Below are positions 1 to 43,407 of a stretch of 43,407 nt of DNA, piece by piece (the first letter of the stretch is position 1; each line of letters opens with the position of its first letter). Both the position numbers and the translations under genes were made by a program. The stretch comes from Gemmatimonadota bacterium (GTDB lineage: Bacteria > Gemmatimonadota > Gemmatimonadetes > Gemmatimonadales > GWC2-71-9). Under the pieces are notes generated by a model. That model had not been told where the DNA came from and did not search any database. It saw only the letters and a list, made by a program, of their open reading frames with translations. Location: contig JBGPEJ010000001.1 in assembly GCA_041482775.1 (NCBI GenBank), forward strand, positions 1 through 43,407. Reading direction: 5' to 3'.

Positions 1-1266
1 CGCGCCGACCTCTACGCCCTGGGGTTGACCCTCCACTTCGCCCTGACCGGGCGACTCCCTGAGCGTCCTAACATGCATGTGCCGGTGCCCGCCAGCGCCG
101 AGGGGCACCGTCCCTCGCTGGTGCCCGGCGCTCCCCGACTTCCCGCCTGGCTCGACGAGGTGGTGGCCCGGGCCACCGCGGCGGCCCCGGAGCGGCGCTA
201 TCCCTCCGCCCCGGCGCTGGAGGAGGCGCTGGCCGCCGGCGCCGACGGCGCGCGGAAGGGGGTGCCGTCGGAGCGGACCGCGCGCTGCGCCCTCTGCGCC
301 GAGGCCGATCCGTTCGGCTTAGGGGTATGCGTCCGCTGCGGCGGCACTTCGCCCCACGCCGCCGACCGCGCCATCCTGGTGCGGCCCCCCGCGAGTCGCG
401 CCGACCGGGAAGGTGTGCGGATGGCGGTGCGCGAGCTGCTGGGTGACCGGGTGGACGGGAGTGCCGCCGACGCCGCGGCGGCGGGAGAGCGCGCGCTGCT
501 CCGGGTGCCGGCGGTGAGCACCGGCACGGTGCTGGAGCACCTGGCCGGCCGCGGCGTGCCGGCGCGCGCGGTGCTGGCCAACCGCACCTGGACCGCAATT
601 CCGATGCAGTTCCACGCCATGGTGATGGGAATGGCGGTCGTGGGCGTTGCCGCCGGCGTGGTGGTGCCGCTGATCGGCTGGGCCAGCCCCGCGGTGGCGG
701 GGCTGTGGTGGTACCTGGCGGTTCGGGAAATCCGCCGCCCCGCGCTGGCCTCGGTCGGGCTCGCGACCCCGCTCCCGCCCGAGTCGGAGCGCGAGGTGGT
801 GGAGGCGCTTGCCGAGCTGCCCGGCGGCACCGCGCGCGAGCTGCTGGCGGACATCGTGCGGGTGGGACAGCGGGTGGCCAGCGCCGCCTCAGGCGCCGAC
901 CAGGCCGAGCGGGTGGAAGAGGTGGGCCGGATCCTGGCGGGAGCGAGCCGGGCCGCGCGGCAGGTGGAGGCGCTGGAGGAAACCTTGAAGCACCTGGACC
1001 ATCGCGCCGACGGCAACCCCGACCCCGGGATGGTCTCGGCCCAGGACGCGCTGGAGCGGGGCCGCGACCGCCTGGTGCAGGAGCTTCTCCAAGTGCTCAC
1101 CTCGCTGGGCCGGCTGCAGGGGCGCCTGGCCTCGACCGCTGGAGTATCGGCCTCCAGCGGTGAAGGCCTCTCGGCCCTCATCGGGGAGCTGGAGGAATCC
1201 CTGCTGACCCAGGCCCAGGCGCTCCGCGAAGTGGAGGAGTTCCTCACCCATCCCAGCGGGGCATGA
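1..1266 (+). CDS. Ser/Thr protein kinase, C-terminal part (5' end lies outside the window)
   Basis: Frame-1 translation from nt 1 reads RADLYALGLTLHFALTGRLP...PERRYPSAPALEEAL, matching Hanks kinase subdomains IX-XI. It is followed by a CxxC...CxxC zinc-ribbon-like segment (CALCAEADPFGLGVCVRCGG), a hydrophobic membrane stretch (AMVMGMAVVGVAAGVVVPLIGW) and a helical tail. Stop TGA at 1264-1266. Confidence 0.8.
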   Translation, partial: RADLYALGLTLHFALTGRLPERPNMHVPVPASAEGHRPSLVPGAPRLPAWLDEVVARATAAAPERRYPSAPALEEALAAGADGARKGVPSERTARCALCAEADPFGLGVCVRCGGTSPHAADRAILVRPPASRADREGVRMAVRELLGDRVDGSAADAAAAGERALLRVPAVSTGTVLEHLAGRGVPARAVLANRTWTAIPMQFHAMVMGMAVVGVAAGVVVPLIGWASPAVAGLWWYLAVREIRRPALASVGLATPLPPESEREVVEALAELPGGTARELLADIVRVGQRVASAASGADQAERVEEVGRILAGASRAARQVEALEETLKHLDHRADGNPDPGMVSAQDALERGRDRLVQELLQVLTSLGRLQGRLASTAGVSASSGEGLSALIGELEESLLTQAQALREVEEFLTHPSGA

Positions 1267-1295
1267 AACCGATGGGGGAGTGAATCCGTGGTGTT

Positions 1296-1335
1296 GGGGC
1301 GGCCGACAGCCAGACGCCCGTCAATCGGCCGCCCC
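1296..1335 (+). terminator. GC-rich stem-loop after the kinase gene (11-bp stem, no U-tract)
   Basis: GGGGCGGCCGA (1296-1306) is the exact complement of TCGGCCGCCCC (1325-1335), with an 18-nt loop. It lies 30 nt after the stop codon. There is no T-run, so intrinsic termination is uncertain. Confidence 0.35.
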
Positions 1336-1358
1336 ATCGGTAACACGGAGTCACCACC

Positions 1359-3842
1359 ATGCTGCTGAAGGAGCTGGGATACGCCGCGCGCTCCCTGGCC
1401 AGGACGCCCGGGTTTGCCCTCACCGCCATCTTCACCATCGCACTCGGCGTCGGCGCCAGTACCGCGATCTTCAGCGTGGTGAACGGGGTGCTGCTCCGCC
1501 GGCTGCCCTACGCCGATCCCGACCGCCTGGTCCTGGCCTGGGGCGATCTCCGCAACCGCAACGTGCTCGACTTCCCCTTCCCGCCGGGAGACATCCCCGA
1601 CATCCGGGCCCAGGGAACCCTGTTCGAGGCGTTCGCCGGGGTCGTCACCGGCGCCGCGCCCCTCACCGGAGACGACCAGACCCCGGAACAGGTGGTCACC
1701 GCCGGGGTTACCACCAACACCTTCTCCCTGCTGGGCCTCCCGATCGAGCTGGGGCGGGGCTTCACCGACGATGACGGCACCCCGCAGCCGCAATTGGCGC
1801 AGCAGGGCGGCGGGCCCCCGCAACCCGGCGCCCAGCAGCCGCCGCGGCTCCCGGGCATCGCGGTGCTGAGCCACGAATTCTGGCGGCGGCGCTACGGCGG
1901 CGATCGCTCCATCATCGGCAAGACCATCGACCTGGGCGGCAAGACGACGGTGGTGGGAGTCCTGGCCCCGGGCGCCGAGCTGCTCTTCCCTCCCACCACC
2001 AACATCGAGCGGCGGCCGGATATCTGGGTGGCCCTCCGGGTCAGGTTCGAAGGCGCCTCCCGCATCAACGTCTTCCTGCGGCTGATCGGCCGGCTCAAGC
2101 CGGGGGTGACGGTGGCACAGGCACAGAGCCAGATGGACGGCATCGCGGCCGACTTGCGGAAGCGCTTCCCGATCAAGGAAACCGCCGGCCTGCATTTCCG
2201 GCTGGAGCCGATGCAGAAGGACCTGGTGGCCGACGTGCGCCCAGCCATCCTGGCGCTGATGGGCGCGGTGATTTTCGTGCTGCTGATTTCCTGCGCCAAC
2301 GTGGCCAACCTGCTCCTGGTGCGGGCGGCGCGCCGGGAGCGGGAGCTGGCGCTCCGGTCCGCGCTGGGCGGCACCCGCTGGCGGCTGATCCGCCAGATGC
2401 TCAGCGAAAGCCTGGTCCTCGCCGCTGGCGGCGGGGTGCTGGGCCTGGGGCTGGCCTGGCTGGGGATCCGGCTGCTGGCGTCCATGGGCCCGGCCAGCCT
2501 TCCCCGGCTCGACGCCGTCACCATCGATCCGCTGGTGCTGGTGTTCTCCGCGGGGGCGAGCCTCGCGGCCGCGGTCATTTTCGGCGTGGTCCCCGCGCTG
2601 CGCGCGTCACGCCCCAACGCCATCGAGGCGCTCCGCCCCACCGGGCGGGCATCGGGGGGGCGGGCGGGCCGCTGGCTCCGCGACAGCGTGGTGATGGTGG
2701 AGGTGGCGCTCTCGTTCGTGCTGCTGATCGGGTCGGGGTTGATGTTCCGGAGCTTCCTGGCGCTGGTTCGCACCGATCCCGGCTACGATCCGTCGGGGAT
2801 CCTCACCTTCACCGTGCCCCAGGGGAGGGGGGGCAGTCAGCAGCGCGCGGCATTCATCCAGACGCTGCATGACCGCCTGGCCGGGCTGCCCGGGGTGCAG
2901 GCGGTTACCGCCGCCACACCGCTGCCGCTCGACGGGGCCATCGTCAACGCGCGCTGGGGCACCGACGCGGCGGTGGCCGATCCGACCAAGTTCCAGCAGG
3001 CCAACCTGCACCTGGTGCTGCCGGGATACTTCGAGACGCTGCGCACCCGGCTGCTCTCCGGCCGGGTCTTCACCGCCGCCGACAACGACAGCTCGGTGAT
3101 GTCGCTCATCGTGGACGACCGGCTCGCCGCCAAGGCGTTTCCCGGCCGGCCGGCGGTGGGCCAGCGGCTCTACGTGCGGGCCCGGGGCAACGAGCCGGAG
3201 TGGTACGACATCATCGGCGTGGTGGCCCACCAGCGCCACGTTTCCCTCACCGAGGACGGACCCGCGGCGATTTTCTTGACCGACGGCCATGTCGGCTCCG
3301 GCGCGGTCAGCCGGTGGGCAGTCCGGACCGCGGGCAATCCAACGGCACTCGCCGGCCCGGTCCGCGCCGCGGTGACGGCGCTCGACCCATTGCTCCCGGT
3401 GTCCGAGGTGCAGCCCATGTCGGCGCTGGTGGACAAGGCCATGGCGCCGACCCGCTTTGCACTGGTCCTGATCGGAATCTTCGCCGCCATCGCCGGGGTG
3501 CTCGCGGTGGTGGGGCTCTACGGCGTGCTCTCCAGCTCGGTGAGCCAGCGCACCGCCGAGATCGGCGTGCGGGTGGCGCTGGGGGCGCCGCGCAGCAGCA
3601 TCCTGCAGCTGGTCATCGGGCAGGGGCTTCGCTTGAGCGGCGTGGGAATCGGGCTCGGCCTGGTGGGAGCGTTCGCGCTGACCCGGGTGATGAACACGAT
3701 GCTGGTTGGGGTCAAGGCCACCGACCCGCTCACCTTTGCCTCGATGGTGGTGATTTTCTTCGGGATTGCCTGGTTTGCCTGCTGGGTGCCGGCCCGCCGC
3801 GCGGCGGGGCTCGATCCGACGGTGGCCCTGCGGGAGGACTAG
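1359..3842 (+). CDS. ADOP-family MacB-like ABC permease (duplicated FtsX domains), no adjacent ATPase
   Basis: 827 aa. The N-terminus LKELGYAARSLARTPGFALTAIFTIALGVGASTAIFSVVNGVLLRRLPYADPDRLV and the internal LLISCANVANLLLVRA motif are typical of MacB/FtsX permeases. The periplasmic domain plus 4-TM module is present twice. GGAG lies 9 nt before the ATG. Confidence 0.9.
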   Translation: MLLKELGYAARSLARTPGFALTAIFTIALGVGASTAIFSVVNGVLLRRLPYADPDRLVLAWGDLRNRNVLDFPFPPGDIPDIRAQGTLFEAFAGVVTGAAPLTGDDQTPEQVVTAGVTTNTFSLLGLPIELGRGFTDDDGTPQPQLAQQGGGPPQPGAQQPPRLPGIAVLSHEFWRRRYGGDRSIIGKTIDLGGKTTVVGVLAPGAELLFPPTTNIERRPDIWVALRVRFEGASRINVFLRLIGRLKPGVTVAQAQSQMDGIAADLRKRFPIKETAGLHFRLEPMQKDLVADVRPAILALMGAVIFVLLISCANVANLLLVRAARRERELALRSALGGTRWRLIRQMLSESLVLAAGGGVLGLGLAWLGIRLLASMGPASLPRLDAVTIDPLVLVFSAGASLAAAVIFGVVPALRASRPNAIEALRPTGRASGGRAGRWLRDSVVMVEVALSFVLLIGSGLMFRSFLALVRTDPGYDPSGILTFTVPQGRGGSQQRAAFIQTLHDRLAGLPGVQAVTAATPLPLDGAIVNARWGTDAAVADPTKFQQANLHLVLPGYFETLRTRLLSGRVFTAADNDSSVMSLIVDDRLAAKAFPGRPAVGQRLYVRARGNEPEWYDIIGVVAHQRHVSLTEDGPAAIFLTDGHVGSGAVSRWAVRTAGNPTALAGPVRAAVTALDPLLPVSEVQPMSALVDKAMAPTRFALVLIGIFAAIAGVLAVVGLYGVLSSSVSQRTAEIGVRVALGAPRSSILQLVIGQGLRLSGVGIGLGLVGAFALTRVMNTMLVGVKATDPLTFASMVVIFFGIAWFACWVPARRAAGLDPTVALRED

Positions 3843-4927
3843 CCGGGGCGGCTCTCCACGCCGTCGCGCCGGCCGAGGAAATCCCCCAGCGGCGCCAGGG
3901 CGTCGATGTGGTCGCCGCAGATCTTGAGGGTGGCGAGCAGGGGCACGGCGATGAAGGCGCCCGGCACGCCCCAGATCCAGAACCAGAACGCCAGGCCGAT
4001 GAAGAGCGCCACCGGATTGAGCGCGAGGCGGTGGCCCAGCAGCATCGGGCTCAGCAGGTTGGCCTGGATCAGGTTGGCGACGAGAAAGGCACCGGGCACC
4101 AGAAGCGCGTGCCCGACTTCGGGGAAGGTGGCCAGCGCCGCGACGGTGAGAATCGCCAGCATCGCAGCGGCGCCCAGATATGGAATGAACTCGAAGAGCA
4201 CAGCCAATCCGCCCCACAATAGCGCGTTGGGCATCCCCAGCAGCTGCATCGCCCCCGCAACCATCGCTCCCTCGATCAGGTTGATGGCGGCGGTGGTGCG
4301 GAGATAGGTCGAGATCGACGCTTCGGTGGCCCGGGCAATTTGAATCGCCTTGACCTTGTCGCTGAAATGCGGCAGCAGCTTGATCAGCTTTGCCAGGAAG
4401 AGATCCCCCGCCGCCAGCAGGAAGTAGAGCAGGATCAGGACTTCGAGCGCCCCGGCCAGGAAGCGCTGGGTGGAGCCGAAGATCCTCGAGGCCACGCTCG
4501 GCCCCGCCACCACGACTTCCGGTACCTTGACGGCTCCCGACACGCCGCCCGCCGCGCTCTCCACCTGCTGCGCCGTCTTGGTCATCTGCTCGAGCGGCTT
4601 GAGCAGCTTCTTGAGCTTGGCCTGCGCCGTGGCGATGGTTTGCGGCGCCTTTTCCCCCCAGCTCTGCACCGGACCGGAGAGCTGGTAGACCCCGAGGCCC
4701 ACCAGCCCGACCATCGCCAGGACCACCACCGCCGCGCCGAGGGGTACCGGAATCCGGAGCCGGGCCAGCGCGCGCACCGCGGGGCCCAGCAGGAAATCCA
4801 GCAGCAGTGCAAAGGTGATGGGCAGCAGGAATTCGCGGGCGAAGTAGAGGGTGTAGAGCACCGCCAGAATCGCCAGCGCGGTAGTGGCGGTCGAGCGGAG
4901 CGGACGTTGCGCTTGGTCGGCGTCCAT
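3839..4927 (-). CDS. AI-2E family (PerM-like) membrane transporter
   Basis: I trimmed the track ORF 3839..5470 to the internal ATG at 4927 (MDADQAQRPLRSTATTALAILAVLYTLYFAREFLLPITFALLLDFLL). The protein is multi-TM throughout, with the typical C-terminal FIAVPLLATLKI. The upstream 181 codons overlap the ArsR and SRPBCC genes and look non-coding. Confidence 0.85.
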   Translation of the reverse strand: MDADQAQRPLRSTATTALAILAVLYTLYFAREFLLPITFALLLDFLLGPAVRALARLRIPVPLGAAVVVLAMVGLVGLGVYQLSGPVQSWGEKAPQTIATAQAKLKKLLKPLEQMTKTAQQVESAAGGVSGAVKVPEVVVAGPSVASRIFGSTQRFLAGALEVLILLYFLLAAGDLFLAKLIKLLPHFSDKVKAIQIARATEASISTYLRTTAAINLIEGAMVAGAMQLLGMPNALLWGGLAVLFEFIPYLGAAAMLAILTVAALATFPEVGHALLVPGAFLVANLIQANLLSPMLLGHRLALNPVALFIGLAFWFWIWGVPGAFIAVPLLATLKICGDHIDALAPLGDFLGRRDGVESRPG

Positions 4928-4969
4928 GGCAGGAAAACTAGCCCCCTTGACGCCAGAGCGGATCGGGCG

Positions 4970-4993
4970 ATAATCAACCATATGGTTGATTAT
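4970..4993. promoter_or_regulatory. Perfect 24-bp palindrome; candidate ArsR operator overlapping divergent -10 elements
   Basis: ATAATCAACCAT|ATGGTTGATTAT is perfectly self-complementary and centred on the CATATG that contains the ArsR start codon (4982). GATAAT (4969-4974) ends 7 nt before that ATG. The mirror AATAAT on the minus strand points toward the AI-2E gene, which starts at 4927. Confidence 0.6.
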
Positions 4994-5365
4994 TCCTCGG
5001 CGCCGCTCGACCGGGTCTTCCAGGCGCTCTCCGACCCGACCCGCCGCGCCATCCTTACCCGGTTGAGCCGGGGCGGGGCCACCGTGGGCGAGGTGGCGGC
5101 GCCGTTCACTACCTCGCTCAACGCCGTCTCCAAGCATCTCATGGTGCTGGAGCGCGCCGGCCTGCTGCGGCGGCGGGTCGAAGGCCGGGAGCACCACCTG
5201 GTGCTCGATCCCGAGCCGCTGCAGGACGCCGCGAAGTGGATTGCCTACTATCGAGAATTCTGGGAACGCCGACTCGATGCCCTCGACACCCTTCTCACCG
5301 GCGGCCCCCACCCCCTCCCCAAACCCAGGGTCCCTCATGCCCGCCCCCGAAAAACGCGGCGCTGA
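4982..5365 (+). CDS. ArsR/SmtB-family transcriptional regulator
   Basis: 127 aa. LDRVFQALSDPTRRAILTRLSRGGATVGEVAAPFTTSLNAVSKHLMVLERAGLL is a canonical ArsR winged helix-turn-helix. Confidence 0.9.
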   Translation: MVDYSSAPLDRVFQALSDPTRRAILTRLSRGGATVGEVAAPFTTSLNAVSKHLMVLERAGLLRRRVEGREHHLVLDPEPLQDAAKWIAYYREFWERRLDALDTLLTGGPHPLPKPRVPHARPRKTRR

Positions 5366-6275
5366 GCCGTTCCGCATCGAGCTCCGCCGGATCATCGCGC
5401 GCCCGGTCGAGGAGGTGTATCGCGCCTGGACCACCCCCGCGCTCATCGCGAAGTGGTTCAGTCCGGGCATCGAGGAGATGCAGGTGTCCGCCGAGGTCCG
5501 TACCGGTGGGCCGATCCGGATCGAGCTTACCTACCGCGGCGCGCCCTGGCGGCTCGACGGCAGGTACCTCGAAGTGATCCCGGGCAAACGGCTGCGATTC
5601 ACCTGGGTCACCACCGAATGTCCCGCCGCGATCGGCTCGGTGGTCACCGTGAATTTCCGCGATCTGGGCTCCCGCACCGAGCTGGTGCTGCTGCACGAGG
5701 GCTTCCCCGACCGGAAAACCCGGGACGACCACGATGCCACCGGGTGGCAGCAGATTCTCGAAGTGTTCGTGGCGGCGGAGGGCGGGGCGCTGGCCCCGCA
5801 GCGCTTCGCCGACGCTTCCCGCACCGTGCTGGCCCAAGCACGGGGCGACAGCTACCGAGTGGAGGTGCGCAGGGTGATTGCCCGGCCGGCGGCGGAGGTC
5901 TTTACCGCGTGGACTAACCCGGCGAGCATGGAGAAGTGGATCTGCCCCAGCGGGACGGGGTCCCGGGTCACCGCCGACGCGCGGGTGGGCGGGCGCTTCC
6001 ACATCGACATGCTGGGCCCCAACGGCGAGGTGTGGCCCCATGACGGCGAATACCTCGAGATCGATCCTCCCCGCCGGTTGAGCTTCTCGTGGATTTCCCG
6101 GGCCTGCGAGGCGGGGGTCGGCGCGGTGGTGACGGTAGACTTCCACGACCGCGGCAGGGAGACCGAGGTGGTGCTGGCGCACTTCGGATTCCCCAGCCTC
6201 AAGTCGCGCGACGAGCACCAGCGCGGGTGGACCGCGATCCTGAGTCAGCTCGCTCAGCAGACGAAAGGAGGGTAG
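5337..6275 (+). CDS. Tandem SRPBCC (AHSA1/START-like) domain protein
   Basis: Two homologous halves are visible. FRIELRRIIARPVEEVYRAWTTPALIAKWFSPG...LRFTWVTTE...VTVNFRDLGSRTELVLLHEGF pairs with YRVEVRRVIARPAAEVFTAWTNPASMEKWICPSG...LSFSWISRA...VTVDFHDRGRETEVVLAHFGF. I chose the start ATG at 5337 (29-nt overlap with ArsR); ATGs at 5241 and 5277 are alternatives. Confidence 0.75.
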   Translation: MPAPEKRGAEPFRIELRRIIARPVEEVYRAWTTPALIAKWFSPGIEEMQVSAEVRTGGPIRIELTYRGAPWRLDGRYLEVIPGKRLRFTWVTTECPAAIGSVVTVNFRDLGSRTELVLLHEGFPDRKTRDDHDATGWQQILEVFVAAEGGALAPQRFADASRTVLAQARGDSYRVEVRRVIARPAAEVFTAWTNPASMEKWICPSGTGSRVTADARVGGRFHIDMLGPNGEVWPHDGEYLEIDPPRRLSFSWISRACEAGVGAVVTVDFHDRGRETEVVLAHFGFPSLKSRDEHQRGWTAILSQLAQQTKGG

Positions 6276-6361
6276 AGTCGTCGCGCCCGCGGCTATATTG
6301 TAGGACGGGCGCAACAGTTGAAGGTTGTGGCCGGACTCTTCAGTCAAAGCGTCTGTATCAC

Positions 6362-7933
6362 ATGATGAGTCCCTCTCTGCCCAGGCGAACCATGCTGGTG
6401 AGCCTCTCGGTGCTGACGGCCGCAGCGTGCAGCGCGGCCGATGTCGGCGGACCCGGTCCCGGGCCCGGCCCCAATCCCAGCGCAGCGGACACCACCCTGA
6501 TCGTCATCGACAACGCCACCACCTACCAGGTGGTGGACGGCTTCGGTGCCACCACCATCAGCCTCAACTTCACCGACGGCGATCACCTCGGGCCCTATCG
6601 CAGCGCCGCGATCAAGGTGGTCTACGGCGATCTGGGGCTCTCGCTCGGCACAATCGATTTCGGCCTCGTGGAAACGCCGGCCAACGCCACCGATCTCTTC
6701 GGCCAGCGCGCCAACGACAACGCCGATCCGATGGTGGCCAATCCGGCGGGGTTCAACTACACCGGGCCCGATGAGATCCGGAGCAAGGTCCTGATTCCCG
6801 CCGCGGCGTACGGGTTCAGCGACCTGACCCTGGGACCGTTCATCAGCCTGCCGTACAAACTCTCCTGGATGCTGCCGATCCGGACCGCGGACTACTCCCG
6901 CTACCTCGACGAGGCGGCGGAGAACGTGCTGGTGACCCTCCAGCACTGGCGCGACGCCTACGGCCAGACGCCCAAGCTGATCTCCCTGTTCAACGAGCCC
7001 ACCAGCGGCAACACCGAGCTGGCCGGCGGCTCCACCCAGGAAGTGGTGGACCTGGTCAAGCGGGTCGGTGACCGGCTCCGCGCGGCGGGCTTCGCCTCGA
7101 TCAAGTTCCTGGTCCCCAACGAAGAGACGATGGCCCGGTCCTACCAGGTGGCCCAGGCCATTCTCGCCGACCCCGCCGCCCGGCAGTACGTCGGCGCCAT
7201 CGGATATCACGGTTACCCGTATGGCTCGGTGTACTCCAGCCCGCGGCGGATTCTGGAGACCTCGGGGAACGGGACGCCCGATCCCGCCGCCCGGCAGGAG
7301 ATGGAGCAGCTCAAGGCGCTGGGCCAGCAGTACGGCGTTCCGATCTGGATGACTGAAATCACCGAGGGCCCCGGCAACGCCGACTACAACTTCGACGCCA
7401 TCGAGACCATTCTGGCCCGCGCCATTCACATCCACGACAACTTCGAGTACGCCGGGGGATCGGCGTTCTTCGGCATGAACGAGCTCTGGGACTCGAAGTC
7501 CAACGCCGAGCATTTCGCCGCTCGGGGCATCGCGTTCCTCTCCGACCACAGCAGTATTGCCCTGGTGGACGTGGGCACCGGCGCGATCCTGACGACCGGG
7601 ATGGGCTTCGCGATCGGGCATTACGCCTACTGGGTCAAGCCGGGGGCGCTCCGCATCGCCGCCACCAGCGCCAAGCCCAAGGTGATCGTCACGGCGTTCC
7701 GGGATCAAGTCAACAAACGGCTGATCCTGGTCGCGGTGAACAACGAGGCGGGGGAGCAGCTGCTCCGCGTCTCACTCCACGGCGCAGCGGCGAACGGGGA
7801 GGTTACCGGCGACCAGACCAACGGCGCGCTGCGCCGCCGGATCATTCAGCCCTTCGCGGCGGAAGCGAGCGACAGCGTGAACTTCGTCGCTCCCGGCAGG
7901 AGCGTGATTACGCTGGTGATTCCTATCGCGTGA
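6362..7933 (+). CDS. Clan GH-A glycoside hydrolase, GH30-like, probable lipoprotein
   Basis: The signal/lipobox is MMSPSLPRRTMLVSLSVLTAAAC. YQVVDGFGATT is typical of the GH30 N-terminus. SLFNEPT is a candidate acid/base NEP motif and IWMTEI a candidate nucleophile TE motif. I trimmed the start from track ORF 6089. Confidence 0.7.
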   Translation: MMSPSLPRRTMLVSLSVLTAAACSAADVGGPGPGPGPNPSAADTTLIVIDNATTYQVVDGFGATTISLNFTDGDHLGPYRSAAIKVVYGDLGLSLGTIDFGLVETPANATDLFGQRANDNADPMVANPAGFNYTGPDEIRSKVLIPAAAYGFSDLTLGPFISLPYKLSWMLPIRTADYSRYLDEAAENVLVTLQHWRDAYGQTPKLISLFNEPTSGNTELAGGSTQEVVDLVKRVGDRLRAAGFASIKFLVPNEETMARSYQVAQAILADPAARQYVGAIGYHGYPYGSVYSSPRRILETSGNGTPDPAARQEMEQLKALGQQYGVPIWMTEITEGPGNADYNFDAIETILARAIHIHDNFEYAGGSAFFGMNELWDSKSNAEHFAARGIAFLSDHSSIALVDVGTGAILTTGMGFAIGHYAYWVKPGALRIAATSAKPKVIVTAFRDQVNKRLILVAVNNEAGEQLLRVSLHGAAANGEVTGDQTNGALRRRIIQPFAAEASDSVNFVAPGRSVITLVIPIA

Positions 7934-9530
7934 GATCGACCGCGGTCTTCAGGAAGGCAATCCCCCCCGAAACGCACGCCAGCGAGTAGCGCCCCGGCGC
8001 CCACTTCTGCCGGGGCAGCAATGGAATCCGCCGGAGGAAGGTGATGGCCCGGCTCCCCTGGGCCAGCGGGAGGGACTGGGGACCGCTGTCGGCCAGCAGC
8101 GTGTTGCGTGCGCCGGTGATGCGGCAGGAGAAGTTGAGCGCGCCGGCGGCCGGGTCGGTGGGATGGTCGAGCAGCGCCGCCACCCACAAGGAGCGGACCT
8201 GCGGCGCCCGGAAGGAAACGTCGGCCACCGCTTCGTCGCCGGGCGGATCGTCACCCCCCTCGTAAATCGCGGAGGCCAGGAACCGGGCGTCCAACTCGGG
8301 GAGGTCCGGCTTCCCCGTCATCTCGAAGCGATCCGTCACCGCGCCCTTGGGCCCGATCCGGCATTCAACCCGGTAGGCGCCGCGCAGCCGCGGTGCATCG
8401 GCCGAGCCGACCGGATCGGTCCCGGCAATCGCCCGGTCCTTTTCGCGCAGGTCACCCTTGATCGGGAAGCCGATGGTCACCCCCGCCGGATCGGTGGCAA
8501 TGCAGGCAAAGGTGGTCGAGTCCCCCGCCGACCGCACCGGCATCACCGCCTCGGCGTAGAGGGTGTCGGCCGAGCCGGCCTCGAAGCTCGCGGCGTAGGC
8601 GGGTGGCGCGGCATCACCGCTCTTCCGCCGGAAGAAGCGGAGCCGGCTTCCCGGCGGCGCCGCGAGGGGAGCGCCGCCGTCGAACACTTCGAAGCTTCCC
8701 GCAGCCATCTTCTCACCGTTGTTCCAGCAGGACACCTGGTAGACGCCCACCGGCCAGTGGCCGGGCGCGCTCCATCCGATCCCCTGGGTGTGGACCGAAC
8801 CGGTCCATCCGGCCGGCACCTGCCGCTCCACCTTGACCGGATGAATACTGTTGTCGGGGAAGACGTACACGCACTCGACGATGAAGCTCACCGGAGTCGC
8901 CACCTGCGGGTAGACCAGCCCGAACTCGGTCTTGATCCAGCCCGCGGTGCGCGCGTCGAACCGGTTCCCGTACTGCCGGATTTCCAGCGGCAGCCGCTCG
9001 GCCAGGCTCTGGAAGAACCGGAGGTGGGTCATCGAGGCGCCCAGGTTCCGGACCGCGGGGGCGTTCTTCACCACCTGAAAGCCGGCGGTCGCCACCACCT
9101 GCCCCTCTTCCAGGCAGGACACCTGGTAGCTCCCTTCGGGCCATTGCCCCCGATCCTGCGAGCCCCAACCGGAGGTGTGATACGAGCCCACCCATCCCGG
9201 CTCGATGGCGCCGTGAATCAGCGGCGTTCGGGGCTTCCCGTCCGGCCCCTCGAAACGGCACTGGACATCGAACTCGGTCCGCTTGGCGGCCTTGGCGTAT
9301 TCGAGCTCGAGCTCCAGGTTGATGAATCGGGTGGTCAGCGCATCGAAGGTGGTGGTGACGACCCGGCTCTTCCGGTCGGGCACGTTGCCGGCGCTCTCGA
9401 AGAACCGGATGGCCACGACGCGCGCCTTGAGGCCGTTGAACGGACCCCGCCCCAGGGTGACGGTGGGCGCCTGGGCAGGGAGCGGCACGGCGGACAGGAG
9501 AAGTACCAGGCTGGTGCGACGGAATCTCAC
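7923..9530 (-). CDS. Secreted protein of unknown family with four tandem ~120-aa repeats
   Basis: The start is GTG at 9530, overlapping the upstream regulator's stop as GTGA. The signal peptide is MRFRRTSLVLLLSAVPLPAQA. Four repeats end in a W-P/A-x-G-x-Y-x-V/L-x-C motif (see findings). Confidence 0.75.
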   Translation of the reverse strand: MRFRRTSLVLLLSAVPLPAQAPTVTLGRGPFNGLKARVVAIRFFESAGNVPDRKSRVVTTTFDALTTRFINLELELEYAKAAKRTEFDVQCRFEGPDGKPRTPLIHGAIEPGWVGSYHTSGWGSQDRGQWPEGSYQVSCLEEGQVVATAGFQVVKNAPAVRNLGASMTHLRFFQSLAERLPLEIRQYGNRFDARTAGWIKTEFGLVYPQVATPVSFIVECVYVFPDNSIHPVKVERQVPAGWTGSVHTQGIGWSAPGHWPVGVYQVSCWNNGEKMAAGSFEVFDGGAPLAAPPGSRLRFFRRKSGDAAPPAYAASFEAGSADTLYAEAVMPVRSAGDSTTFACIATDPAGVTIGFPIKGDLREKDRAIAGTDPVGSADAPRLRGAYRVECRIGPKGAVTDRFEMTGKPDLPELDARFLASAIYEGGDDPPGDEAVADVSFRAPQVRSLWVAALLDHPTDPAAGALNFSCRITGARNTLLADSGPQSLPLAQGSRAITFLRRIPLLPRQKWAPGRYSLACVSGGIAFLKTAVDLTR

Positions 9531-10183
9531 GACCGGGCCTTCCGTTCCTCTTGCTCACTCATGCGGATCAGGATGGCGTAGCGCACCAGACTCCACTCCG
9601 AGTCCATGCCCAGTGCCTTGCGCGCCGCAACGCGGTGGAAGGTCACCGTGTGAGGGCTCACGTTGAGCTCCCGGGCAATATCCGCGGTGCGCTTTCCCTC
9701 CCCCAGCATGCGCACGATCTGGCGCTGCCGGGGAGTGAGCTGCGACAACCCGAAGCCGATATCGGCGGACCCCGCGTAGGTCGCATGCTTGGGGACCAGC
9801 TCGGAGACGAACCGCCGGCCGGCCAGCACTTCCTCCAGCGCGATTTGAAGCTCGGTGATCCCGGCGTCCTTGGGCACGAAGCCGTGCGCCCCCGACTGCA
9901 GCGATGCGTCGGCCATGATCCGGTCGGCATGCATGGTGACGATGATGACCTTGGTCTCCGGCGACTCGACCCGCAGGTCGGCGATGATCTCCAGTCCGCT
10001 CCGGTCCGGAAGGCTCAGGTCGAGGAGCACCGCGTCGGGCTTGAGCTCGAGGCAGGCGGGGAGCACCGCCTCTCCGGTGGTGCAGGTCCCCACGATGTCG
10101 TACTGATCCTGGAGCGCCAGGCGGAGACCCTCCAGCAGCAGCTGGTGGTCGTCCACCAGCAGGAGCCGCGGTCTGGCCGTCAT
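9527..10183 (-). CDS. NarL/LuxR-family response regulator
   Basis: 218 aa. The receiver domain shows LLLVDDHQLLLEGL...AVLLDLSLPDRSG...GAHGFVPKD. The LuxR HTH is LTPRQRQIVRMLGEGKRTADIARELNVSPHTVTFHR. The ATG at 10183 overlaps the kinase stop as ATGA. Confidence 0.9.
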   Translation of the reverse strand: MTARPRLLLVDDHQLLLEGLRLALQDQYDIVGTCTTGEAVLPACLELKPDAVLLDLSLPDRSGLEIIADLRVESPETKVIIVTMHADRIMADASLQSGAHGFVPKDAGITELQIALEEVLAGRRFVSELVPKHATYAGSADIGFGLSQLTPRQRQIVRMLGEGKRTADIARELNVSPHTVTFHRVAARKALGMDSEWSLVRYAILIRMSEQEERKARS

Positions 10184-10944
10184 TTCGGGAACACCGCGCG
10201 CACCGTGGTGCCGCGTCCCGGCCCCGAGGTGATCGTGAGGGTGCCGCCGGCCAGAGTCGCCCGTTCCCGCATCCCGATCAGCCCGAGGCCGTCGCTGGGC
10301 CGCCGCTCCCGGGGCTCGAAGCCCCGGCCCTCGTCGGCCACAACGAGCTCCGCTCCGGATGCTCCCTCGGCCAGTGACAGCCGGGCCTGCTGGGCTCCCG
10401 AGTGGGTGGCGACGTTGCGGAGCGCCTCCTGGGCAATCCGGAACACCGCGAGCGCGCGGTGGGCGTCGAGCTGGGTGGGGCCGTCGGGCAGCCGGGTCTC
10501 GACCTGCACGTGGTAGGCGCGCTCGACCTCGCCGGCCAGGCCGCCCAGGGCGGCGTGCAATCCGCCCCGGTCGATCAGCGCCGGGTGCAGCCGGTGGGCC
10601 AGGCCGCGGAGGAAGACGCCCAGGTCCAGCATTTCCTCCTGGATGGCGCTGACCCGGCCGGACTGCTCGGTGCTCAGCGGCGGCGGGGTGGTGCGGACCT
10701 CGTCGCACTCGCGCCGGATGAGGGCGATGCGCTGCAGTGCGTCGTCGTGCACCTCCCGGGCCACCCAGGCCCGTTCCTCCTCTTGCGCTTCCAGAAGTCG
10801 GTGGGCGTACGCGCGGTGCATTGCCACGTAGCGCCGCTGGTAGATCACCAGCGCGGCGCCGAGGGCGGAGAGGAGGATGGCGACGGCCAGGATCCCGGCG
10901 ACGAACGTCCACCAGAGGGTGGAGGTGGAGGCGGAATCGGGCAC
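10180..10944 (-). CDS. Histidine kinase core (HisKA_3 + HATPase_c); the 5' boundary is uncertain because of a frame break
   Basis: The H-box is AREVHDDALQRIALIRRE, the G1 box VADEGRGF and the G2 box GLGLIGMRERA, preceded by one TM helix (WWTFVAGILAVAILLSALGAALVIY). The coordinate 10944 is a possible GTG start. More likely this is the 3' part of one gene continuing from 11561 in another frame. Confidence 0.7.
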   Translation of the reverse strand: MPDSASTSTLWWTFVAGILAVAILLSALGAALVIYQRRYVAMHRAYAHRLLEAQEEERAWVAREVHDDALQRIALIRRECDEVRTTPPPLSTEQSGRVSAIQEEMLDLGVFLRGLAHRLHPALIDRGGLHAALGGLAGEVERAYHVQVETRLPDGPTQLDAHRALAVFRIAQEALRNVATHSGAQQARLSLAEGASGAELVVADEGRGFEPRERRPSDGLGLIGMRERATLAGGTLTITSGPGRGTTVRAVFPK

Positions 10945-11561
10945 AACATGCCTCGGGCGATGAAGACGAATGCGACGACGTCGACCAGGGATTGGATCTG
11001 GTATGCGGAGGAAACTAGCTCGGAATGTTCCGGGAGGAGAATCCGGGCGATCGGGTGAAGCCCGGCCGAGGATCCGAACCGCAGGCACAACCCGAGGCAG
11101 ACCCAGAACCAATCATTCGCCGCCAAGTTGCCCTCTTCACGTCGAATCCGCACCAGCAGGGTCGTGGCACTCACCGCAAGGAACAGCAGAGCCTTGAGCG
11201 GGCCAGCGACCGGGCTGAAGCTGCTCGTGCCTTCCACGAACACGAGCAGAAGCACCCAGATCACTGCGAATGTGGGGATGGTCAACCGAATCGCTTGTCG
11301 CAGGACTCCGTCGCGATGCCAACAGGACAGGGCGCTCAGCAGCGCCGCCACCTCCAGAGGGGTGGATAGCAACGGCACCCAGTGATTGTTCCGTCGCTCG
11401 AGGGCCAGCGCGAGCATGATCGCATCGGCCGCCAACAGAATAAGGGCCCAGAGCGCAATCCACCGGCGGGCGGTCGGCAGCGACCGCCCGTATCTCAGGG
11501 CCGCGAGAGGCGGAAGCGCCTCCGCCGCCGCTCCGGCGTACAGCTCCCAGGGAAGCGCCAA
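10845..11561 (-). CDS. Polytopic membrane sensor module, probably the 5' part of the histidine kinase in a different frame
   Basis: About six hydrophobic helices (for example WIALWALILLAADAIMLALAL and IPTFAVIWVLLLVFV). The last ~30 residues (PIPPPPPPSGGRSSPGSWPSPSSSPPSAPRW) look like out-of-frame read-through across the kinase TM helix. Confidence 0.6.
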   Translation of the reverse strand: MALPWELYAGAAAEALPPLAALRYGRSLPTARRWIALWALILLAADAIMLALALERRNNHWVPLLSTPLEVAALLSALSCWHRDGVLRQAIRLTIPTFAVIWVLLLVFVEGTSSFSPVAGPLKALLFLAVSATTLLVRIRREEGNLAANDWFWVCLGLCLRFGSSAGLHPIARILLPEHSELVSSAYQIQSLVDVVAFVFIARGMLCPIPPPPPPSGGRSSPGSWPSPSSSPPSAPRW

Positions 11562-11567
11562 GGGCCT

Positions 11568-11882
11568 CTAGGAATTGAGCGGGTTGGCGGTGCCGCAGAA
11601 TGGTGGGCAGTAGAAGTGCTCGTCTAGGAGAACCCCGTTGACCAGATCGTTCCCCGCCTGATCCACTCCGGCCAGAATGACTGTCGGGGCGTTGGTTGCG
11701 TTGCGCCCGAAGTAAAACCGCACCCCGGCAACACCCGGCTGGGCCAGCAGCTCGTCGACCGACTTGCGCAGAAAGAGGCCGCCCTTCACGGCGTCCTTCC
11801 CGGCACTGTCGCGGTGGCTCTTGGTCTGGGCCGCGGCCGCCTCGAGGGGGATCCGATGGTCCTTGGGATTGGGAAGTGGCAT
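11568..11882 (-). CDS. Small hypothetical protein (104 aa; alternative GTG start at 11945 gives 125 aa)
   Basis: The ORF ends 6 nt before the sensor gene start. The sequence MPLPNPKDHRIPLEAAAAQTKSHRDSAGKD...GVRFYFGRNATNAPTVILAGVDQAGNDL...HFYCPPFCG has normal, non-shadow composition. I recognise no family. Confidence 0.55.
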   Translation of the reverse strand: MPLPNPKDHRIPLEAAAAQTKSHRDSAGKDAVKGGLFLRKSVDELLAQPGVAGVRFYFGRNATNAPTVILAGVDQAGNDLVNGVLLDEHFYCPPFCGTANPLNS

Positions 11883-11980
11883 AGCGCGCTCGCTTATGAT
11901 GTGGGAAACCTGCTGAGTGACCGAAAGCGAGGCATAACCTTGCACCCCCGCCGCCGGAGGGCAAGTGGGTCCCTCCCCCT

Positions 11981-12047
11981 ACCTATAACATGTTCTAGGT
12001 ACCTACCTAGAACATGTTATAGGTCGTAGACCTATAACATGTTCTAG
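11981..12047. repeat. Three copies of a 20-bp AT-rich element in forward/reverse/forward orientation (candidate operator array)
   Basis: Copy 1 is ACCTATAACATGTTCTAGGT (11981-12000). Copy 2 (12005-12024), ACCTAGAACATGTTATAGGT, is its exact reverse complement. Copy 3 (12030-12047), ACCTATAACATGTTCTAG, repeats copy 1 over 18 nt. Spacers are 4 and 5 nt. Confidence 0.85.
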
Positions 12048-12102
12048 CTTGTCCCCCCCGGTCGCTCCGCGAGACATTGCCTTGGTCCCGAGGAGGCACT
12101 CA

Positions 12103-12516
12103 TTGCAGTACCCGCCGCATCGCTCCGGTTTGGCCTTCGTCCACGTGGGATTTCCCGTCGTGGGCCCGGGCGAGCGCACCTCGGTCAAGGTTCAGGTCAA
12201 GAACTTGGGCGTGCAGCCCGCGAAGAACGTCACGGTGGCGCTGGCCGACCCCGCCGAGTGGGGCTCCCAGGGCATCGTGATGCAGCACCTGGGCGACCTG
12301 ACCCCCGGGGCCGAGATCGGGGCGGAGCTGGCGCTTCAGTATTCGATTTCCGATGCGTTGCGGCTGGGGTCGCTCACCGTGGCAGTGTTCCCCCGTGACC
12401 AGGCCATCAACTGCGACGAGGGGGATCTTCCCGGCGACCCCGTCCCGCCGATCAGCGGGCGCTGGACCACGGCCGTCCACCCCTCCCGGACCACCCTCCG
12501 CCCCCACTCCGAGTAG
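12103..12516 (+). CDS. Hypothetical protein with a CARDB-like beta-sandwich signature, no signal peptide
   Basis: AGGAGG (12091-12096) lies 6 nt before an in-frame TTG at 12103; the track ORF starts at TTG 12049. GERTSVKVQVKNLGVQPAKNVTVALADP resembles CARDB/DUF11-type domains. A weak hairpin plus T-run follows the ORF. Confidence 0.45.
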   Translation: MQYPPHRSGLAFVHVGFPVVGPGERTSVKVQVKNLGVQPAKNVTVALADPAEWGSQGIVMQHLGDLTPGAEIGAELALQYSISDALRLGSLTVAVFPRDQAINCDEGDLPGDPVPPISGRWTTAVHPSRTTLRPHSE

Positions 12517-12539
12517 TCCCGCCGACACCCTTCCTCCTC

Positions 12540-12560
12540 CCGGCTCTCCGGGTATTTTGA
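12540..12560 (+). terminator. Weak intrinsic terminator candidate
   Basis: CCCGG-CTCT-CCGGG (5-bp stem) is followed by TATTTTG, 24 nt after the stop at 12516. Confidence 0.3.
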
Positions 12561-12593
12561 GGCCGTGGGACGCATCCCCAGGACGTCGCCGGG

Positions 12594-13070
12594 ATGATCG
12601 AGGTCGTGGCCGCCGAGTCTCCCGAGGACCTGGAGGCGGTCCGATTCCTGATCCTGGCCCACGCGTCCGCGCTCCGCGACCACCCCGGATCCGAGACCGT
12701 TCGCGACGATGTCGACCGGCTCCCGGGACCCTACGCCCCGCCGCGGGGGCGGCTCTACTTCGCGCGCCTTGAGGGGATGCTGGCGGGGTGCGTGGCCCTC
12801 CGGCCGCTCGACGCCGAGGTAGCCGAGGTAAAGCGGATGTTCGTGCTGACCGCCGCGAGGCGGAGCGGGGTGGCCCGGGCGCTGATGGAACGGTTCCTCT
12901 CCGACGCCCGACGGATGGGCTATCGTCTGGTGCGCCTGGGCACGCTCCCCGAGATGCTGGCCGCGCAGAGTCTCTATCGCGGGATGGGGTTCGTGGAGAT
13001 CCCCCGTTATCGCCCCGACGAGCTGGTGGACACCGTCTTCTTCGAATGCGATCTTACCGCGCGACAATGA
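12594..13070 (+). CDS. GNAT-family N-acetyltransferase
   Basis: 158 aa. AEVKRMFVLTAARRSGVARALMERFLSDARRMGYRLVRLGT...SLYRGMGF is the acetyl-CoA-binding motif A region. Confidence 0.85.
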   Translation: MIEVVAAESPEDLEAVRFLILAHASALRDHPGSETVRDDVDRLPGPYAPPRGRLYFARLEGMLAGCVALRPLDAEVAEVKRMFVLTAARRSGVARALMERFLSDARRMGYRLVRLGTLPEMLAAQSLYRGMGFVEIPRYRPDELVDTVFFECDLTARQ

Positions 13071-13107
13071 GCGCGCTCACCCGTCCCCGAATCAGGAGAA
13101 AGCAGCC

Positions 13108-13620
13108 ATGAAAGCCCGTGTCGCCACACTGCTCGCACTGATCGCCATTCCCGGCGCTGCCGCCGCCCAGGGGATCTCGGCGATTGCGCCCCTTTATGAG
13201 ATGACCAAGGGGTTCATCGTCAAGTCGGCCGAACAGATGCCGGAGGCCAACTATTCGTTCAAGCCGACTCCGGCGGTCCGGAGCTTCGGCCAGCTCATCG
13301 GCCACGTGGCCAACGCCAGCTACGCCATGTGCTCGACGGCCAAGGGAGAGAAGAGCCCCGCAACCCAGGACTTCGAGAAGACCACCGAAAAGGCCGCCCT
13401 GGTAAAGGCGCTCAACGACGCCTTCGCTTATTGCGACCCGATCTACAAGATGGCCGACTGGGCGTTCTCGGCGCCGGCCGAGCTGTTCGGGATCAAGATG
13501 TCGCGGCTGGGATTCCTGATGCTCAACGTGACCCACGACAACGAGCATTACGGCAACATCGTGACCTACCTGCGGCTCAAGGGGATGGTGCCGCCCTCCA
13601 GCCAGGGCAACGCGCCGTAG
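13108..13620 (+). CDS. DinB-family protein with signal peptide
   Basis: AGGAGA serves as SD. The signal is MKARVATLLALIAIPGAAAAQ. FKPTPAVRSFGQLIGHVA and the C-terminal HDNEHYGNIVTYLRLKG are DinB four-helix-bundle His motifs. It is a paralogue of 24603-25142. Confidence 0.85.
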   Translation: MKARVATLLALIAIPGAAAAQGISAIAPLYEMTKGFIVKSAEQMPEANYSFKPTPAVRSFGQLIGHVANASYAMCSTAKGEKSPATQDFEKTTEKAALVKALNDAFAYCDPIYKMADWAFSAPAELFGIKMSRLGFLMLNVTHDNEHYGNIVTYLRLKGMVPPSSQGNAP

Positions 13621-13621
13621 G

Positions 13622-13637
13622 GCGCTCCCGGGAGCGC
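13622..13637. terminator. 16-bp perfect palindrome between convergent genes
   Basis: GCGCTCCCGGGAGCGC lies between the DinB stop (13620) and the NHL stop (13648). It could form a short bidirectional hairpin. There is no U-tract. Confidence 0.3.
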
Positions 13638-13647
13638 TAGCGGAGGG

Positions 13648-14874
13648 TCACCGCCGGGGCCACGGCACGCCCTGGTTCTTGGTGGTGACCCGCCGCATCC
13701 CCCGATACACGAACTTCTGGACTCGCTTCCCCTCGTAGGTCTCCGTCGTATAGATGTTGCCCTTCGAATCCGTCGCGATGCTGTGCACGGCGAAGAACTG
13801 TCCCGGCTGCCGCCCGCCGTCGCCGAAGCTGGTCAGGATCTCCAGCGACTGCCGGTCGATGATGTACACCCGTTCATTCTTGCCGTCGGCCAAATAGATG
13901 AACTTCTGCTGCGGATCGCGCGAGAAGGCAATGTCCCAGACCGACCCGTCGCCCAGGGTCCGCGGCGCAATCCGTTGCTCCTTCACGAAACTGCCGTCCT
14001 TCTTGAACACCTGGATCCGGTCGTTGGGCCGGTCACAGACGTAGACCAGGCCGTCGTGGCTCGGCTCGGCGCAGTGGACCGGGTTGCGGAACTGCTGGGC
14101 CAGCGGCGCATCGGGGTTGTAGGGGCCCAGGCTCGCGTCCTCCGGCTTGTGCCCGTAGGCGCCCCAGTACCGCTTGATCTTGCCGCTGTCCATGTCGAGA
14201 ACGGCCACCCGCTTGTTGCCGTATCCGTCGGAGACGAACGCTTCGTTGGCCGCCGGATCGAACGAGATCTTGGCTACCCGTCCGAAACTGGTGAGGCTGT
14301 TGCTGTTGGTGGTCTGGTGCGGACTCCCGATTTCCATCAGGAATTTGCCGTCGTGGCTGAACTTGAGGATGAAGGAGTCGATCGTGCCCCGCGGGCAGGC
14401 GGCGCTGGCGGTCGAATCGTTCGGACAGGTGCCGTTGCCGCCGATCCAGATGTTGTCCTTCTGGTCGACCGAAATGCCGTGGTTCGACTCCGGCCAATCG
14501 TGTCCCTCCGCGGGCCCACCCCATGAATTGACCAGATTGCCCTGCGGATCGAATTCGAGAATCGGCGGGGCGGCGGCGCAGCATTCGCCGGTCGGGGGCT
14601 TGGTGTCGAGTCCCGCTTCGGTCCGCGGGGTGAGGGTCGGAAATCCCCGATGGATGATGAAGACGTGGTCCCGGGAATCGACCCCGACCCCGATGGCGGA
14701 GCCCAGAATCCAGTGATTGGGGAGCGGTTTGGGCCAGAGCGGGTCCACCTCGAAGGCCGGGGCCTCGACCACCGGGCCCTGGGTGGCGGCGTCGAGTGCG
14801 GCCTGCCCCACACCGAGCGCCGCGATCAGCGCCACCAGCGAGCCGCCGAACAGCAGGCTCTTCGCGTGCCTCAT
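13648..14874 (-). CDS. NHL-repeat beta-propeller protein (peptidylglycine amidating-lyase-like), secreted
   Basis: I trimmed the 917-aa track ORF to the ATG at 14874 (MRHAKSLLFGGSLVALIAALGVGQA), which has AGGAGG 6 nt upstream. Repeated blades are visible (DHVFIIHRG, DNIWIGGNG, NEAFVSDGYGN, GLVYVCDRPNDRIQVF, KFIYLADGKNERVYI, GNIYTTETYEGKRVQKF). Confidence 0.85.
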   Translation of the reverse strand: MRHAKSLLFGGSLVALIAALGVGQAALDAATQGPVVEAPAFEVDPLWPKPLPNHWILGSAIGVGVDSRDHVFIIHRGFPTLTPRTEAGLDTKPPTGECCAAAPPILEFDPQGNLVNSWGGPAEGHDWPESNHGISVDQKDNIWIGGNGTCPNDSTASAACPRGTIDSFILKFSHDGKFLMEIGSPHQTTNSNSLTSFGRVAKISFDPAANEAFVSDGYGNKRVAVLDMDSGKIKRYWGAYGHKPEDASLGPYNPDAPLAQQFRNPVHCAEPSHDGLVYVCDRPNDRIQVFKKDGSFVKEQRIAPRTLGDGSVWDIAFSRDPQQKFIYLADGKNERVYIIDRQSLEILTSFGDGGRQPGQFFAVHSIATDSKGNIYTTETYEGKRVQKFVYRGMRRVTTKNQGVPWPRR

Positions 14875-14896
14875 GGAGCCCTCCTTGTCGCGAGAG

Positions 14897-14904
14897 AGTA
14901 TAAT
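14897..14904. promoter_or_regulatory. Overlapping face-to-face -10 hexamers in a 36-bp divergent spacer
   Basis: On the plus strand, TATAAT (14899-14904) is followed by 6 nt and then ATG 14911, a leaderless geometry. On the minus strand, TATACT (14902-14897) sits upstream of the AGGAGG and ATG 14874. It is the only AT-rich block in the spacer. Confidence 0.4.
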
Positions 14905-14910
14905 CTCCGC

Positions 14911-16266
14911 ATGAGCTCTCGGATATCCCGGGCGGAAGCCGGACTCGCGCTGGCCACAGGGCTGCTCCTTGCGGCGCCCGGCGCGGCGGCGGCGCACGAC
15001 ATTCCGGTCCGGGTGGCGCTGATGGCGTTCATCAAGCCGGAGGGACGGACCCTGCGCGTACTGGTGCGCGCGCCCCTCGAGGCGATGCGGGACATCGCCT
15101 TCCCGCTCAAGGGGCCCGGCTACCTCGATCTGCCGCGCAGCGACCTCCTGCTCACCGACGCCGCGAACCTCTGGATTGCCGGCTCCATGGAGCTCCAAGA
15201 GAACGGCCGCCGGATCGAGGACCCGCGGATCGTCGCGGTGCGGGTGTCGCTGCCGTCCGACCGTTCCTTCGAGTCCTGGGAGCGGGCCCTTTCCCACGTC
15301 ACCGGCGCGCCGCTCCCCGCGGAAACCGAGTTGATCTGGAAACAGGCGCTGCTCGATGTGCTGCTGGAGTACCCGATCGACTCGGCGCGCTCCGAATTCG
15401 CCATCCGGCCCGCCTTGGCGCGCCTGGGCCTCCAGACCACCACCGTCCTCCGGTTCCTGCCGCCCGGCGGCGGCGAGCGCGCCTACCAGTTCCTCGGCGA
15501 TCCCGGTTTGGTTCGGCTCGATCCGCGCTGGCACCACGCCGCGCTGCAGTTCGTCAAGCTGGGCTTCCGGCACATTCTCGACGGGATCGATCACCTGCTG
15601 TTCATCTTCTGCCTGGTGATCCCCTTCCGGAAGCTTCGCCCGCTGATCGGGATCGTTACGTCGTTCACAGTGGCCCACTCGGTTACTCTCATCGCCTCGA
15701 CCCTGGGCCTGGCTCCCACCGCGCTCTGGTTCCCGCCGCTCATCGAGGTCTTGATTGCCCTGTCGATTCTGTACATGGCGTTCGAGAACATCGTGGGAGC
15801 GCGTCAGGACCGGCGCTGGCTGCTGGCCTTCGGCTTCGGGCTGGTGCACGGGTTCGGGTTTTCGTTCGTGCTCCGGGAGTCGCTCCAGTTCGCCGGCGTG
15901 CACCTGGCCACCTCGCTGCTGTCGTTCAATCTCGGCGTCGAGCTGGGGCAGGTCTTCGTGCTGCTGCTGACGGTTCCGCTCCTGGGGTGGCTCTTCACGA
16001 GGGTGGTCCGGGAACGGGTGGGCATCATTCTGCTCTCCGCGCTGGTGGCCCATACGGCATGGCACTGGATGCTCGACCGCGGCGCCATCCTCCGGCAGTA
16101 CCGATTCGAGTGGCCGGCGCTCGATGCGGTGTCGCTGGCGGGCGCGCTGCGCGGGCTCATGCTCCTGCTCATCATTGCGGGGGCGGGATGGCTCATGCTG
16201 GGGCTGGTGCGGCGGCTGGCGCAGCCGGGCGGCCCCCGCGAGCCCGCGGCCCAAGCGGAGAACTAG
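14911..16266 (+). CDS. HupE/UreJ_2-family membrane protein with N-terminal periplasmic domain
   Basis: 451 aa with signal MSSRISRAEAGLALATGLLLAAPGAAAAHD. The C-terminal half (HILDGIDHLLFIFCLVIP...SFTVAHSVTLI...GLVHGFGFSFVL...FNLGVELGQ) matches the HupE/UreJ-type 6-TM module. Confidence 0.8.
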   Translation: MSSRISRAEAGLALATGLLLAAPGAAAAHDIPVRVALMAFIKPEGRTLRVLVRAPLEAMRDIAFPLKGPGYLDLPRSDLLLTDAANLWIAGSMELQENGRRIEDPRIVAVRVSLPSDRSFESWERALSHVTGAPLPAETELIWKQALLDVLLEYPIDSARSEFAIRPALARLGLQTTTVLRFLPPGGGERAYQFLGDPGLVRLDPRWHHAALQFVKLGFRHILDGIDHLLFIFCLVIPFRKLRPLIGIVTSFTVAHSVTLIASTLGLAPTALWFPPLIEVLIALSILYMAFENIVGARQDRRWLLAFGFGLVHGFGFSFVLRESLQFAGVHLATSLLSFNLGVELGQVFVLLLTVPLLGWLFTRVVRERVGIILLSALVAHTAWHWMLDRGAILRQYRFEWPALDAVSLAGALRGLMLLLIIAGAGWLMLGLVRRLAQPGGPREPAAQAEN

Positions 16267-16267
16267 G

Positions 16268-16693
16268 TTGCGCCTCCTGATTTCGGCATGCATACTGGCC
16301 TGGCATGGTACGGCCGCGGCCCAGGCCGGGGCGCGGGATTCGACCCGCTCGACCCGGACCGGCGTATATACCGCAGCCCAGGCGCTGCGCGGACGGGACA
16401 TCTATCTGCTCAACTGTGTGAGCTGCCATACCGCGGCTTCCCATACCGGTCCGGTGTTCGCCGCAAAGTGGGAAGGGCACCAGCTGTCGGATCTGTTCGA
16501 GTACATCCGGGCGTCGATGCCCAAGAGCGCTCCGGGAACCCTCACCCGGCGCGAGTACACCCAGGTGACGGCGTACCTGCTCAGGATGAACGGGATGCCG
16601 GCCGGCGCGGCCGAGCTTCCCGCCGACTCCACGGCGTTGACCAGAATCCGGATCGAGCTCAAGACGGCGCGCGACTCCGTACCAGAGAGGTGA
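16268..16693 (+). CDS. Class I c-type cytochrome, periplasmic
   Basis: TTG at 16268, 1 nt after the upstream stop, gives the signal MRLLISACILAWHGTAAAQA. The haem motif is CVSCH and the distal Met region is YIRASMPKSAPG. The track start at 16124 would overlap the HupE-like gene by 143 nt. Confidence 0.75.
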   Translation: MRLLISACILAWHGTAAAQAGARDSTRSTRTGVYTAAQALRGRDIYLLNCVSCHTAASHTGPVFAAKWEGHQLSDLFEYIRASMPKSAPGTLTRREYTQVTAYLLRMNGMPAGAAELPADSTALTRIRIELKTARDSVPER

Positions 16694-16700
16694 TCCGCCC

Positions 16701-18932
16701 ATGCCCCGCTTCTCCCGGTTTCACCGACAACACCTGATCCACAGATTTCACAGATTACACAGAATTGACAAGGTTGTTCATTTCATCTGTGCCATCTGTG
16801 TAATCTGTGGATTGAGCAGTTCGCCGCTCCTGGCCCAAACGAAGCCAACCGCGCGCGGCAACGTCCCCGGTGAGTGGCGGGCGTGGGGCGGCGACCTCTG
16901 GAGCACCCGGTATTCTCCGCTCGACCAGATCAACGCGAGGAACTTCGACTCGCTGAAGGTGGCCTGGCAGTGGAACGCGGGAGCCTTCGGCAGCGACGAG
17001 TATTACCGGACCACACCGCTCTACGCCAACGGCCGTCTCTTCACCGTGGCCACCACCCGCCGAGTGGCGATGGCGCTCGACCCCGCCACCGGCGAGACCC
17101 TCTGGATGTGGCGCCTGGACGAAGGGATCCGGTGGCAGAAAGCGCCACGCCAGTTTGCCGGGCGCGGGCTGGCCTATTGGACCGACGGCAAGGACGAACG
17201 GGTCATTGTCGTGACGCCGGGATACCACCTGGCCTCGCTGGACGCCAGGACCGGCATCCCCGACCCCAAGTTCGGCACCAACGGCGTGGTGGATCTGATG
17301 CCCGGGCTGGGGCTCCCGATGGTGCCGCTCGCGGTCGACGACTCGGGCCCGCTCATCATCAGCGACGCCGCGCCCGCCCGCCAGGCGCGCCCGGGGGAAA
17401 TCTGGGACCCGATCAAGAAGATCGGCGCCGACGGGACCATTGGAATCGATCCCACACTGGGCGAAATCGCCAACAGCTCCCCCGCCATCGTCGTGAACGA
17501 CGTCATCGTGGTGGGAAATTCCTCGATTCACGGCTACTACCCGATCCGCTTTCGCAACATCCCGGGTTTCATCCGGGGGTTCGACGTCCACACCGGGAAG
17601 CAGCTCTGGAAATTCAGCCTGATCCCCCAGCCGGGAGAGTTCGGCGCGGAGACCTGGCTCAACGGCTCCAAGATCGGGACCGAAGGGGTGGGCAAGAACG
17701 ACGCCTGGGCCACCTACTCCGCCGATCCTGGGCTCGGCCTGGTTTACATCCCGGTGGGCATGCCGCTGCTGGACGAATACGGTGGCCACCGGCCGGGAGA
17801 CAATCTCTTCGGCACCAGCCTGGTGGCGCTCGACGTCAAGACCGGGAAGCGGCGCTGGCACTTCCAGATGGTGCACCACGACATCTGGGACTACGACAAC
17901 CCGATGTCGCCGAACCTCCTCGATGTCACGGTGGATGGGCGGCCGCGGAAGATCATCGCCCAGACCACCAAGCAGGGCTGGGCCTACGTCTTCGACCGGG
18001 TGACCGGTGCACCGATCTGGCCGATCGTGGAAACGCCGGTGCTGCCGAGCGAGGTGCCGGGGGAGCGCACCTCGCCCACCCAGCCGGTTCCCAGCAAACC
18101 GGCGCCGTACGCGCAGCAGGGGCTGCTGGAAACCGACCTGATCGACTACACCCCGGCCATCAGGGATTCGGCGCTCAAGATCGCCAAGCGCTGCCGCATG
18201 GGGCCCTGGTTCATCCCGGCCTCGCTCGCCGACGGCACCGGGGCAAGCGGCTACAAGTGCTCCTGGTACGCGCCCGGCGCCGGCGGCGGCGTCAACATCG
18301 ACGGCGGGGCGGCAGCGGATCCGGAAACCGGGATGATGTACGTCGGAGCTATCAGCGGGCTCAGCACCATCCAGGTGCAGAAGGATCCCTGCTCCGAATT
18401 CCGCTACAGCTCACCCCGCGACAACTGTGGATTGATCGGCGCGCTGCCGCCACCGCCCGGCTACCAGCCGCCGGCCAGCCGAGGGGGAGAATTCGAGGGG
18501 CGCGGCGCGCTCTCCCAACTGGGCGGGGTCTCGATCCTCAAGCCGAAGCCGTTCGGCGGCATCACCGCCTACAACCTGAATTCGGGAGACAAGGCGTGGT
18601 GGGCCCCCAACGGGGGGACGAGCCCGGTAACCAGCACCTCCCCGCTCTTTGCCGGAGTCACCCTGCCACCAGCACCCGGACGGGGGCTGGCACAGGTGAT
18701 CACGACCAAGACGCTGGTGATCTACGGTACCGGCCGGAGCGGCGGGGTGCCCGACGCGGAGCCGAAGCTGTTCGCGCTGGACAAGGCCACCGGGAAGCCG
18801 GTCGGCGCGGTCGAGATTCCCGGCCGGACCACCGCGGTGCCGATGACCTTCATGCACCAGGGCCGCCAGTACATCGTCTTCGCAACCGGCGTGGGAGAGA
18901 ACACCTCGCTGGTGGCGCTCCGGCTTCCCTAA
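16701..18932 (+). CDS. PQQ-dependent dehydrogenase (soluble glucose/alcohol dehydrogenase-type 8-bladed propeller)
   Basis: 743 aa. GAGAGGTGA acts as SD 7-8 nt before the ATG. EWRAWGGDLWSTRYSPLDQIN, repeated W-docking blades and QMVHHDIWDYDNP resemble quinoprotein active-site regions. Confidence 0.9.
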   Translation: MPRFSRFHRQHLIHRFHRLHRIDKVVHFICAICVICGLSSSPLLAQTKPTARGNVPGEWRAWGGDLWSTRYSPLDQINARNFDSLKVAWQWNAGAFGSDEYYRTTPLYANGRLFTVATTRRVAMALDPATGETLWMWRLDEGIRWQKAPRQFAGRGLAYWTDGKDERVIVVTPGYHLASLDARTGIPDPKFGTNGVVDLMPGLGLPMVPLAVDDSGPLIISDAAPARQARPGEIWDPIKKIGADGTIGIDPTLGEIANSSPAIVVNDVIVVGNSSIHGYYPIRFRNIPGFIRGFDVHTGKQLWKFSLIPQPGEFGAETWLNGSKIGTEGVGKNDAWATYSADPGLGLVYIPVGMPLLDEYGGHRPGDNLFGTSLVALDVKTGKRRWHFQMVHHDIWDYDNPMSPNLLDVTVDGRPRKIIAQTTKQGWAYVFDRVTGAPIWPIVETPVLPSEVPGERTSPTQPVPSKPAPYAQQGLLETDLIDYTPAIRDSALKIAKRCRMGPWFIPASLADGTGASGYKCSWYAPGAGGGVNIDGGAAADPETGMMYVGAISGLSTIQVQKDPCSEFRYSSPRDNCGLIGALPPPPGYQPPASRGGEFEGRGALSQLGGVSILKPKPFGGITAYNLNSGDKAWWAPNGGTSPVTSTSPLFAGVTLPPAPGRGLAQVITTKTLVIYGTGRSGGVPDAEPKLFALDKATGKPVGAVEIPGRTTAVPMTFMHQGRQYIVFATGVGENTSLVALRLP
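16737..16812. repeat. Imperfect 28-bp inverted repeat built from three in-frame 9-bp units per arm, inside the PQQ-dehydrogenase signal-peptide coding region
   Basis: The left arm (16737-16764) is ATCCACAGATTTCACAGATTACACAGAA. The right arm (16785-16812) is ATCTGTGCCATCTGTGTAATCTGTGGAT. 24 of the 28 positions are complementary. Confidence 0.8.
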
Positions 18933-20104
18933 CGGCCGTTGGTCGACGCCTTACCCGCGGGGAAGATCTCCTTGAACGCGGTGATGAACCGGGTCATCTC
19001 GTCCGCGGTCCCGACCGAAACCCGGAGATGCTCCGGCACCGCCGTGAACGGCCGGCCCACCAGCACCCCCCGCTTCCGGAACTCCTCGACCACCGGCGGC
19101 ACCGGCCGCCGGACGTGGACCAGGAAGAAGTTCGCGTCGGAGGGCACCACCGGATAACCGTGGGCGGCGAGATCCGCCATGGTCTTGCCGCGCAGCTCCA
19201 GGGTCACCCGCTTGACCCAGGCCTGGGACGCGGTGTCCTTGAGCGCCGCCACCCCGCCCCACTTCACGATGGCGTTGATGCTCCCGACGCTGTAGGGCCG
19301 CAGCCGCTGCAGCAGCCCCTTCGGCGCCACCGCATAGCCCAGCCGCATTCCCGCCAGCGCCGCGATCTTCGAGAACGTCCGGGTCACGATGACCTGTCGC
19401 CCCTCCAGCACGTAGGGGATCGCCGTGGCGTAGTTGGGATCGTCCACGAAGTGGAAGTAGGCCTCGTCGATGACCACCGGGACATCGTTGGGAATCCCGT
19501 CGAGCAACTGGGCCACTTCCTGTTTCGTCACCATCCGTCCGGTAGGATTGTTCGGGCTGCAGAGGTAGACCAGGCCCACGTCCCGGTAATTCGCGTGGAC
19601 CGCCGCGATGGTGGCCGGGATGTCCTGCCGGAAATCCGGCAGGAGCGGCAACTTGATCTGGTCGGCCTTGAGCGCGGTCACGTGCTGGTAGAGCACATCG
19701 TAGGACGGCTCGGCCCCCACGATCTTCCGGTCACCCATCAGCAATGCGGTGCACGCCACGTCGAGGATCTCGCCCGATCCGGCCCCCAGCAGCACGTTCT
19801 CCGGTTGGACGCCGTGGAGCCTGGCGATCTCCTCGGTGATGCCGCCGTCCGGATATCCGTAGCGGTTGGCGTACTTGAAGGCGTCGGTCATCGCCTTCAT
19901 GACCGATTCGGGCGGCCCGTACGGGTTCTCGTTGTTGGCCAGCTTGGCAAGCGCGTCGTACTCGTCCACCGTCGGCTGGCGGCGGGGAACCGGGTTCTGC
20001 CCGAGAGACCAGAGCCGGGCGCCGGGCTTGAGGGTGAGAAATCCGAAGGCGGTGGCCACCCCGCCGAAGAAGCGTCGTCGCGAGACCGCGGGCATTACGT
20101 CCAT
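18929..20104 (-). CDS. Class I/II PLP aminotransferase (HisC-like) with twin-arginine signal
   Basis: 391 aa. The Tat motif is SRRRFFGGVATAFGFLTL. LANNENPYGPP and TRTFSKIAALAGMRLGY (PLP lysine) are HisC-family hallmarks. AAGGGGG acts as SD. Confidence 0.9.
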   Translation of the reverse strand: MDVMPAVSRRRFFGGVATAFGFLTLKPGARLWSLGQNPVPRRQPTVDEYDALAKLANNENPYGPPESVMKAMTDAFKYANRYGYPDGGITEEIARLHGVQPENVLLGAGSGEILDVACTALLMGDRKIVGAEPSYDVLYQHVTALKADQIKLPLLPDFRQDIPATIAAVHANYRDVGLVYLCSPNNPTGRMVTKQEVAQLLDGIPNDVPVVIDEAYFHFVDDPNYATAIPYVLEGRQVIVTRTFSKIAALAGMRLGYAVAPKGLLQRLRPYSVGSINAIVKWGGVAALKDTASQAWVKRVTLELRGKTMADLAAHGYPVVPSDANFFLVHVRRPVPPVVEEFRKRGVLVGRPFTAVPEHLRVSVGTADEMTRFITAFKEIFPAGKASTNGR

Positions 20105-20117
20105 TGCGACCCCCTTC

Positions 20118-22301
20118 TCATCCCCATGTGAGATCGTGCTTCCCGATCGGCAGCGAGCGCACCCGTTTCCCGGTGGCCTCGAAAATGGCGTTGCAGAGCG
20201 CCGGGAGCACCGGCGGCAGAGCCGGCTCCCCCAGTCCGGTGGGCGGGAAGTCCGTCTTCCGGAAGAACACCTCCACCGGGGGCGCCTGGATCAGTCGAAG
20301 CAGCGGGAAATCGTGGAAATTGCTCTGAACGGTACTGCCTCCCTCGATAGTGATCTCCTGGTGGAGCGCCTGGGCGATCCCGTCGAGCACCGCGCCCTGC
20401 ACCTGGTTTTCGGCGTTGCCGGGGTTGATCACCTCGCTCCCGATGTCGCCAGCCACCCACACCTGTTCTACCGTCAGCACCCCGCGCCGGCTCACGCTCG
20501 CCTGCACCACCTCGGCGAAATGGCCCCGATGGCTGAAGTGGAACGCCAATCCCATTCCGGTGCCGCGGACCCTGGGACGGGAGGCCCACCCCGACTTTTG
20601 CGCCACCAGCTCGAGCACGCCGCGCATCCGCGCGGTGTCGAGGCCGTCCGCTGCGGCGTGACCCCCGGCCAGCAGGTCCAGCCGGAACTGCAGGGGATCC
20701 TTGCCCGCGGCGTGCGCCAGCTCGTCGAGGAACGACTGCATCACGAAGGCAACCCCGTTGCTGGTCGGCGCGCGCAGCGCGCCGGTGGGCACCCCCAGGG
20801 GCATCACCGAGCTGCCGAGCCCGTAGTTCGGCACGAAGCCCTGGGGGAATTCGGTCGGCCCGAGCCCCGCGCTCGAGGCAAAGCGCTCCCCCTCACCGAA
20901 GGAAACGAAGTGATTGCGCCACGCCACCAGTCTCCCCCCGGCATCCACCCCGCCGGTGAGATAGTGGAACCCGGCGGGACGATAGAAGTCGTGGCGGATG
21001 TCGTCCTCCCGGGTCCAGAGGAGCTTGACCGGCACCCCCGCCTGCTTCGCGATGGCCGCCGCTTCCACCATGTAGTCGTTGTTGAGCCGCCGGCCGAAGC
21101 CGCCGCCGCACCGGGTCAGATGAATCGTGATGTCGGTCTCCGGAATGCCGAGGGTGCGGACCACCAGTCCGCGCCCACTCTGGGGGGTCTGGGTCGGCGC
21201 CCAGATCTCCAACTTCCCGTCCCGGAAATGCGCGGTGCAGTTCTGCGGCTCCAGCGGCGCGTGTGCGATGAAAGGATAGAAGTACTCCGCCTTCACCACC
21301 TTGGCGGCCCCGCCGAGCGCGGCGTCCACGTCGCCGTCGCTCTTGAGGGACCGCTGCGGCGGCCGAAGGGAGAGCTCCGCCGCCCGCTTGGCGAACCCCG
21401 CGCTGCTCTGCTCGGCGGTGGCTCCCTCGTCCCACACCACCACCAGCTTCTCCCGTGCCTTGCGCGCGGCCCACCAGCTGTCGGCCACAATGGCCACGCC
21501 GGCCAGCAGCCCGTTGAGCGTGGTGCCGCCGTCGACCGTAAACGCCTGTCGCACGCCCGGCTGCGCCCTCACCACATCCAGATTTGCGCTCCGCACCGTC
21601 CCGGCGAATACCGGGCACTTCTCGAACACGGCGTAGAGCATGCCGGGCAGCGTGACGTCGATGCCGTACATCGGCGTGCCGGTCACGATCGCGTGGGTGT
21701 CCACCCCGCGCACCGACTTCCCGATAATGTGAAAATCCTTCGGGTCCTTGAGCTTCACGGTCTCGAGCGCGGGGGCGGACAGCCGGGCCGCCCTGGTCAG
21801 GAGCTCACCGTACCGAAGGCTCCGCCCGCTGGCGCGGTGGTACACCACACCTGACGCGGTCTCGCACTCTCCCTCGGCAACCCCCCAGGTCTGGGCCGCC
21901 GCACCCACCAGCACGGCGCGCCCCGCCGCACCCACCTGGCGCATCGGCAACCAGTTGTTGGGTGTCGCGGTGCTCCCTCCCGCGAATTGGCTGGTATAGC
22001 GCGTGGTGTCGAGCCCCGCCTGCTCGATCCGCACGTCCTTCCAGTCCACGTCCAGCTCGTCCGCGATGATCATCGGAAGCATCGTCTTGACGCCCTGACC
22101 GATTTCCGGATTCTTCGCGATGATGGTGACGATTCCGTCCGGCATGATGCGGATGAATGCGTTGAGTTCCGGGGCTTGCTGCGCCGCCAGCGCCGACTTG
22201 AGGCCGAAGCGCTCGAGCGTGCTTCCCAGCAGAATTCCTCCCCCCGCCACCGCGGTGACCTGAAGGAACTCCCGGCGCGAGACCCCCTTGATGGCTGTCA
22301 T
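20118..22301 (-). CDS. Molybdopterin-binding subunit of a xanthine-dehydrogenase-family (IorB/aldehyde oxidoreductase-like) enzyme, Tat-exported
   Basis: 727 aa. The Tat signal is [22 protein letters not shown]. The length and motifs (GGGFGRR, EIGQGV) are typical. GGAGGG acts as SD. Confidence 0.9.
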
Positions 22302-22310
22302 GGTCCCTCC

Positions 22311-22799
22311 TCAGGAGTCCCGGTTGGAGGAGCCCGTCGCGGCCGTCGCCATCCTCGCCGCCCGGTGGATTCCCTGCCGGATCCTCAGGTAGGTGGCGCA
22401 GCGGCAGAGATTCCCGTTCATCGCGGCGTCGATGTCGGCATCGGTCGGCTTCGGCGTCCGGGCCAGCAGTGCCGCGGCCGACATGAGCTGCCCCGCCTGG
22501 CAGTAGCCGCACTGCGGGATGTCGAGCTCTTCCCAGGCGCGCTGCAAGGCATGGGTCCCCTCGGGCGAAAGCCCTTCGATCGTGGTGACCTCCGCCCCCG
22601 CCACCGCGGCGATCGGGAGCACGCACGACCGGGCTGCCGCTCCGCGGATGTGCACCGTGCAGGCGCCGCACTGCGCCACGCCGCAGCCGTACTTGGTGCC
22701 CTTGAGGTCGAGTACGTCGCGCAGCACCCAGAGGAGCGGCATGTCCGGCGCAACGTCCACCGTGGCCGACTTCCCGTTGACCTTGAAGGTGACGCTCAT
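22311..22799 (-). CDS. (2Fe-2S)-binding small subunit (IorA/CoxS-like)
   Basis: 162 aa starting [10 protein letters not shown], with cluster motifs [20 protein letters not shown] and NLCRCATY. The ATG at 22799 overlaps the upstream stop as ATGA. Confidence 0.9.
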
Positions 22800-23863
22800 G
22801 GTCTGACGTACCTCCGGAGTGTGCGCGGACCGACCTCCGCGCCGTAAATATTCCCTCTCCCATCCACCGCGATGCCCTCCGCCGCGCTGGTGCCGGTGGC
22901 GTGCTCCGCGGGGTCGGGAATGAACGCCCAGACCGCACCGTCCTTGGCGCTTCCGATCCGGATTCCCCGCTTCCATTCCCCGTGCGCCGGAGCAACCGAG
23001 CCCGACTCGGAGTCGGTCACGTAGATCGTGTCGTTCCGGATGTAGATCCCGCTCGGCCGGCTGAACTGGAGCCATTCCGCGAGGAATCGGCCGTCCTGGT
23101 CGAAGATCTGAATCCGGTTGTTGCTCCGGTCTCCCACGAAGAGACGGCCCCGCGAATCCATGGCCAGTGCGTGGGGCTGGTCCAGCTCCCCCGGACCGGT
23201 GCCCTTGCTGCCGAAGGCCTTCAGGAACTTTCCGTCCTTGCCGAACTTGAGAATCCGCGCGTTGGCCCCCGGCGCCGACGAATGCCCCTCGGCTACGAAT
23301 ATGTCGCCGTTGGGGGCAACCAGCACGTCGTTGGGCTGGGTGAAGTACTCCGGCTCCCGGGCCCCGCCGGCCTTGCCGAGGGTCAGGAGCAGTGTGCCGT
23401 CGGGACTGAACTTGAATACCTGGTGGCCCTTGGGCCCGGCCGCCGCGGCCGCCTCCCGCTGCGCGGCGGTCCCGGTGCAGGCGCAGTCGGTCACCCAGAG
23501 GTTGCCGTCCCGGTCCACGAAGATCCCGTGGGGGGAGAGCAGGATGCCCGAGCCGAAGCTCTTCACCAGCGTCCCGGCCGAATCGAACTTCAGAATCGGA
23601 TCGAGATTGGAGCCGGCGCAGCTGTTGGTGCCACAGCGCTCCGCCACCCACACGCTTCGGCCGTCCCGGTCGATCTCGACCGCGCTGGTGGAGCCCCAGA
23701 TTCTGCCCGGCGGCATCCGGGCCCAGCCTTCGATGGTTTGGTAGGGATTCGGAAGGTCGTTGACGGGGCGGGTGCCGCTTCCCCCTTGGGCCAACACCCG
23801 GGAGCCGAGGCCGGCCAGCGTTCCGGCCATGAACGCCGACCTGAGCGCTGTCCATACTCTCAT
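22796..23863 (-). CDS. NHL-repeat beta-propeller protein, secreted (paralogue of 13648-14874)
   Basis: 355 aa with signal [29 protein letters not shown] blades are visible ([65 protein letters not shown]). Confidence 0.85.
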
Positions 23864-24009
23864 GCTGTGGAACGTACTGCCGGATCGCGGCGGCTGTCAC
23901 CCTGTTCCCCGCCACCGACCGCGGCGAGGCCCTCGGCCCGGAGCAGGTTGGCGGCGTCCCCTGGCGCCCGAATGCACCCCATCTGGGAGTCCTCGAAATT
24001 AGGCGATTT

Positions 24010-24080
24010 CGGCCCCAAAACTGGCACTTTTCGGCAAAAATTGGCAAATCTTAGCCAAAAAACTCCGAAAAACGGCAAGA
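24010..24080. promoter_or_regulatory. Phased A-tract block (intrinsically curved DNA) in the 357-bp divergent intergenic region
   Basis: A-tracts lie at 24017-20, 24036-40, 24046-48, 24057-62 and 24068-72. Their mean centre spacing is about 10.3 bp, each tract is preceded by a GGC/GCC-type triplet, and the local GC is far below the window norm. Confidence 0.45.
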
Positions 24081-24220
24081 GTCAGAACCCCGCGAAATCG
24101 GCCGGGAATGGGCGCCCAGGTCCCCCCGGGCGCCCACTTCTCAGCGGCTCCGACTGGGGCCACGTGCGGCGACTCCCGGGTCGGTAGATTGCAGCCCGCC
24201 GCACCACCCGGAATGGACCC

Positions 24221-24517
24221 ATGAACGTTGAGCACGACATCTCGGGCCATCGCTTCGTCGTTCGGATGCCGGAGGGGGAAGGCAGCTTGGTTTATGCGGT
24301 TGCCGGTCCTCAACTGCTGGATCTGCTGCACACCGAAGTCTCGCCGAGCCTGCGGGGCCGCGGTATCGCCGACGCGCTGGCGATGGCCGCCGTCGAATAC
24401 GCTCGGCGAACCGGCGCGAAGATCATCCCTACCTGCCCCTTCGTGCGGGGCTGGCTGGCCCGGCACCCAGAGAACAACGACCTCCTCGCCGCAAGACCGT
24501 CCCGCGGCGCGCCCTGA
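24221..24517 (+). CDS. Small GNAT-like N-acetyltransferase (YjdJ type)
   Basis: 98 aa. HTEVSPSLRGRGIADALAMAAVEYARRTGAKIIPTCPFVRGWLARHPE matches the single-domain GNAT_YJDJ pattern. Confidence 0.8.
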   Translation: MNVEHDISGHRFVVRMPEGEGSLVYAVAGPQLLDLLHTEVSPSLRGRGIADALAMAAVEYARRTGAKIIPTCPFVRGWLARHPENNDLLAARPSRGAP

Positions 24518-24602
24518 CCACACGGGACGACGCCAGCCCCCGCTCGCCACCCGTGCCGTCCGATGGTATGTTCGCGGTTCCTCTCTTTCCGGTTACCCTC
24601 CC

Positions 24603-25142
24603 ATGAAGCGTGTATTGAGCCTGGTGGCACTCGCTTCCCTCACTGCCGTTGCCACCCTCCCAGCGCAGCAACCGGGCTCCGGTCCGCTCGCCTCGGCGCT
24701 TCGCGCCGCCTTGACGCGGGTGACGGCGAACATGCCGGGTGCCGCCGACCTGATGCCGGCCGAGAAGTACGGGTTCAAGCCGACTCCGGAGCAGATGAGC
24801 TTCGGAGAGATCATCGCCCACGAGGCGCAGTCCAACGAGACGCTCTGCGCGGCGATCGCCGGCAGCGCGGCGACGCCGTCGGAATCGGCTGCCGGTGCAA
24901 CGGCCCCCAAGGACCAGCTGGTGGCCCGCCTCAAGAAATCCTTCGACTACTGCGGGACCGTCATCGCCCAGCTCAATGAGGGCACCCTGGGTGACTCGGT
25001 GCCGTTCTTCGGCGGCCGCAAGGCCACCCGGGCCCGGGCGGTAATCGTCCTGGCGCAGGACTGGGCCGACCACTATGCCCAGGCCGCGATGTACCTGCGT
25101 GCCAACGGCATCCTCCCACCGTCGGCGCGTCCGCGGCAATAG
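24603..25142 (+). CDS. DinB-family protein with signal peptide
   Basis: 179 aa with signal MKRVLSLVALASLTAVATLPAQ. FKPTPEQMSFGEIIAHEA and DWADHYAQAAMYLRANG parallel the protein at 13108-13620. Confidence 0.8.
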   Translation: MKRVLSLVALASLTAVATLPAQQPGSGPLASALRAALTRVTANMPGAADLMPAEKYGFKPTPEQMSFGEIIAHEAQSNETLCAAIAGSAATPSESAAGATAPKDQLVARLKKSFDYCGTVIAQLNEGTLGDSVPFFGGRKATRARAVIVLAQDWADHYAQAAMYLRANGILPPSARPRQ

Positions 25143-25151
25143 ATTCGGGCG

Positions 25152-25181
25152 GGGGGCGGCGCGGAGCCGCGCGCCGCCCCC
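25152..25181 (+). terminator. 12-bp GC stem-loop between the DinB gene and mmsA
   Basis: GGGGGCGGCGCG (25152-25163) pairs with CGCGCCGCCCCC (25170-25181) across a 6-nt loop. There is no U-tract. Confidence 0.35.
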
Positions 25182-25198
25182 AGCGCCAGCACTTCGCC

Positions 25199-26641
25199 AT
25201 GCCGATCCCCAACTACATCGCCGGCCGGTGGACTCCCTCTTCGTCCGCCGATTCGCTCCCGGTTGCCAATCCCGCCACCGGCGAGCTCCTGGACCGCGTC
25301 CCCCTCTCAACCGCCGCGGACGTGGGCCAGGCGGTTACCGCGGCGGTGGAGGCGTTTCCCCGATGGCGCGACGTTCCGGCGGTCGAGCGCATCAACGTCC
25401 TCTTCCGGCTCAAGGCGCTGCTCGAGGCCAACCTGGACGAGCTCGCCGAAACCATGACCCGGGAGCACGGCAAGACGAAGGACGAATCGATCGGCGAGCT
25501 GAGGCGCGGCATCGAGAGCGTCACCCACGCCTGTGCCATCCCCACGCTCCTGATGGGCGAGACCCTCGAAAACATCGCGCCCGGCATCGACTGCGAAACC
25601 ATCCGCCAGCCCCTCGGCGTGTTCGCGGTGGTCACTCCCTACAATTTTCCGGTGATGATCCCGCTCTGGTTCTGGCCCTTTGCGGTAGCCACCGGGAACA
25701 CCGTGGTGCTCAAGCCCAGCGAGCGCGATCCGCTCACCCATCAACGGGTGGTGAGTCTGGCCGCCGAGGCGGGCCTTCCTGCCGGGGTCCTCAACGTGGT
25801 CCACGGCAATCAGGCCGCGGTGGACGCCCTGCTCGAGCACCCCGAGGTCAAAGGGGTTTCGTTCGTCGGCTCGAGCGCCGTGGCCCGGGGCCTGTACGCC
25901 AAGGCCGCCGCCCACGGCAAGCGGGTCCAGGCGCTGGGCGGCGCCAAGAACCACCTGATCGTGCTCCCCGACGCCGACCTCGACGCCTCCGCCAGGGCGG
26001 TGGTCGCCTCCGCCTTCGGGGCCACCGGCCAGCGCTGTCTCGCCGGCAGCATCGTAGTGAGTGTCGGCGACGCCTACCGCCCGATGCGCGAGCGGGTCCT
26101 GGACGGCGCGGCATCGCTCCGGCTCGGCAACGGTCTCGACCCCGCCGTGACGATGGGGCCGCTCATCTCCGGCGCCCATCGGGCGCGGGTTGCGGGCTAT
26201 GTCGCCGAAGGAAAGCAGGAAGGGGCCACGCTGATTCTGGACGGGAGCGCGGCGACGGTGCCCGAGCTCCCCACCGGCCACTGGTTCGGGCCCACGGTCT
26301 TCGAAGACGTGCAGCCCGGCATGTCGATCGGGCGAGAGGAGATCTTCGGCCCGGTGATCGGCCTCACCCGCGCCGCCTCGCTCGAGGCGGCCATCGCCCT
26401 GGTGCACCGGAACCAGTACGGCAACGCCGTCTCCCTCTTCACCACCAGCGGGCGGGCAGCGCGCGAGTTCCGCTACCGGGCCGGGATAAGCATGCTGGGA
26501 GTCAACATCGGCGTGGTGGCGCCGATGGCGTTCTTTCCGTTCGGGGGCTCCCGCGGATCGTTCTATGGAGACCTCAAGGCGCAGGGGCGGGACGCCATCG
26601 AGTTCTACACCGACAAGCGGGTGGTGATCTCCAAGTGGTGA
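25199..26641 (+). CDS. mmsA: CoA-acylating methylmalonate/malonate-semialdehyde dehydrogenase
   Basis: 480 aa. PYNFPVMIPLWFWPFAVATGNTVVLKPSERDP and the catalytic-Cys region GATGQRCLAGS are characteristic of the MmsA subfamily of aldehyde dehydrogenases. Confidence 0.85.
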   Translation: MPIPNYIAGRWTPSSSADSLPVANPATGELLDRVPLSTAADVGQAVTAAVEAFPRWRDVPAVERINVLFRLKALLEANLDELAETMTREHGKTKDESIGELRRGIESVTHACAIPTLLMGETLENIAPGIDCETIRQPLGVFAVVTPYNFPVMIPLWFWPFAVATGNTVVLKPSERDPLTHQRVVSLAAEAGLPAGVLNVVHGNQAAVDALLEHPEVKGVSFVGSSAVARGLYAKAAAHGKRVQALGGAKNHLIVLPDADLDASARAVVASAFGATGQRCLAGSIVVSVGDAYRPMRERVLDGAASLRLGNGLDPAVTMGPLISGAHRARVAGYVAEGKQEGATLILDGSAATVPELPTGHWFGPTVFEDVQPGMSIGREEIFGPVIGLTRAASLEAAIALVHRNQYGNAVSLFTTSGRAAREFRYRAGISMLGVNIGVVAPMAFFPFGGSRGSFYGDLKAQGRDAIEFYTDKRVVISKW

Positions 26642-26679
26642 ACGGGGGTCCTTGCAACCTTTTCGCCCCTCCAAGTATC

Positions 26680-26691
26680 TTACTATAGTAA
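26680..26691. promoter_or_regulatory. Perfect 12-bp palindrome with embedded -10-like hexamer upstream of PadR
   Basis: TTACTATAGTAA is self-complementary and contains TATAGT (26684-26689). It is flanked by CCAAG...CTTGG and lies about 20 nt upstream of ATG 26711, with GGAGGA between them. Confidence 0.45.
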
Positions 26692-26710
26692 CTTGGAGGA
26701 GCGTCCGCCC

Positions 26711-27052
26711 ATGGCTCTGCTCAAAGGCACTCTCGACGCCCTGGTCCTCAAGGCTCTGTCCTGGGGGCCCATGCACGGGTTCGAGATCACCCGCTGGATC
26801 GAAGACGGGTCCCGGGGGGAATTCGCCATCGAGGCCGCCGCGCTGCTCCAGGCCCTCCACCGCCTGGAAGAGCGGCGGCTGCTCCGCGCCGCCTGGGGCG
26901 TCACCGAGAACAATCGCCGCGCTCGATATTACAGCCTGACCCCCGCCGGCCGGGCCCATCTCCGCGCCGAGACCGAATCGCTCAAGAGCGCGGTCGCGTC
27001 TCTCGCTGCGATGCTCTCCGCCCGCACCGCCTCAGCTCCCGGCGGCCGATGA
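26711..27052 (+). CDS. PadR-family transcriptional regulator
   Basis: 113 aa. LDALVLKALSWGPMHGFEI...LLQALHRLEERRLLRAAWGVTENNRRARYYSLTPAGR is the PadR wHTH. GGAGGA lies 9 nt before the ATG; the TTG at 26693 is less likely. Its stop overlaps the next ATG as ATGA. Confidence 0.85.
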   Translation: MALLKGTLDALVLKALSWGPMHGFEITRWIEDGSRGEFAIEAAALLQALHRLEERRLLRAAWGVTENNRRARYYSLTPAGRAHLRAETESLKSAVASLAAMLSARTASAPGGR

Positions 27053-29742
27053 TGCCGGGATTCATTCGCGCTGGCGTGCGGCGGCTCTTCCAACTCGCGG
27101 TCAGGCGCCCGGAGGAAGCCGCGGCCGACGCCGAGGCCGAGCTCCAGTCCCTGCTCGACGAGCACACCCGATACCTGACGGCGCGCGGGATGGCGCCCGA
27201 TGCCGCGCGGGCCGAAGCATTGCGGCACGTGGGCGGCCCGCTGCCCCGTGCCAGCATCCTCCTTCACCGATCCGCCAAACGCCGGGAGCGAAGCTTGCAG
27301 GCGCATGAATGGCTCGAGGATTTCGCCGCGGACCTCAGGTACGGCTTGCGGGTTCTCCGCCGCAGCCCCTCACTCGCCGTGGCCGCCACGCTCACCCTTG
27401 CCCTCGCCATCGGCGCCAACACCGCCATCTTCTCGGCGGTGAGCGCCGTGATGCTCCGTCCCCTGCCGTTCGCCGAGCCGGGGCGGTTGGTAATGCTGTG
27501 GGAGAAGAACCCCGACTTCCACTGGGACCGGGAGGACGCGGCGCCCGCCAACATGCTCGACTGGAGGGAGCAGGCCGGTGTCTTTGCCGATGTCGCCGCC
27601 TATCCGCATTTCGCGGGCACCATCACCCTGAACGGCTACGGAGAGCCGCGGCTCCTCAAGGCCCAGCCGGTCACTGGAAACTTCTTCGACGTTCTCGGCG
27701 TCCGCGCCGAGCTCGGCCGCACCTTCCGCGATGCGGAGACCTGGGAGGGAAGCGGGCCCCGCGCGGCGGTGCTGAGCTACCGGGCCTGGCGGGACGTCTT
27801 CGGCGCCGACCGCTCCCTGGTGGGTCGCACGGTCGAGCTGGGCGGGCGGCCGGTCGAGATCGCGGGCGTACTGCCCGCGCGATTCGCCGTCCCCGGCCTC
27901 GACGTGGACGTCTGGGAACCCGCGGGCTGGAACCGGACCGACCGTACGCAGATCTGGTTCCGCCGTGCCCACTGGGTGCGGGTGATCGCCCGGCTCAAGC
28001 CCGGGGTCACGCTCGAGGGCGCCGACGCTGGGCTTCAGAAGGTGGTTACGCGGCTCCAGCACGATTTTCCCGCCACCAACCGGCACATGGGTGCGGGGCT
28101 GACTCCGCTGCACGAATTTCTGGTCGGGAACACCCGGCTCCCGCTGCTCGTGATGTTCGGCGCGGTGGCTGTGCTTCTGCTCATCGCCTGCGCCAACGTC
28201 GCCAATCTGCTCCTGGTGCGGGCCGCGGGGCGCGAACGGGAGGCGGCGCTCCGGCTGGCGCTCGGCGCGGGACGGGGCCGACTGTTCCGGCAATCGCTGG
28301 CGGAAAGCGTCCTCCTCGCCGGGCTGGGCGGCGGGGCCGGGCTCGCCCTCGGCTGGTGGGGAACCCGGGTGCTCATCGCGCTCCAGCCGGCGGGGATGCT
28401 GCCGGTGAACGACATCGCGATGAGCTGGCGGGTGCTGGCGTACGTGTTGGTGGCCACGGCGCTCTGCGCCGTGATGTTCGGCCTTGCGCCGATCCTCTGG
28501 GCCGGCCGTCGCATGCCGGCGGACGTGCTCCGTGACGAGGGACGCGCTGCGAGCGGGACCCTGCGCACGCGGCGCTGGGGTGACGCCCTGCTGGTGAGCC
28601 AGGTGGCCATGGCGCTCGCCCTCACGCTGGGCGCGGGGCTCCTGGTCCGCAGCTATCTCGGGCTCCAGCGCGTCGAGCCGGGATTCGACTCACGCCACGT
28701 GCTCGCCGTCCGGGTCGATCTCCCCGGCATCCGGTTCGACAGCACGAGCAAGATTCTGGCGTTCTATGGAGACCTCGAGCGCGAGGCGCGGGCGCTCCCG
28801 GGAGTCGAAGCGGCCGCGGTCGTTTCCGCGGTGCCGCTGGGCCCGCCGTCGTGGTCGAGCCAGTTCGCGGTTGCCGGCCGGGAAGCGCTCGACGGCCAAG
28901 TCGTCCATCGCGAGCTGAGTCCCGGCTACCAGAAAGTCATGCGGGTGCCGCTGCTGCGCGGGCGGCTCCTGACTGCAGCCGATCGTCGGGAGGCGCCCTA
29001 CGTGGTCCTGATCAATCAGACTCTCGCCCGCACCTACTTCCCCGGGCGGGACCCGATCGGCCAGCGCATCGCCTTCGACCGGGTGCCGGATTCCTCGTCC
29101 ACCTGGCGTACCATTGTCGGAGTAGTGGGCGATGAACGGCAGGGCAGCCTGAGCGAGCCTTCCCAGCCGGAGTTCCTCGCGCCGTACCCGCAGGAAGCGC
29201 GGAGCGGCATGACCCTGCTCGTCCGCACCCTCGACGAACCGGCGTTGCTGGCACCCGCCGTGCGCCGCATCGTCGCCGGGCTGGACCCCGATCTTGCCAT
29301 CACTTCCATCCAGACCATGGACCGGGTGCGCGCGGCTTCGTTGGCGCGCGACCGATTCCTCACGGTGCTGATGCTTTCCTTCGCCGGGGTGGGCATGGTA
29401 CTCGGCATGGTGGGCGTGTACGGCGTCGTGGCGCAGCTCGCCCGGCGTCGGACCCGGGAGATGGGCATCCGGATCGCGTTGGGCGCGAAGGCCGGAGAGG
29501 TGCAGTGGCTTGTGGTGCGACACGGCCTGGTGCTGACTGGCGTAGGGATCGTGGCGGGTGTGGCGATGGCGCTGGGGGCCACCCAGGTGATCCGCACCCT
29601 CCTCTACCAGGTAGCGCCCTCCGACCCGCTCACCTTCGTGACGGTGTCGTCGCTCGTCCTGCTCACCGCCACGGCGGCATCGTGGCTCCCCGCCGCGCGG
29701 GCCAGCCGGGCCGACCCCTGCGAGGTGCTGCGCTCCGACTGA
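27049..29742 (+). CDS. ADOP-family MacB-like permease with N-terminal cytoplasmic helical prefix
   Basis: 897 aa. It contains LRYGLRVLRRSPSLAVAATLTLALAIGANTAIFSAVSAVMLRPLPFAEPGRLVMLW, LLIACANVANLLLVRAAGRERE and duplicated FtsX modules. Confidence 0.9.
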   Translation: MMPGFIRAGVRRLFQLAVRRPEEAAADAEAELQSLLDEHTRYLTARGMAPDAARAEALRHVGGPLPRASILLHRSAKRRERSLQAHEWLEDFAADLRYGLRVLRRSPSLAVAATLTLALAIGANTAIFSAVSAVMLRPLPFAEPGRLVMLWEKNPDFHWDREDAAPANMLDWREQAGVFADVAAYPHFAGTITLNGYGEPRLLKAQPVTGNFFDVLGVRAELGRTFRDAETWEGSGPRAAVLSYRAWRDVFGADRSLVGRTVELGGRPVEIAGVLPARFAVPGLDVDVWEPAGWNRTDRTQIWFRRAHWVRVIARLKPGVTLEGADAGLQKVVTRLQHDFPATNRHMGAGLTPLHEFLVGNTRLPLLVMFGAVAVLLLIACANVANLLLVRAAGREREAALRLALGAGRGRLFRQSLAESVLLAGLGGGAGLALGWWGTRVLIALQPAGMLPVNDIAMSWRVLAYVLVATALCAVMFGLAPILWAGRRMPADVLRDEGRAASGTLRTRRWGDALLVSQVAMALALTLGAGLLVRSYLGLQRVEPGFDSRHVLAVRVDLPGIRFDSTSKILAFYGDLEREARALPGVEAAAVVSAVPLGPPSWSSQFAVAGREALDGQVVHRELSPGYQKVMRVPLLRGRLLTAADRREAPYVVLINQTLARTYFPGRDPIGQRIAFDRVPDSSSTWRTIVGVVGDERQGSLSEPSQPEFLAPYPQEARSGMTLLVRTLDEPALLAPAVRRIVAGLDPDLAITSIQTMDRVRAASLARDRFLTVLMLSFAGVGMVLGMVGVYGVVAQLARRRTREMGIRIALGAKAGEVQWLVVRHGLVLTGVGIVAGVAMALGATQVIRTLLYQVAPSDPLTFVTVSSLVLLTATAASWLPAARASRADPCEVLRSD

Positions 29743-29839
29743 CGGCGTCGCCTAACCGTTTCCACGGAGAACCGGCATATTAGGGGGCAATCTGCGCCGA
29801 GGGCCGGGAGTCCCGGAGCCAGGAACCCAGGAGCGAGAG

Positions 29840-31144
29840 ATGAGCACCACCGTCACATCGGTGACCGATGCCGTCCGGTCCGGCTGGAAGGAATTCGTCG
29901 TTCCCGCAGCCCTCCCTTACTACAAGGATCCGCTCGTTCTGGTGGAGGGGAGCGGTTCGACCGTCACCGACTCCGAAGGCCGCGAGTACCTCGACTTTTT
30001 CTGCGGCATCCTCACCACCGGCATCGGCCATTGCCACCCCGAGGTGGTGGACCGGGTTCGCGAGCAGGTGGGCCGCCTCGGCCACACCTCGACCCTCTAT
30101 CTCAGCGAACCGCAGGTCAATGCCGCCCGCCGGCTCGCCGGCATCGCGCCCGGCAAGCTCCGGAAGACCTTCTTCACCAACAGCGGGACCGAGGCGGTCG
30201 AGACCGCCATCATGCTGGCGCGGATGTTCACCGGCCGGGACGAAATCATCTCGCTCCGCTACGGCTACTCCGGCCGCTCCGCTCTGGGCACGACGCTCAC
30301 CGCCATGAGCGGGTGGACCCCGCTGGGCGGATCGGTGCCCTGGGTCAAGCACGCGCTCTCGCCCTACTGTTACCGCTGCGCCTTCGGGCCGCCGCATGAC
30401 GAGTGCGCCGAGCGGTATGCCCGGGACGTCGAGGAAGTCATCCTTACCATGACCAGCGGCAGGCCCGCTGCGTTCTTTGCCGAGACCATCCAGGGCGCCG
30501 GCGGCTACATCGTACCCCCGCCGGGCTATTTCCAGCGGGTGGCCGAGATCATCCGCAAGCACGGCGGATTATTCATCGCCGACGAAGTGCAGACCGGGTT
30601 CGGCCGGACCGGCGACAAGTGGTTCGGCATCGAGCATTGGGGCGTCGAGCCCGACATCATGGTCATGGCCAAGACCGTAGCCGGGGGCTTCCCGGTGGGG
30701 GCGACGATTGCCCGAGATGAGATTGCGACGGCGTGGAAGGGGAAGACCATTTCGACCTTCGGCGGAAACCCGGTCTGTATGACGGCCATGGACACCACGC
30801 TGGAAATCATGGAGCGGGAGAACGTGCCGGCGCGGTGCGCCGAGCGGGGGCGCCAGCTCCACGCCGGCCTCGAGAAGCTATCGCGGCAGCATCCCTGGAT
30901 CGGCGACGTCCGGGGAATGGGGCTGCTGCAGGCGCTGGAACTAGTGGAGGACCGGACCACCAAGGAACCCAGCCCGAAAAAGGCCGCCGCGTTGCTGGAG
31001 GCGGCCCGGGAGGAAGGGCTGCTCATTGGGAGCGGCGGGCTCTATGGGCACGTCATCCGCATCGCGCCGCAGATGCTGATGAGCGAGGTCGAGGTTGCCG
31101 ACGGGCTGGCGCGGCTGGAACGGGCGTGCGGTAAGGTGAAGTAA
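29840..31144 (+). CDS. Class III (omega) aminotransferase
   Basis: 434 aa. It contains FFTNSGTEAVETAIMLAR, DEVQTGFGRTGDKWFGIEHWGVEPDIMVMAKTVAGGFP (PLP lysine) and STFGGNP. Confidence 0.9.
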   Translation: MSTTVTSVTDAVRSGWKEFVVPAALPYYKDPLVLVEGSGSTVTDSEGREYLDFFCGILTTGIGHCHPEVVDRVREQVGRLGHTSTLYLSEPQVNAARRLAGIAPGKLRKTFFTNSGTEAVETAIMLARMFTGRDEIISLRYGYSGRSALGTTLTAMSGWTPLGGSVPWVKHALSPYCYRCAFGPPHDECAERYARDVEEVILTMTSGRPAAFFAETIQGAGGYIVPPPGYFQRVAEIIRKHGGLFIADEVQTGFGRTGDKWFGIEHWGVEPDIMVMAKTVAGGFPVGATIARDEIATAWKGKTISTFGGNPVCMTAMDTTLEIMERENVPARCAERGRQLHAGLEKLSRQHPWIGDVRGMGLLQALELVEDRTTKEPSPKKAAALLEAAREEGLLIGSGGLYGHVIRIAPQMLMSEVEVADGLARLERACGKVK

Positions 31145-31160
31145 GCGGGAGCCGCCGCGG

Positions 31161-32645
31161 CTACGGCCGCGCTAGATGGAAGGTTCCCGGGTCGCCGTTT
31201 CCGACCCGCGCGCCGGACAGGGGGACGCCGAACCCCTGGGAGTCGAGCCGGAGCCCGGCGGCCCGGGCGTCCTTCAGGACGAACGAGACCCGGCTCCCCG
31301 GCGCGGACCGCATCGCAAAGCTCCCGTCCTCCTGCTTGAGCAGCCGCTCCGGCCCTTCTCCCAATGCCTGGATCATCAGCCGGCCGTTTTCGTCGAATAT
31401 CCGGTAGGTGCGGCGGTATTGCGCGTAGGAATCGTGCAGCCCGGGGTCGAGCCGGTCGAGCTTGAGAATGTAGGTCCCATCGAGCCGCTCCCGCTCCACG
31501 GCGGAGACCGGAACGTCGGCCAGGGCCCGCTCGGGCGCCGTCGCGGGAACCGGAAGCGGCGCCAACCCCAGGATGGCGCGGGTGAGCGCCCGGGTGATGG
31601 CGTAGGCGTTCTGACCCTCGGTGTTGGACAGGACCACCACGGTGAGACTGTCCCCCGGAAATTCGTAGAGGCTCCCGCTGTAGCCGAACAGCGAGCCGTG
31701 CTGCCCGATCCTGCGGTGGGTGTCCTCGTGGTTGATCGTGAGCGCCAGCCCGTAGTGGGCCATCGAATCCTGCGGGTTCATCGCGACCGCCGCGCCCTCC
31801 GGGGTCTGCATCCGCCGGAAGGTTTCGGCCCGGAGCAGCTTGCCGCTGCGGAGTGCCCCCCACAGCAGGTCGAGGTCGCCCACGGTGCTGCAGAATCGGA
31901 GATCGGCGTTGTAGGCCATGTCGTTTTCATTGGCCGGCACGAAGCCGCTTCCGAACCACCGGTAGGCGTGGGAGAGCCCCCGGACCAGCGAGTAGTCGTC
32001 ACAGTAGCTGGTGGCGGTGAGCCCCGCCGGCTCGAAGAGATTCTGCCGCACGTACTCGGCAAACCGTTCCCCGGAAATCCGCTCGACGATCGTCACCAGC
32101 AGCTGGAACCCCGAGATCGACCAATCCCACCGGGTGCCCGGCGGGTGCACCCACCGCTTGCCGGCGTAGAGCGCCATCACCTCATCCAGCGCCTTGGGCT
32201 GGCGGCTGGTGGCGTCGATCGGATCGCCCAGGTAGTGATAGTCGACGATGCCGGACGTATGGTTGAGCAGCTGCCGCACCGTGACCCGGTGTCCCTGCAT
32301 GGGGAATTCGGGAACGTACTTCGCCACGTCGTCGTCCAGCCCGAGCCTGCCGCGCTCCACCAGCTGCAGCACGGCGACCCCGGTGAACGGAAGCATCGGT
32401 CCCACGACGTGGTAGACGGTCTCCTCCCGGGCTGGGGCGTCGAGCCCCAGGTCGGCCAGGCCGTAGCCACGGTGCAGCAGCACCCTTCCGGCCCGGGTAA
32501 CCAGCACCGAGGCGCCCACCACCCGCTCCCGCGCCATCACGCTCCGCACGATCGAATCGAGCTGCGCGGGTGACGACTGGGCGGAGCCGGGCCCCGCGGC
32601 ACCGAGCACCAGGAAGCCGAGGATCGGGAAGGGGCGGAACGGCAT
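31161..32645 (-). CDS. Beta-lactamase/transpeptidase-fold (serine hydrolase family) protein, secreted; catalytic motifs apparently absent
   Basis: 494 aa from the ATG at 32645 (MPFRPFPILGFLVLGAAGPGSAQ). Family-typical segments are present (LVERGRLGLDDDVAKYVPEF, VRQLLNHTSGI, PGTRWDWSISGFQLLVTIVERISGERF). GPML sits where SxxK is expected, and WSI where YxN is expected. Confidence 0.8.
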   Translation of the reverse strand: MPFRPFPILGFLVLGAAGPGSAQSSPAQLDSIVRSVMARERVVGASVLVTRAGRVLLHRGYGLADLGLDAPAREETVYHVVGPMLPFTGVAVLQLVERGRLGLDDDVAKYVPEFPMQGHRVTVRQLLNHTSGIVDYHYLGDPIDATSRQPKALDEVMALYAGKRWVHPPGTRWDWSISGFQLLVTIVERISGERFAEYVRQNLFEPAGLTATSYCDDYSLVRGLSHAYRWFGSGFVPANENDMAYNADLRFCSTVGDLDLLWGALRSGKLLRAETFRRMQTPEGAAVAMNPQDSMAHYGLALTINHEDTHRRIGQHGSLFGYSGSLYEFPGDSLTVVVLSNTEGQNAYAITRALTRAILGLAPLPVPATAPERALADVPVSAVERERLDGTYILKLDRLDPGLHDSYAQYRRTYRIFDENGRLMIQALGEGPERLLKQEDGSFAMRSAPGSRVSFVLKDARAAGLRLDSQGFGVPLSGARVGNGDPGTFHLARP

Positions 32646-32680
32646 GACCCTATAATACCGCCCTGGCAACCTTTCCAGGC

Positions 32681-32719
32681 CATAGAGCGTCTATCCCATA
32701 GACGGCCTATGACTATATT
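32681..32719. promoter_or_regulatory. Chain of overlapping ATAGA/TCTAT inverted repeats plus a -10 hexamer 6 nt before the PadR ATG
   Basis: The sequence is CATAGAGCGTCTATCCCATAGACGGCCTATG. It contains GTCTAT-CCC-ATAGAC (32689-32703, perfect) and CATAG-N5-CTATG. TATATT (32714-32719) is followed by 6 nt and then ATG 32726. Confidence 0.4.
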
Positions 32720-32725
32720 CCCCGC

Positions 32726-33061
32726 ATGACTGCCTCATCCCGCCGGGACCTGCTCCCGGGAACGCTCGATATGCTCATCCTCAAGACCCTTACCGCCCAG
32801 GCCATGCACGGCTACGGCATCGCCCAGCACATCCAGCGACTATCGCAGGATGTGATCCAGGTGGAGGAAGGGTCGCTCTACCCTGCCCTCCAGCGGATGC
32901 GCCAGAAGGGCTGGATCAAGGCGGAGTGGCGACAGACTCCCAACAACCAGCGGGCCCGGTATTACACCGTGACCCGGGCCGGGCGCCGCCATCTGGGCAC
33001 CCGGGAATCCGGCTTCGCCGCGCTCCTGCAGGCCATCGGCCGGGTCATGAAGCCCGCGTAG
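32726..33061 (+). CDS. PadR-family transcriptional regulator
   Basis: 111 aa. LDMLILKTLTAQAMHGYGIAQHI...EGSLYPALQRMRQKGWIKAEWRQTPNNQRARYYTVTRAGR. Confidence 0.9.
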   Translation: MTASSRRDLLPGTLDMLILKTLTAQAMHGYGIAQHIQRLSQDVIQVEEGSLYPALQRMRQKGWIKAEWRQTPNNQRARYYTVTRAGRRHLGTRESGFAALLQAIGRVMKPA

Positions 33062-33072
33062 GGGAGGCGTAC

Positions 33073-35763
33073 ATGCGCGAATGGCTCGCGAGAATCATCG
33101 ACTGGATCCGCCGGGGCCGGCTCGACGGTGAGCTGACTGACGAGCTCCGCTTCCATCGGGAACAGCTGGCGCGGGATGCGGAGGCCTCGGGGGCGGACCC
33201 CGAGGAGGCGGGGTTCGCCGCGCGCCGGCGGCTGGGCAACCTGCCGCAGATCCAGGAGGCGGCGCGGGAGCGCTGGTCGGTGCCCTGGCTTGAGCATTTT
33301 CTCAAGGACGCGCGCTACGCCGTCCGCGGGCTCCGTAAGTCGCCGGGGTTCACCGTCACCGTGGTGCTCACCCTCGGGCTCGGCATCGGCGCCAACGCGG
33401 CGATGTTCGGCGTCATCGACCGGCTGATGTTCCGGCCCTATCCCTACCTCAAGGACCCGGGAAGGGTCCGCCGAGTCTACCTGGAGTGGAACGACCGCGA
33501 GCGGACCCGCTTCGACTACGGCACCGAGTACACCCGGTTCCTCGATTTCAAGAAGTGGACCAGCTCGTTCGACCTCTACACCGGCATTTCCGACCATACC
33601 CTGGCGGTCGGAACCGGGGACGCCTCACGCGAGCGGCCGGTGGCCTCGGTCAGTGCGTCATTCTTCGACTTCTTCGACATCCGCCCGGTGCTGGGCCGCT
33701 TCTTCCTCCCGGCGGAGGATGTGACCCCGCGGGGCGGCCCGGTGGTGGTGCTCGGATACGGGTTCTGGCAGGCGGAGTTCGGCGGGCGCAATGTGATCGG
33801 ACAGACTCTCCAGGTCCGCAACATCCCCTGCACCATCGTCGGCGTGGCCCCGAAGGGGTTCATCGGAATTCCGGAGGAAGAGGCACCGGCGCTTTTCATG
33901 CCGATCACCACCTACGCCGGCTACGAACCGAATCAGCGGGACGCCACTACCTACTTCACGACCTATAATTGGGGGTGGATGAGCGTCCTGGTGCGACGGA
34001 AGCCCGGGGTGAGCGACGCCGCCGCGTCGGCCGATCTGAGTCAGGCGTATGTCAGGAGCTGGAACGCGGAACGGGTGTTGGAACCCCAGTTGACTCCGGC
34101 GGAGGTCGCCAGGCCCAGGGTGATCGCCGGGGCGGTCAAGACCGCCGCCGGACCCGATCCCGGGCTGGAAGCGAAGACCCTCCTCTGGGTAACCGGCGTC
34201 GCGGTCATCGTCCTGCTCATCGCCTGCGCCAACGTGACCAATCTGATGTTCGCCAGAGTGATCCGTCGCCAGCGGGAATTCGCAGTGCGGATGGCGCTGG
34301 GCGTGAGCCGGGGGCGACTGCTGGCCCAGTCGCTGACGGAGAGCCTGGTCCTCGCGGGAATCGGATGTGTCGCGGGGGTGGCCGTGGCCCAATGGGGTGG
34401 CGCCACCCTCCGGAAGCTGTTCATCCGCAACGGCACCTCGCTCGACGTGGTCACCGATTGGCGGACGCTCGCGGTGGCCGGATCCTTCGCGCTGGCGGCG
34501 GGCGTGCTCACCGCGCTGGGCCCCGCGTTCCTCGCCGTCCGGGGCGACCTGGCCGGCACCCTCAAGGCGGGGGCGCGCGAGGGGACCTACCACCGCTCGC
34601 GCACCCGCAGCGCGCTGCTGGTGCTCCAGGGGGCGCTCTCGGTGATTCTCCTGGTGGGCGCGGGACTGTTCGTCCGGAGCCTCAACCATGTTCGAGAGCT
34701 GCGGATGGGGTACGACGCGGAGCCGGTGCTCATCGCCGGCCGCAACCTCCGCGGCACGGCGATGGACGACAGCGCGCAGGTCCTGCTGGCGCGGCGGCTG
34801 CTCGAGTCGGGACAGACGATGCCCGGCGTGGAGCATGCGTCCTGGGTCAGCAGCATTCCCTTCTGGAGCAGCTCGAGCACTTCGCTCTTCGTGACGGGAA
34901 TCGACTCGGTGCGGCGGCTGGGGCGGTTCACCTATCAGACCGCGACGCCCGACTATTTCCGGACGATGGGCACCCGGATTCTGCGGGGGCGCCCCTTCTC
35001 GGCGGCGGATCGCCCCGGCGCCCCGCGCGTGGCGGTCGTGAGCGAGGCGATGGCGCGGGTCCTCTGGCCCGGCAAGGACGCCATCGGGCAGTGCATGCGG
35101 GTGAGCGCCGACACTATGCCGTGCACCACGGTCATCGGCGTCGCCGAGGACGCGATTCAGCGGGATCTGCTCAACGACCGGCATTTCCACTATTACCTCC
35201 CGATCATCCAATTCCAGCCCGCGGGAGGTTTCGCGCTGCTCCTGCGGATGAAGGGCGATGCGAAGAGCCAGGTCGAGGCGGTCCGCAAGCGCCTGCAGCA
35301 GGTCATGCCGGGTCAGACCTATGTGACCGTGCGGCCGCTGGAGGAGCTGGTGGCCGGGCAGCGCCGGTCGTGGCAGGTGGGCGCCACCATGTTCGTGGCG
35401 TTCGGGGTGCTGGCCCTCCTGGTGGCGGCGGTGGGGCTGTACGGCGTGATCACCTACAACGTGGCGCAGCGGATGCACGAGCTCGGGGTGCGCATTGCGC
35501 TCGGCGCCCAGTCGGCGGATGTGGTGCGGCTGGTGGTGGGACAGGGCGTGCGATTTGCCGTCGCGGGGGTGGGCCTGGGGCTGGCCCTCGCCTTGCTCGC
35601 CGCCCGCTGGATCCAACCACTGCTGTTCCAGCAGTCGGCGCAGGACCCGGCAACCTACGGGATGGTGGCGGCGCTCCTCCTGACGGTCGCCCTCCTCGCC
35701 AGCGCGTTCCCCGCCTTTCGGGCGACCCGCGCCGATCCTAACACGGCCCTGCGATCGGACTAG
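33073..35763 (+). CDS. ADOP-family MacB-like permease with N-terminal cytoplasmic helical prefix
   Basis: 896 aa from the ATG at 33073, with GGGGAGG as SD. It contains MREWLARIIDWIRRGRLDGEL, ARYAVRGLRKSPGFTVTVVLTLGLGIGANAAMFGVIDRLMF and LLIACANVTNLMFARV. I trimmed the start from track ORF 32926. Confidence 0.9.
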   Translation: MREWLARIIDWIRRGRLDGELTDELRFHREQLARDAEASGADPEEAGFAARRRLGNLPQIQEAARERWSVPWLEHFLKDARYAVRGLRKSPGFTVTVVLTLGLGIGANAAMFGVIDRLMFRPYPYLKDPGRVRRVYLEWNDRERTRFDYGTEYTRFLDFKKWTSSFDLYTGISDHTLAVGTGDASRERPVASVSASFFDFFDIRPVLGRFFLPAEDVTPRGGPVVVLGYGFWQAEFGGRNVIGQTLQVRNIPCTIVGVAPKGFIGIPEEEAPALFMPITTYAGYEPNQRDATTYFTTYNWGWMSVLVRRKPGVSDAAASADLSQAYVRSWNAERVLEPQLTPAEVARPRVIAGAVKTAAGPDPGLEAKTLLWVTGVAVIVLLIACANVTNLMFARVIRRQREFAVRMALGVSRGRLLAQSLTESLVLAGIGCVAGVAVAQWGGATLRKLFIRNGTSLDVVTDWRTLAVAGSFALAAGVLTALGPAFLAVRGDLAGTLKAGAREGTYHRSRTRSALLVLQGALSVILLVGAGLFVRSLNHVRELRMGYDAEPVLIAGRNLRGTAMDDSAQVLLARRLLESGQTMPGVEHASWVSSIPFWSSSSTSLFVTGIDSVRRLGRFTYQTATPDYFRTMGTRILRGRPFSAADRPGAPRVAVVSEAMARVLWPGKDAIGQCMRVSADTMPCTTVIGVAEDAIQRDLLNDRHFHYYLPIIQFQPAGGFALLLRMKGDAKSQVEAVRKRLQQVMPGQTYVTVRPLEELVAGQRRSWQVGATMFVAFGVLALLVAAVGLYGVITYNVAQRMHELGVRIALGAQSADVVRLVVGQGVRFAVAGVGLGLALALLAARWIQPLLFQQSAQDPATYGMVAALLLTVALLASAFPAFRATRADPNTALRSD

Positions 35764-36095
35764 CTCCCCGGAGCGAGGGAAGCGGCCAGCCGCTCCGCGA
35801 CGAGCCGCAGCTCGGCGGCCCTGGGCGAGCGCGGGTCGAGCTCGCCCCGCTCCAGGCGCTGGACCATGCTGAAGCAGAACTCGGCGGCCCGGCGCAGCCA
35901 GAACTCCTGGACCCAGGACGGGTCTCCGCCGCGGGCCGCTTCCATCGAGGCCCAGACCCGGGTCCGGGTTTCATCGATGGCGCCTTTGAGCTTGGCGATG
36001 GCGTCCGCCGGAAGGTTTCCCCCCGCAATCGCCGCCTCGATCTCCCCGCACAGCGCCCGCATCGCCCGCACGCTGGCGTCAGACGTGTTGGACAT
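35760..36095 (-). CDS. Small all-helical hypothetical protein downstream of the acylase
   Basis: 111 aa from the ATG at 36095 (MSNTSDASVRAMRALCGEIEAAIAGG...). I trimmed it from a 330-aa track ORF whose 5' part overlaps the acylase gene. I recognise no family. Confidence 0.5.
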   Translation of the reverse strand: MSNTSDASVRAMRALCGEIEAAIAGGNLPADAIAKLKGAIDETRTRVWASMEAARGGDPSWVQEFWLRRAAEFCFSMVQRLERGELDPRSPRAAELRLVAERLAASLAPGS

Positions 36096-36169
36096 TGCAC
36101 CTCCTTGTCGTATCCGTTCGAAGGCCTCGCGCAGGCCGGGCGCACCACCACCCGGCCTCCCGTCGCGCC

Positions 36170-38341
36170 TCACCCTCCCGGATGGTACTCCCGTTCGGTG
36201 TGCCCCTTGAGCTGCGGTCGGTAGAAGTACACCTCGCGGAGATCGCCGGTGCTGTAGCGACCCGCCTGATCGTTGAAGTGCGGGGACCTGGGGTCGCTGT
36301 TCTCCCCGGCGGCGGTGACGGCCAGGGCGCGGACGCTGTCCCCGAACTCCACCACCGCCACGAAGCTGTTGCCGCTGGTGCCGTAGATCTTCCTGGTGCC
36401 CTTGTAGGCCCGCGCCCCGAACGAGGCGAGCGAGCCCCATCGCGCCGAGGTGAACCCGACCGGGGTGCTGGGCCCCACGTCGTTGAACGGCTGCACGATG
36501 TCTCCGGTCAAGCGCTGGAACCGGTTGATGTCCCCCCAGGGCGTCTTCCAGCTCCCGAACCGCGCGGTGAGGGTGTCGGCGGCGGTGGCGAGCGCCTGGA
36601 GCCGCTCGGCAGCGGTCGTCCTGGTGGCCAGGTACTCGTCGACCGGCATCCCCGCGGTCCGGGCCTCGCGAGCCACCTGCCGGCCGAGCTCGTCTCCCCA
36701 GAAGACGGCGAGGGAGGTCGGTACCGACGTCACCGACCACCGCAGGTCCCACTCCCGAAGGAGTCTGATCGGTTCGGCCAGCTTCGCCTTGAGCGGGTCC
36801 GCGGCAGGGCTCTCGTCGTAGGCCTTGAGCAGCGGGGGGATCAGGTCGGCGAATGCGGTAAGATACCTGTCATAGGCCGCGTCCCGGAGCGTCGCCGGCG
36901 TGAAGTCCTTCTTGTCCCGCAGCACCCGGACGGCGTGGTGCCCGCGGGCCGATTCCCCGCCGCTCTCCACATAGGCGGGGTACTCCACCTTCTTCGGGCT
37001 GTTGGGGCCGGCCGCCGACCAGGGGGAGTCGTTGCTGTTGTAGAGCCAGCCGTTCGGCGGATTGAGCAGGTGGGGTGTCTCGTCCACCGAGAGCGGCGCC
37101 TGCCACTCGGTTGCCGGGTCGCTCCCGTCCACCGGCTTGGTCCAGTCGAACCGGGTGTCGCGCCGGGGGATGAAGTTGGCGTGGAAATAGGCAATGTCCC
37201 CGTCGGCATCGGCGAAGATCGTGTTGTTGGAGGAGTTGGTGTGCAGCTCCATCGTTTCGCGGAAGGCCTGGTAGCTCCGGGCCTTGGTCCGGGAGTACGA
37301 CTGGGTCAGCGCCTTCACCGGCTCCTGCATCAGCCGGACGCTCACCCACTTGCCGTCGGCCTCGCGCACGATGGGCCCGTGGTGGGTCCGGTAGACGGTG
37401 AACTCCCGCTTCGCCATGCCGGTGTCGGTTCTGAAGGGCACCGTGATCCTGGTCGCAATCAACGGACGCTCTTCGGTACCGTACCGATAGCGGAGCGTAT
37501 CGCCCTTCTTCACGATCGTCTCCAGATACTCGTCGATATTGTCCACGCCGCTCGAGGTGTGCATCCACCCGGCGCGGTCATTGAATCCCTGGTACACGAA
37601 GAACTGGCCCCAGGTCACGGCGCCGTAGACGTTGAGGCCCTCCTCGCTGGTTACCTGGGCTTCGGCGCGGAAGAAGAAGGAGGTGTGGGGATTGATCAGC
37701 AGCAGGGCGTGATGAGATGCGGTGTTGGAGGGCGCAATCGCCATCCCGTTCGATCCGGCCGGCTCCACCGACTCGGCGTCAGCTCCGGCCGGGGCCTGGC
37801 TTACCGGGCGCTTCCCATAGAACGCCTCGAGCCGGCTGAGCGCAATCGATTCGATGTCTCCGCCGATGCTCCCCTCGCTGAAGGTGAGCGCCATCCAGGG
37901 CTCGAATCGCGTGATGACGCGCGGGGTCACCCGGGGATGCTTGGAGAGATAGAAGTTCAGGCCATCGGCCCAGGCGTTCATCAGCGTCTTGAGCCATTCC
38001 GGACTGGCCTGATACTTCGCCCGCATGCTGTCGGGGTCGATGAAGAGCTTCATCCGCAGATCCTGATACACCGCGGATTCCCCCTCGGCCTCCGCCAGCC
38101 GCCCCATGGCGTTCAGGTAGTTGGTCTCCACCCGGTTGAAGTCGTCCTCGGCCTGGGCGTAGATCAGCCCGAAGACGGCATCGGCGTCGCTCTTCCCGTA
38201 GATGTGCGGAATGCCATGATCATCCCGGAGGATGGTGACGTTCCGGGCCTGCCGTTCCCAGCGCGCCGCTTCCTGATTTCCTGCGCCCAGCGGGGTGCAC
38301 GCGGCGCATGCCGCGGCGGAGAGGAGTGCGAGTTTGTTCAT
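36170..38341 (-). CDS. Penicillin/AHL acylase family (S45 Ntn-hydrolase), probable lipoprotein
   Basis: 723 aa from the ATG at 38341 (MNKLALLSAAAC, lipobox-like). It contains ILRDDHGIPHIYG, the autoprocessing/nucleophile site EPAGSNGMAIAP and LLINPHTSFFF. Confidence 0.9.
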   Translation of the reverse strand: MNKLALLSAAACAACTPLGAGNQEAARWERQARNVTILRDDHGIPHIYGKSDADAVFGLIYAQAEDDFNRVETNYLNAMGRLAEAEGESAVYQDLRMKLFIDPDSMRAKYQASPEWLKTLMNAWADGLNFYLSKHPRVTPRVITRFEPWMALTFSEGSIGGDIESIALSRLEAFYGKRPVSQAPAGADAESVEPAGSNGMAIAPSNTASHHALLLINPHTSFFFRAEAQVTSEEGLNVYGAVTWGQFFVYQGFNDRAGWMHTSSGVDNIDEYLETIVKKGDTLRYRYGTEERPLIATRITVPFRTDTGMAKREFTVYRTHHGPIVREADGKWVSVRLMQEPVKALTQSYSRTKARSYQAFRETMELHTNSSNNTIFADADGDIAYFHANFIPRRDTRFDWTKPVDGSDPATEWQAPLSVDETPHLLNPPNGWLYNSNDSPWSAAGPNSPKKVEYPAYVESGGESARGHHAVRVLRDKKDFTPATLRDAAYDRYLTAFADLIPPLLKAYDESPAADPLKAKLAEPIRLLREWDLRWSVTSVPTSLAVFWGDELGRQVAREARTAGMPVDEYLATRTTAAERLQALATAADTLTARFGSWKTPWGDINRFQRLTGDIVQPFNDVGPSTPVGFTSARWGSLASFGARAYKGTRKIYGTSGNSFVAVVEFGDSVRALAVTAAGENSDPRSPHFNDQAGRYSTGDLREVYFYRPQLKGHTEREYHPGG

Positions 38342-38616
38342 GAGGGACCGGACGGGGAGAGCGAGGGCATCTGGACCAAGCCGACCAAGAGAGACTCGAG
38401 CGGGAGAGGGGAGGATGGCTCCGGGTAACTCCTGAAGATGCGCCCAAGACGGCACCCCCGCAACATCGGGCCGCGTTGCGCACCGCGTGAGGCGGCCGCA
38501 TACTTCACCGGCCGCGAAGGGCCCGCACGCCCCGCCCTCAATCGGGGAAGGCTCCGCTGATCAATCCACTCATCACCGCCCGGCAGGGTGTAGGGCAGCT
38601 GCTGGGGGTCCGGGCA

Positions 38617-39711
38617 ATGGCGGGCGTACCCATCCGGCGCCAGCTCCGTCAACTGCTCGAGCTCCGCCGTGCCACCGGGATGAGCCGCGCCGAGTACTTC
38701 CAGTACCGCCTCTGGCGCCCCGAGCTTACCTCTGTTGAACGTCTCAGCTACACCAGCCAGCGGGAGCGTCGCCTGACAGAACGGGCCACCAACCGCCACG
38801 GGCCCGATACTCGTGGCCGGCCGAAATCCGAGATGTTGGCTTTGTTCGCCGACGCCGGATTGCCGGTGCCGGCGCTGGTAGGGCGGGTCGGTGTCACCGC
38901 ACCCCCGGCCAGCGACTTGGTGCCGGTTGCGCACACTGCCGCTGCTCTCGCCACGCTGCTCGAGGCCCACGGCCATGGTGGCCTGGTGTTCAAGCCGGAA
39001 CATGGCGGGCAGGGGAATGACATCCTCGTGGCAACCGCGGCCGGCGCGGGCGGGGTGAGGTTGCTCTCCGGCGCCGAGTTTTCCGCCGAACAGTTGTGGC
39101 AGCGGCTGATTTCCCTTGCCGGGGAGTCCTGGCGCATCGAGCGCTGGGTGCGCCCCCACCCGGCCCTGGCGGGGTTTCGTCCCGGTGCCACGCCGACCGT
39201 CCGGCTTCTGACGCTGCTGGTCGACGGAGGCGTGGTAGTGCACACCGCCGGCCTCAAGGTACCTGTGGGCGACTCAGGGGTGGACAACCTCCACAAGGGC
39301 AACTTGGCGTCGGCGGTGGATCTCGACACCGGTGTCGTGGGCCCGGCCACCGACCGCAGCGGAGTACCGCGTTTCGACCATCACCCGACCAGCAAGGTGG
39401 CGATCACCGGCTGCCGGATTCCCGATTGGCCGGGTGTTCTGGAGGTGGCGCGCGCCGGCGCCCCCCTGCTGGCGCCGCGCCGTGCCATGGGATGGGATAT
39501 CGCCGTGACGGCGACCGGTCCGGTGGTGTTCGAAGCGAACACGAGCTGGGGCCACGACCTGGCGCAGCTACCGGCGGGTCGCGGACTCACCCGGGGCGCC
39601 TTCATCCGGTTGCTGCACGAGGTGGGCGCTGGATGGATTCTGGAGCGCCGCCGCAGGGCGTCACCCGAGTGGAGAGAGTTCGAGGCCGCGGCGTTGGCGG
39701 GCGGGAGGTGA
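38617..39711 (+). CDS. ATP-grasp ligase, ATPgrasp_ST-like (sugar-transfer-associated type)
   Basis: 364 aa. MSRAEYFQYRLWRPEL (N-terminal region), GGLVFKPEHGGQGNDILV, WRIERWVRPHP, VRLLTLLVDGGVVVHTAGLKVP, NLHKGNLASAVDLDTGV and GWDIAVTATGPVVFEAN resemble that family. The assignment is from memory of the family, not a search. Confidence 0.7.
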   Translation: MAGVPIRRQLRQLLELRRATGMSRAEYFQYRLWRPELTSVERLSYTSQRERRLTERATNRHGPDTRGRPKSEMLALFADAGLPVPALVGRVGVTAPPASDLVPVAHTAAALATLLEAHGHGGLVFKPEHGGQGNDILVATAAGAGGVRLLSGAEFSAEQLWQRLISLAGESWRIERWVRPHPALAGFRPGATPTVRLLTLLVDGGVVVHTAGLKVPVGDSGVDNLHKGNLASAVDLDTGVVGPATDRSGVPRFDHHPTSKVAITGCRIPDWPGVLEVARAGAPLLAPRRAMGWDIAVTATGPVVFEANTSWGHDLAQLPAGRGLTRGAFIRLLHEVGAGWILERRRRASPEWREFEAAALAGGR

Positions 39712-39749
39712 GGCGGGTCACACCGCGCCCCTTCACCACTCCGCCCGAT

Positions 39750-41645
39750 TCAGCTTTCCCTTGGCACCGCCCGCAGCCGCTCAGTCATCTCCTCGGGCGT
39801 CTTCCCGAGCAGGTAGAGCTGAGCCCAGAGTTCGATCCCCACCATCTTGCGGCCCAGCATCGGGGTTGCCCGCATCACCGCGTGCATCCGCTCGATCTCC
39901 CGTCCGCCCCATTTGAACAGCTCCGGCACGATGCCGCCGCGGAGCAGTGGCTCGTAACCCGCGATGAAGGCATCGGGCACCGCAAAGCCCACCTTGGACG
40001 CATGGATGATGCTGTGGGGCAGCAGCCCTTCGGCGGCGGCCTTCACTACCCGCTTGCCCTGGCGGTTCCCGTACTTCGATGCCGGGGCCAAGTGGAGCCC
40101 GTAGTCGATGAGCTCGGTTTCGAGGAACGGGACCCGCGCCTCGATGGACGCCGCCATGGTCATTTTGTCGTTGGCGGTGAGGAGCACCCGCAGGTGATGG
40201 TAGAAATCGTCGAACTCGCGCGCGAGGAAGGCGCGCTCGTCGATACGGGGGATTGCTTCGAGTCGCGCGAAGAGTGACCGCGCCCGGCCCCGCCGCATGC
40301 CGCCGTCGATCACCAGCTCGGCGCCCGGCGGCGCCTGGTTCCACTCCCCCCGGCGATCGAACGGTTCCGTGGCGAGTTGCTCGAGATCGAACGGCGCCAG
40401 CGATTGCAGCCAGCGCCCGAGGGCGCGCAACGGACCGATGTTGGGGAGCAGCCGCGCGTGCCATTGCCTGAGCCTCCACATTCGCCCCGCCTCCGCCTGC
40501 CATTGATACCCGCCGAAGAGCTCGTCCGATCCCTCTCCGGTCACCAAGACCTTGAACCCCTCGTCCCGCACCGCCTCACTCACCTTGAGCCCCAGCGGGT
40601 TCTGGTGGAAGTGGAGCGGATCGTCGTTGTGCCAGGCGGCCAGCGCCCAGAGCCAGGGATACTCCGCTTCGGCGATCCGGACCCGCCGAAGCTGCACGCC
40701 GAGGTGATCGGCCACCTGTTGCGCCTTATCCGCCTCCGATTCGCGCAGTCCTTCCGCTTCGGCGACGAAGGCCACCAGATCGGGTTTATGCCTCCGGGCG
40801 ATCGCGGTGGTGAGGGACGAATCGAGCCCGCCGCTGCACATCACCGCGACCGGCGCGTCGCTCTGCAAATGCAGCTCGACGCTCCGTTCGAGGCGGTGGA
40901 GAAACTCGGCCACATGCTGCTGGAAGGGCTGGTCGCGGCTCCGCAGGATCCGGTCGACGTCGAGGTCGCGCTCCAGGTCGAACCAGGTGATGGTTGCGGT
41001 GGCGTTGGCGGTACAGCGCAGCATCGTCCCCGGCAGGACGCTCCGGACTCCCTCGAACGGGGTCCAGTCGCCGGCGAGTCGCTGGAGGTACACCTGGGTG
41101 ACCAGCGCGTGGACATCGGCACGACAGGGAACCGCCGGATGGGCGAAGAGCGCCTTGGCCTCGGAGGCGAACACCACGGTTCCGCCGGTGTCGGCCAGGT
41201 AGAGCGGCTTGATGCCGGCGCGGTCGCGGGCGAGCCAGAGCGCTGCCGACCGGTGATCATACCAGGCCAGCGCGAACATCCCGTTGAACCGGGGAATAGC
41301 CGCCTCGGGGCCCCAGCGGTCCAAGGCGTGGAGCACCACCTCGGTGTCGCAATGCGAGGTGAAGCGGATTCCCTCCCGCTCCAGTTCCTTCTTGAGCTCG
41401 CGCCAGTTGTACACCTCGCCGTTATAGGCGAGGGCGCTGCTGCCGTCCGGGGTGACGAAGGGCTGGTGTCCACGGGGACTCAGGTCCAGGATGCTGAGCC
41501 GGTCGAGGCCCAAGGCCACCGGTCCGCCGGTCCAGGTGCCCCGGTCGTCGGGTCCCCGGTGGCGTTGCCGGTCGAGCATCCGGGGCAGCACGACCGGGTC
41601 GGCCGGTCGGCCATCGCGGTGCCAGTACCCTGCGATTCCGCACAT
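39750..41645 (-). CDS. Asparagine synthase (glutamine-hydrolysing) family amidotransferase, AsnB-type
   Basis: 631 aa from the ATG at 41645. It has an intact N-terminal nucleophile (MCGIAGYW), glutaminase-domain motifs (RLSILDLS, YNGEVYN, DTEVV) and the PP-loop VMCSGGLDSS. Confidence 0.9.
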   Translation of the reverse strand: MCGIAGYWHRDGRPADPVVLPRMLDRQRHRGPDDRGTWTGGPVALGLDRLSILDLSPRGHQPFVTPDGSSALAYNGEVYNWRELKKELEREGIRFTSHCDTEVVLHALDRWGPEAAIPRFNGMFALAWYDHRSAALWLARDRAGIKPLYLADTGGTVVFASEAKALFAHPAVPCRADVHALVTQVYLQRLAGDWTPFEGVRSVLPGTMLRCTANATATITWFDLERDLDVDRILRSRDQPFQQHVAEFLHRLERSVELHLQSDAPVAVMCSGGLDSSLTTAIARRHKPDLVAFVAEAEGLRESEADKAQQVADHLGVQLRRVRIAEAEYPWLWALAAWHNDDPLHFHQNPLGLKVSEAVRDEGFKVLVTGEGSDELFGGYQWQAEAGRMWRLRQWHARLLPNIGPLRALGRWLQSLAPFDLEQLATEPFDRRGEWNQAPPGAELVIDGGMRRGRARSLFARLEAIPRIDERAFLAREFDDFYHHLRVLLTANDKMTMAASIEARVPFLETELIDYGLHLAPASKYGNRQGKRVVKAAAEGLLPHSIIHASKVGFAVPDAFIAGYEPLLRGGIVPELFKWGGREIERMHAVMRATPMLGRKMVGIELWAQLYLLGKTPEEMTERLRAVPRES

Positions 41646-41698
41646 CGAAATGCCCTGGAAAGGGTAAGCGTCCCGGCCGCGGCGGCGAGAACCGCGGG

Positions 41699-41881
41699 TT
41701 AGGTGGCGCCGGGAGCTCGGCCGGTTCTCGATTGGCTCTCCACGCGGGCCAGCGCGGCTGCAAGCTCGCGCTGGCCCCGCGCCAACTCGTTGACTCGGAG
41801 CAAGATCCAGATTCCCAGGAGCGTCGGTGCGGTCCAGAAGACCAGGAATACGATAAGCTCGACCCAGCCGATGTTGAGCAT
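41699..41881 (-). CDS. 60-aa small membrane protein upstream of the AsnB-type gene
   Basis: GGAGGGGG lies just upstream of the ATG at 41881. The sequence is MLNIGWVELIVFLVFWTAPTLLGIWILLRVNELARGQRELAAALARVESQSRTGRAPGAT, with two short hydrophobic segments and an amphipathic tail. It ends 53 nt before the AsnB ATG. Confidence 0.55.
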   Translation of the reverse strand: MLNIGWVELIVFLVFWTAPTLLGIWILLRVNELARGQRELAAALARVESQSRTGRAPGAT

Positions 41882-42245
41882 CACCCCCTCCGAATCCTGT
41901 TCTCGTCCACCAACCCACCGCGGGTGCCCGTCCACCCGATCATACCCCCGGAACCGGCTCGCCACCAACTCACGCCGGGTAGCCCTCCCGGTACCCCGAC
42001 TCTTGATCCTGCCTCCGCTGTTTCTTACATTGTCTGGAGCAGAAGCACCGGCACCACGCCGATTTCTCGCACCAAGGGTCTTTCGAGTGACGCGAAACTA
42101 CCTGTGCCCCATTACCGCCAAGCTCGGGCTTCGAGCGATCCGGGACGACGTGCGCCCGGACGCCTCGGATACCCGCGCCGGCGGCTTCGGGAGCCGCGTT
42201 GCGGCCGCCCAGAGGATTCAAGCACCCTAGGTAACGATCAGATCG

Positions 42246-42318
42246 CGTGATCCTCCGCCTTCCGGGTGCCTCCAGGGACCCGGAAGGCTTTTCGTTGGTA
42301 CCACGAACGAGGATCACG
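42246..42318 (+). promoter_or_regulatory. SD-sequestering outer helix enclosing the terminator hairpin
   Basis: CGTGATCCTC (42246-42255) is the exact complement of GAGGATCACG (42309-42318). The latter contains the GAGGA Shine-Dalgarno sequence 8 nt before ATG 42322. Confidence 0.4.
42257..42296 (+). terminator. Intrinsic terminator within the leader of the ABC exporter gene
   Basis: GCCTTCCGGG (42257-42266) pairs with CCCGGAAGGC (42279-42288) across a 12-nt loop, followed by TTTTCGTT (42289-42296). The T-run is on the plus strand only. Confidence 0.55.
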
Positions 42319-42321
42319 GCA

Positions 42322-43407
42322 ATGGGAATCACGGAACCAACCCTCGACCAGGCCATCGTAACCCGCTACGCGGGGCAGCCGGCCCGGTTGCCGGCGGAGC
42401 TCCGCCGGCAGATCGAGGCCGAGTGGCACGGTGCGCCGGTCGTGCTCTATGCCTTCTCCGACCTGGGCCCGAGCCTGGAGCTCGCGGCATCCTGGCTGGC
42501 CATCGGCCACGCCCGGGTGGCCGTGGCGCGGGAGCGCGTCGACACCCGGGAGTGGGAGCTCACCTCGTTCCCCCGCGAGCGCCTCACCGCCGTGCGGGAG
42601 AACCCCGGACTCTCGGCGACCACGCTGACCCTGCTCGGCGACCCCGGCGACCCACCGCTCGTGGTGGTGCGCTACAGCCACCGGCAGCGCCAGGCGATGG
42701 AGAACCTGCGCTTCGTGCTCGAGGAAGGAATCGCCGAGCGGACCGTCGCCTCGACCGACCCCGACCACGAGTACGCTGAGGCGGTGGCCCGCCCGGTCCG
42801 GGACGCGCAGGCGCTGGTGGCCGGACGGCCCACCGCGGTCATCTGGCGGCTGCTCGCCTACTTGAGGCCCTACCGCCGGGAGCTGACCCTCGGCATGGGC
42901 GCAGCCACGCTGATCACCCTGGTGAGCCTGATCCCGCCCTGGCTCGCGGGTTATGTGCTGGACCGGCTGGTGACGCCGGCCCGCTCCGGCTCGCTGCCGC
43001 TGGGCCGGGCCTCGCTGCTGGCCTGGCTCGCGGTCTCGACCATGGCCGTGGTGTACCTCCTCCGCCAGGCGGCGGCGGTGGTGCGCCTCCGGCTCATGGC
43101 CATCATGGGCGAGTGGGTGGCGCGGGACCTGAGGACCGAGCTCTACGAGCACTTGCAGAGCCTTTCGCTCTCGTTCTTCGCGCGGAAGAAGACCGGCGGG
43201 CTCATCACCCGCGTGTCCGCCGATACCGACCGGCTGTGGGAGTTCCTGGCCTTCGGCGTGGTGGACGTCTCGCTCTCGCTGGTGATGCTGATCGGGCTCG
43301 GCATCGTGCTGGTGAGCCTCGATTGGCGGCTGGGACTCGCGATGGTACTTCCGGTGCCCCTGTTCTGCTGGCTCATCTTCCGGCACGGGGAATCGATCAA
43401 CCGGCTC
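42322..43407 (+). CDS. ABC exporter (fused TMD-NBD type), N-terminal ~165-aa cytoplasmic extension plus start of the TMD; 3' end outside the window
   Basis: This ORF is absent from the track because it has no stop in the window. My own translation from ATG 42322 is open to 43407: MGITEPTLDQAIV...RLLAYLRPYRRELTLGMGAATLITLVSLIPPWLAGYVLD...LYEHLQSLSLSFFARKKTGGLITRVSADTDRLWEF...LVSLDWRLGLAMV. These are classic type-I ABC exporter TMD motifs. Confidence 0.85.
   Translation, partial: MGITEPTLDQAIVTRYAGQPARLPAELRRQIEAEWHGAPVVLYAFSDLGPSLELAASWLAIGHARVAVARERVDTREWELTSFPRERLTAVRENPGLSATTLTLLGDPGDPPLVVVRYSHRQRQAMENLRFVLEEGIAERTVASTDPDHEYAEAVARPVRDAQALVAGRPTAVIWRLLAYLRPYRRELTLGMGAATLITLVSLIPPWLAGYVLDRLVTPARSGSLPLGRASLLAWLAVSTMAVVYLLRQAAAVVRLRLMAIMGEWVARDLRTELYEHLQSLSLSFFARKKTGGLITRVSADTDRLWEFLAFGVVDVSLSLVMLIGLGIVLVSLDWRLGLAMVLPVPLFCWLIFRHGESINRL

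Follow-up and report, generated by a model that had tools for sequence, protein, structure and literature searches.

A probable operator array with a new motif upstream of an uncharacterised two-component operon in Gemmatimonadota

Described dyad arrays and the array in the window

GerE-type regulators of the NarL family bind dyads of 16-20 bp. Three adjacent dyads in a short spacer, with two back-to-back promoters, are known from OR1-OR2-OR3 of phage lambda, a repressor switch that overlaps the core promoters. In Mycobacterium tuberculosis, DevR (DosR), a member of the NarL subfamily, acts at tandem Dev boxes in the divergent tgs1-Rv3131 and narK2-Rv1738 promoters (PMC3177182). These boxes lie at -42.5, near the -35 element, and at -63.5; activation is cooperative, the target promoters are weak, and helical phasing matters (PMC3177182). 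The lux box of LuxR from Vibrio fischeri is a 20-bp dyad, ACCTGTAGGATCGTACAGGT (PMC4444344). KstR, a mycobacterial protein of the TetR family (PMC1995591), is an actinobacterial repressor with promoter-overlapping sites.

The stretch of DNA analysed here (the window, 43,407 nt) contains three dyads of the same general size, listed without strand. Site 1 (ACCTATAACATGTTCTAGGT, 11981-12000) and site 2 (ACCTAGAACATGTTATAGGT, 12005-12024) both score 34.0 bits with the PWM of the motif family, and site 3 (ACCTATAACATGTTCTAGCT, 12030-12049) scores 31.4 bits. Site 2 is the exact reverse complement of site 1, 24 bp away, the two together forming 21-nt arms with 100% complementarity. Site 3 repeats site 1 over 18 nt, its full 20-mer ending at 12049, and the start-to-start spacings are 24 and 25 bp. 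On all of these points the sequence bears out an earlier note on this DNA. The 16-mer CTAKAACATGTTMTAG occurs three times in the 43-kb window, at 11983-98, 12007-22 and 12032-47, and no further copy is found there with up to 3 mismatches. In shuffled versions of the window the mean was 0.06 copies, and none of 100 shuffles reached three. The array is also the 67-bp block of lowest GC content in the window (0.36-0.37, against 0.69 overall). It had been described as the only strongly AT-rich block, which goes too far, because the blocks at 16742-16808 (GC 0.37) and 24017-24083 (GC 0.40) come close. We consider it very probable that the array is a cis-regulatory element and that some protein binds it.

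Anatomy of the motif and conservation in related loci

The family consensus, from 31 sites in 10 loci, is ACCTAKnASATSTnMTAGGT. Positions 3-5, 8, 10-11, 13 and 16-18 of the dyad carry 1.3-1.7 bits each, and CTA, A8, A10/T11, T13 and TAG are near-invariant. The variable positions are 6/15 (K/M), 7/14 and 9/12 (S/S); within a site these are complementary in 22/31, 18/31 and 25/31 cases, respectively. Inner positions that are variable and often non-complementary point to a symmetric protein reading each half-site, rather than to a conserved hairpin. Judged from the aligned sites, the dyad thus consists of conserved outer half-sites with a degenerate centre, which fits the pattern of protein recognition.

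The alternating orientation of the copies, remarked on in the earlier note, is true of the window, where it arises because position 6 is T or G, but it is not conserved. The closest relative (L018, 83% protein identity) has three direct 24-bp repeats, and across the other loci neither orientation is preferred. Perfect complementarity between copies (19-20 of 20) is seen only in the window, the corresponding figure in L014 being 14-15 of 20. Copies within one locus tend towards a common centre (ACATGT for the window, AGATGT for L018), which suggests that slippage or conversion has homogenised them. Most orthologous arrays have the centre AGATCT or similar. The palindrome formed at the junction of two copies, TAGGT-N4-ACCTA, was considered as the true site, but its spacer is not constant (CATG, CACG, GGGC or a stretch of 14-17 nt) and 20-bp dyads are also found singly (L007, L010, and the sites at the divergent promoter of L014, L019, L040 and L053), so it was rejected.

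Related loci were gathered from the contigs of small-protein homologues, from a tandem-pattern scan of metagenomes, and from a scan for exact matches to CCTAKAACATGTTMTAGG. The array is present at the orthologous position in 12 of the 15 informative distinct loci, from Gemmatimonadales MAGs and metagenomes (the window, L018, L002, L012, L059, L014, L019, L021, L022, L040, L053 and L058; the contig of the last begins inside the array, and only the proximal site is visible). The conservation that an operator array should show is therefore found. The array always comprises two to four tandem dyads, upstream of the orthologous small-protein gene. The gene order after it is small protein, multi-pass membrane protein, HisKA_3 kinase and NarL/LuxR-type regulator, the kinase and regulator genes being found downstream wherever the contig extends far enough (window, L002, L015, L019, L054 and L058). 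Where measured, the small proteins of related loci are 56-83% identical to that of the window. In the remaining three loci (L017, L056 and L057), which belong to one sub-lineage, the array is absent while the small-protein and membrane-protein genes are kept, and the small-protein gene lies directly behind a Fer2-MoCoBD operon. This sub-lineage has lost the array, so autoregulation through it is dispensable there.

The exact scan for CCTAKAACATGTTMTAGG covered 185,579 species genomes (596 Gb) and gave 11 matches, 3 of them in Gemmatimonadota, all intergenic. With a single locus in the 43 kb of the window, this is not the distribution of a dispersed element. One of the Gemmatimonadota matches, in a Gemmatimonadales MAG (L002), is syntenic with the window: NHL-DinB-GNAT is followed by a pair of dyads at 24-bp spacing and then by the genes for the small protein, the membrane protein, the kinase and the regulator. 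In the tandem-pattern scan of 241 million metagenome records, arrays with the family centre were found only beside this operon (L040, L053 and L054). Microsatellites of the ACCTAGGT type and unrelated dyads, such as those beside a ParA gene, make up most of the matches in that scan.

Outside the operon, a PWM scan of the whole window and of the sequence flanking the related loci, some 40 kb of contigs, gave no further site at or above 16 bits, the null expectation at this threshold being 0.03 per 43 kb. Two isolated perfect dyads (L007 and L010) occur in another Gemmatimonadota MAG. Both are 16 nt upstream of a -35 position and are followed by good -10 elements (TAGAAT and TATGAT), with centres at -62.5 and -61.5. 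Judged by eye, the domains encoded by the facing genes are those of a response-regulator/HD-GYP-like protein at the first promoter and of a PAS hybrid kinase at the second. These sites share the geometry of the operon promoter described below, which suggests a small regulon. There were also three matches in viral contigs, all from a single low-GC phage family and irrelevant to the present locus.

The closest precedent for the array is the Dev boxes of DevR. The regulator encoded here is of the same family, and the array has dyads of 18-20 bp, two to four of them adjacent in one intergenic region, with two divergent promoters. There are, however, clear differences. The sequences are unrelated, the Dev-box consensus scoring -34 bits on the PWM. 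The Dev boxes are in phase at about 21 bp centre to centre, whereas neighbouring sites here are 24-25 bp apart, or 34 bp in two loci, and the helical phasing of DevR is not found. A spacing of 24-25 bp is approximately 2.3 helical turns, so neighbouring dimers would not be on the same face. In addition, DevR has one primary box and weak secondary boxes, whereas here all copies are strong PWM sites at which binding is predicted.

The family consensus also resembles the lux box, which has the same length, the same outer ACCT/AGGT and a central GATC, and 16 of 20 positions are compatible (P about 0.004 for random palindromes, in a comparison made post hoc). LuxR binds as a GerE-type HTH dimer and activates from just upstream of the -35 element, much as proposed for the regulator here. 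However, the lux box departs from the consensus at 5/16 and 8/13, where conservation is strongest, and its score is no higher than 11.5 bits. LuxR has an acyl-homoserine-lactone-binding domain where the local regulator has a phospho-receiver (Response_reg), which sets the latter apart from the quorum-sensing proteins; the sites here come in arrays, and the resemblance is in the DNA motif only. The 14-bp core of the window sites, TA(K)AACATGTT(M)TA, fits the KstR motif, but this too is a sequence look-alike only. A KstR/TetR operator was rejected, since only the sites of the window and L002 fit TnnAACnnGTTnnA in full and there is no TetR gene in the window. The statement in the earlier note that no described site has this sequence thus needs the addition of these two look-alikes. 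The lambda operators are alike in having three dyads about 23-24 bp apart, centre to centre, between back-to-back promoters; here, by contrast, two of the three sites are upstream of the -35 element, the protein families are unrelated, and the phage context is absent. TACCTAT in the window agrees with the NarL heptamer, TACYYMT, but other loci do not keep its first T, and the match was given no weight.

Promoter-like blocks and the genes on either side

Alignment of the spacers reveals two promoter-like blocks, one on each side of the array, and from their conservation we infer an operon promoter (P_op) and a divergent promoter (P_div). The putative -35 element of P_op is TTGCCC (11959-11964, minus strand), within a CTTGC that is invariant in an 8-locus alignment and has a fixed distance to the proximal site, which ends 15-16 nt before it in the 11 loci measured. 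A site at the equivalent position is found in 12/12 array-bearing loci. The putative -10-like element is AAGGTT (11936-11941, minus strand), part of a conserved GCAwsGTT block in which GCA..GTT is invariant in the alignment, and in every measurable locus the distance from the TTGCnn hexamer to the GTT is 20-21 nt. The ATG of the small protein lies a further 50-60 nt or so past the GTT, with an RBS-like GAGAG just before it, and the distance from the centre of the proximal site to this ATG is 100-110 nt. The second site is 24 bp from the proximal one in 9/11 measured loci and 34 bp in L021 and L022, while some pairs of sites across loci are spaced by 27, 34 or 36-37 bp. Relative to the predicted P_op, the site centres fall near -62, -86 and -110. 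Site 1 of the window is the one nearest to the operon promoter, and its centre would be at about -61/-62.

On the plus strand, the putative P_div has TTGTCC (12049-12054) as its -35 element and GACATT (12073-12078) as its -10 element. The last base of site 3 lies within this -35 element, and the centre of the site would be at approximately -45. This arrangement is retained in 7/7 loci that keep the divergent gene, which encodes a NEW3-like domain: the distal site overlaps TTGnnn by one base (offset -1), and GA[CG]ATT is found 17-18 nt beyond it. The three loci without the NEW3 gene (L002, L021 and L022) have two sites only, with neither the distal site nor the TTGnnn-N17/18-GA[CG]ATT block. 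The presence of the distal site and of the block therefore correlates with that of the NEW3 gene, and copies 1 and 2 of the window would belong to P_op and copy 3 to P_div. Both putative promoters match the E. coli consensus at 5-6 of 12 positions, which is weak by E. coli criteria, and neither was listed in an E. coli-type promoter scan of the region. Such weakness is as expected for activator-dependent promoters. A sigma-54 reading of the CTTGC block was considered by eye and rejected: only L021 and L022 have the GG-N10-GC spacing, the other loci being off by one or lacking it, and a NarL/LuxR-type regulator is no enhancer-binding protein.

The first gene of the operon encodes a small protein of 104 aa with no assigned function (11568-11882, minus strand), defined by alignment; searches of Pfam and NCBIfam gave no match. 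It has an invariant H9, C92-P-P-x-C96 and L102-N103, and S104 of the C-terminal LNS is present in at least 90% of sequences. The protein is rare, with 17 homologues in all from a search of 5.8 billion proteins. The start is taken as the ATG at 11882 rather than the GTG at 11945, because 16/16 aligned homologues begin M(A/P)LP. It follows that the array is 99-165 bp upstream of the start, and not 36-100 bp, as had been given from the GTG. The AlphaFold model of the small protein has a pLDDT of 59, too poor to interpret or to use for a fold search; no HTH is visible in it, which was not counted as evidence.

The second gene (10845-11561, minus strand) encodes a multi-pass membrane protein of about 238 aa, with approximately six hydrophobic segments as judged by eye and no family assignment from Pfam or NCBIfam. 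It sits between the small-protein and kinase genes and had been omitted from the earlier description of the operon. Counterparts of 235-243 aa follow the small-protein gene in L012, L021, L057 and L059. The kinase gene (10180-10970, start approximate, minus strand) overlaps the end of the membrane-protein gene. Its product has HisKA_3 and HATPase_c domains in Pfam and one N-terminal hydrophobic helix, with NCBIfam matches to NarX/UhpB/LiaS-like proteins below the cut-off. Orthologues are annotated in the collection as 258-263 aa, and our own ORF call in L054 gives 279 aa. There follows a NarL/FixJ-type response regulator (9527-10186, minus strand), with a receiver domain and a GerE HTH (Pfam Response_reg and GerE), which is the proposed binder of the dyads. 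The last minus-strand gene after the regulator encodes a 535-aa protein without a family match, which the earlier note had described as secreted.

On the other side, the divergent gene (12103-12516, plus strand) encodes a protein of 137 aa with an NPCBM_assoc/NEW3-like domain (Pfam E = 1.6e-6). Its most likely start is the TTG at 12103, which is preceded by GAGGAGG and agrees with the plus-strand ORF that had been placed 56 bp from the array. Homologues of this gene are found in L018, L012, L014, L019, L040 and L053. Downstream of it on the plus strand are a GNAT gene and then a DinB gene. Among the larger ORFs scanned in the 43-kb window, no DNA-binding protein was found besides the NarL/LuxR-type regulator.

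The probable binder and other readings of the array

Of the proteins encoded in the conserved cluster, the NarL/LuxR-type regulator alone is of a DNA-binding type. Its closest solved homologues are NarL, DevR, RcsB and VraR, with DevR second-best. Four orthologues are 66-71% identical to the regulator of the window and have a common recognition helix, TV(T/S)FHR..RK; the phospho-acceptor D56 and residues T180, V181, F183, H184, R185, R189 and K190 of this helix are invariant in the four. The differences in motif between the four regulator-bearing loci fall at degenerate positions (four sequences, one helix). We have here a candidate operator array of familiar type, carrying a new motif and apparently serving an uncharacterised two-component system. 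The mechanism that we propose is as follows. The three repeats would be tandem operators, or upstream activating sites, for a dimeric transcription factor, located in an untranscribed spacer between divergent promoters. The most likely binder would be the phosphorylated NarL/LuxR-type regulator, encoded four genes downstream, with one dimer per 20-bp dyad. Sites 1 and 2 (near -62 and -86) would activate the weak operon promoter, giving positive autoregulation, and site 3 (near -45, abutting the -35 element) would activate the divergent NEW3-domain gene. On the sequence comparisons presented here, we put the probability that the co-encoded regulator binds the array and activates both its own operon and the divergent gene at roughly 0.65. 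Of the three readings offered in the earlier note, an operator array for a dimeric HTH protein, with the co-encoded regulator as the obvious candidate, is the one favoured by the comparisons, given the array in 12/15 loci, its fixed position, its conserved outer half-sites and the promoter-like blocks.

The geometry of the dyads alone is also compatible with other dimeric factors, such as those of the CRP/FNR and TetR families. The dyads might then be operators of a factor encoded elsewhere, either a TetR/KstR-like repressor or a CRP/FNR-type global regulator, with the two-component operon merely one of its targets. Sites of the form 5-N6-5 that are centred near -62 and -45 are typical of CRP/FNR-type activators, and the motif can be read in this way (CTAKn-N6-nMTAG, with centres near -62 and -45). 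The published KstR motif TnnAACnnGTTnnA (PMC1995591) accommodates the window core TAKAACATGTTMTA, the identical 18-mer is found in high-GC actinobacterial genomes beside P450 and SnoaL/ketosteroid-isomerase-like genes (L011 and L006, by eye), and isolated sites away from the operon exist in another MAG (L007 and L010). Nevertheless, the AAC/GTT triplets that define KstR sites are not kept in most orthologous arrays, neither the window nor the conserved neighbourhood has a gene for a TetR, CRP or other regulator, and multi-copy arrays of the motif are found at this operon only. A global regulator should also have left more sites in the 43 kb of the window and the 40 kb or so of related contigs, where none reaches 16 bits. 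We regard an unlinked factor as possible but rather unlikely. It is also conceivable that the binder is the same regulator but that the array is mainly a repressor or insulator, shutting one or both divergent promoters when occupied. Site 3 covers the first base of the putative P_div -35 element, and the 67-bp spacer could be blocked or looped by three dimers side by side; a precedent is the repression by LuxR-type proteins whose box overlaps core promoter elements (PMC4444344). Sites 1 and 2 are, however, fully upstream of the putative P_op -35 element, with a gap of 15-16 nt. Both putative promoters, with 5-6 of 12 matches to the E. coli consensus, are as weak as activator-dependent promoters would be, and the isolated sites of L007 and L010 are also at -62, a classical position for activation. 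Repression as the main function is accordingly improbable.

Two further readings, of which the hairpin switch and the foldback remnant had been raised in the earlier note, do without a DNA-bound regulator. If the region is transcribed, copies 1:2 and 2:3 could form mutually exclusive leader hairpins, acting in the manner of an attenuator. The transcribed region would fold to -34.8 kcal/mol (z = -6.8), with minimum-energy and centroid structures that pair different copies, but strong folding is trivial here, because any adjacent palindromes fold in this way. The array is upstream of both conserved -35-like blocks, a terminator scan found no U-tract terminator, and a search of Rfam gave no family at threshold, only sub-threshold look-alikes of miRNA hairpins. 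Moreover, perfect pairing between copies is peculiar to the window, as against the direct repeats of L018 and the 14-15 of 20 in L014; the two copies of L021 and L022 are spaced by 34 bp, and positions 6/15, 7/14 and 9/12 are often unpaired within a copy. An RNA-level switch is thus very hard to sustain. The other reading sees no regulatory role: the block would be left over from a mobile foldback element or MITE, or would serve as a site of recombination or partition. Its attraction is the presence of AT-rich palindromes inside GC-rich DNA, and tandem ACCTAT...ATAGGT pairs are also found beside a ParA-like gene in unrelated contigs (L047). Against this, there is no other copy in the 43 kb, the 11 exact 18-mer matches in 596 Gb of genomes include only 3 in Gemmatimonadota, all intergenic, and no transposase, recombinase or ParA/ParB gene is nearby. 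Copies are thus not dispersed, and viral matches are confined to one low-GC phage family. The array keeps its orthologous position across divergent lineages, among loci whose small proteins are 56-83% identical, and its register to the promoter-like blocks is fixed. A mobile remnant is hardly credible as an explanation.

It is worth adding a more speculative extension, to which we give little credence. The small protein (with its CPPxC and LNS end), the membrane protein, a kinase that lacks a sensor domain and has one membrane helix, a LuxR-type regulator and a lux-box-like array could together form a self-inducing signalling circuit, similar to agr or com. If this were true, the signal, or a co-sensor, would be the small protein itself or a fragment processed from it, and the array would be the node of positive feedback. 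Rapid homogenisation of a feedback element would, on this view, account for the way in which close relatives differ in all three copies at once (window, ACATGT; L018, AGATGT).

Activation by the co-encoded regulator, which we prefer, makes the array ordinary in kind: it is what is expected upstream of an autoregulated two-component operon, and is a useful prediction rather than a surprising one. To our knowledge, almost nothing is known about the control of transcription in Gemmatimonadota, a widespread soil phylum. The locus provides a testable module, consisting of a 20-bp motif, a candidate regulator, two candidate promoters, and two candidate members of the regulon in a related MAG. The candidate promoters may give a first hint of the -35 and -10 elements used in this group, and the locus ties an uncharacterised, lineage-restricted small protein and a membrane protein to a two-component system.

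The first operon gene and the gene junction that follows it

The minus-strand operon begins with the gene for a small protein (11568-11882, minus strand), which belongs to a lineage-restricted family of 100-108 residues, with just 17 homologues (P0001-P0017) among 5.8 billion sequences. The small protein and these homologues share an invariant H9, LAQPG, C92-P-P-x-C96 and L102-N103, together with a nearly invariant LNS at the C terminus. No family assignment was obtained for the product of 11568-11882, and its AlphaFold model is poor, with a pLDDT of 59.

Further along the operon, the membrane-protein and kinase ORFs lie in different frames and overlap by up to 268 nt (10845-11112), with a long run of C, judged by eye, where the overlap begins. 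The same two-frame arrangement is found in L002, a syntenic Gemmatimonadales genome. The orthologous kinases are of 258-263 residues according to the calls of the collection, and of 279 residues in the metagenome locus L054 by our own ORF call, and every one of these calls has a separate start of its own. Because the two frames recur in L002 and the orthologous kinases have their own starts, the overlap is probably real, with a length of about 100 nt, and a frameshifted fusion of the two genes is not favored.

Two further AT-rich blocks in the window

The second AT-rich block in the window (16737-16812, GC 0.37) is built from inverted arms of 27 nt each, which are 89% complementary. The left arm consists of three copies of the 9-bp unit CACAGATTn, the right arm has the complementary unit two or three times, and the 22-nt spacer between them includes TTGACA. 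The block looks like a further operator or repeat element. It falls just within the 5' end of an ORF annotated as a PQQ-dependent dehydrogenase (16701-18932), the true start of which is probably downstream of the listed one. The third block (24000-24083, GC 0.40) has runs of A and recurring TGGCA, CGGCA and TTGGCAAATCTTAGCCAA motifs, and is flanked on one side by an NHL-repeat gene of the minus strand (22796-23863) and on the other by a DinB_2 gene of the plus strand (24228-25142).

Dyads at other loci

Locus L047 carries two 20-bp dyads, ACCTATCACGGCTGATAGGT and ACCTATCAGCCGTGATAGGT, at 5279-5325, which are unrelated to the array in the window. Such a pair also occurs on L024, L037 and L038. 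On these high-GC metagenome contigs, L047 included, it lies about 140 bp upstream of a gene for a ParA-like ATPase, and it probably serves a plasmid-like element as a partition or operator site.

The genome scan also matched a perfect palindrome, CCTAGAACATGTTCTAGG, in L001, L005, L006, L008 and L011. The carriers are actinobacterial genomes of high GC content and, in one case, a deltaproteobacterial genome, in which, by a rough estimate, the palindrome is far commoner than expected from composition. The palindrome precedes a P450 gene by 63 bp in L011 and adjoins a SnoaL/ketosteroid-isomerase-like gene in L006, both genes being identified by eye. These sites are consistent with operators of the type bound by KstR, a mycobacterial TetR-family repressor.

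Absence and evolution of the dyad array

In one sub-lineage (L017 3038-3072, L056 1-107 and L057 221-321) the small-protein operon stands behind a xanthine-dehydrogenase-like Fer2-MoCoBD operon on the same strand. Both the dyad array and the NEW3 gene are absent from these three loci. In place of the dyads, the short spacer of L056 has three copies of GCGAGTA, and that of L057 has about six tandem copies of the 7-mer GTGAGAC.

L018 is the closest relative of the window, their small proteins being 83% identical. When their arrays are compared, the same motif position differs in all three copies, ACATGT in the window being AGATGT in L018. This indicates that the copies of the array evolve in concert, by slippage or conversion, and not by independent mutation.

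Follow-up and report, generated by a model that had tools for sequence, protein, structure and literature searches.

The window, by which we mean the whole stretch of 43,407 nucleotides analysed, comes from a Gemmatimonadales genome (G000) that is 81% complete, and carries a cytochrome c gene followed on the same strand by a gene for a PQQ-dependent dehydrogenase, with a 76-bp palindrome of tandem nonamers inside the 5′ end of the latter. The features at the locus are:

16124..16693, + strand: cytochrome c gene, from the ORF list (Pfam PF13442, Cytochrome_CBB3, E 9.5e-10)
16685..16695, + strand: Shine-Dalgarno sequence GAGAGGTGATC, read from the sequence, with its core GAGG at 16687-16690, 10 nt before the ATG at 16701
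16701..18932, + strand: ORF of the PQQ-dependent dehydrogenase, 743 aa (Pfam PF01011, E 2.2e-158)
16701..16835, + strand: predicted Sec-type signal peptide, residues 1-45, with n-region MPRFSRFHRQHLIHRFHRLHRIDK, h-region VVHFICAICVICGL and c-region SSSPLLA; cleavage proposed before Q46
16722..16739, + strand: two degenerate extra units, CACCGACAA and CACCTGATC, in register with the left array and reading HRQ and HLI
16737..16812, no strand assigned: gene-less foldback element, an inverted repeat with ends ATCCACAGAT...ATCTGTGGAT, of the CACAGAT-array / GxxExxY-cassette family
16740..16766, + strand: left array of three CACAGATnn nonamers, CACAGATTT / CACAGATTA / CACAGAATT, reading HRF-HRL-HRI
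16767..16784, + strand: spacer or hairpin loop, reading DKVVHF
16785..16811, + strand: right array of three ATCTGTGnn nonamers, ATCTGTGCC / ATCTGTGTA / ATCTGTGGA, reading ICA-ICV-ICG

The cytochrome c gene, whose real start may be 3′ of 16124, ends in a TGA (16691-16693) that falls within the Shine-Dalgarno sequence of the dehydrogenase gene, and no promoter-like or terminator-like sites were found in 16300-17100. We identified dehydrogenase orthologues in 20 genomes of the same genus (76-93% identity); the order cytochrome c-dehydrogenase is common to all orthologous loci, and the GAGGTGA that overlaps the cytochrome c stop just 5′ of the ATG is kept in the orthologues. The cytochrome c is likely the electron acceptor of the dehydrogenase. 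PQQ quinoproteins of this family are periplasmic, which, together with the adjacent cytochrome c gene, suggests that the dehydrogenase is exported.

The palindrome begins 36 nt inside the ORF, spans codons 13-37 and extends one base into codon 38. A repeat search placed its arms at 16737-16763 and 16786-16812 (27 nt, of which 24, or 89%, are complementary, with 22 nt between the arms), essentially equal to the 24 of 28 complementary positions and 20-nt spacer given in the initial annotation. The segment 16719-16733, 5′ of the palindrome, forms a direct repeat (80%) with 16746-16760 in the left array, and the degenerate units at 16722..16739 may be what is left of an earlier or more extended left arm. 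Exact CACAGAT occurs five times in the window, always inside a 70-nt stretch of the palindrome, a count that is not significant by itself (17 of 100 shuffles reach five). As RNA, 16734-16815 folds with −36.3 kcal/mol (z = −6.2, with none of 200 shuffles as good) and the longer segment 16690-16830, whose folding had been proposed as a check, with −47.4 kcal/mol (z = −5.25); the Rfam hits were all miRNA-hairpin look-alikes below threshold (at most 25.7 bits, where 100 are required), and thus no RNA family matches. The GC content of the palindrome is 0.41 versus 0.685 for the genome, and GC3 is 0.44 in the element versus 0.88 in the rest of the dehydrogenase ORF. The A/T-ending codons of the block had been suspected of being rare, and codon shares from 1408 long ORFs (611,000 codons) bear this out: AGA, used three times in the element, makes up 0.9% of Arg codons genome-wide and TTA 0.3% of Leu codons, neither being present in the dehydrogenase ORF outside the element, while GTA accounts for 4.5% of Val, TGT for 16% of Cys, TTT for 14% of Phe and ATT for 15.5% of Ile codons. 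Since sediment metagenome contigs from independent runs are identical to this region (X1 record 1, 16682-16886, and X4 record 26, 16700-16921, with 0 differences each), the element is not an assembly artefact.

Translation appears to start at the ATG at 16701, and the nonamer palindrome in its atypical codons would then encode a signal peptide, an assignment made in the initial annotation with which coordinates, sequence and hydropathy agree. The hydropathy maximum, ICAICVICGL from residue 29 (mean Kyte-Doolittle 3.04), is preceded by a net charge of +6, and the best 10-residue window of the h-region is within or above the range of the classical signal peptides of element-free orthologues. Across element-bearing species, the N-terminal maximum coincides with the right-arm peptide, where the Kyte-Doolittle mean is 3.0-3.6 versus 1.9-3.3 in the classical signal peptides of element-free orthologues and outgroups. 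The c-region, SSSPLLA followed by Q, has Ala at −1 and Leu at −3, and the A-Q junction, followed by (x)RGNVPGEW, is kept in orthologues both with and without the element. Hydropathy, charge and this conserved junction point to export of the dehydrogenase and to cleavage between A and Q, with QTKPTARGNVPGEW as the predicted mature N-terminus. Leu at −3 of the proposed site is acceptable rather than typical, and the n-region is unusually long, with 24 residues, six of them His. We found no Tat twin-arginine motif (S/T-R-R-x-F-L-K), there being no RR pair in residues 1-28, and no lipobox ([LVI][ASTVI][GAS]C), as C30, C33 and C36 all lack G, A or S at −1. The earlier contention that the full N-terminus is needed stands: no in-frame start further 3′ would yield a hydrophobic segment, and a strong Shine-Dalgarno sequence and ATG occupy a conserved position.

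The palindrome is one copy of a dispersed repeat. Following the proposal to look for further CACAGAT palindromes, we found about nine clusters of the same arrays in its own genome, and matches to the array pattern in 20 of 24 genomes of this Gemmatimonadales genus (up to 56 hits in one genome); the pattern was absent from all 16 genomes searched in other genera of the order, and a reversed control pattern also gave 0. A further pattern, CGCGGATnnCGCGGA, was too noisy in 68% GC genomes (3-15 control hits) and gave clear paired copies in G008 only. Canonical copies measure 48-110 bp, and most family copies are intergenic, many lying just 5′ of start codons. The outer ends ATCCACAGAT ... ATCTGTGGAT are common to 17 copies in G005, and metagenome contigs with other family copies match the palindrome alone, diverging at 16735-16737 and 16813-16816. 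Spacers differ among copies; GAATT and TTGTTCAT recur at equal spacing in the spacers of G000 and G016, and L061 and L067b have one shared spacer in opposite orientation. No consistent target-site duplication was seen in the element flanks. Copy number and presence/absence suggest that the CACAGAT foldback is not only dispersed, but apparently mobile.

Full-length forms of the repeat (L055, L056, L057 and G000 C120) have a GxxExxY gene enclosed by these arrays, the intervening ORFs matching TIGR04256 (E 2e-36) and PF13366 (E 9e-35). Inverted arrays flank about 21 of the 23 GxxExxY genes inspected in the genus, the proteins fall into three clades, each with its own nonamer type, and a locus search across phyla with a type-A GxxExxY alignment revealed the same array flanks at 52 of 68 loci from many phyla. 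The sole GxxExxY copy found in G000 (81% complete) is broken by a stop and a frameshift. The function of GxxExxY is listed as 'Unknown' (PMC3424549), and in our literature search we found no description of the CACAGAT / GxxExxY repeat family or of repeat-encoded signal peptides.

Comparison of orthologous dehydrogenase N-termini, as had been recommended, revealed the element, or its right arm, in about 13 species, kept open in one frame behind the conserved Shine-Dalgarno sequence and ATG, and element-free orthologues have classical signal peptides from the same ATG position. This single frame is open in 18 of the 18 orthologues read, with lengths of 31-68 codons. Among 40 dispersed copies, the HRx/ICx reading is open in 10 of 80 orientations (12.5%), and 15% of frame-readings are open with the right arm in the ATC TGY Gnn frame; a Glu-coding AA linker occurs at 32 of 80 dispersed arm ends and in 0 in-frame copies. 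The right array is the best-conserved part of the element across orthologues, being kept alone in G013, G012, G010, G002 and G006, the left array decays freely, and GC-drifted arms are found in G015, G016 and G006. Excess folding (z ≤ −3) is limited to G000, G021, G005 and G004; orthologues with the right arm only or with drifted arms have z between −0.5 and +1.8 and retain the hydrophobic peptide. Many orthologues have lost the hairpin but retain the hydrophobic core, so that the peptide appears to be the target of selection. The orthologue tree lacks resolution at its base, and G015 is frameshifted; one old insertion and several fit the tree alike, and we claim no number of events at this locus.

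In several species, TGT, AGA and GTA codons near consensus persist. If the insertion is old, this exceeds what simple peptide-level selection under GC pressure would maintain, so that a nucleotide-level force may also act, for instance if other copies convert the sequence, if the element inserts anew or if the cassette protein binds there.

We consider it probable that the palindrome is a gene-less foldback copy of the dispersed repeat that was co-opted as most of the Sec signal peptide of a periplasmic enzyme. A gene-less copy of the CACAGATnn foldback repeat, whose full-length form carries a small GxxExxY (PD-(D/E)XK) nuclease gene between its inverted arrays, would have inserted in frame near the 5′ end of the dehydrogenase gene. 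Its left array, read as His-Arg-Phe/Leu, would provide the positively charged n-region, its right array, read as Ile-Cys-Val/Ala/Gly, the hydrophobic core, and the host-encoded SSSPLLA-Q the signal-peptidase site. The atypical codons and the RNA hairpin would be by-products of the element's origin, and selection at present would chiefly concern the peptide, the right arm in particular. The initial annotation had offered a small palindromic element domesticated in frame as one possibility, which agrees with the palindrome being a dispersed family copy with a conserved frame and core. It had also attributed the unusual block to nucleotide-level selection or to an insertion event; the insertion holds, as the source of the atypical composition, and selection appears instead to be exerted on the peptide.

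Two other roles proposed at the outset are improbable. The first takes the selected function to be an mRNA hairpin 36-112 nt into the ORF, slowing early elongation or coupling translation to export, with the peptide incidental. The strong fold in G000, the three rare AGA codons and the excess structure also present in G021, G005 and G004 are what such a role would lead one to expect. As a current function it is nonetheless unlikely, since the right-arm-only or drifted orthologues without excess structure retain both their frame and a hydrophobic core, dozens of unrelated and mostly intergenic sites carry this hairpin too, and there is no terminator-like tail. The second, which we regard as quite unlikely, is that the arrays are bound by a protein, either a regulator or GxxExxY itself, which would control the dehydrogenase gene from the 9-bp-spaced nonamers. 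Phased tandem nonamers do resemble binding sites, the covariation of GxxExxY clades with nonamer type suggests that GxxExxY binds the arrays somewhere, and the near-consensus TGT and AGA codons of several species would be compatible with this. Yet the only GxxExxY copy found in the 81% complete genome is the broken one, the left array decays freely in orthologues, and the arrays are not specific to the dehydrogenase operon: each genome has them at dozens of unrelated sites, and they also flank GxxExxY genes, which identifies them as element ends and not as the operator of this operon. It is very unlikely that the element stays untranslated, as an intergenic or 5′-UTR insertion, with the true start at or after 16812 and the upstream extension of the ORF fortuitous. 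Family copies are mostly intergenic, many just 5′ of start codons, and an in-frame TTG exists at 16812, but a protein starting there, MSSSPLLAQT..., would lack a hydrophobic core, and this in a periplasmic enzyme family and beside a cytochrome c gene. Moreover, the Shine-Dalgarno sequence and ATG are at a conserved position that element-free orthologues also use, with classical signal peptides, and the frame stays open in every orthologue at all the differing lengths, versus the 12.5% expected from dispersed copies.

Co-option of the element as a signal peptide has parallels in other genes. In a glycosidase-like gene, the N-terminus reads MTQIRRYHRVICVIGVICGSAVMVESAQAQ in G000 (C140) and ...HRFHRL...IICVICGQAVLSAQA in G007, while the other orthologues read, including that of the nearest relative G001, have short classical signal peptides and no element. 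In an S9-peptidase-like gene, G014 reads MLAPSIIQKICAICVICGSAQLTLPRTELAAQ versus MRFVRALGALILLAVPLTAQ-type peptides in 10 orthologues, the site being filled in G014 only. The right array is read as I-C-x in all cases, those of the dehydrogenase, glycosidase-like and S9-peptidase-like genes, and the arrays appear to have replaced classical signal peptides in the glycosidase-like (G000, G007) and S9-peptidase-like (G014) genes, whose products would be exported. A word-indexed protein search with residues 1-46 returned the query itself only. When 1.84 billion representative proteins were searched exhaustively with this peptide in phmmer, there were three hits: P0003, also a PQQ-dehydrogenase fragment, whose N-terminus is element-coded, P0004, a 46-aa ORF predicted over an intergenic copy, and P0002, a protein of 987 aa with 22% identity in 10 matched stretches. 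This search yielded no further gene families because a 46-aa query is too short for the method.

More tentatively, and with somewhat less than even confidence, we suggest that the CACAGAT foldback is a portable proto-signal-peptide that has recurrently replaced Sec signal peptides, in at least four events affecting three gene families within one Gemmatimonadales genus. Because the right array always reads (Ile-Cys-x)n, and the left array (His-Arg-x)n or an ATG, in one frame, insertions at the 5′ end of genes for exported proteins would be self-compensating. The same may apply to the CGCAGAT versions of other phyla, whose reading would be Arg-Arg-x ... Ile-Cys-x. We also considered a sense/antisense hydropathy complementarity between the charged and hydrophobic arms, and rejected it, as the frames are not codon-complementary (the complement of ATC TGT is ACA GAT, not CAC AGA).

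If element-coded peptides do export proteins, they would amount to natural and repeated birth and turnover of signal peptides from selfish DNA, and the filled and empty alleles of close relatives, as in the glycosidase-like gene of G000 versus G001, make the case directly testable. The element would also explain an unusual signal peptide, rich in Cys and His, which is otherwise open to mis-annotation, with the start trimmed or the protein called cytoplasmic, and it links the GxxExxY-cassette repeat family, which is widespread across phyla, with a phenotypic effect.

Several known systems resemble parts of this one. The Ssn nuclease and NTS repeats of Neisseria (PMC11893778) likewise combine a small nuclease with a cognate multicopy repeat around genes, and may be a model for the relation between GxxExxY and its arrays, but Ssn is a GIY-YIG site-specific ssDNA nuclease, of another superfamily and with another repeat. 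The paired tandem octa- and heptanucleotide repeats of Geobacter metallireducens (PMC2700814) share the opposite-strand array pairs, variable spacing and many copies; their units, however, are GTTGCTYN and MTYCTGA, and they were read as 'predicted global regulator binding sites', with no nuclease-gene link or coding role described. REPIN/RAYT systems (Bertels & Rainey, 2011; PMC3116915) are similar in their hairpin-forming inverted doublets, their many gene-less copies, an associated gene flanked by the same repeats and families specific to protein clades, and differ in that their gene encodes a Y1 HUH transposase, as opposed to the GxxExxY / PDDEXK_3 gene between the arrays here, and that they consist of single REP palindromes, described as extragenic, whereas here the arms are tandem nonamer arrays. 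Classical MITEs are deletion derivatives of an IS element, with which they share terminal inverted repeats, and have a target-site duplication; the foldback element has terminal inverted repeats and a longer parent form, whose gene encodes a small nuclease-fold protein. A 2024 review of prokaryotic MITEs (PMC10969869) nowhere uses the word 'signal', and the supply or replacement of targeting signals is not among the roles it lists. PARCEL repeats are also coding repeats with DNA dyad symmetry, linked to mobile DNA and membrane-targeted proteins, but they are 25-residue tandem domains in the mature proteins of Mollicutes and other microbes and have no sequence relation to the foldback element, a single copy of which would form the signal peptide here. 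Rickettsia palindromic elements (RPEs) are similar in behaviour only: they too insert in frame in protein-coding genes (PMC10969869), as short palindromic repeats inside ORFs that are read through, adding a tolerated peptide, with copies within and between genes. RPEs are nevertheless about 150 bp long, unrelated in sequence, restricted to Rickettsia and described as contributing surface segments to metabolic proteins, whereas the Gemmatimonadales element, tied to a GxxExxY nuclease gene, would become or replace the targeting signal. In-frame palindromes in genes are known from Rickettsia, and the novelty here lies in the in-frame use of a foldback repeat as a probable signal peptide.

Both arrays of the palindrome read as the initial annotation had claimed, within the open reading frame of a PQQ-dependent dehydrogenase:

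16701–18932, plus strand: PQQ-dependent dehydrogenase ORF, 743 aa (PF01011, E 2e-158)
16740–16766: left array, nonamers CACAGATTT / CACAGATTA / CACAGAATT
16785–16811: right array, nonamers ATCTGTGCC / ATCTGTGTA / ATCTGTGGA

The arms (16737–16763 and 16786–16812) are 89% complementary, and the palindrome contains every exact CACAGAT heptamer of the window (n = 5). Folding yielded the strong hairpin expected (82 nt, −36.3 kcal/mol, z = −6.2), with equal stability in none of 200 shuffles. GC content is 0.41 versus 68.5% for the genome, and the proposed use of rare codons was borne out by codon usage in 1408 long ORFs of the genome, where AGA accounts for 0.9% of Arg and TTA for 0.3% of Leu codons: the element has three AGA and one TTA, neither codon occurs elsewhere in the ORF, and GC3 is 0.44 in the element versus 0.88 in the remaining ORF. 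Contigs of independent sediment metagenome runs match 16682–16886 and 16700–16921 with no differences, and a relative at ~88% identity aligns gap-free across the element. Two degenerate extra units, CACCGACAA and CACCTGATC, lie at 16722–16739 in register with the left array, reading FHR-QHL-IHR-FHR-LHR together with it, and may be what is left of an arm that was older or longer.

The palindrome belongs to a dispersed repeat family. A search for other CACAGAT/ATCTGTG palindromes revealed ~9 clusters of CACAGAT arrays on other contigs of the window's own assembly (G000), a 3.1-Mb MAG that is 81% complete. Of 24 other genomes in the genus, 20 had matches to pattern CACAGATnnCACAGAT, up to 56 in a single genome, and none of the 16 searched genomes of other genera in the order had any; a reversed control pattern gave no match in the genomes searched. 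Canonical copies (n = 17, genome G005) comprise (G)ATC, three CACAGATnn, a spacer of 10–60 nt, three nnATCTGTG and GAT(C), 48–110 bp in total, and the window copy starts and ends in precisely this way, at 16737 and 16812. Metagenome contigs with other family copies align to the element only, diverging at 16735–16737 and 16813–16816. The remaining copies are mostly intergenic, often directly 5′ of a start codon. The family is widespread. Short paired copies also occur outside the genus (39 matches in a Planctomycetaceae genome, 16 in Methylophaga and 17 in Opitutaceae). A very large expansion is found in the 5-Mb genome of the symbiont Candidatus Thiosymbion, G069 (source of L162), with 403 matches to CRCAGATnnCRCAGAT and none to the control. 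Two elements at different sites in G005 (L061:1473–1555 and L067:3607–3689) carry one and the same 33-nt spacer, in opposite orientations, and this suggests that a gene-less element was truly copied. Our literature search found no paper describing the repeat family, and no Rfam family matched the element.

Long copies, whose arms are 330–450 bp apart, enclose a gene for a GxxExxY protein matching TIGR04256 (E 2e-36) and PF13366 PDDEXK_3 (E 9e-35), a family whose function is entered as unknown in a survey of PD-(D/E)XK proteins (PMC3424549). The GxxExxY start ATG is part of the left-array nonamer nearest the gene (CAG ATG A). The loci examined were:

L056:1508–1956; L055:1499–1953; G000 C120:337–781; L114–L143; L144–L223: GxxExxY loci examined for flanking arrays
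L114, L115, L116: type B1 GxxExxY loci
L125, L138, L139, L140: type B2 GxxExxY loci
G008 C135:467–557: paired-array locus cited with the nonamer-type clades
G000 C120:280–2187; L118, L120, L126, L141, L255: GxxExxY cassette adjacent to an amidase gene

Of 23 GxxExxY genes examined within the genus, ~21 are flanked by inverted nonamer arrays, and arrays of ~3 tandem nonamers (ATCCRCAGATnn...), again inverted, were present at 52 of 68 GxxExxY loci retrieved across many phyla, one of them in a Thermoplasmatota archaeon. Three GxxExxY clades in the genus pair with three nonamer types, CACAGATnn, (G/C)CGCGGAGn and GACGCGGAn, which suggests co-variation of protein and site. In type B1 the right array encodes the ORF C-terminus, ASASPRLRV. 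The cassette directly upstream of the amidase gene, found in at least five or six congeneric species, is syntenic and apparently vertically inherited; some species have an intact copy, and that of G000, the only GxxExxY copy found in this 81%-complete assembly, is broken.

At the dehydrogenase locus, a cytochrome c gene adjoins the ORF upstream, with its stop (16691–16693) inside a strong Shine-Dalgarno sequence, GAGAGGTGATC, and ATG 16701 placed 10 nt after the GAGG core. This arrangement is common to orthologous loci in 20 genomes of the genus. Comparison of orthologues showed the element, or its right arm, in many of them and classical signal peptides in others:

Both arms, frame HR(F/L) ... 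IC(V/A/G): G000, G021, G005, G007, G016, G004
Right arm only: G013, G012, G010, G002, G006
GC-rich arms of the CGCGGA kind: G015, G008, perhaps G020
Short classical signal peptide: G011, G014, G018, G017, G009; outgroup genera G025, G029, G053, G056

A metagenomic fragment matched by the 46-aa N-terminal peptide (P0003) is one further element-bearing orthologue. In all 18 orthologues read, a single open frame of 31–68 codons connects the ATG to the conserved RGNVPGEW motif, whereas the HRx/ICx reading is open in only 10 of the 80 orientations of 40 dispersed copies. The orthologue matches in two pieces or changes frame in G017 (L049), G015 (L051/L054) and G018 (L052/L053), which could reflect a pseudogene or sequencing error; the G017 and G018 orthologues lack the element.

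The element encodes residues 13–37 of the dehydrogenase, within a leader of three parts:

n-region, within residues 1–45: MPRFSRFHRQHLIHRFHRLHRIDK, net charge +6, six His
hydrophobic core, within residues 1–45: VVHFICAICVICGL
c-region: SSSPLLA, then Q46

In every element-bearing species the N-terminal hydropathy maximum is the right-arm peptide, with a mean Kyte-Doolittle value of 3.0–3.6 over 10 residues, compared to 1.9–3.3 for the classical signal peptides of element-free orthologues, and every N-terminal form retains the A|Q junction. The leader has neither a twin-arginine motif nor a lipobox. We infer from these features that the dehydrogenase is exported and cleaved. Of the roles initially proposed, a palindromic element domesticated in frame is the one that holds.

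A start at the in-frame TTG 16812 is unlikely; its product, MSSSPLLAQ..., would have no hydrophobic segment. An operator-like protein-binding array, also proposed initially, is disfavoured as a conserved role, since the arms drift towards GC or the left arm is missing in orthologues that retain frame and hydrophobic core; no promoter or terminator consensus was found at the locus. A conserved mRNA hairpin is likewise disfavoured: excess RNA structure (z ≤ −3) is limited to the near-consensus two-arm cases (G000, G021, G005, G004), and z ranges from −0.5 to +1.8 in species with drifted arms or the right arm only, yet all of these retain frame and core. That arms at this locus drift towards GC after insertion follows from G004 and G015, whose spacers are homologous (GFSSGGAVHP and GFSSEGTVHP) but whose arms differ (CACAGAA/CACGGAT versus CGCGGAG). 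Moreover, AA, which is the most frequent final linker among dispersed copies (32 of 80), is absent from all in-frame copies, where it would place Glu in the hydrophobic core. Retention of frame and core without the hairpin, arm drift and avoidance of this linker indicate that selection acts on the peptide. Persistence of TGT, AGA and GTA in several species despite strong GC3 pressure does not fit peptide-level selection neatly and may owe something to gene conversion by other copies, to re-insertion or to the cassette protein binding there. The base of the orthologue tree gives no choice between one old insertion and several, and GAATT and TTGTTCAT occur with equal spacing in the G000 and G016 spacers, a hint of shared ancestry.

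Element-coded leaders recur in two other secreted-protein genes:

G000 C140:1364–1432, minus strand: glycosidase-like protein, leader MTQIRRYHRVICVIGVICGSAVMVESAQAQ
L238 (G014 C409; array ~1028–1052 of L238), minus strand: S9-peptidase-like protein, right-array-only leader QKICAICVICGS

In the G000 glycosidase-like gene the left array contains the start ATG, the core comes from the right array, and the ancestral ATG is now ATA. Its orthologue in the distant G007 reads MPTTTIAHRFHRLLRSFGAIVIQSLGLWIICVICGQAVLSAQA, an in-frame copy independent of that in G000; other orthologues read, including that of the nearest relative, G001 (MRALLCLLILLSASLPAQAQ), have short classical signal peptides (loci besides C140: L087, L090, L103). 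A second glycosidase-like copy in the same MAG (C196:5587–6057), 94% identical over residues 75–231, ends at the contig edge, its 5′ end missing from the assembly, and may represent a paralogue or another strain. The S9-peptidase-like protein reads MLAPSIIQKICAICVICGSAQLTLPRTELAAQ in G014 alone, with classical signal peptides (MRFVRALGALILLAVPLTAQ or similar) in its orthologues (n = 10, among L264–L274). Reading of the right array as Ile-Cys-x and retention of the host A-Q junction are common to all in-frame events. Insertions of this family near 5′ gene ends are frequent, and those within the signal-peptide region would survive only in a frame restoring a charged-then-hydrophobic leader; such tolerance is the likely logic behind the in-frame leaders.

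Use of the element as a signal peptide, which is conserved across the genus and recurs in two other genes, seems to be novel and is directly testable. Signal peptides go unmentioned in a recent review of MITE functions in prokaryotes, which does list in-frame fusions (PMC10969869). PARCELs, the paired tandem repeats of Geobacter metallireducens (PMC2700814) and the Ssn/NTS nuclease-repeat pair (PMC11893778) have only single features in common with the element. Closest in behaviour are the Rickettsia palindromic elements, which likewise insert in frame into genes. Family organisation resembles that of REPIN/RAYT (PMC3116915), where, however, the gene encodes an HUH transposase rather than a PD-(D/E)XK-fold protein.

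Follow-up and report, generated by a model that had tools for sequence, protein, structure and literature searches.

The window analysed here is a 43,407-nt stretch of DNA from a Gemmatimonadota bacterium (assembly GCA_041482775.1, contig JBGPEJ010000001.1, positions 1-43,407, forward strand). Its last gene (42322-43407, forward strand) encodes an ABC exporter with a PH-like N-terminal domain; the ATG start codon is invariant, and the window ends inside the gene. ABC_membrane matches the exporter from residue 190, and the model of the N-terminal domain (pLDDT 82) has PH domains as its best structural matches. In orthologs, a DUF1854 gene, which matches PF08909 (Pfam DUF1854 passes), lies downstream of the exporter gene, and the N-terminal domain of the exporter shows no similarity to DUF1854. 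The best match of the full-length ortholog was to NF052233, at 651.7 compared to a cut-off of 880, and NF052234 reached 80.9 compared to 150, both short of the cyanophycin-associated ABC transporter/DUF1854 pair that these two models describe. A link of the exporter to cyanophycin was considered and discarded, with no cphA above cut-off in genomes G000, G001, G086 and G180, and the only strong cphA match, in G166, ~520 kb away. Discarded too was a RiPP or lasso-peptide precursor: the AsnB-like, ATP-grasp and acylase neighbours are not conserved beside the leader that precedes the exporter gene, and in G001 a histidine kinase lies upstream of it.

A sigma-70-like promoter can be read upstream of the exporter gene at 42003-42032, forward strand (TTGATC at 42003-08, an 18-nt spacer and TACATT at 42027-32), from which transcription would start near 42039. 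Sequence conservation among orthologs starts exactly at this promoter, with a variable 5' UTR before the small upstream ORF (uORF) described below, and 78 of 97 leaders carry the pattern TTGNNN-N16-19-T[AT]NNNT at an equal distance, mostly as TTGCCC-N17-TAGTTT; a generic promoter scanner made no call because the promoter is non-canonical. Between this uORF and the structural gene lies a predicted intrinsic terminator, apparently with no other promoter. The terminator is separated from the exporter ATG by only about 20-67 nt, a distance that, together with conservation from the upstream promoter, suggests that the exporter can be expressed only by read-through. A search for RNA sequencing runs containing the window found none; contigs from soil metatranscriptomes that match the leader of a relative cover that leader and run across the terminator into the start of the gene, and these contigs carry neither 3' ends nor strand and could be DNA.

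We aligned orthologous leaders in two sets (53 + 78), that is, from more than 130 genomes. A covariance model found the leader in 78 of 79 further Gemmatimonadales loci, each time ending at the exporter ATG, with a single copy in each genome, that of the window included; a phylum-wide sample of 151 genomes contained it only in families f1 and f2, and family f3 carries it too. Rfam holds no match to the leader, and we found nothing like it in the searchable literature.

The first-pass annotation had described a 10-bp hairpin nested in a 10-bp outer helix directly before the exporter ATG at 42322, and both are exact. The outer 5' arm, or anti-SD arm, CGTGATCCTC (42246-42255) is the exact reverse complement of GAGGATCACG (42309-18), and nested inside, GCCTTCCGGG (42257-66) and CCCGGAAGGC (42279-88) are likewise exact reverse complements of each other, all on the forward strand. 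The resulting terminator hairpin (42257-42288) gains one extra U-A pair in the fold, for a stem of 10-11 bp and -26.7 kcal/mol on its own, and runs into the U-rich tail TTTTCGTT (UUUUCGUU) at 42289-42296, whose T columns are nearly invariant among orthologs. A generic terminator scanner missed this hairpin solely because its loop exceeds 8 nt. The SD arm GAGGAUCACG (42309-42318) has the conserved core GGAUCAC and lies 3-5 nt upstream of the start codon; the conserved core of the anti-SD is GUGAUCC, and the two arms form a perfect 10-bp helix in the window. The nested structure is far beyond chance: RNAfold on 42236-42330 returned exactly this fold at -47.3 kcal/mol, compared to a mean of -31.3 for shuffled sequences (z = -4.5), and none of 200 shuffles folded as well. 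In two relatives the same heptamer, GGAUCAC, directly precedes CCUCC in the 3' tail of 16S rRNA.

The double lock of terminator and SD sequestration proposed in the first-pass annotation holds across the order, with 98-99% pairing in both sets of leaders. Standard pairs occupy 98.0% of pair cells in the 53 leaders, as against 30-58% when partners are slid, and 98.9% in the 78 further leaders. The covariation analysis that had been proposed separates the two helices. In the terminator, 6 of 11 pairs change on both sides among the 53 leaders (equalled by 0/500 shuffles), and G.U changes are tolerated on the forward-strand RNA only; the outer helix is essentially invariant, with only G.U-type changes and 98.6-98.8% pairing in the 53 and 78 leaders. 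This invariance, the highest of any element of the leader, would suit purely translational control, with the nested hairpins merely masking the SD as a thermosensor or degradation barrier and a U-rich tail that does not terminate, and so would the imperfect U-tracts of 3-5 U. We nevertheless consider this reading highly improbable: the 9 nt past the stem average 63% U across 101 leaders in which U makes up 21% overall, the tail abuts a GC-rich stem of 11-13 bp, and the antiterminator described below targets the 5' arm of the hairpin, which control of the SD alone would not need.

About one third of the 440-bp intergenic region, in which the first-pass annotation had placed a leader whose sensor it could not identify, is a conserved small ORF, and this uORF (42087-42230, forward strand) is the candidate sensor. 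It opens with GTG, comprises 47 sense codons before a UAG stop, and would be translated from its own ribosome-binding site, an SD (AAGGG, 42074-42078) read from the sequence 8 nt upstream of the GTG. Orthologs have a purine-rich or GG-containing stretch at the same spacing, which by a strict rule is SD-like in 77 of 99 leaders. Translatability of the frame is conserved: its last 40 codons are free of stops in all 99 distinct leaders, whereas the two alternative frames stay open in 78 and 46; 98 of the 99 have a start codon 38-52 codons upstream of the conserved stop; that stop is always UAG; and indels come in multiples of three. From the stop to the terminator stem there are a median of 26 nt (range 25-32). 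Rare codons fill the last five positions (relative adaptiveness 0.17-0.59, compared to 0.83 in genes), and the consensus ending is R-A-P followed by UAG, with RRP, RRT, RAT or KSP instead where the RNA partner has changed along with it. Tandem cognate codons of the kind that mark amino-acid biosynthetic attenuators (trp/his/leu type) are absent: the leader peptides contained no single-amino-acid runs, and Arg is moderately enriched (15.7% vs 9.7%).

These features bear on whether the platform belongs to a riboswitch or to a leader peptide, both of which the first-pass annotation had entertained. The conserved uORF and the complementarity of its 3' end to the terminator speak for a leader peptide. 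A riboswitch or protein-dependent antiterminator, in which a ligand or RNA-binding protein would pick between two folds and the ORF would be incidental, could draw on the length, conservation and extensive structure of the leader, on its classical expression platform and on mid-uORF hairpins conserved within clades. It would leave the conserved start, SD, frame and stop position unexplained, and upstream of the platform the leader has no non-coding block that is conserved, the sequence there behaving as a weakly constrained coding frame and not as an aptamer. The Rfam search that had been suggested (cmscan over 41600-42700, E<=10) returned three chance-level matches, all inside the ABC coding region and none in the leader, and we give this reading very little weight. 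The reading we favour for the hairpin-in-helix before the exporter is the OFF state of a leader-peptide attenuator, new yet of a conventional kind, and not part of a riboswitch.

Alternatively, the product of the uORF might be a small protein or exported peptide with a function of its own, carried by the exporter as a substrate or acting as its partner, with the hairpin as a fixed partial terminator that sets the ratio of the two mRNAs; such a layout resembles the precursor/downstream gene ratio in some peptide-biosynthesis operons. The ORF and its SD are indeed conserved directly upstream of the exporter, a stable hairpin stands between the two cistrons, and the differences among leaders (1333, 1396 and 2021 at codon positions 1, 2 and 3) show a modest excess at position 3. 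The peptide itself is nonetheless poorly conserved across families, and the motifs that persist all coincide with RNA elements; only 34% of differing codons are synonymous (66% non-synonymous) and hence peptide constraint is weak, as is typical of leader peptides. Comparison with Pfam and NCBIfam gave no family match, a hydrophobic or signal-like segment is absent, and the biosynthetic-looking AsnB and ATP-grasp neighbours do not stay beside the leader. Since a small protein would, moreover, leave unexplained both the complementarity of the stop region to the terminator arm and the sequestration of the SD, we regard it as unlikely.

That complementarity forms an antiterminator, mutually exclusive with the terminator and overlapping the end of the leader ORF. 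Its 5' arm (42222-42232, forward strand) includes GCACCC, the Ala-Pro codons, which pairs with GGGUGC at 42264-69, and AGGU (42229-32), which pairs with GCCU at 42257-60; the U of the UAG stop stays unpaired and its G is itself paired. The conserved bases UGC(U/C) on the 5' side of the terminator loop thus belong to the antiterminator. At its tip (42236-42252), GAUCA (42236-40) pairs with UGAUC (42248-52) and sequesters the core of the anti-SD; the equivalent in other clades is GGAUY:GAUCC. The anti-SD is paired within the tip in per-sequence folds and more weakly in fixed alignment columns, where the tip is 64-75% paired because its register varies.

The antiterminator is the minimum free energy (MFE) fold of the transcript truncated before the 3' arm of the terminator, in the window and in 98 of 101 distinct leaders, and its core helix is 95.8% paired in the 78 leaders, compared to 27-63% when slid. 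In stepwise folds of the growing window transcript, it is the MFE until ~42282, after which the terminator prevails (-19.9 kcal/mol for the antiterminator vs -26.7 for the terminator, a weaker antiterminator than in most orthologs). The same folds indicate that the anti-SD can be engaged, ahead of synthesis of the true SD, by GAGGAU within the uORF (42212-42217, forward strand), a copy of SD-arm sequence; this copy is restricted to the window and its genus, and belongs to the purine-rich tract by which the antiterminator is extended in other clades.

Statistical covariation is weak for this element, because both strands are nearly invariant: only two pairs change on both sides, a number reached by 163 of 500 shuffles. 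Individual lineages do show compensatory variants, GAGC:GCUC to GAAG:CUUC in leaders L016 and L037 (where the peptide goes from RAP to RRP or RRT), C-G to U.G to U-A in L085 and L095, and G-C to U-A in L059, besides wobble changes in L146 and L107. Pairing each terminator with its own rather than a swapped arm brought no gain (-20.3 vs -19.7 kcal/mol) because both sides are conserved. Base composition accounts for part of the effect, in that a shuffled 5' segment sequesters 52% of the terminator arm, compared to 81% for the native one.

The hexamers TCCGGG and CCCGGA do occur at 42139-44, 42155-60, 42261-66 and 42279-84, as the first-pass annotation had listed them, and the upstream two form a mid-uORF hairpin (42139-42160, forward strand) found in the window and within its genus. 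The 1:2 / 2:3 / 3:4 pairing scheme built on them fared poorly. Against the terminator arm the mid-uORF motif reaches -14.8 kcal/mol, compared to -12.5 for random uORF 18-mers as background and -20.3 for the end of the uORF; it is present in only about half of the leaders and does not covary. As antiterminator or anti-antiterminator, the hexamers were hence rejected as no better than background, and the hairpin is a local structure, possibly a pause hairpin or anti-antiterminator. We found no consistent anti-antiterminator (1:2) among the leaders: the antiterminator 5' arm is paired upstream in 22 of 54 leader MFEs (mean probability 0.53), and other hairpins inside the uORF are clade-specific and lack a consistent partner. 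An untranslated leader is therefore predicted to be ON, unlike in the trp paradigm.

Taken from the sequence elements and their conservation, our reading, to which we assign a probability of about 0.7, is that in Gemmatimonadales the leader puts an ABC-exporter/DUF1854 operon under ribosome-mediated (leader-peptide) attenuation, with control of both transcription and translation. Termination in vivo, the direction of regulation and the inducing signal are what we infer from these elements. A single promoter near 42003-42032 would give a transcript with the 47-codon leader ORF as its first cistron, and the RNA downstream would adopt one of two mutually exclusive folds. In the OFF fold, the terminator (42257-88) and its U-tract would halt RNA polymerase and, on transcripts that read through, the GUGAUCC...GGAUCAC helix would hide the ribosome-binding site of the exporter. 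In the ON fold, 42222-32 would pair with the 5' arm of the terminator and the first bases of its loop (42257-69) and the tip (42236-40/42248-52) would occupy the anti-SD, leaving no terminator and an open SD; this is the release by an alternative fold expected of SD-sequestering attenuators of the ermC or vmlR SL-4 type.

The choice between folds would lie with the ribosome on the uORF. A ribosome at the uORF stop would mask the 5' arm of the antiterminator while the terminator is being synthesised, so that the OFF fold wins; the stay of the ribosome there is probably lengthened by the rare codons that precede the stop. A ribosome stalled or delayed more than ~8 codons upstream would leave the arm free, letting the antiterminator form first and the operon be transcribed and translated. 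Because the OFF fold is thermodynamically favoured, each later ribosome that completes the leader could reset a full-length mRNA to OFF. The inducing signal is probably a general slow-down of translation, such as ribosome-targeting compounds or a limiting amino acid would cause.

Ribosomes terminate slowly when the stop codon follows proline, and RAGP/RAPP motifs cause them to arrest. The R-A-P-stop ending, invariably on UAG and preceded by rare codons, could therefore belong to a nascent arrest peptide that, under the influence of a small molecule or of exporter activity, stalls the ribosome as it terminates, the stall setting the fold; TnaC, SpeFL, MsrDL and SecM/RAPP-type peptides would be the precedents, and MsrDL does stall at its own stop codon (PMC10314930). 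The endings RRP, RRT, RAT and KSP occur, however, in lineages with matching changes in the terminator loop, and hence the constraint follows the RNA pairing and not the peptide; the G of UAG is paired in the antiterminator, and the peptide is weakly conserved overall. A ribosome held at the stop would also be predicted to repress rather than induce, because it masks the antiterminator arm. We regard an arrest peptide as an unlikely explanation.

In the trp/his/phe attenuators of Proteobacteria, a ribosome at the leader stop masks the partner of a terminator arm, and a stall upstream permits the antiterminator to form. The leader described here differs from these in having no runs of cognate amino acid codons, in being 3-4 times longer, in its 1:2 anti-antiterminator not being demonstrable, in preceding an exporter instead of biosynthesis genes and in adding translational control (for classical leader-peptide attenuators, see also PMC3082878, PMC6614838).

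The closest analogues are bmrB-bmrCD and the vmlR leader. In the Bacillus subtilis bmrBCD operon, for which antibiotic induction is established (PMC4191407), a leader ORF of similar length (bmrB, 53 aa; ~50 codons) is likewise co-transcribed with an ABC exporter, and alternative stem-loops and an intrinsic terminator are shared features, as would be a decision on read-through by translation of the leader and an influence of rare codons on it. The bmrB terminator lies within the coding region, whereas here it follows the stop by a median of 26 nt (25-32) and the stop region is itself the antiterminator arm; the SD lock is an addition, the two leaders have no sequence relation and come from different phyla, and a single PH-domain ABC protein with DUF1854 takes the place of the BmrC/D heterodimer. 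The B. subtilis vmlR leader has the same double lock, a terminator and an SD-sequestering hairpin undone by one antiterminator fold, which is selected by a ribosome stalled on the uORF (PMC9226507). There, however, a 3-codon uORF sits inside the anti-antiterminator and NusG-dependent pausing takes part, in contrast to the uORF of 38-52 codons here, and the terminator is placed beside the SD helix instead of nested inside it. Leaders of the msrDL-msrD/TnaC type (PMC10314930, PMC8429421) share a leader peptide before an intrinsic terminator (msrDL) and possibly slow termination at proline/stop; in them stalling at the stop induces and needs a defined peptide and a ligand, whereas here a ribosome occupying the stop would be expected to repress, and the C-terminal motif tracks the RNA pairing.

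Gemmatimonadota, with almost no characterised RNA regulation, gain a well-defined cis-regulatory leader, represented by more than 130 variants in nature and by a calibrated covariance model. Its nested layout, a terminator within an SD helix with a single antiterminator that would undo both, illustrates in compact form how attenuation of transcription can be coupled to that of translation. The leader is also a handle on the function of the PH-domain ABC exporter and DUF1854, since anything that slows leader translation is expected to turn both genes on. For annotators, a real small ORF sits in what is recorded as a 440-bp 'intergenic' region.

In the window, GUGAUCC lies ~17 nt past the uORF stop and is a perfect complement of GGAUCAC, the sequence of the 16S tail. 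We hold it to be a long shot that the anti-SD also tethers free 30S subunits, or a ribosome fresh from termination on the uORF by its 16S tail; if it did, the leader would sense the availability of ribosomes or 16S tails, or promote termination-reinitiation, as viral TURBS do, beyond responding to the timing of ribosome arrival.

The outer helix and the nested hairpin proposed in the first-pass annotation for the leader of the ABC exporter gene, as well as the tail and the exporter ATG (42322, + strand), were confirmed in sequence and position when the window was re-read. The outer helix is formed on the + strand by the perfect reverse complements CGTGATCCTC (42246-55) and GAGGATCACG (42309-18), and encloses a terminator hairpin with arms GCCTTCCGGG (42257-66) and CCCGGAAGGC (42279-88), followed on its 3' side by TTTTCGTT. 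RNAfold returned exactly this fold (OFF), a terminator nested in an anti-SD/SD helix, at -47.3 kcal/mol (z = -4.5), with 0/200 shuffled sequences equally stable. A simple terminator scan of the window passed over the hairpin on account of its 12-nt loop, and an Rfam scan of the leader, as the annotation had suggested, gave no match even at E ≤ 10. In the window, an extra small hairpin, UUCGU…ACGAA, is possible at 42291-42307 between the terminator and the SD arm; it takes up part of the U-tract to give a three-helix OFF structure, and is apparently unconserved beyond the window's genus.

Orthologous loci were searched for using the N-terminal domain of the exporter as query. This yielded 14 same-genus loci and an order-wide set, with the exporter in 46, from three families, of the 401 genomes sampled in the order (a tally that counts the unpublished genome G114, whose sequence was not used); a genome_contigs search gave 379 matches, 80 of which were taken for analysis. 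The relatives belong to Gemmatimonadota, order Gemmatimonadales, and the same leader is present at every same-genus and order-wide locus that has upstream sequence. A covariance model built on 53 leaders detected it in 78 of 79 further loci, its 3' end invariably at the exporter ATG, as a single copy in the window's own genome, and in 13 of 151 genomes sampled phylum-wide, all 13 from two Gemmatimonadales families (f1 and f2).

Terminator and outer helix were 98.0% paired in the 53 leaders, compared to 30-58% with partners slid, and the OFF fold was 98.9% paired in 78 additional leaders. Covariation, which had been proposed as a check on the fold, was found in the terminator, where six pairs show two-sided changes among the 53 leaders (15 sequences, for instance, have U-A in place of C-G), a number reached in 0/500 shuffles. 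The outer helix GUGAUCC/GGAUCAC is nearly invariant and its rare changes lead to G.U pairs, hence to no covariation, but changes of this type argue for pairing in the + strand RNA. The conserved U-rich tail supports a true intrinsic terminator, since the 9 nt 3' of the stem are 63% U compared to 21% leader-wide.

Conservation in the aligned upstream regions begins at a sigma-70-like promoter, TTGATC-18-TACATT (42003-32, + strand), which in relatives is mainly TTGCCC-17-TAGTTT at equal distance (78 of 97 leaders). Downstream is a leader ORF (uORF; 42087-42230, + strand) of 47 codons, with a GTG start, AAGGG 8 nt upstream and a UAG stop. The first-pass annotation had named no sensor and had considered a riboswitch or a leader peptide; the empty Rfam scan speaks against the former, and the conserved, translatable uORF favours the latter. 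The uORF frame is stop-free in 99/99 distinct leaders (compared to 78 and 46 in the two alternative frames), 98 of the 99 have a start codon 38-52 codons ahead of its stop, its indels in the alignment are multiples of three, and the spacing from its stop to the terminator stem is near-fixed (median 26 nt, range 25-32). We take this as evidence that what is conserved is the act of translating the uORF. The peptide sequence itself appears to be under weak constraint, with 1333, 1396 and 2021 differences at codon positions 1, 2 and 3, respectively, only 34% of differing codons synonymous, few motifs (VRP, RIAS and a C-terminal RAP) surviving across families, and no matches to protein families. 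With translation conserved and the peptide weakly constrained, the uORF looks, as judged from sequence, like a regulatory leader peptide and not like a functional protein. A small hairpin lies 10-17 codons upstream of the uORF stop (42180-42205 in the window, with equivalents in leaders L008, L055 and L032). It keeps its position but differs in sequence by clade (GGCGAU-CGC-AUCGCC, GGCGG-CGACU-CCGCC, GGGCG-UAUUG-CGUCC); it overlaps the RIAS motif and might serve to pause RNA polymerase.

The conserved uORF end, (G)AGCACCC-UAG-AAG, has its complement in CUUC-C-GGGUGCU(C), which makes up the top of the terminator 5' arm and the beginning of the loop. In the resulting putative antiterminator of the window (+ strand), GCACCC (42222-27) would pair with GGGUGC (42264-69) and AGGU (42229-32) with GCCU (42257-60). 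This pairing accounts for the conservation of UGCU in a terminator loop whose remaining bases vary. Transcripts of each leader, cut before the terminator 3' arm, fold as one long hairpin made up of this core helix, a small bulge where the stop codon lies, and a tip that joins GGAUY (GAUCA, 42236-40, + strand, in the window) to the GAUCC core of the anti-SD arm (42248-52); for 98 of the 101 distinct leaders this is the minimum free energy (MFE) structure. Scored in fixed alignment columns, the core helix is 85% and 95.8% paired (two tests) compared to 27-63% when slid, and the uORF end pairs with its own terminator arm at -20.3 kcal/mol compared to -12.5 for random uORF 18-mers. Compensatory variants include GAGC:GCUC to GAAG:CUUC in leaders L016 and L037 (whose peptides end in RRP or RRT, not RAP), C-G to U.G to U-A at the CCC/GGG end in L085 and L095, where the terminator 3' arm is altered too, and G-C to U-A in L059; L146 and L107 have wobble substitutions. 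Formal covariation statistics are weak because both strands are highly conserved, and a shuffled purine-rich 5' segment sequesters 52% of the terminator arm compared to 81% for the native one; we therefore consider the antiterminator, backed by conserved complementarity and consistent prediction, to be well supported, short of proof.

The hexamers TCCGGG/CCCGGA lie where first reported (42139-44, 42155-60, 42261-66 and 42279-84), but the 1:2 / 2:3 / 3:4 pairing scheme built on them did not hold across leaders. The first two form a mid-uORF hairpin, seen in the window and in other members of its genus. Only about half of the leaders have the corresponding motif, however, and its pairing with the terminator arm is barely above background and without covariation. 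The hairpin is not the conserved switch; it may act in pausing or be specific to a clade.

As the transcript of the window lengthens, the antiterminator remains the MFE structure up to an end at ~42282. Once the terminator 3' arm is transcribed the terminator is favoured (-26.7 compared to -19.9 kcal/mol), and with the SD arm transcribed the full OFF fold reaches -45.3 kcal/mol, so the modelled antiterminator would be able to act only kinetically, as is usual among attenuators. In its logic the proposed switch corresponds to classical leader-peptide attenuation. When the last sense codon is in the P site, the ribosome footprint extends ~15 nt to each side, and would here take in the entire antiterminator 5' arm. 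Full and timely translation of the leader would thus let the terminator form, with the SD sequestered in any read-through RNAs; a ribosome delayed more than ~8 codons earlier would permit the antiterminator (ON), and with it read-through and a free SD. The last five uORF codons are rare (relative adaptiveness 0.17-0.59 compared to 0.83) and the final one is usually Pro, which would prolong ribosome occupancy at the stop, but both features might just as well result from the pairing constraint. No anti-antiterminator is consistent across leaders, so that an untranslated leader is predicted to be ON. None of the RNA runs contains the window; soil metatranscriptome contigs matching a relative's locus at 88-97% cover the leader and the first ~125 nt of the gene, and some pieces span the terminator. 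These contigs show neither 3' ends nor strand; they are compatible with read-through transcripts, but also with a DNA origin.

Among the nearest described cases, the 53-codon leader ORF bmrB also precedes an ABC exporter, bmrCD (PMC4191407), and the vmlR leader likewise has both a terminator and a hairpin that sequesters the SD (PMC9226507). The Gemmatimonadales leader, of which we found no description in Rfam or the searchable literature, differs from both in sequence family, phylum and regulated operon, in nesting the terminator inside the SD helix, and in using the stop-codon region itself as an antiterminator arm. Its peptides have no single-amino-acid runs and a moderate Arg excess; if bmrB and vmlR are a guide, the foremost candidate signals are ribosome-targeting compounds or general translational stress.

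The gene downstream of the leader encodes an ABC exporter with a ~190-residue N-terminal extension; in orthologs a DUF1854 gene invariably comes next (loci L066:3688-6488 and L067:6122-8825). A full-length ortholog from a sister genome best matched NCBIfam NF052233, 'cyanophycin metabolism-associated ABC transporter', over its full length with a score under the cut-off. The exporter/DUF1854 pair has been proposed to export an amino-acid polymer in beta-Proteobacteria (Price et al., 10.1101/072470). In Gemmatimonadales the cyanophycin label probably fits its role poorly, since four of the five genomes checked had no cyanophycin synthetase over cut-off. The N-terminal extension (42322-42900) is predicted to fold into a PH-like beta-sandwich capped by a helix (AlphaFold pLDDT 81.9); the best PDB matches to the model, all weak (E ~1e-3 to 1e-2), are PH domains, including a bacterial DUF1696 PH-like protein, and the extension has no similarity to the downstream DUF1854 protein. 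The upstream acylase, ATPgrasp_ST, AsnB-type amidotransferase and 61-aa membrane ORF (36170-41884) are probably unrelated to the exporter operon, because they are absent beside orthologous leaders, where conservation starts at the leader promoter.

Two further observations concern the SD region. A sub-clade (L041, L042 and about a dozen ~155-nt leaders, such as L092, L103, L115 and L131) has a ~35-nt insertion between terminator and start codon that holds an additional C-rich/G-rich hairpin; L042 has a new G-rich SD and its former GGAUCAC is degenerate (GGAUUCAC), and the SD lock looks to have been rebuilt. The SD-side arm GGAUCAC (42312-42318), whose GGA is in many orthologs the sole SD-like element ahead of the exporter ATG, matches exactly the 16S rRNA 3' tail (…GGAUCACCUCCUU) found in two Gemmatimonadales relatives (L164:1530-1550; L162, - strand, 1490-1470), and the anti-SD arm GUGAUCC (42247-42253) is complementary to that tail over all of its 7 nt, which may reflect coincidence or ribosome tethering.
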